DNA of 24,744 nt from Candidatus Baldrarchaeum yapensis (GCA_016840465.1 JAEOSH010000029.1:1-24744), one strand, 5' to 3'. Shown: positions 1 to 24,744, numbered from the stretch's first letter. Translations and numbers: made by a program. The notes: generated by a model from the sequence alone, not told the origin.

Positions 1-43
1 GAGGGGTGGGTTTCACGAATAGGGGAGGGCGTGAGGGTCGAAA

Positions 44-1042
44 ATGCCTGAGATAAAAACTCTAAGGTTCGCGATGGAACTTCGATGGAACCCCGTGCTT
101 GGAGAATGGGTAATAGTCGCAGCCCACAGGCAATTCAGACCGTGGCAACCGAAGACGGGGTGTCCCTTCTGTCCAACTGGGGATGAAATCGGAAAATGGG
201 AAGTACGCGTTGTTAAGAACAAATACCCCGCACTGGTCGAGGAGCCACCGCCGCCGTTCTCCTCACCAAAACCACCTTACGAGGTAAGAGAGGCGCGCGG
301 GATCTGTGAGGTTGTGGTGGAAACGCAATCTCATGAGGGCGACCTCTGCGACCTGTCAGCGGAAAACATGAGAAAGGTCATAGACGTGTTTGCGGAGAGA
401 TACCGGGATCTCGGGTCCAAGGACTTCGTAAAATACGTTTTCATTTTCAGAAACAAGGGCACCGTGATAGGGGTCTCCCTGCACCACCCCCACTCTCAGA
501 TATATGCGTTGCCCTTCATACCCCCTAAGATAGGGAGAGAGATGGAAAATGCGCGAAAGTACTACGAGAAGCACCGGAGATGTCTCTTCTGTGACATTAT
601 TTCCGCCGAGATCGAAAGCGGCGAAAGGATAGTATATGCCGACCGGGAAATGGTCGCATTCGTCCCGTACTCTGCGATGTGGCCATATGAGGTCCACATA
701 TACCCAAGGAGGCACGTGCAGTCCCTCTTAGAGATGAAGGATGATGAAAGAGATGCCCTCGCAAGGGCGTTGAGGGTGATAACCGCCACCTATAATGCTC
801 TCTTCGATTTCAGCATGCCCTACATAATGGTGATACACCAGGCGCCGACGGACGGCGGGAACTACGAATATTATCACATGCACGTGGAGTTCTATCCACC
901 GTATAGGGACAAGGAGAGGTTAAAGCATCCCGCGGGAGTGGAATGGGGCGCCGGAACCTTTACCTATGATGGGGTCCCAGAAATTCGGGCAAAAGAGCTG
1001 AGGGATGCATGCAAAAGGGCGCTCAGGAACCTAAAACTATGA
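44..1042 (+). CDS. galT: Galactose-1-phosphate uridylyltransferase (GalT, HIT superfamily)
   Basis: ELRWNPVLGEWVIVA start motif, RPWQP, CPFCP Zn site, VKNKYP, catalytic HPHSQ, WPYEVHIYP, HMHVEFYPP. The start could alternatively be the ATG at 74. Confidence 0.95.
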   Translation: MPEIKTLRFAMELRWNPVLGEWVIVAAHRQFRPWQPKTGCPFCPTGDEIGKWEVRVVKNKYPALVEEPPPPFSSPKPPYEVREARGICEVVVETQSHEGDLCDLSAENMRKVIDVFAERYRDLGSKDFVKYVFIFRNKGTVIGVSLHHPHSQIYALPFIPPKIGREMENARKYYEKHRRCLFCDIISAEIESGERIVYADREMVAFVPYSAMWPYEVHIYPRRHVQSLLEMKDDERDALARALRVITATYNALFDFSMPYIMVIHQAPTDGGNYEYYHMHVEFYPPYRDKERLKHPAGVEWGAGTFTYDGVPEIRAKELRDACKRALRNLKL

Positions 1043-1180
1043 ACGGAATATCCTGAAGTGATGTGCAAGAACCTCAATTTTTCTTGAGGTGCCCACCTCA
1101 ACCGGAATAGAACTGAGCGCTAATAAATCCGACATTATAATCCTTATTCTCGAGAAATGAGCAATCGGTGGTGATCGACC

Positions 1181-1522
1181 TTGAAAGACGCGTTAAAGCC
1201 GATAATAGTGACAGAGTTGATTCTCCTGTTGCTGATCAACGTCGCAGTTATAATGGCAGTGGCGCGGGCCATGCGCAATTCCCATCCGATCACACCTCTC
1301 TCCGGAGATGACGAACACGAGAAGGAAGAGGAGCATGAAAAGGAGGAAGTAGAGATAAAGGATATGGAGGAACAATCCGAGATCACGATGAAGGTGGGGG
1401 AGGACAAGATTTCCATAGAAAGTCCCGACAACAAGATACTCTTCCGCACGGACAGACTGAGGCTTAAGTTCGAGTACTATTCCACATTTTGTGACGGATC
1501 CTCGCCATATGCAGGTGAATGA
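1181..1522 (+). CDS. Small membrane-anchored hypothetical protein with acidic/His-rich linker
   Basis: TTG start preceded by GGTGAT. One N-terminal hydrophobic helix (IIVTELILLLLINVAVIMAVA), then DDEHEKEEEHEKEE. Purine-rich coding strand. Confidence 0.7.
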   Translation: MKDALKPIIVTELILLLLINVAVIMAVARAMRNSHPITPLSGDDEHEKEEEHEKEEVEIKDMEEQSEITMKVGEDKISIESPDNKILFRTDRLRLKFEYYSTFCDGSSPYAGE

Positions 1523-1683
1523 GATGCTGTCGATGGCGGTTAACAGTATTACAGGTATGCGGCCTGTGGATACTGATCGTGGGAATAATAGCGAGCGCCG
1601 GAATCTCTAAAAGAAGGGCGGCGCTGCCTCCACTCATAATACAGTATCTTGGTGCACTCCTCCTGCTGTACTTCTTCCCATAA
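1519..1683 (+). CDS. Unlisted 54-aa two-TM membrane protein (MRCCRWRLTVLQVCGLWILIVGIIASAGISKRRAALPPLIIQYLGALLLLYFFP)
   Basis: Translated by hand. ATGA overlap with the upstream stop, AGGTGA SD just upstream, two hydrophobic segments separated by KRR. Below the 60-aa cutoff of the ORF track. Confidence 0.6.
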   Translation: MRCCRWRLTVLQVCGLWILIVGIIASAGISKRRAALPPLIIQYLGALLLLYFFP

Positions 1684-1748
1684 TGAGTCTTTAATGCTCA
1701 TGCAGGCATATCTTTTGATCATATATGCATTTTCTCCTTGTAACCTTC

Positions 1749-2285
1749 TTAAAGTTCCTCCACAACAATTCCGTTAGTCCGGAGCGCAAGCGTTACAATC
1801 CTCTTTACCTCCTCGGCCATGACCCTCCTGAACGTAAATATAGTCCTTCCCTCGCGGTCCCTTATGCGCACCGTCGAGAGTCTAGGGGCCGCCGCCGTGA
1901 GACCCTTTGTTATCCCGGCAATTATCCATCTCAATATTGTCCTTTTACCTGCCTTTTCCTCTTCTAAGAATACGCGCCTCGGAACTGCACTTATATCGAC
2001 GACTCTCACCACTCTGCCCCTCCTCACCTCGATAAGCCTCCTGTTCGTTACGAGATACGCACTGAATTCGCTGACACGACGCATCCCCTTCATCATCAGA
2101 ATGAATCCCAGCAGGAAGAATAAAAGAGCATACATTGTGTACTGCAAGAGCGCCACGCCGAAGAACATGAGAAGTGCCGATATTATCATTATTACGAACG
2201 CTAAGGAGTTGAAAATGCTCTCCCTGCCTTTCCAGATCACTTTCTCTCCGGGAGCCAAGGAAAGAATTCGCATTTTTGACGCCAC
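1749..2285 (-). CDS. Membrane protein with bacterial-PH (bPH)-like domain
   Basis: GEKVIWKGR start, two TM helices, then YLVTNRRLI, a pattern typical of bPH-domain membrane proteins. Start is GTG 2285 or ATG 2273. Confidence 0.7.
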   Translation of the reverse strand: MASKMRILSLAPGEKVIWKGRESIFNSLAFVIMIISALLMFFGVALLQYTMYALLFFLLGFILMMKGMRRVSEFSAYLVTNRRLIEVRRGRVVRVVDISAVPRRVFLEEEKAGKRTILRWIIAGITKGLTAAAPRLSTVRIRDREGRTIFTFRRVMAEEVKRIVTLALRTNGIVVEEL

Positions 2286-2529
2286 AACTTATTCGTAAAA
2301 TCCTGCTTTTAACCTTGTCATATAGGAAGTTTGAATGAGAGAAAGGAAGAAAGAGCGGTTTCTCTTAAATCCTCATAAGCAGACCCATAACCTTCGTCAA
2401 CAGGAAACCTGAATCTCAAGAAGTTCAGAACCATTATGAGCTTCGATATTTATATCGGGAATCCGCATGGACAACGATTATATTTTTCTATTTTCTCTTA
2501 TTTTATGAAATTGTGAAAGGTGGATAGAA

Positions 2530-3042
2530 GTGCTCGTGAGCCATATTCGCTCAATCCCTCGAGTGTTGGAGATGATTTTCGAAAGAAAGGGTGCAATTAA
2601 GGTGCTAATGCTATTAATGATAGCGGAAGACGGAGCAAACGCGTTGGATATTTCTAAGAAACTAGGGCTACCCCTCGCAACCGTTTACAAGTATCTTAGG
2701 GAGCTGGAGGAGATGGGACTCGTAAAAAGGAAGAGCGTGGGCGGCAAGAGGGTATTTGTGAGCAAAGATTTTAGATTGAGAATTCAGTGGAGGGCGGATG
2801 GGGAGGAGCTTGAGTTTATGATATCCCCGAAGAACCTTGTATGCTTTCTTGCGATGGAAAGTCCCGATGTCTCCTATTTCATTGAGAGAAGGGGTCTGAG
2901 AAAGTTTCTGGAGTTTACGAGGCTGTATGAGGATTACGTTGACGGCAGGCTCACGCTCTCCATGATGGCGAGGATCCTCGGCGTGACGACGATGGAGGTT
3001 GCCGTTTTAATCGACGAGGTAGAGGCGGTTGCAACAGTATGA
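2530..3042 (+). CDS. Winged-HTH protein (ArsR/TrmB-like N-terminus) with UPF0175-like C-terminus; putative antitoxin/regulator
   Basis: ALDISKKLGLPLATVYKYLRELEEMGLV is a wHTH. LYEDYVDGRLTLSMMARILGV resembles UPF0175. Overlaps the downstream PIN gene by 14 nt. Confidence 0.8.
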   Translation: MLVSHIRSIPRVLEMIFERKGAIKVLMLLMIAEDGANALDISKKLGLPLATVYKYLRELEEMGLVKRKSVGGKRVFVSKDFRLRIQWRADGEELEFMISPKNLVCFLAMESPDVSYFIERRGLRKFLEFTRLYEDYVDGRLTLSMMARILGVTTMEVAVLIDEVEAVATV

Positions 3043-3523
3043 CTATTTAGTTGCGGATACGAGTTTCCTGGTGCATTTGGACAGAAGGGGGAGGGAGAAG
3101 CTAAGAGATCTTCTGATGAGAATTTTACGTGAGTTGAATGTGCGTCACGAGAAGATCATAATACCGCCAGTTGTAAAGCTAGAACTCGTGGATCAACCTC
3201 TTGAGCGGAGGATATATTTAGATTCGGTCGGCAGGTTTCAAGACCTCATAAATGAGGGCATTATTGAAGCGAGACGCATTGATTATGGGGATCCAAGAAT
3301 TTCCAAAGTTAGTGACGAGGCTCGGAGGTATCTAGCTAAGAAGGCGGGAAAATACGAGCACCTCGTTGAAAAGGCAGATATCGAGGTAATTGCACTGACC
3401 TTCAATTTGGTCTTCGAGGGGCACAGCGTCGTTGTTGCCGTCAGGGATAAGGCCCTTAAGGAGGTTCTACAAGCATCACTCAGGGTTCATAAACTCGCTA
3501 TTAAGGTTAAAATATTCGACTGA
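3029..3523 (+). CDS. PIN-domain protein (VapC / DUF3368-like)
   Basis: YLVADTSFL (first PIN Asp), IIIPPVVKLEL, ADIEVIAL, VRDKAL. TTG start. Confidence 0.85.
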   Translation: MQQYDYLVADTSFLVHLDRRGREKLRDLLMRILRELNVRHEKIIIPPVVKLELVDQPLERRIYLDSVGRFQDLINEGIIEARRIDYGDPRISKVSDEARRYLAKKAGKYEHLVEKADIEVIALTFNLVFEGHSVVVAVRDKALKEVLQASLRVHKLAIKVKIFD

Positions 3524-3654
3524 CAGCGTATGACCTCACTTAAACCAAAGTTTCAGCGGTTTAGAGCCTTATGAGTGAACGAATTACCGCTATCAAAACA
3601 TTAATGACAACGATCATGCCGATTTCGATCCAAATTTTATAATGTTCAGGAAGT

Positions 3655-4767
3655 GTGATCATGCCCGAAGGTGGAGTCTTCAGGAAGAGAGTGGGGGAAT
3701 TCCAAAAACTGTTGAGAGAAAATGGTATCGACGCGGCCATGATAAGAACGCTTTCATCCTTCATCTACTTTACCGGCGTTAAGTGGCTCAGGCCAGCGCT
3801 GCTGATACCCGCCGATGGAGATCCGATTGCCTTCATTTTCGAATATGAGGCGGAGGAGTTCCGTGAGAGGACGTGGATAGAGGATGTGAGAACGTGGAGG
3901 AGGACCCCGGAGCTCATGAAATCCGTCACGGGAACAATAAAGGAGAGGAAGTGTAAGAGAGTTGGTTTCGACTATAGCGTGGAGCGGGACTCCTACGTCC
4001 TCTTCTTCGAACTGTTCAAGACGCTCAACCCGAGGGTGGAAGTGGTCGATGTGCACGGCCTCATCATGAAACTCAGGATGGTAAAGGATACCACGGAGAT
4101 TGAATACATACAGAAGGCATCAAATATCGCGGTCAAAGGGATGTCCTCGGCCGTGGATGCAGTCGATGTCAATGTGAGCGAGGTGGAAATTGCCGCCGAG
4201 GCCTACTATGCAATGATGAAGAGCGGATCGGAACATCCTCATGTTTACGTAAATATTGGACCGAGACCGAGGGTGCATGCGGAGCCCCGCGCCGACATTA
4301 AGGTAAAACCTGGAGACACAGTCAACATAGTGGTCGGTGCGGACTATATGAACTATCACAGCAACATGAGCAGAACGGTATTCGTGGGTTCTCCCTCCAA
4401 GGATAAAAGAAGGGCTCTTGAGGCGGTTATCGAGGCGCAGAGTCTAGCAATGGAGTCGCTCAAGCCGGGGGTCAAGCTTATTGATGTCGAGAAGAAGATA
4501 AGGGAGTTAATTGAAGAAAGAGGGATTGGAAAGTACTATGTGGAAGGATTTGCACACGGAGTCGGACTTCTCGTGGAGGAGGATCCAATAACAACAATTG
4601 TTGTCAAGCACCGACAGTATGAGGTCGTTGAGAACATGGTTCTTGCTTTCATACACGCGCCGCTGACAGTTCCCGGCGTGGGCTCCGTAAAATGCGAGGA
4701 CACCTTCGTGATAAGGGCCGATGGCACCAAGAGGTTCGTGGAGTACGATTATGAACTGATAAAGTAA
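3655..4767 (+). CDS. Peptidase M24 (Xaa-Pro peptidase/creatinase fold) family protein with non-canonical metal ligands
   Basis: Creatinase-type N-domain, LRMVKDTTEIEYI, HGVGL, VKCEDT. Three of five prolidase metal ligands are substituted. Confidence 0.9.
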   Translation: MIMPEGGVFRKRVGEFQKLLRENGIDAAMIRTLSSFIYFTGVKWLRPALLIPADGDPIAFIFEYEAEEFRERTWIEDVRTWRRTPELMKSVTGTIKERKCKRVGFDYSVERDSYVLFFELFKTLNPRVEVVDVHGLIMKLRMVKDTTEIEYIQKASNIAVKGMSSAVDAVDVNVSEVEIAAEAYYAMMKSGSEHPHVYVNIGPRPRVHAEPRADIKVKPGDTVNIVVGADYMNYHSNMSRTVFVGSPSKDKRRALEAVIEAQSLAMESLKPGVKLIDVEKKIRELIEERGIGKYYVEGFAHGVGLLVEEDPITTIVVKHRQYEVVENMVLAFIHAPLTVPGVGSVKCEDTFVIRADGTKRFVEYDYELIK

Positions 4768-4828
4768 CAACGTTTTTCTCCTTTACTGCCAATTTTATAT
4801 AGACCAGCCCGTTGGTGTGATGGGACCC

Positions 4829-5113
4829 ATGTCGAATATCAAACCTAGGGATGTAACTGGCCTCTTAGAAAAACTGAGCAGGGCCGGATATGAGATCAGG
4901 AGGCACTGTTGTGACCACTACATCGGCGATGGTGAGAGGTTGATATGTGCATTTGCAATCTATCCCTGCTGGGGCGAAATCAGAATATACGATCTGACGG
5001 AGGGAAATTTGCCCAAGAAGGTCACCAAAATCTTCAAAGAATTCGCCGATAGCCACTCATTAAAACTGATAATTAAGGGCGTGAGGCGGAGTTTCGGGAT
5101 ATTGCGCTGCTGA
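4829..5113 (+). CDS. Small Cys/His-containing hypothetical protein (weak HicA-like N-terminus)
   Basis: TATA-like TTTTATATA at 4793-4801 and GGTGTGA SD before ATG 4829 (ORF track start 4817). KPRDVTGLLEKL..GYEIRRHCCDHYI. Confidence 0.7.
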   Translation: MSNIKPRDVTGLLEKLSRAGYEIRRHCCDHYIGDGERLICAFAIYPCWGEIRIYDLTEGNLPKKVTKIFKEFADSHSLKLIIKGVRRSFGILRC

Positions 5114-5188
5114 AGACCCGGAACTCCTCTAACACTTTATTTCCAAAGCCTTTGATGAGAGCTGAGGTTGCAGTTTTGCAGCATCGAG

Positions 5189-6541
5189 TCAACTTATCTC
5201 CGAGGAGGATTCCTCATCCCCGCCTTTTGCCTTCTGATCCTCCGGCTTTAGGACCGATAGAAGATTCAGGAGCATATCCACCATCGGTCCGACCTTTCCA
5301 TCACACTCCTTCACAAATTTCGTGATGGTATCCCTCAGGGGCTCATCACTCCTCCCCATAACCTCTGAGACTATTTTTAGCAGTAAGGTCGTGGCGGTGT
5401 ACTGATCTAAGGGTTTAAGGTCGATGATTCTTGCATTCGCTCCAAAAATGTAGGGAAGCTCCGAGGACAATTTCTCGAACGTCGATGGGGTGGTCGTTAT
5501 AACGAGCGACGTGAGGGGGACCCGCTTCCTGATAATACTTTCGATGAATTGGAGGATCTCTCTCACCTCTCCTTCCGACGATACCGGAAGTTCAAGGAAC
5601 TCGTCAATCATCAAAACCAAGCGCCTTATGGCTCTCGCCCTCACAAGTCGCCCCATTAGCGCCCCTAACCCCTTTACCACACCCTCAACGCCGCTGACAG
5701 ATCCGTAGCTTTCCATGAACTTCTTGACGAGATCCTTTATCCTGTCGTGTTTTGACATTTCACCCAATATCCGATAGTACATGTCGGATAAACTCTGACA
5801 AGTGGACGGTGAAATGTAAACGGCCACAACATCTGGTATCTCTCTCAAGATCTTCCAATACGCGTAGAATAGAAGATAAGACTTCCCAGAACCGTAAGGT
5901 CCCCTGATAATTAGTATGCGCGGTTCCCTCCCGCCCGGCGCACCTTTCACAAGAGCGAGCAGTTCCCGTAAGTGTTCACCAAAGAGGGCATCAAAAAATC
6001 CACCCACTTTGCCCCACTTCTCCATCAAAACTCTGGTAAATATGCTTAGTAAGTGAGCGTGGAAAAGTGCATAAGCCTCAGACTCCGGTAGCGATCTGCC
6101 AATCTTCCTCATACCTTCCTCAAAGAGAATACCCTCACGCCTGCGGTTTTTGACGAATTTCAAAGGGAGCATCTTGCTAAAGGCAGCGACGGGGATTATG
6201 CGAACTCTGTAGGGTAGCACCTTGAGGCCGGGAATCTCCTCCCCCATTTCTTGGGAGACCCTGATGGCCTCCTGAAGCCCGCGCTCTGTCAGTTTCCAGA
6301 GATACTGCCGTCCCTCGATGAATCTCTCAACCCATCCCATCTCCACGAACTTATTCAATCTCCTGAGCACTCTTCTAAGATCAGCGGTACCTCTCTCGCG
6401 TGATGCAGTACTCATGCCGAGTGCTGTGAGAATCCTCGTAGTGGGGACAAGTTTCGGCTCCGGGGTCGAAAAAGATAGTAGAGTCTCGAGTATTCTGCAA
6501 GATAGCATATCTAATCTAATTTTATTATTAGTATTGGCCAT
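5189..6541 (-). CDS. N-terminal winged-HTH + P-loop (AAA/STAND-like) ATPase
   Basis: wHTH LRRVLRRLNKFVEMGWVERFIEGRQYLWKLTERG, Walker A GPYGSGKS, Walker B LVLMIDE. Start placed at ATG 6541 after a GGTGG SD (ORF track start 6577). Confidence 0.85.
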   Translation of the reverse strand: MANTNNKIRLDMLSCRILETLLSFSTPEPKLVPTTRILTALGMSTASRERGTADLRRVLRRLNKFVEMGWVERFIEGRQYLWKLTERGLQEAIRVSQEMGEEIPGLKVLPYRVRIIPVAAFSKMLPLKFVKNRRREGILFEEGMRKIGRSLPESEAYALFHAHLLSIFTRVLMEKWGKVGGFFDALFGEHLRELLALVKGAPGGREPRILIIRGPYGSGKSYLLFYAYWKILREIPDVVAVYISPSTCQSLSDMYYRILGEMSKHDRIKDLVKKFMESYGSVSGVEGVVKGLGALMGRLVRARAIRRLVLMIDEFLELPVSSEGEVREILQFIESIIRKRVPLTSLVITTTPSTFEKLSSELPYIFGANARIIDLKPLDQYTATTLLLKIVSEVMGRSDEPLRDTITKFVKECDGKVGPMVDMLLNLLSVLKPEDQKAKGGDEESSSEIS

Positions 6542-6740
6542 ACACGCCACCGATCCGCGCTCTGCTCGAAACCCCACGTTGGCAATTGGTGTTGTCTCTC
6601 GTCACCCATCAAATCTATAGCATTTATACCGTTTTTAAGTATTGTTCCACAGTAATATAAGCTTTGAGAGGATAGAAAGTCGTTATAAAAACGTCATAAG
6701 TGGGACGGAAAGCATAATGGAAGTATCGGAACTCATGGAA

Positions 6741-6761
6741 CAATATTTATAAATGATATTG
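6741..6761 (+). promoter_or_regulatory. TATA box (TTTATAAA 6746-6753) flanked by inverted repeat CAATAT-N9-ATATTG, upstream of the AAA/vWA operon
   Basis: Sequence caatatttataaatgatattg, about 35 nt before ATG 6788, which has a GGGGTGAT SD. Confidence 0.55.
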
Positions 6762-6787
6762 GACATATGGATTAGTGGGGTGATCGC

Positions 6788-7996
6788 ATGAGCGCAAGGT
6801 CAAGGAGGGGGGTTCACCCAAGTTTCCCGGTCTCGGAAGATTACAGGAGATCGGCAAATATAACGGTCGTCAGAGTGAATCATAGGGCCCTGGAGCGGTT
6901 GCTTATCCACAATTACAATTGCGGGAAAAACGCCATTTTCATATGGGGAGGAATAGGCATAGGAAAGAGCACGACGGTCAGGAGAACCTCACAAAAGCTT
7001 GCATCCCTCACGAGAAGGGAATTCATCGACTGGAACCGCGCCAACGGTTGTCTCAAGAAGAAGGTCATTGAGGACCCAGGTGAGTACTTTGTCTTCATCG
7101 ACATCAGGCTCTCGCAGTACGACCCCAGCGACCTCAAGGGGTTACCGGATCTGAGATCCGAGTTCGTGACGTGGCGCCCCCCGATGTGGTTCTACATTCT
7201 CACGTTGCCCCAAAGTGCCGGCATCCTTTTCCTCGACGAACTCAATCACGCCCCTCCCATGATACAGTCGGCGGCATTCCAACTGATACTGGACAGATGC
7301 CTCGGTGAATATAGCCTCAGCGACGGGGTAATGGTCGTTGCCGCGGGTAACAGACCTGAGGACAGCACCGCCGTCTTCAAGATGTCCAAGGCTCTCGAAA
7401 ACAGGTTTCTGCACGTGGAACTCAAGGCTCCTACCTTTGAGGAGTGGGAGAAGTGGGCCCTGGAGAACGACATCGACCCGAGGATAATAGCGTTCCTGAG
7501 ACTCAAGCCGGATCTTCTTTACGTGGAAAACGGATCAGGCCCCGCATACCCAACTCCCAGGGCGTGGGAGTTCGCAAGCAACTTAATAAAGGGCGTCGAG
7601 GATCCCGACGATGTTGAGATGTATGTGGCCTCGGCGGTGGGCTTTGGTGCCGCCCGTGAGTTCCGCGAGTTTCTGAGGTTTTCCCAAATAAGGATCGAGG
7701 AGATACTGGAGAATCCGGAGATTCTGAACGAATCTAGATACAGGCGAATGGACGTGAGGGCGGTAATAGCGTACAGCCTCGGGTCGTACTTCAAGATGCA
7801 CAAGACTAGGGATGTCCTGAGGAAGATCATCAGGGTTCTCCGCTACTTCAACCCCGAGTTCCGGATGGTTGTGATAAAGCACCTCAAAATTGTAGATGAG
7901 GGGATGCTCGAGGAGGAGGCGATGGGAAACCCCGAACTTGTGCGAATGCTCGAACTTCTCAATGAGGCGATGGAGGGGGATGGGTATGAAGGTTGA
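6788..7996 (+). CDS. MoxR-related AAA+ ATPase (AAA_5 type)
   Basis: Walker A WGGIGIGKS, DIRLSQYDPSDLKGLP, Walker B ILFLDELN, sensor-I AAGNR, Arg finger ALENRF, sensor-II PTPRAWE, all intact. Confidence 0.93.
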   Translation: MSARSRRGVHPSFPVSEDYRRSANITVVRVNHRALERLLIHNYNCGKNAIFIWGGIGIGKSTTVRRTSQKLASLTRREFIDWNRANGCLKKKVIEDPGEYFVFIDIRLSQYDPSDLKGLPDLRSEFVTWRPPMWFYILTLPQSAGILFLDELNHAPPMIQSAAFQLILDRCLGEYSLSDGVMVVAAGNRPEDSTAVFKMSKALENRFLHVELKAPTFEEWEKWALENDIDPRIIAFLRLKPDLLYVENGSGPAYPTPRAWEFASNLIKGVEDPDDVEMYVASAVGFGAAREFREFLRFSQIRIEEILENPEILNESRYRRMDVRAVIAYSLGSYFKMHKTRDVLRKIIRVLRYFNPEFRMVVIKHLKIVDEGMLEEEAMGNPELVRMLELLNEAMEGDGYEG

Positions 7997-9269
7997 GGAG
8001 TTTGAGAGGAGGATCCTGCGGGCAAAGCTTAGGCTGATACGCGACCACCCCTTCTTCGGCTTTCTGCTGACGGTCATCGAAATAAAACCGGACAGTTCCG
8101 TCAGCAGGGTGCTAATACATCCCGACTTCGTGGTCAGAATGAACCCCAAATGGGCGATGAGTCTCAGTGACGAGGAATTGGAGTTTGTCCTCTGTCACGT
8201 CACCCTGCACTACGTGTTGGAGCACACCTCAAGAATGGGGCTGAGGGATCCACGTGTCTGGCATCTCGCATGTGATATTGCAGCCAACAACATCCTAGAG
8301 TTCAACGGCATAATGGTGCCTTCTTGGTCCCCCTACGTTCCAGAGTTCGGGGACAAAAGCGCCGAGGAAATTTATTACCTATTGTACAGCAAGAATCAGC
8401 AGATGTGCCTAGGATCTCCTGACCGCCAGTGGGGTGAGGGTTGCGGAGGATCGATGGGGACGGGATACAAGGGGTTTGGCGGAGATTTCGGTGGAAACCT
8501 CCACGGTATGTGTGAGCCATTCGATGAATGGGCGGAGAAAAGTTTTGGGGAGGCTGACGGTTGCAGGAAAGGCGATTCAAATGCGCATCAGAGGGGTATG
8601 GATCTGAAAGGGTTGCTGGTTAAGGCCTACAACTTCGCAAAAGCTCATGGGAGGACGCCACTAGGGATAAGCGAAATCGTTGACGTGGGAGAGAAGAGGG
8701 TGCTCGACTGGAGGGCTATGCTCGAAAGGCTCATCTACAAACTGATCCCGTGTGACTACGCGTGGCACCCTCCGTCAAAGAAGTCCTACTTCTTGGGCGT
8801 ATATCTTCCCGGCGTGAGGAAAGAGATCTTGGACATCGTGGTCGCGCTCGACACCAGCGGATCGATAAGCAACAGCGAATACGGCTACTTCCTGAGGGAA
8901 GTGATCGAAATTTTCCGAAACTTCGAAAATGTGAACATTACGGCGATCATGTGCGATGCGAAAGTGCAATGCGTTGTGGAGAACCTAACTAGGCCGGAAG
9001 ATGTACTCGAACACCTCAGGACAAGGATAGGTTATGGCGGAACCGACTTCCGCCCGGTCTTCGAGTGGGTCGAGAGGAACAAGCCGAATTGCCGTCTCCT
9101 GATATACTTCACCGACGGGATGGGGGACTACCCTCGCCGAGAACCCGGCTACCCGGTCATCTGGGTGATCGTGGGTGATGAGTATAGGCACTACGGGCGC
9201 CGCTACCACCCGCCCTTTGGGCACGTAATCAATGTGGATCGTCGAGAGCTCTGGGAGGTGGTTTCATGA
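7986..9269 (+). CDS. DUF2201 metallopeptidase-like domain + vWA domain protein
   Basis: AKLRLIRDHPFFG, HVTLH at the HExxH position, WHLACDIAAN, W..PSKK, MIDAS LDTSGS...GGTDF...YFTDG. Real start is ATG 7986, overlapping the ATPase stop by 11 nt. Confidence 0.92.
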   Translation: MKVEEFERRILRAKLRLIRDHPFFGFLLTVIEIKPDSSVSRVLIHPDFVVRMNPKWAMSLSDEELEFVLCHVTLHYVLEHTSRMGLRDPRVWHLACDIAANNILEFNGIMVPSWSPYVPEFGDKSAEEIYYLLYSKNQQMCLGSPDRQWGEGCGGSMGTGYKGFGGDFGGNLHGMCEPFDEWAEKSFGEADGCRKGDSNAHQRGMDLKGLLVKAYNFAKAHGRTPLGISEIVDVGEKRVLDWRAMLERLIYKLIPCDYAWHPPSKKSYFLGVYLPGVRKEILDIVVALDTSGSISNSEYGYFLREVIEIFRNFENVNITAIMCDAKVQCVVENLTRPEDVLEHLRTRIGYGGTDFRPVFEWVERNKPNCRLLIYFTDGMGDYPRREPGYPVIWVIVGDEYRHYGRRYHPPFGHVINVDRRELWEVVS

Positions 9270-9631
9270 AGACGGATTTCGCCTCCTCACTTGCCAAGAA
9301 ATTGTGCGAACTCATGTACCAGCATTCCCCCGGCACCGTAAACTACGAGTATATTTGCTCGATAGAGAGAGGCGCGCGCACGCTACTAAGAATATTAAGG
9401 GGTCTTGTGGAAATCGTAAGACCCGAGTTAAGGTCAAAGGATGTAGAGAAGTCCATAGAGGAGATCGTGAGGAGATTTTTGAGGGAGGTTGAGGGGGGAG
9501 GAGATCCCGTCGAATATGTAGATTTCGTGGTCACGGTGTGCCACGAGGTATTCGAGAAGTTTTTCCTCGATGTTCTAAAAACTGAGCGGTCGAATGAAAA
9601 TCCAGAGGGGAGGGGGAACTCCAATGTCTGA
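9266..9631 (+). CDS. Hypothetical alpha-helical protein (operon gene 3)
   Basis: ATGA overlap with the vWA stop and GGAGGTGG SD. No recognised motif. Confidence 0.8.
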   Translation: MKTDFASSLAKKLCELMYQHSPGTVNYEYICSIERGARTLLRILRGLVEIVRPELRSKDVEKSIEEIVRRFLREVEGGGDPVEYVDFVVTVCHEVFEKFFLDVLKTERSNENPEGRGNSNV

Positions 9632-10595
9632 CTCTTACCCGGGCATTCCGTTACCGGGCATTCTCGAAGAAAGCCTGAGGTTTGGCGTGTCCTATTCCCC
9701 GGATATCTCTAAGAGGGCAGAAGATATCGTCAAAAGGTGCGAGGTGGAGGTTTGGAACATAGAGAACCCCAGATTGAGGGCCCTAACGGCCTCGCGACTG
9801 CTGATTTTCTACGGTGCATCTTATACTTCGATAGCACAGAGGATCCTGGAGGATGAGGAGATACTAGCCGATGACATTGCAGTGAGGGCGTTCGCCTCCG
9901 AGATATACCTCACTTCCCTAATTTCCGGGTCGCGCCTCATGAGGGGCGTGCTTTACAAACTCGCCAGGAGGTTAAAGCTGAGGGGGTTTAGAGAAATTTC
10001 CAAGCGTGTTACGGTGACCGGGACTCTAAGCATCCTAGATGTCATGTGCGCCAACACCAACCTGCTGAGTTACTTCTTGAGTTGCTACGCTCTTCCTTCC
10101 CATGAAAGGGACTTCCGGTTTGTGTACCGGTGGTCGAATTACATGACGGCCCAGAGGGTGACGTACAAGGAGGATGATCCGCACCAGAAGCTACTAAAGG
10201 AGAGGGCGGCTGCCCTCCTCCGGGGGATTATTCCGATAGCTGTTGGCAACCTCTATTATACCAAGCACTCGAGAAGATTCAGTGAGTCATGGAGATTGTT
10301 GCTGGAGGAGTTTGCAATATTGAGAGAAGCAACCCACACGATGATCTCGCTGGTTAGGAGAATAAATGACTCGATCTTCGTAGTAGAGGTGCTATTGACT
10401 CTTGCAGAGGCGCTTGCCAGTAGCGGCAGGGTCGTTCCACTGATATCGTCTCTGAGAGAAGTTGCGAGGTTTCTAAAAGGCGGGGACGTTCCGGCGCTCG
10501 TAACTATAGCTTTTGATATGTATCTCGAGGGTTACAGGCAGGAGCGGAGATACCTGAAGTGGACGTTTCTGGAAAAGGTGGGTGAGCTGTCATGA
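9624..10595 (+). CDS. Hypothetical alpha-helical protein (operon gene 4)
   Basis: ATG 9624 after GAGGGGG SD, overlapping the previous stop by 8 nt. About 323 aa, Leu/Ala/Arg/Glu-rich, no recognised motif. Confidence 0.82.
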   Translation: MSDSYPGIPLPGILEESLRFGVSYSPDISKRAEDIVKRCEVEVWNIENPRLRALTASRLLIFYGASYTSIAQRILEDEEILADDIAVRAFASEIYLTSLISGSRLMRGVLYKLARRLKLRGFREISKRVTVTGTLSILDVMCANTNLLSYFLSCYALPSHERDFRFVYRWSNYMTAQRVTYKEDDPHQKLLKERAAALLRGIIPIAVGNLYYTKHSRRFSESWRLLLEEFAILREATHTMISLVRRINDSIFVVEVLLTLAEALASSGRVVPLISSLREVARFLKGGDVPALVTIAFDMYLEGYRQERRYLKWTFLEKVGELS

Positions 10596-11398
10596 GGGCG
10601 GTGACGCTTTTCAAGGATCTGGTGCTGAAGGTTGCAAAGATATTAGAACTGAGGGAGGAGATTTTGAAAGAAATCGGCACGCTTATCAAGATTCTTCGCG
10701 GCAGAGTGGAGCAACTGATGAGAAAAATTGAAGAACTGCAGGCTGAGGAGCGGGAACTTCATTTTCTGTGGGAGATCCGAAGAGAGTTGGAGGATCTCAA
10801 TAGCTACATAGGGTATAGGTATCACAACCCCGGATCCCTAGCACGGATGATTCGTAAAGAGTTAAGAAAGTACATCAGTTATCTGAAGGAGCGGGATCAT
10901 ATCTGCAAGAGGATACATGGGGCCATGAAGCGGGCGGAGGAGCGGGCATCCGAAAAGGACCTGAAGGCACCTGATCATGTCATGGAAAATGTGCGTAAGA
11001 TTGCGGAGGAGTTGAGTCAAGAATTGGCGAAAATTGTGATATGCGGCGCGAAAAGCCCCCATAAGCCATCTGTTGTAATGAGGATTACGGCCATCAACGT
11101 CTTAATTGCCTGCGCGGCTGTGCTAATAGGGAGGTTATCTGTCGCTTATCCGGCGTCGTACACGATATACGTGAAGGATATCTTTGAACTGATCGAAAAT
11201 TCCGCCATAATACGCGATAGACTGAAGCGGTACTACATTCACGATTTTGTGATGATGTCGCCAGTGGATCTAGAAATTTTGCTTGCATTGTTGAATGGCA
11301 TCGCGGACGAGGTGCTGAGGTCCTGCAGGCTGACATATCACATAATCATGGAGATAAAACGGGAGATAAAGCCGATCTTCCTCCTCAAGTCACTATAA
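10592..11398 (+). CDS. Hypothetical protein with N-terminal coiled coil (operon gene 5)
   Basis: ATGA overlap and GGTGAG SD. Heptad-like LRGRVEQLMRKIEELQAEERELHFL. Confidence 0.82.
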   Translation: MRAVTLFKDLVLKVAKILELREEILKEIGTLIKILRGRVEQLMRKIEELQAEERELHFLWEIRRELEDLNSYIGYRYHNPGSLARMIRKELRKYISYLKERDHICKRIHGAMKRAEERASEKDLKAPDHVMENVRKIAEELSQELAKIVICGAKSPHKPSVVMRITAINVLIACAAVLIGRLSVAYPASYTIYVKDIFELIENSAIIRDRLKRYYIHDFVMMSPVDLEILLALLNGIADEVLRSCRLTYHIIMEIKREIKPIFLLKSL

Positions 11399-11529
11399 CG
11401 AAGAAGATTGATGCCGCGGCAAAAATGCAATTTTTATGTCAACGTCATCTTTTATCGAGACATTGTCTCGAGAATACGATAGTCGTTCTTGCCATGGCAA
11501 GTCATAGTTTTAATGATGCGGTGGTGAAA

Positions 11530-11814
11530 ATGGCCACGTACACTGCCATTGTGGTCCGCCAAGAGACAAAGAGGCTACTGGAGCGGGAAAAGGGAGATAA
11601 GAGTTGGGACGACTTCCTTCTCGAACTTCTTCGGATCGCGAAGGAGCGAGAAGTGAAGGAGGCAATAAAGAGAATACAAAACAGACTAAGGGTTGTGGAA
11701 AGGGCAATCATGGAATCCGAGGAGAGCATGAGGAGGGAGTTCAAATTAAGGGGTGATTCTGGACACGAATTACGTGATACATTTGTCGAAGAGCGGGAGG
11801 CTCGAGGAGGTTAG
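11530..11814 (+). CDS. Archaeal VapB-type (RHH-like) antitoxin, C-terminus probably extended by loss of its stop
   Basis: MATYTAIVVRQETKRLLEREKGDKSWDDFLLELL is a typical archaeal antitoxin start. GGTGA SD before ATG 11530. Reads 62 nt into the PIN gene. Confidence 0.75.
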   Translation: MATYTAIVVRQETKRLLEREKGDKSWDDFLLELLRIAKEREVKEAIKRIQNRLRVVERAIMESEESMRREFKLRGDSGHELRDTFVEEREARGG

Positions 11815-12129
11815 AAAACGGAGGATCCTCTACATCACGTTCATAACTCTATATGAACTGATGAGAGGGGAAAGCTTTTGCCGGATTTTATGTGGACGAG
11901 GCGAAGCGAGATTACGAGAAGGTTTTCATGATCTTGGATTTTGATAATGAGGCCATTAGGGGTGGTATCGAAAAATATGGGCGATACTCAGGGCGGAGGC
12001 ATGCTCATCGATGAGTGAGACCTTATGATAGAGGCCATCTGCATAGCGAACTCCCTTCCGCTCGCAACCTTAAACAAGAAGCATTTTAAGAGGCTTACAA
12101 AGTTCGGCCTAAGACCGGAAGACTTATGA
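11753..12129 (+). pseudogene. VapC PIN toxin pseudogene
   Basis: Stitched reading MILDTNYVIHL...YELMRG / KAFAGFYVDEAKRDYEKVFMILDFDNEAIR / KIWAILRAE / MLIDE*DLMIEAICIANSLPLATLNKKHFKRL. At least 3 frameshifts (~11870, ~11960-11975, ~11999) and an in-frame TGA at 12016-12018. Confidence 0.85.
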
Positions 12130-12353
12130 TCGTGCGTAATCAGAAAATCCTAGTTAACATGCCTGAAATTCACCGTGTAGCGAAAATCTTCTGCTTACCT
12201 GGATAAAAACGTTAAAGCGGATCTCAATGCGACCACATACTCGCATTGTTATGATGACTTTAAACATCGATTGACAACCACATCTGGCTTTTGACCGTGC
12301 AAAGTTTTTGGGATCATCCGGCAAATTCAATTTAAGGGTGGAGTGTGATCGAG

Positions 12354-14033
12354 ATGTGTGCGCAGAAGTTGGCCCCTCTTCTCACAAAGGTCAAGGTGAG
12401 CAGGTTCTTCTATAAGGCATGCGGTTACACAGATGAGGACCTTAAGCGTCCGATCATAGGAATAGTAAACAGCTTTAACGAGGCCTGCCCGGGTCATATT
12501 CACCTTAAGATGCTTGCGGACGCCGTAAAGGCAGGCGTGTATGCGGCGGGTGGGACTCCGATAGAAATCAACGTCATCGGACCCTGTGCTGCTTATTCGA
12601 GGAATTACAGATACGACCTGCCAACGCGAGACACAATAGCCAACAGCATGGAGATACAACTGATGCAGTCCGTATGCGACGGCATTGTATGTATGTGCAC
12701 ATGCGATAAAATAGTTCCGGGGATGTGGCTCGGCGCCGCGAGGCTCGATCTTCCCACCATATTCGTAACCGGAGGGCCATCCCTGCCCGGAGAGTTCAAG
12801 GGGGAGGAGACGTGCTTCCCGCTTGATGCGCTGGTCCCCATAATCTCAGATTACGCGAAGGGTCTCATTTCCGAGGAGGAGTTGTGGAGAGAAATAGGAG
12901 TTGCCGAAGAAACATGGATAAGGACCTACGGCGCGTGTCCCGAAATGACTACCGCGAACACCGTGCAGATGCTGACAGAGGCGATGGGTCTCGCGTTCCC
13001 ATATTCGACAACAACTCCTGCTCCATACTCGCTCAAGTTGAGACTTGCGAGAAGGAGCGGAATGTGCATCGTGGAAGCCGCGAGAAAACGCCTTAGCTTC
13101 AGGAAAATAGTAACGGAGAAGTCTTTGGAAAATGCCTTGAGAGTTCTATGCGCTGTCGGTGGCGGGACAAATGGGGCATTGCACGTATTCGCTCTCGCGT
13201 ACGAACTTGGCCTCTCCGATAAAATAAACCCGGACAGGCTGGATGAGATCAGCAGGTCGACCCCGTTTCTCTCCGCAATTAGGCCAAGTGGGCCCTTTAC
13301 TGTGGTCGACTTCCATGAGGCGGGTGGGGTTCCGGGCGTCATGAGGGAGTTGGGCGACCTGATCCACAGGGATGCCTTGACCGTAACCGGAGAGACGATA
13401 GGTGCGATCATCGAGAGCGCGTCCATAAAGAGAAGAGATGTAATAAGATCGCGGTCGGATCCCGTGTATCCCGAGGGGGCATTTGCGGTACTCAAGGGCA
13501 ACATCGCGCCGAGAGGGGCGATATGCAGGTACACCGCCGTGAAAAAGGAACTTCTCCAATTTGAGGGAGAGGCGAACGTATGCAACAGCTTGGAGGAGGC
13601 GGTAATAAAGGTCGTTACGGGAAAGGTCGAGGCCGGACAGGTGCTGGTGGTTAGATATGAAGGCCCTCGGGGAGGCCCCGGGATGACAGAGATAGTCATA
13701 GTGCTATTCCTCCTGAGAATGCTTGGTATAGAAAATATAGCGGTGGTTACGGACGGAAGGTACAGCGGCACGGCGGAAAAAGTTCTTTATATCGGACATG
13801 TATGTCCGGAGGCCGCCGTCGGGGGACCAATAGCGGTCGTGGAAGACGGAGACGTGATCGAAATAGACGTACCCGCGCGTAAGATAAACGTTAAACTGCC
13901 GGATAAGGAGATAGAGCGCAGGTTGAAGGAGTGGACAAGACCGAAACCGAGGGTGAGGAGGGGAGTACTTGCAATATGGGCGCAACTTGCAGAGCAGGCG
14001 GATGTGGGCGCAGTACTTCGTTCAAAGATCTAG
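12354..14033 (+). CDS. IlvD/Edd family dehydratase (dihydroxy-acid dehydratase-like, divergent)
   Basis: RPIIGIVNS, PGHIHL, CDKIVPG, GACPEMTTANT, GGGTN, RYEGPRGGPGM, TDGRYSG, GHVCPEAAVGG. ilvD symbol withheld because of active-site divergence. Start is ATG 12354 or GTG 12345. Confidence 0.93.
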   Translation: MCAQKLAPLLTKVKVSRFFYKACGYTDEDLKRPIIGIVNSFNEACPGHIHLKMLADAVKAGVYAAGGTPIEINVIGPCAAYSRNYRYDLPTRDTIANSMEIQLMQSVCDGIVCMCTCDKIVPGMWLGAARLDLPTIFVTGGPSLPGEFKGEETCFPLDALVPIISDYAKGLISEEELWREIGVAEETWIRTYGACPEMTTANTVQMLTEAMGLAFPYSTTTPAPYSLKLRLARRSGMCIVEAARKRLSFRKIVTEKSLENALRVLCAVGGGTNGALHVFALAYELGLSDKINPDRLDEISRSTPFLSAIRPSGPFTVVDFHEAGGVPGVMRELGDLIHRDALTVTGETIGAIIESASIKRRDVIRSRSDPVYPEGAFAVLKGNIAPRGAICRYTAVKKELLQFEGEANVCNSLEEAVIKVVTGKVEAGQVLVVRYEGPRGGPGMTEIVIVLFLLRMLGIENIAVVTDGRYSGTAEKVLYIGHVCPEAAVGGPIAVVEDGDVIEIDVPARKINVKLPDKEIERRLKEWTRPKPRVRRGVLAIWAQLAEQADVGAVLRSKI

Positions 14034-14066
14034 GTGAAGAGTATTTCCGGATGGGCGGATGTTCAC

Positions 14067-15461
14067 TTAAAAGCCTAAGTACATTTTTGTTTTTCTCTGA
14101 ACGTCCCTCAGTTCCTTTGCCGTCAGGAGTTTTATTCCATGTTCTCTTACTTCTTGGATTTCATCTTCCCTCAGCTCGTATCCGAAGTACGACACTAACA
14201 CTCTTTCTCTAACCCTTTTGCCGTAGTCTCTTGCGAACCTCTCCGCGTTTCTGATGAGTTGCTCGACCTTGTCGAATTTCGCACTGCCCCAGAAGTGCAC
14301 CTCAAATACGTATGCCTCATCGTTCAGTAATCCCACGGCGTCTATCTCATAACCACTTCCCCTCAGATCGAAAACCTCTCTAAACGGAGGTATCACCAGC
14401 TTCTGCCCCAACGCGTCCCTCAATTCTATCTCCGTGGTTATGGCTCTCAGCATCTCCCGAAACAACGCCTCAAACCCCAAACTCGAAATGTAAATTGCTT
14501 TCCTTGAGATCTTCCCCAAGCTTGGAATCTCCTGATTCAATAACCACGCCTGGAACACCTTATCACATATAAAGTACTCGGAGTGCTTCTTCCCCTTCTT
14601 TATCTTCACTAATAAGCCATTCTCCTCCAATCTCCTCAGATAGGGGCTCGGATCTTTATAAAGCCTATTCTCTATCTCGTAGAAGCGGTTACTCCCCCTC
14701 GCCACCAGATGGAGAATGTACCTCTCCTCCGCCTGCAGGCTGTCCATCAGCGCGGAGAAGTACACGTCAAGGTCGCCCCTAGGATTTATAAGTCTGAATA
14801 GGGCCTCACGCGGGGAAAGTCCACTCGAAATTACCTGCTCAATTATCTTCTTCGCGTAAAAGGGATTCCCGGCGGCAATCTCCGCAACCTCCCGCGCCCT
14901 CTCTTCGTCCAGGCTGTGCCTGAGTGCCAACTCGAAAATAGCCTCAAAACTCATAGGCCCAATGAATAACAGCGTAAACTCGCGAAATAGAGGCGCAAAG
15001 TACTTCATGGTCGATCTTCTCACGAAGCCGACCGCCGACGAGGAGAGTATCACACTTTCCCCTCCACGCCCCCTCCTAGCCTGTATCTGAGACCTAACGT
15101 ATCTGGCAACCTCCTCCACTTTCCCGAATGGACGATACCTCGCCAGCGTCTGAAGCAGAGACGAAAACTCGTCTATCATGATGATGTGGTCATCCATTTC
15201 GAATAGCGCCCTTATGGCGTACCGAGAATCGGCAACCGGTCTTTCCCCCATGAGAACGAAAACGTCCTCCGGCGATAGTACCTCATAACCATCGATAAGA
15301 AGAACTCTTTTCCCCTCACTTACTAGTATATCTCGAACTCTCTCTAATAACGTTGTTTTCCCGATGCCCCTTAGCCCATAAATGAGCAAATTCGATTTCA
15401 TCTTCACGTGATTGAGGATTACCTTGATCTCCTCCTCCCTATCCACAAAGTGATCACTCAT
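14067..15461 (-). CDS. Archaeal ATPase (ATPase_2) + internal wHTH + DUF234/PD-(D/E)XK-like C-terminal domain
   Basis: FVDREEEI, Walker A GLRGIGKT, Walker B IMIDEF, GNPFY, wHTH YLRRLEENGLL, C-terminal EIDAVG...FEVH. Confidence 0.92.
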   Translation of the reverse strand: MSDHFVDREEEIKVILNHVKMKSNLLIYGLRGIGKTTLLERVRDILVSEGKRVLLIDGYEVLSPEDVFVLMGERPVADSRYAIRALFEMDDHIIMIDEFSSLLQTLARYRPFGKVEEVARYVRSQIQARRGRGGESVILSSSAVGFVRRSTMKYFAPLFREFTLLFIGPMSFEAIFELALRHSLDEERAREVAEIAAGNPFYAKKIIEQVISSGLSPREALFRLINPRGDLDVYFSALMDSLQAEERYILHLVARGSNRFYEIENRLYKDPSPYLRRLEENGLLVKIKKGKKHSEYFICDKVFQAWLLNQEIPSLGKISRKAIYISSLGFEALFREMLRAITTEIELRDALGQKLVIPPFREVFDLRGSGYEIDAVGLLNDEAYVFEVHFWGSAKFDKVEQLIRNAERFARDYGKRVRERVLVSYFGYELREDEIQEVREHGIKLLTAKELRDVQRKTKMYLGF

Positions 15462-15480
15462 GCCATAACCCCATATTCAT

Positions 15481-15519
15481 TAGCCTATTCAAAATAGGCT
15501 ATCATGCATAGGTTATAAA
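15481..15519 (-). promoter_or_regulatory. TATA box (TTTATAA, 15519-15513) and 9-bp inverted repeat TAGCCTATT-caa-AATAGGCTA (15481-15501) upstream of the ATPase
   Basis: Perfect 9-bp arms with a 3-nt spacer, lying between the TATA box and the start codon at 15461. Confidence 0.6.
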
Positions 15520-15680
15520 TCTTGCTCAAGTAGTTATATGCTTAAGTAAAATTTCCGACACTATCCGAAATGATCATATAAACTGTTCATGCTCAATGCC
15601 TTTAAATATAGAACCTATCGATGTGCTCCACTCATAGAACTCGCAAAATAAACGGTAAAAATGGGCATAATTTTCCACGA

Positions 15681-15717
15681 AAAATAAAAATGAGGTGGGA
15701 AAGGAAGCATGCTTCCT
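15681..15717 (-). terminator. Candidate terminator: 16-bp palindrome AGGAAGCATGCTTCCT followed (minus strand) by TTTTTATTTTT
   Basis: Palindrome at 15702-15717, 18 nt past the stop of the 15735 gene, then a T-tract on the minus strand. Confidence 0.4.
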
Positions 15718-15734
15718 GTTGAGAGCCGAGCACA

Positions 15735-17057
15735 TTAGTGGTAAAGGTATGTTGGTCTTGCGGGGATCGCCATGGCAGGAATGGCCTTTGTTTTCCCTTT
15801 TCGGGTTATTGCGGCAATAACTCCAATTATTATCGCGACAATTACAGCAATTACACCGATACCTAGGACAAGGGCTCCGTATCTTGATGGGATGGTCATA
15901 TGGAACTCCGTGATGGCAACGCTCTGTGATGCGACGCTGACATCTATCTGCTCACTTCCTCCGGCCTGTTTGGTCACCGCCTTCATCAAGCGGCCGACAG
16001 CAACCCTCTTGAGCATCCACGACAGCTTAAACGTCAGGTACCTCTCTATAGCTTCCAGCAATGGAGATACGAAATACTCCTTTATGAACTCGGTAACGAG
16101 CAACTCGACCAGTGATGGCACGTCAAACAGGTACTCCTCAATTATCTTGAACACCCAATCCGTGATCTTGGATGTGAACTCGGCATCATCAATGTCCAAC
16201 CGCAATTTTATGTTCGAGAACGTGACCTTCAGGGAATCAACGTCCTGAATGAACTTCAAACTCATCGGCTTGTCCACGAGCGCCTCTGCGTAGCCCGAAA
16301 CATTGATTTTCTCCGTTCCTGGTGCCGCCCACGTGACCTTATCCATCAAAGCCCCATCCACGTACAACTCCATTACAATGCTACTGTCAACGTTGTAGTT
16401 CACGACGAAGTCTGCATAAAGGTCGAAGTCGACCGATCCCTCAAATAGCACCTTGTCATCCATCAGGAACCTCAGCAGAAATTTTCCGTAACCAACTTTT
16501 GTCGACACGTTCTGCTTGCTCGTGTAGCTGTAACCTTCATTAGCGACCGGAAGGATCTTTGAACTGTTCAGGTTGAACGTCAGCGATGCAATGCCCGTGA
16601 AGTTGACTCGCTGCTCCCCAATCCCAGCATAAAAGTTGAAAATGACCGCCCACGCCAAAACCCCGGCCATAGTCATGTTTATGTAGTTGTCGGTGTCTAA
16701 AACCACCGTCAGCAGGTAGTTGCCCCGATCGAAGCTCGTAGTGATGTTGCCCTCTTCTCCCACACCCCACCATGACGACGTGTTTATCGTGCGATTCGCG
16801 GTCAACTCGGTACCGAGATAAAGCATGGTGCCCACTATCGGTATCTCGTACGATAGGTCTAGGTCTATTAGCTTCATTGCATTGCTTTGAACGGTTCCCG
16901 CCTCCCGATACCACCACAATGCAATGCTCCTAGTGTGGGTCTCGACGCCTTGCTCTAGGGGCATTGCTTGGAAGCAAATGGAAGTTAATGGCATCAACAA
17001 CAGTCCTGCGATCAGCAATAACGTGATCATCAGGGAGGTACTCCCAGCCATCCTCAT
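15735..17057 (-). CDS. Secreted, C-terminally anchored surface glycoprotein
   Basis: Start ATG 17057 after an AGGAGG SD, ATGA-coupled to the upstream gene. Signal peptide MRMAGSTSLMITLLLIAGLLLMP, 8 N-X-S/T sequons (NRT, NTS, NIT, NMT, NFT, NSS, NVS, NVS), C-terminal TM helix followed by RKGK. Confidence 0.85.
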   Translation of the reverse strand: MRMAGSTSLMITLLLIAGLLLMPLTSICFQAMPLEQGVETHTRSIALWWYREAGTVQSNAMKLIDLDLSYEIPIVGTMLYLGTELTANRTINTSSWWGVGEEGNITTSFDRGNYLLTVVLDTDNYINMTMAGVLAWAVIFNFYAGIGEQRVNFTGIASLTFNLNSSKILPVANEGYSYTSKQNVSTKVGYGKFLLRFLMDDKVLFEGSVDFDLYADFVVNYNVDSSIVMELYVDGALMDKVTWAAPGTEKINVSGYAEALVDKPMSLKFIQDVDSLKVTFSNIKLRLDIDDAEFTSKITDWVFKIIEEYLFDVPSLVELLVTEFIKEYFVSPLLEAIERYLTFKLSWMLKRVAVGRLMKAVTKQAGGSEQIDVSVASQSVAITEFHMTIPSRYGALVLGIGVIAVIVAIIIGVIAAITRKGKTKAIPAMAIPARPTYLYH

Positions 17058-17623
17058 GCCCCCTCCTGCGAGCCCGTCGGTGTGGTGACCGTTGGCGGTG
17101 TGACAGTCGGCCGGGCCGCCTTGTATCCTCTGTATATCCATAGACTATAAACAGCACTTCCGAGAATCAGGATCCCGATGACTATCATTGCAATGTCGCC
17201 AGCAGCGGGCCTGAAGGCATGCGCCTTATAACTCTCCTTAGCGATGATACCGAACTCTACGTGCACATCATCGATCCCTTTGTTGAGGATCCTCACCTCA
17301 TATTCCCCGGAAACCTGAGCGGTGAACGTTCTCGTAATGCTAACAAGATCGATGTCCGCCCAGACGATGTTCCCATTCGGATCCAATATCAATACGTCGA
17401 AAACGCTACCGCTCGCGTTTATGTAAAACTTGTCCCCCTCATTGAGTTCCGGCCACCACGTCCACTGGTAACCGGGCTCTATGGTTCTTGTCCAAGGCCC
17501 GTGCTCCACCCATATGTACTCCTCCACTTCCTTCACTGACAGCACTAGGCCGCCTATTATGCAACAGAACCCGATTACAAAGAGAATCACGCCTAGCCCT
17601 AAATATTCTTTCCCCTCCGGCAC
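17054..17623 (-). CDS. Two-TM membrane protein with extracellular beta-sandwich (GOLD/emp24- or PPC-like)
   Basis: GTG start after AAGGTGAGG SD. TM - FDVLILDPNGNIVW...FTAQVSGEYEVRILN - TM. The fold call is pattern-based only. Confidence 0.75.
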   Translation of the reverse strand: MPEGKEYLGLGVILFVIGFCCIIGGLVLSVKEVEEYIWVEHGPWTRTIEPGYQWTWWPELNEGDKFYINASGSVFDVLILDPNGNIVWADIDLVSITRTFTAQVSGEYEVRILNKGIDDVHVEFGIIAKESYKAHAFRPAAGDIAMIVIGILILGSAVYSLWIYRGYKAARPTVTPPTVTTPTGSQEGA

Positions 17624-18349
17624 TTCCCCTCACCTTATGCTCCCTAATATTTTGGCTTCACCATTCTCTTTCGCCACTACCATTTTTATCCTTTTCTATT
17701 GGCCAGTAGAGAGGCCTCTGACCCTCAAAACTGTACCGACAAATTATGTAAGTTCAACAACAAGAAGAGTCCTAATACGAATATCAGAAGGTATGAGGAT
17801 GCTATGCACGTAGCATTCTGATGCCAGAAAATGCCACGATGCGCCTAGCATTCACAGGTGCAGATTGTCCAAAAGCCCCGATACCGGCGTAACTCATTCA
17901 ATTTATTTAACGACTCTTTTTAGAACGATATCTGTAAATCAGACATAAATCTCCAAATGCAAATTTGATATATAATATTCCGGCTTCTCGACCCTTAATG
18001 AGAAAATTAAAGATATTTGCGACGAGATTTCTGAGAAAAAGAACACCCCTCAACGCAGTTTTCTCCCAACGGAGAAAGAACTTAGGAGATTACTTTGAGA
18101 CAAAAATAAAAACTTGATTTTTATCGCCTCCTTTATCGTCGGGCATGCTACGACAGCTCCTATCGCAATCGTAATAAAAATTTAATTTATTGAACGATAA
18201 GACCGTCACTCAAAAATTATACATCCGCACGAAGAATAGATGATTTTTATCGCGACGATCGGCAACGAGACTCGCGGTTCCCTCCATGACAAAATATAAG
18301 ATGCATAATTGCAATTATAATTACAGAAAATGTGTCTGTTGGTAGGGTG

Positions 18350-18451
18350 ATGAACTGTGGACTCCCGATAGCCCTCTTCGTGTTACTCCTGATAGGAATG
18401 GGGGCTCTCATCGGGGTGCATGAGTTACTTGTCCGAGACCGTGATCAGTAA
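18350..18451 (+). CDS. Unlisted 33-aa single-TM ORF (MNCGLPIALFVLLLIGMGALIGVHELLVRDRDQ), or the N-terminus of a decayed exported-protein gene
   Basis: AGGGTG SD directly upstream, TTATAA at 18315-18320, strongly hydrophobic helix. Confidence 0.45.
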   Translation: MNCGLPIALFVLLLIGMGALIGVHELLVRDRDQ

Positions 18452-18854
18452 ACTCGAGATAGATCTAATAACAGTCGTGGGGCGGTTGCCAACTAATGCT
18501 GGTATTTAATGTTTGCAACTCGACAGACCACGACACTCGGTCACTCCTAATATCATACAGCACCTACGTCGGGGAAGAGAAAATAGGAAGTAGATGCTTC
18601 GGACTCTAGGTGATGGCGCACTCGAAAGAGATCGCATCCTCCTACATTTATGTGCATTTCACACATGTTCCTAGGGTTAGCGCAACAGGATCAGGGAAGG
18701 AACTCGGCAATGCTAGAAAACGATATAATCTTATGGAAAGGAGAACACATAAAATATGGAAAGAGGATGACGGTATTTGGAGAGAAATTTTATTATTCTT
18801 TTAGGATATGTTTAAAATCCGAAGATGACGAGGTTTACTCGCAAATTTTTCAGG

Positions 18855-20027
18855 TTATGACTGCTTTTTAAAGAACAACAAGAATGTTACAATACAGAGC
18901 GATACTAACAGTAGGTCTAGAGAGACGACACCATTGAGACCAAATAGTATGAAGAGGTAATAGGGAGCCACGGGTCCCAAAGCGTATCCGACAAAGCGGA
19001 AGAATCCATAGATGGAAGTTGCTGTGGCCCTAAGTTCGGGGTTTATTTCTATGGCTAGGGTGTTTAGCGGGATGAAGGTGAAGGTTATAGATGATCCCAT
19101 TGCGAATAAAAGTAGGGGGAGATAAGTGAACCAGTCAATGAACATATACATTGATATTATCACGGTTAGGCTTAGAACTCCGACGATCACAACTCTTTTG
19201 CGTCCAAGTTTATCGGTCAGATAGCCGCCGACGAGACTGGCACAAATCCCGCCAAGACCCGCTATGAATAAGTAGAATCCCCATACGTCGGATGTGAGAT
19301 TGTAAGGGGGATATAAAACTATATTTGATAAGAATGTGTAAATGCTCATTCTCGTAAAGAAGAGAGACATGCCTATCATTCCCAATATGACGAGGGATGG
19401 ATCGAAGAGCCCCCGCTTTAATGTTTCGAATGCGTATTTTCTGTCAAATCGTCGAGATTCTTTTTCTTCTAATTTCAAAAAGAACGTTGTAAATAATAAC
19501 GTCAAACTTAAGGATAGTATTACCAAGAATGCGTACCTCCAGCAAAGAAGACCTAGAAATCCCCCAACTAGAGGCCCTAAGGTCGTTCCTAAGGTCGTGA
19601 GAAGCGCACCAACTCCCATAATCTTCCCCCTTTTACTTGCTTCGAAAATATCACCTATCAATGCCATGGAGATTGGAGTTACGAACGCCGAGCCTACGCC
19701 TTGTAATGCTCTAGAAAAGAGGAATATTGTGATATCTGGGGATAGATACGCAAGCAGAGCCCCAAGTGAGTACATTATTGCGCCAATGAGGAGTATTTTT
19801 CTTCTTCCATAGAATAGATCACTTAACAGGCCGGAAAACAACTGAATTGCACCAAATGGTACCATGTAAAATGTTATAGACAGATTGACATATAACATTC
19901 CGACATTAAAATCGCTACTAATGTGTTTAAAGAGGGGAAGAATCATGTTGCCTGCAAAAGGACCGCTGAAAACTGCAATAATGAAAATGAGCATCACAAC
20001 TATTTTTGTTCTCTCTTGCGCGAGCAT
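18855..20027 (-). CDS. MFS transporter, drug:H+ antiporter (DHA1-like)
   Basis: About 12 hydrophobic segments, motif A SGLLSDLFYGRR and GGYLTDKLGRK, RALQG, motif C GTTLGPLVGG. Confidence 0.93.
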   Translation of the reverse strand: MLAQERTKIVVMLIFIIAVFSGPFAGNMILPLFKHISSDFNVGMLYVNLSITFYMVPFGAIQLFSGLLSDLFYGRRKILLIGAIMYSLGALLAYLSPDITIFLFSRALQGVGSAFVTPISMALIGDIFEASKRGKIMGVGALLTTLGTTLGPLVGGFLGLLCWRYAFLVILSLSLTLLFTTFFLKLEEKESRRFDRKYAFETLKRGLFDPSLVILGMIGMSLFFTRMSIYTFLSNIVLYPPYNLTSDVWGFYLFIAGLGGICASLVGGYLTDKLGRKRVVIVGVLSLTVIISMYMFIDWFTYLPLLLFAMGSSITFTFIPLNTLAIEINPELRATATSIYGFFRFVGYALGPVAPYYLFILFGLNGVVSLDLLLVSLCIVTFLLFFKKQS

Positions 20028-20924
20028 GAGTTCTCACGCCTCGCAACCGGAAGCTTTCTATTCTCCTGATAATTCTTGATAAATAAAAAGTAACATCCTG
20101 TTAGTACTTCTGAAACTTTCTGAGGAATGGACATTTATAGTCTATCCATCCATTCACGCCACCCTCACCCTGCGGCGAAACGCGCACCAGCGGGCGCAAC
20201 ACTAAGCAATATCATGCAAACACAAAACACCAGCCAAGGACGGGCGCGTATCAACCATCCACTCGAAGGAGAGCATACCAAGCGCATTGAGAAAACGCAT
20301 GTGACCCGTCGGGGGCCGAAGCATAGCGCGAAATAAGGTAAACATATGAAAAATAAGTAATCGCAGAAATAGGTAACAAAAACTATCTAAGCGCAACGCT
20401 GCGCGAGCACGTCCGCACCCTTCGTGCCCCTACCATCTGATTGCGCATCTCAACGCCCATCTCCGCCAGTACTCTAAAGTATCATCCAATGATAAGCCGT
20501 GACGTGCAATCACAATCTACTTCTCCCCGCGCCGGTAAACAATGAGATCAACCCCTATCTGCCACCTCTCATTGCCCGCTCTCACAACGTACAGCGCATC
20601 GTTGATATTCTCTGCATTTTTCTTAAGCTGAAGTGTTACGAAGTCAAGGAGCATGTGAGGGGTCAGATGATGACGGTCATGAAGTTATTAGAGACCGTGG
20701 CCTTCATCAGGGATCTAGAAGAACATCGCTCTATTGAGTTTGCGGTTGCTAGCGTGCTAAAATAGGATACTTGCCGTGGTGTATCTCGGTTACCTGCTAG
20801 TGCGCCAATATTCCATGCTGTTAAGTGCTGGTAGGCGCCCTAAATCCTTCACATTCTTTAAGAAAAAGATCAGAAGCACTAACCAACATTCATTTTATTA
20901 GAGCGACATAACTGTAGTTTATGA

Positions 20925-21698
20925 TTATGAAATTTGCATAGGTGTGAAAGTAGATACTATGTTTACCGAGATACTGTCTATTCTTATGCCCTGCTTCTGT
21001 AGCAATACTCTTAGGTTAACAATAAATTTTCGGTGAGGCTTCCAAAAGTAAAGAACTGTTATCAGGAAAATTGGCCCAGTACTCATTAATAGTATTACTA
21101 TCAGAAAAACTATGGTGTCAATTAACTGTACTCTCGTAAATAAGGTTATCAGAAAGCCCGTGATGGCACCTATTCCTGCAAACCCTCTGATATATGTTAA
21201 TAGGCGCTCACCAATGTTAAGCACCCTGTCCCTACCTTCAGCATAAAGAGATCAGCCGCTATCAATGATAATCCAGATCATGGGGGAATCACAACAACTG
21301 CAGGTGCGAATACAATTATGAATATTATGGCGGTACTATTAACGATGTCATCCATTGTACGGAGGTTTAACTCCTTAAAGAGAATGTTTAAAATTCCAAA
21401 AAGCATGAGGACGAGACATACCGATTTGTCCATTGCCTTGGGAATTGTTTTCTCGACAGCGGTGGCACTCAGTATTCTGCCGGATATGAAGCTTCGACCC
21501 CTTTAGAGACTCTGTGTTTTTGCATCCAGTTAGCAGTGCTATGATTGGCATAAGTATCTTTAGAAAATAAGAGCTAGAGATGAGCTTACCTATTATGTAC
21601 CAGAATGCAGAAAGAAACTGCCACCGAGGCTATTAGTATTGGAAAAACATAGAAATTACGAGATATATGAGTATGGAACCTAGATCATGAGCGCCCAT
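20925..21698 (-). pseudogene. Decayed multi-pass membrane protein gene
   Basis: Consecutive hydrophobic segments in shifting frames: MGAHDLGSILIYLVISMFFQY**PRWQFLSAFWYIIGKL..., ...VCLVLMLFGILNILF...IIFIIVFAPAVVVIPP*SGLSLIAADLF, then the 99-aa ORF at 20925-21224. Stops at 21630-21635 and 21278-21280. Confidence 0.5.
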
Positions 21699-22018
21699 AG
21701 ACCTTTAAGGACACCTATTCCTTGCATTGACGTCCACCACAATTTTGGTAGTCCATCCCGATCTCTGTATCATTAGCAATCAAATAATCAAATAACGCAA
21801 ATTTCATGCCGTCATGATTAAAAATTAAACATCCATTAAAAAGCCCTCATCTCCATTGCAAGTCGTACGGAGCGCGACTAGGCGTGGCGCACTCTCTTGT
21901 GGTTTTATGTTAGCGGTATTACGATGTCGGATGCACTTTTCTATTTTCCGCCCACTTGTAATAGGTAATCATTATGCTGACAAATGACAACCTTTTGGTA
22001 AGTTCACAGATTCGAAGA

Positions 22019-22048
22019 TTTTAAAAGAACATGTACATGTACATGTTC
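22019..22048 (+). promoter_or_regulatory. TATA-like TTTTAAAA followed by perfect 22-bp palindrome GAACATGTACATGTACATGTTC (probable TA operator)
   Basis: Palindrome at 22027-22048 checked base by base. It abuts the AGGTGA SD of the AbrB antitoxin. Confidence 0.75.
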
Positions 22049-22059
22049 AGGTGACATGT

Positions 22060-22305
22060 ATGGAAGAGTACGTCGTGAGCGTCACGAATCGGTACATGAT
22101 AACAATACCCGCCAGGCTGAGGAGAAAGTACGGGATAGAGAAGGGGGCAAAACTCCTGATAAGGGATGTGGGGAACGGAATACTGATAGTTCCACCAAAG
22201 TCGTTTGAGGAAATGTTCGGCATCGATAAAAATCATAAAGAGGTGCTGCTGGAAGCAATAAAGGAGTTGGACCGCGAACACCGGGAGGAGGCTACCCACG
22301 ATTGA
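22060..22305 (+). CDS. vapB: AbrB/MazE/SpoVT-family antitoxin (VapB)
   Basis: SVTNRYMITIPARLRRKYGIEKGAKLLI swapped-hairpin motif. AGGTGA SD before ATG 22060. Coupled to the PIN gene. Confidence 0.9.
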   Translation: MEEYVVSVTNRYMITIPARLRRKYGIEKGAKLLIRDVGNGILIVPPKSFEEMFGIDKNHKEVLLEAIKELDREHREEATHD

Positions 22306-22700
22306 AGAAGTACGTCATCGACGCGGGAGTCCTCACGCTCTACTTTGTGGGCGACGAAAGAGTAAAGCCGTACATAAGTGAGGTGTTTTCAGGGTCTGCA
22401 ATCGGGATGATATGCCAGGTCAACCTCGCAGAATACTACTATAAAACCTGCCAGAAGCTGGGAAAGGATGTCGCGAAGACCCGCTACCACTGGATACTCT
22501 CCTCACCCATCAGGATTGTTCCGACAAATGACAACCTGACAATCACAGCCGGAAACCTGAAATGCAAATACCGAGGATTACTGTCACTGGCCGACTGCTA
22601 CGCTCTTGCCCTGGCAATCCTGAACAATGCAACCCTCCTGACAACCGACAGCGGCCTCAAGGAGACTCAAGAGGTGCCCGTTAAGTACTTTAAGGTATGA
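22302..22700 (+). CDS. vapC: VapC PIN-domain toxin
   Basis: YVIDAGVL, VNLAEYYY, LSLADCYALALA, LLTTD. TTGA overlap with the antitoxin stop. Confidence 0.93.
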   Translation: MKKYVIDAGVLTLYFVGDERVKPYISEVFSGSAIGMICQVNLAEYYYKTCQKLGKDVAKTRYHWILSSPIRIVPTNDNLTITAGNLKCKYRGLLSLADCYALALAILNNATLLTTDSGLKETQEVPVKYFKV

Positions 22701-23084
22701 TCAACGCGTCATAGGATATTAAGACTTTTTGACAATCTTCACTATACAATCATTTTCCTTTTTAGGGCCTCATTTCGATTAATCGGATCCTCGAATAATC
22801 TATACCCGCCAAACCCGCCGAGCCTTACCACCCGCCCATCAATCGATATAAATACTGGATTTTTCTTTATATTTTCGTTGCAAAACATGCAACCTTAACG
22901 AACTAACAGCCGCTAAGACTTGAATAACCGATGAACAAACGCTTAAACTCAAACACGAATCAGGATACTCGTACTCGGAAGGAACGACTTTTATCTCCCC
23001 GTCCCGTTCACCGCATTAATTGTGCAACGATTTTTACGTCATCGAACACAGCAGTGAACAAACTTGATTCGTCATACAAAGATG

Positions 23085-23111
23085 TATTTAAATTCATGAA
23101 TCATCATTCAT
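23085..23111 (+). promoter_or_regulatory. TATA-like TATTTAAA followed by ATTCATGAAT palindrome and ATGAAT-N4-ATTCAT inverted repeat
   Basis: Directly upstream of the RHH antitoxin SD (GGTGAT 23119-23124). Short arms, so low statistical weight. Confidence 0.4.
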
Positions 23112-23128
23112 CATTGATGGTGATACCG

Positions 23129-23368
23129 ATGAAGGTTGTTCAGACGAGGCTTAACAGCATCGAGTACGAAATGTTGCGGAAGTACGCCGAAGCCAAGGGG
23201 CTCACGATCACCGAGGCGCTCAGGGAGATCATCAGAAAAGCGGTAATGGAAGAAGAAATCGACAAAAATGATCCCATATTTGTGGAGGGACCGGCCGCTA
23301 AAAGGACAGGGCAGGTCGATAGAACCTCGGAGGAACACGATAAGGTGCTCTACGGTGATAGGGATTGA
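23129..23368 (+). CDS. Ribbon-helix-helix (CopG-like) antitoxin
   Basis: MKVVQTRLNSIEYEMLRKYAEAKGLTITEALREIIRKAV. GGTGAT SD before ATG 23129. The longer ORF from 22931 is not credible. Confidence 0.88.
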   Translation: MKVVQTRLNSIEYEMLRKYAEAKGLTITEALREIIRKAVMEEEIDKNDPIFVEGPAAKRTGQVDRTSEEHDKVLYGDRD

Positions 23369-23772
23369 TATTCGTAGACACCACCGCATTCTACGCCCTC
23401 GAAGTCGAAGATGATGTCAACCACGAAAGGGCCCAGTCCTTCCTTTTGAACGAAATACGCACCGGGAAGTACGGAATCATGATAACATCCGACTACGTGG
23501 TCGACGAGACGCTGACACTATTAAGGATGAGACGGGGAGTACAGATGGCCCTGAAATTCTATGATAAGATAAGCAGGAGCAGAAGCATCCGAATAGTATG
23601 GATAAACGAGGAAATATTCAATGAGGCGCTGGAAATCTTCAAGAAAAACGGAAAACTGAAGTGGAGCTTCACCGACTGTACAAGCTTCGCCATAATGAAG
23701 GCCCTAAACATACGCTTCGCATTCACGTTCGACAAGAACTTCAAACAGGCCGGATTCATTAAACTCCCATAG
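23365..23772 (+). CDS. vapC: VapC PIN-domain toxin
   Basis: IFVDTTAFYAL, VVDETLTLL, WSFTDCTSFAIM, FTFDKNF. TTGA overlap with the antitoxin stop. Confidence 0.94.
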   Translation: MIFVDTTAFYALEVEDDVNHERAQSFLLNEIRTGKYGIMITSDYVVDETLTLLRMRRGVQMALKFYDKISRSRSIRIVWINEEIFNEALEIFKKNGKLKWSFTDCTSFAIMKALNIRFAFTFDKNFKQAGFIKLP

Positions 23773-23930
23773 TAGCACTCCAAGGAAGAAAGGACTTTCT
23801 GATTCGTCGTTATCCTTTTCTTAAGTTGGCTTCTGCTGGCAGTATTATAACGCTAAAATACCTCATCCGTCTCCAACTATCAGTCCTAGATCCACCTGGG
23901 AGTAAATCGTAAAAACTCCCATTAAAACGG

Positions 23931-24725
23931 CTACTCTTCCTCCTTCACTATCTTGTGGGCAATAAGGGCGATCTTGTTCTGCTTGCAGAACTCCCTCGCG
24001 AGGTCCGTCGCCTCCGCCGCCACTATGACCCTGTCCGCCTTTATCCCCAGTAATTCCTCTATACGGCGCGTCTTCGCCCAGAACCACTCCGCATCATCTC
24101 TCTCCACGTAAGCCTTAACCTCTATGAAGACCTTACGCTCGTCCGTTATGAAAACGTCCACCTCCAAAACTCCCCCCTTCGGAACAACCTTCCCGTCCGG
24201 GTCCGTAACCTTCAGCCCCCGAATCTCCTTTATCTCGACCCCGAACCTCCGCAGCGCGTCCTCGTAGGTCTCGAGGATGAGCCTCTGGAGACCCCGACCG
24301 AGTCTACGCCCCACCGCACCCAGCTCTATCCTTATGTTCCGAACCTCCACCGCAAGCTCGTTCACCCTCCGCGTGAGGTCCGCCAGCCTCTCTTCAATAC
24401 TCGCGAACCTCTCATCGACCCTCGCAAATCGCTCATCGATTTTCACAAATCGTTCATTGTACTCTCTCCTCATTTCCGCGATGCTTTCCTCAATCCTTGC
24501 AAAACGCTCATCTATCTTCGCGAAACGTTCGTTATACTCCCGGCGCATCTCGGCGATACTCTCTTCAATACTCGCGAACCTCTCATCGATTTTTGCGAAC
24601 CTCTCGTTGTACTCCCGGCGGATTTCCTCAAACCTCTCATTAAATTCCCTCCGGAGTTCCTCGAACCTCTGGTTCATTTCCCTCCTCAGTTCCTCGAACC
24701 TGCGGTTGTACTCCTCCCTTATCTC
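23931..24725 (-). CDS. 5'-truncated coiled-coil + PD-(D/E)XK nuclease-fold protein (DUF3782-like)
   Basis: Repetitive coiled coil followed by LEVDVFI...FIEVKAY, an intact D...ExK motif. The 5' end is cut by the contig end and adapter. Confidence 0.88.
   Translation of the reverse strand, partial: EIREEYNRRFEELRREMNQRFEELRREFNERFEEIRREYNERFAKIDERFASIEESIAEMRREYNERFAKIDERFARIEESIAEMRREYNERFVKIDERFARVDERFASIEERLADLTRRVNELAVEVRNIRIELGAVGRRLGRGLQRLILETYEDALRRFGVEIKEIRGLKVTDPDGKVVPKGGVLEVDVFITDERKVFIEVKAYVERDDAEWFWAKTRRIEELLGIKADRVIVAAEATDLAREFCKQNKIALIAHKIVKEEE
24388..24725 (-). repeat. Coding tandem repeats: 11-aa and 7-aa units, 25-aa (75-nt) super-unit, and a 31-bp exact direct repeat (24388-24418 = 24559-24589)
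   Basis: RREYNERFAKIDERFASIEESIAE-type repeats. CTCTCTTCAATACTCGCGAACCTCTCATCGA occurs twice. Confidence 0.9.
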
Positions 24726-24744
24726 CTGTCTCTTATACACATCT
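24726..24744 (+). other. Nextera/Tn5 mosaic-end adapter (assembly artifact)
   Basis: The last 19 nt are exactly CTGTCTCTTATACACATCT. Confidence 0.98.

Follow-up and report, generated by a model that had tools for sequence, protein, structure and literature searches.

A MoxR-vWA gene pair of viral families coupled to three orphan genes in the chromosome of a Baldrarchaeia archaeon

A MoxR gene paired with a peptidase-vWA gene is known from the group 2.2 jumbo phages, in which the two products were proposed to act as a virion-assembly chaperone (Iyer et al. 2021, PMC7824862). The two families concerned, phrog_1297 and phrog_1314, also occur in N4-like Schitoviridae, Bacillus phage G and cyanophage S-TIM5. 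In the archaeal Acidianus two-tailed virus (ATV), the MoxR protein p618 interacts with the vWA protein p892, with p387 and p653, and with the filament-forming p800 (Scheele et al. 2011, reviewed in PMC4124505), and the ATV vWA protein has no peptidase-like domain (PMC7824862). Ternary systems in which MoxR and vWA are joined by a VMAP or an inactive-STAND component were put forward as NTP-dependent conflict systems, and those described are almost entirely bacterial (Kaur et al. 2020, PMC7159879). In the present study, the same type of core was found in an archaeal chromosome. The locus is a one-species variant of the known viral module, since it joins a virus-typical chaperone pair to three proteins without counterpart in any other organism, and its status as a new multi-gene system cannot yet be shown.

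The locus belongs to a single species of uncultured Asgard (Baldrarchaeia) archaeon and is chromosomal; coordinates are those of the window, that is, the whole 24.7-kb stretch of DNA analysed. Five genes on the plus strand overlap in series and encode a 402-aa MoxR-type AAA+ ATPase (6788..7996), a 427-aa zincin-like (DUF2201_N) and vWA (DUF2201) protein (7986..9269) and three ORFans, namely orf1 (121 aa, 9266..9631), orf2 (323 aa, 9624..10595) and orf3 (268 aa, 10592..11398). The successive overlaps were 11, 4 (ATGA), 8 and 4 (ATGA) nt, and the gene callers of other assemblies placed the vWA start at 7980 (17-nt overlap) and the orf2 start at 9594 (38-nt overlap). A purine-rich SD-like motif preceded every start, and the five genes are probably co-transcribed. 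Just 3' of the orf3 stop, an inverted-repeat scan revealed the palindrome TGCCGCGGCA followed by A/T runs (11407..11440, plus strand), which likely marks the end of the transcription unit as a putative terminator. On the other side, a divergent intergenic region of 246 nt (6542..6787), read directly from the sequence, separates the operon from a minus-strand gene encoding a 450-aa wHTH and STAND/ORC-like P-loop NTPase (5189..6541; with a GTG start, the 5' end is 6577 instead of 6541). This region may serve as a promoter; it contains A/T-rich TATA-like boxes, among them TTTATAAA, which spans about 6749-6756 and lies 32-39 nt upstream of the MoxR ATG. It also has two 48-nt arms (6602-6649 / 6736-6783) that form an imperfect inverted repeat with 71% complementarity.

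The island is flanked by galT/galK, an M24 peptidase gene and ilvD, and toxin-antitoxin genes and a second STAND-like NTPase occur in its surroundings. Downstream of the operon, a plus-strand gene for a VapB-like antitoxin (94 aa, 11530..11814) was called in all assemblies and scored 26.1 bits against PF02697, just under the cut-off of 27.9. The VapC (PIN) gene that follows on the same strand (11753..12111) is decayed, as three-frame translation showed its remnants at 11753-11872, 11922-11966 and 12019-12111 to be each in a different frame and separated by stops, and no intact PIN-domain toxin gene lies downstream of vapB. The sequence-only reading had described this layout, with its serial overlaps, its MoxR-vWA core and three unrecognised helical proteins, a divergent region of about 250 nt shared with the wHTH-ATPase and a decayed VapBC after the operon, and each of these components was recovered where it had been placed.

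The ATPase matched phrog_1297 with an E value of 2.3e-77 (residues 29-371 on profile positions 8-333 of 356), and its Pfam AAA_5 score of 22.9 bits was barely over the cut-off of 22. When the window protein was aligned with 8 relatives, the Walker A residues G54, G57, G59, K60 and S61 (GxxGxGKS), the Walker B residues D150 and E151 (DE), the sensor-1 asparagine N188, and R206 and R258 were all invariant. The second protein contained DUF2201_N (83.4 bits, cut-off 23.2) and then DUF2201 (80.4 bits, cut-off 26.4), matched phrog_1314 at E 6.6e-77, and ended at its vWA domain without any C-terminal effector domain. Its MIDAS site (DxSxS, Thr, Asp) was complete, with D289, S291, S293, T353 and D377 invariant in 34 sequences, and residues 147-203 formed a variable disordered linker. 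The AF2 model (pLDDT 81.8) matched the vWA domains of complement, integrin and NorD with Z values of 10-14 and an rmsd of about 3 A over 130-160 aligned residues. In place of the HExxH of an active zincin, the window protein reads HVTLH (HVTLHYVLEH), in which the catalytic Glu is replaced by Val and the three His are kept.

The MoxR-vWA core matches an already described two-gene virus module (PMC7824862): both proteins belong full-length to the phage families phrog_1297 and phrog_1314 at E values of about 1e-77. The likeness extends to gene order, orientation, the zincin-like N-terminal domain and the vWA domain with MIDAS. Relatives of the ATPase were encoded by at least 546 IMG/VR contigs and in 835 phage records, and proteins on IMG/VR contigs showed 40-46% identity to the window ATPase; the vWA gene adjoined the ATPase gene on the same strand in 72 of the 80 viral loci fetched from IMG/VR. 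The ATPase-then-vWA order was also seen in cultured N4-like phages and cyanophage S-TIM5, and the nearest metagenomic contexts of the pair all looked viral (6/6). Unlike the phage pair, the window locus is chromosomal and Asgard and has no viral hallmark genes nearby, its zincin Glu is lost where HExxH is kept in 60/60 IMG/VR copies and in virus-context copies fetched separately, and it has three translationally coupled ORFans without counterpart in any of the 80 viral loci.

Among cellular relatives, a comparison is offered by one Asgard family (f14 in GTDB), which carries DUF2201 vWA and MoxR genes of the same families. Both genes were present in 11/11 of its genomes, but on different contigs or far apart and beside unrelated metabolic genes; the f14 vWA copies were only 30-35% identical to the window's, and the MoxR copies roughly 32-43%. 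The f14 vWA copies keep the three His and the MIDAS site and have likewise lost the zincin Glu (7/7). In a quick tree, the window MoxR adjoined virus-context sequences on a long branch (1.06) and was excluded from the clade with the f14 copies (SH-aLRT 98). Since the pair was not found in the four same-order genomes and the window MoxR lies beside virus-context sequences in the tree, a horizontal origin of the pair is suggested. We see an even chance that a viral chaperone pair was acquired horizontally and fixed in one Baldrarchaeia species, in which it now forms one coupled operon with three lineage-specific helical proteins. The direction of transfer falls short of proof in view of the quick tree, its long window branch and the cellular DUF2201 pairs that also occur in bacteria (control matches in Thermotoga and Deinococcus).

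Alternatively, the locus might be what is left of an integrated virus or other mobile element, stranded without present host function and with ORFs that have not yet decayed. The viral nearest relatives of the pair, the five surrounding ORFans typical of archaeal virus cargo, the decay already suffered by the neighbouring VapC and the loss of a zincin Glu kept in 60/60 viral copies all agree with such a remnant. However, no capsid, terminase, portal or integrase family was found in the whole 24.7-kb window, nor any tRNA or flanking direct repeats, so that the location did not qualify as a virus or provirus. Furthermore, in 12 assemblies the five operon ORFs are unbroken and the ATPase and MIDAS motifs preserved, although the adjoining VapC is broken, codon usage is host-like, and changes in the zincin-like domain are synonymous only (seven of the seven shared SNPs). 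The Glu is also lost in the vertically inherited f14 copies, which speaks for a cellular role without proteolysis and against decay. A remnant appears unlikely.

MoxR-vWA pairs commonly mature metal-containing enzymes, and NorQ-NorD is among the structural matches of the window's vWA protein. A housekeeping maturation chaperone like NorQ-NorD, CbbQ-CbbO, CoxD-CoxE or RavA-ViaA was considered; a candidate client would be the IlvD/Edd-type Fe-S dehydratase, whose gene follows 950 nt further along the same strand. RavA-ViaA, CbbQ-CbbO and NorQ-NorD share with the window pair an assumed mechanism, in which an AAA+ ring and a vWA/MIDAS adaptor act on a dedicated client. They nevertheless belong to other MoxR subfamilies, their vWA partners have no zincin-like domain, and the window operon, unlike theirs, holds no client enzyme gene. 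The terminator-like element and the VapBC remnant separate the operon from the dehydratase gene, and linkage to a dehydratase was seen in no related locus examined. Moreover, the pair was not found in the same-order genomes, one of which keeps an IlvD homologue elsewhere, and viral sequences are closer to the window MoxR than the cellular Asgard copies are. Such a housekeeping role is very improbable.

The pair is further distinguished from its viral relatives by orf1-3. Together with the NTPase and the 97-aa ORF at the left edge of the island, these had no detectable homologue in searches that reached up to 5.8 billion proteins and also covered 300 Asgard genomes and the 80 viral loci, and orf1-3 matched no Pfam, NCBIfam, PADLOC or PHROG family. 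The orf1 protein, which had no homologue in the 300 Asgard genomes and whose 90% cluster consisted of only two near-identical sequences, was modelled by AF2 from the single sequence as four helices (pLDDT 60). For orf2, neither 5.8 billion clusters nor 1.84 billion representatives, scanned in full with phmmer, yielded anything but the protein itself; the Atlas model (pLDDT 0.41) was predicted all-helical and had TPR/HEAT-like neighbours at TM <=0.5, and the protein is possibly, at low confidence, an all-helical solenoid or TPR-like repeat. The sequence-cluster search with orf3 returned nothing but its own cluster, and the 300 Asgard genomes gave one noise match with six stops. The Atlas model of orf3 had a pLDDT of 0.46; its N-terminal half is charged and, like its C-terminal part, predicted helical, and the hydrophobic segment between them at about 161-185 (KD19 maximum 2.38, residues 161-179) is a possible membrane helix. 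As the orphan folds are poorly predicted, 'helical client' is a mere description.

The orphans nevertheless look like real genes more than chance ORFs, given their host-like codon usage, their SD-like motifs and their intact ORFs in 12 assemblies. The in-frame codon-usage log-odds of orf1-3 were 0.227, 0.263 and 0.279, with all other five frames negative, against a genome training set with a mean of 0.337, an sd of 0.071 and a 5th percentile of 0.223. The operon was free of stops and frameshifts in the 12 assemblies of the species, which came from several samples, and the island was present in 8/8 contigs carrying the identical flanking M24 gene. The orphan SNPs (3 non-synonymous, 2 synonymous) are too few to show purifying selection. 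It is the operon structure, in a single species only, that links the orphans to the core. The viral pairs lend this tie no comparative support, as no conserved third gene accompanies them in the 80 viral loci, where their neighbours are unrelated to one another and to orf1-3.

In the divergent NTPase, both the Walker A (GPYGSGKS) and the Walker B (LVLMIDEF) motif are intact; the protein gave weak matches to NACHT, AAA_22, AAA_16 and ATPase_2 and, in the PDB, to ORC4/NLR structures; its N-terminal 164 aa matched the wHTH-type Replic_Relax weakly (E 0.006, under the cut-off). It had no homologue at E<=1e-5 in the 300 Asgard genomes and no paralogue in the genome, and only divergent adjacency links it to the operon, which it may regulate. 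A lineage-specific MoxR-vWA 'ternary' conflict or defence system was weighed, in which this STAND-like NTPase would sense an invader, MoxR and vWA would control assembly, and at least one orphan, e.g. the possibly membrane-inserting orf3, would be the effector. Like the ternary systems proposed as NTP-dependent conflict systems (PMC7159879), the locus has a MoxR and vWA core, extra variable components, a STAND-type NTPase nearby and a patchy, island-like occurrence. In addition, the island sits among toxin-antitoxin genes and near the second STAND-like NTPase, its components include orphans, orf3 has a hydrophobic segment, and polymorphism in the population is concentrated in the vWA gene (23 SNPs counted, against 1 in MoxR). 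Unlike in the ternary systems, however, the vWA protein has no C-terminal effectors but an N-terminal zincin-like domain. Even at E<=10, orf1-3 gave only noise against a Pfam copy of uncertain VMAP-C coverage, and no VMAP-C-like protein was seen. The 23 vWA SNPs are not skewed overall to non-synonymous changes (10 N, 13 S), orf1-3 are without any Pfam family, the NTPase is Walker-intact, divergently placed and without homologues, described ternary systems are almost entirely bacterial, and it is viruses themselves that encode relatives of the pair. A conflict or defence role of this kind is unlikely.

Assignment to the iSTAND ternary systems was rejected. In these, the third component is an operonic inactive STAND protein, and the vWA protein combines a CoxE-type 4-helix N-domain with C-terminal effectors, whereas the window NTPase, the intact Walker motifs of which set it apart from iSTAND proteins, is on the opposite strand and the vWA N-domain is DUF2201_N. 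The sequence-only reading recognised no named system here, and PADLOC-DB 2.0 agreed: no known anti-phage system was obtained, with only a 20-bit mad8 match for the NTPase and 12-13-bit LmuB matches, regarded as noise, for orf3. It had also proposed a conserved six-gene machine. The components and gene structure stood, but the conserved system did not, as the orphans and the NTPase occur in no organism but this one and hence beside MoxR/vWA in no other genome; this, with the match to a described module, is largely what the reading had itself named as counting against it. That the five-gene operon and NTPase work together in this Asgard lineage as a specific conflict or assembly system of ternary-like type is quite unlikely; if true, the system would have entirely new effector or structural parts, and in it a domesticated viral MoxR / pseudo-zincin-vWA chaperone would control how three newly evolved helical proteins assemble or insert into the membrane.

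Under the preferred reading of an acquired viral chaperone pair, the MoxR ATPase ring would drive ATP-dependent remodelling of proteins, and the vWA protein would be its adaptor, with the MIDAS site holding the client. The zincin-like N-domain, having lost the catalytic Glu and kept the three His, would be a binding module and not a protease. The co-expressed helical ORFans would most likely be clients or structural partners that bind MoxR/vWA, with orf3 possibly membrane-anchored. The precedent for this proposal is the ATV tail-development chaperone p618/p892 with its three further virion proteins, an archaeal MoxR-vWA pair that works with several virus-specific proteins and the only experimental precedent for MoxR and vWA with about three lineage-specific partners. 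Unlike ATV, the window locus is cellular; the ATV proteins are far larger (618 and 892 aa), and the likeness drawn here is one of component set. Finally, the 97-aa ORFan on the plus strand at the left edge of the island (4820..5113), with the M24 peptidase gene on one side and the NTPase gene on the other, matched no Pfam or PHROG family; it was called as a gene in all assemblies, with a coding score (0.057) that was the lowest among the genes scored.

The operon is located in an island of about 7.5 kb within a metagenome-assembled genome of 2.27 Mb that is 96% complete, and the island is bounded by an M24-peptidase gene (3661-4767) on the left and an IlvD/Edd dehydratase gene (12354-14033) on the right. 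Following the M24-peptidase gene are an ORFan of 97 aa (4820-5113) and, on the reverse strand, the gene of a winged-helix/STAND-like NTPase (5189-6541), which is separated by an A/T-rich intergenic region of 246 nt from five forward-strand genes encoding a MoxR-type AAA+ ATPase (6788-7996), a zincin-like/vWA protein (7986-9269; the vWA protein), and three orphan proteins, orf1 (9266-9631), orf2 (9624-10595) and orf3 (10592-11398). The coordinates confirmed the sequence-only reading in that these five genes overlap by 11, 4, 8 and 4 nt, and a GGAGG/GGTGA-like motif was present upstream of each start codon. A palindrome with a T-run lies between orf3 and a VapB-like gene (11530-11814), and pieces of a PIN domain in three reading frames occupy the downstream end of the island. 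The intergenic region also contains an imperfect inverted repeat of 48 nt (6602-6649 and 6736-6783, 71% complementary, with arms 86 nt apart), which could be an operator or a product of chance in A/T-rich DNA. Neither integrase, capsid, terminase and tRNA genes nor att-like direct repeats were detected in the window, which is no recognisable provirus. Comparison with four genomes of the same order showed that the M24 gene alone was held in common, with no wider synteny, and the borders of the island could not be defined.

The score of the ATPase on Pfam AAA_5 was a low 22.9 bits; it matched the phage family phrog_1297 ("ATPase") over its full length with an E-value of 2e-77, and all of the AAA+ motifs that are invariant among its relatives were kept in the alignment. 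The vWA protein contained DUF2201_N (putative metallopeptidase) and the vWA-like DUF2201, both far over the Pfam cut-offs, and matched the phage family phrog_1314 with an E-value of 7e-77. Its AlphaFold2 model, built from 34 homologues (pLDDT 81.8), showed a well-defined N-domain joined by a disordered linker (residues 147-203) to a vWA domain, the latter of which resembled the vWA domains of complement, integrin, Rea1 and NorD proteins (Z 10-14); in both PDB fold searches the matches were taken up by this domain and not by the N-domain. The MIDAS residues were invariant in the alignment, and the zincin motif was HVTLH, in which the three His are present and the catalytic Glu is gone. Across 12 near-identical assemblies of the species, polymorphism was concentrated in the vWA gene, with 10 non-synonymous and 13 synonymous SNPs at 8114-9241, against one SNP in the MoxR gene and one in orf2. 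The block 8168-8330 carried only synonymous changes, and a cluster at 8467-8611, in the part encoding the disordered linker, carried 7 non-synonymous and 3 synonymous ones; this pattern could mark a tract brought in by recombination from a diverged allele, or else diversification at this site.

The ATPase and the vWA protein have abundant relatives in viruses. Cultured phages with a homologue of the ATPase accounted for 835 records, among them N4-like Schitoviridae, Bacillus phage G and cyanophage S-TIM5, and in a scan of IMG/VR a relative was present on at least 546 viral contigs. A vWA homologue lay on the same strand in 72 of the 80 viral loci fetched, mostly 0.1-1.8 kb downstream. The six closest metagenomic homologues of the window ATPase (36-51% identity) were all on contigs where very small genes of no known kind line up in one direction; these contigs bear a T4 endonuclease V-type gene, ERCC4, a methylase or an integrase, and two of them are listed in IMG/VR. 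Iyer et al. 2021 (PMC7824862) described a MoxR ATPase together with a vWA protein whose N-terminal part is a metallopeptidase domain in jumbo phages of group 2.2, and proposed a role in virion assembly from analogy to ATV p618/p892. The pair is a known viral module. Among the six virus-context contigs, the neighbouring genes showed no similarity to one another or to orf1-3, and nothing besides the pair is conserved around the viral copies. In two RefSeq phage records inspected, the gene directly downstream of the ATPase gene (4969-6069 and 4945-6093) was labelled "HNH endonuclease", which is also the label of phrog_1314, the family matched over its full length by the vWA protein of the window; this label looks like a mis-annotation propagated in databases.

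Within the host lineage, searches of the other four genomes of the order, which are 84-91% complete, did not detect the pair. A search of a collection of genome contigs with the vWA protein as single query revealed no relative. In the rest of the phylum, finds of the vWA protein came mainly from one GTDB family, f14 (11 of 11 genomes), and the ATPase was found in f14, with weaker matches in several further families. In f14, the genes of MoxR and DUF2201-vWA were both present in all 11 sampled genomes, unlinked and amid ordinary unrelated metabolic genes. The zincin Glu was absent from all seven f14 vWA copies examined (HLVLH, HAIIH and others), in which the three His and the MIDAS were kept. 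The f14 pair looks like one with a conserved cellular, non-proteolytic role. In a quick maximum-likelihood tree of 76 ATPases, the window protein lay on a long branch next to virus-context sequences and outside a clade of 51 sequences holding the f14 copies (SH-aLRT 98, tree unrooted). This suggests that the window pair was acquired separately, most likely from a virus or another mobile element; with a tree that is quick and has no root, we infer the direction of transfer. The cellular Asgard copies, of f14 and of the window, appear to have lost the zincin Glu repeatedly, and all sampled viral copies keep it, which suggests that the pair may have different roles in cells and in viruses. Since the equal change occurred in the vertically inherited f14 copies, the loss of Glu would seem to be a cellular adaptation rather than decay.

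The in-frame codon scores of the three orphans were 0.23-0.28, inside the range of the genome (mean 0.34, 5th percentile 0.22), and the scores were negative in every other frame. Furthermore, their starts are coupled and preceded by SD-like motifs, and all three are unbroken in 12 assemblies that come from several sequencing projects and have 99.65-100% identity to the window; thus, the orphans are likely genes. Their SNPs (non-synonymous/synonymous: orf1 1/1, orf2 0/1, orf3 2/0) were too few to gauge selection. The decayed VapC gene and the presence of ORFans might indicate that the island is a dead remnant of a mobile element; however, the ATPase and MIDAS motifs are intact, as are the ORFs, and the codon usage is host-like. 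The orphans are predicted to be all-helical: orf1 gave four helices in a single-sequence AlphaFold2 model (pLDDT 60, insufficient for searching by fold), the Atlas models were poor for orf2 (pLDDT 0.41) and orf3 (0.46) with none for orf1, and searching a protein atlas with orf1-3 produced no useful lead (scores at most 0.85). Residues 161-185 of orf3 (11072-11146) form a strongly hydrophobic segment of 19-25 residues, with a mean Kyte-Doolittle value of 2.38 over 19, and are either a helix in the membrane or one buried in the protein core.

Homologue searches returned orf2 itself only, whether in a word-indexed search of 5.8 billion protein clusters, with phmmer run exhaustively on 1.84 billion representatives or in a check of 40 relatives. 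The protein-cluster search with orf3 gave its own cluster only, and the 90%-identity clusters of the orphans held near-identical copies of the same species only. In 300 genomes of the phylum, orf1 and the NTPase had no match, and the single match of orf3 contained six in-frame stops and was taken as noise. In 80 IMG/VR loci and in 14 further related loci, nothing matched orf1-3 or the NTPase; within their own genome, orf1, orf3 and the NTPase had no match elsewhere, and orf1-3 shared no similarity. The NTPase comprises 450 aa; its N-terminus probably forms a winged helix (weak Replic_Relax match), and its P-loop domain is STAND/ORC-like and keeps the Walker motifs intact. The proposal that the five operon genes and this NTPase constitute a new six-gene system was not borne out, because four of the six parts are restricted to a single species. 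The core is a new variant, cellular, Glu-less and orphan-coupled, of the known viral MoxR-vWA module.

MoxR ATPases and vWA proteins work in pairs such as RavA-ViaA, CbbQ-CbbO and NorQ-NorD. In the present operon, an intact AAA+ ATPase and an adaptor whose MIDAS is intact and whose zincin domain is dead are tightly coupled in translation to three predicted helical proteins, and by inference from such established pairs, the ATPase ring and the vWA adaptor may remodel or assemble the co-expressed orphans. The zincin-like N-domain, having lost the Glu and kept the His ligands, would bind its target without cleavage. Modelling orf1 together with the vWA protein as a complex gave a score of 0.00, which weighs neither for nor against binding. 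The closest precedent is ATV, whose p618 binds p892 as well as three other proteins of the virus, including a filament-forming one (PMC4124505). Stimulation of the ATPase has also been shown for p618. Given its adjacency, the NTPase may act as a regulator of the operon through the intergenic region between them. A defence or conflict system resembling the ternary systems of Kaur et al. 2020 (PMC7159879) is an attractive alternative in view of the island context and the polymorphism of the vWA gene, but an inactive operonic STAND and C-terminal effectors are missing, no Pfam match pointing to VMAP-C was obtained for orf1-3, and PADLOC gave no match. A housekeeping role in maturation of the downstream dehydratase is without comparative support. 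If remodelling of the orphans is correct, an Asgard archaeon has retained a viral chaperone pair, inactivated its peptidase and wired it to proteins unique to that archaeon. Hundreds of phages and viral contigs carry the pair, yet its function there is putative, and the orphans offer a concrete candidate client set for its biochemistry. A literature search found no paper joining Asgard, virus and MoxR. The wider significance is limited because conservation ends at the pair and the organism is uncultured.

Other genes of the window also deserve mention. A second STAND-like NTPase (ATPase_2/nSTAND6, 464 aa), dissimilar to the first, is encoded on the reverse strand within 14067-17623 and adjoins same-strand ORFs of 468 (or 409) and 189 aa without a family match, and the three may form another small orphan module. 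At 2530-3523 on the forward strand, just upstream of the M24 gene, a TrmB-type winged-helix gene overlaps a gene placed in PIN_halo by the precomputed matches of other assemblies, and the two are likely a toxin-antitoxin-like pair. In the VapC remnant, the contig from SRR7051323 lacks one A at 11971, which re-phases part of it to an ORF of 78 aa, indicating that the decay of this toxin gene differs among strains.
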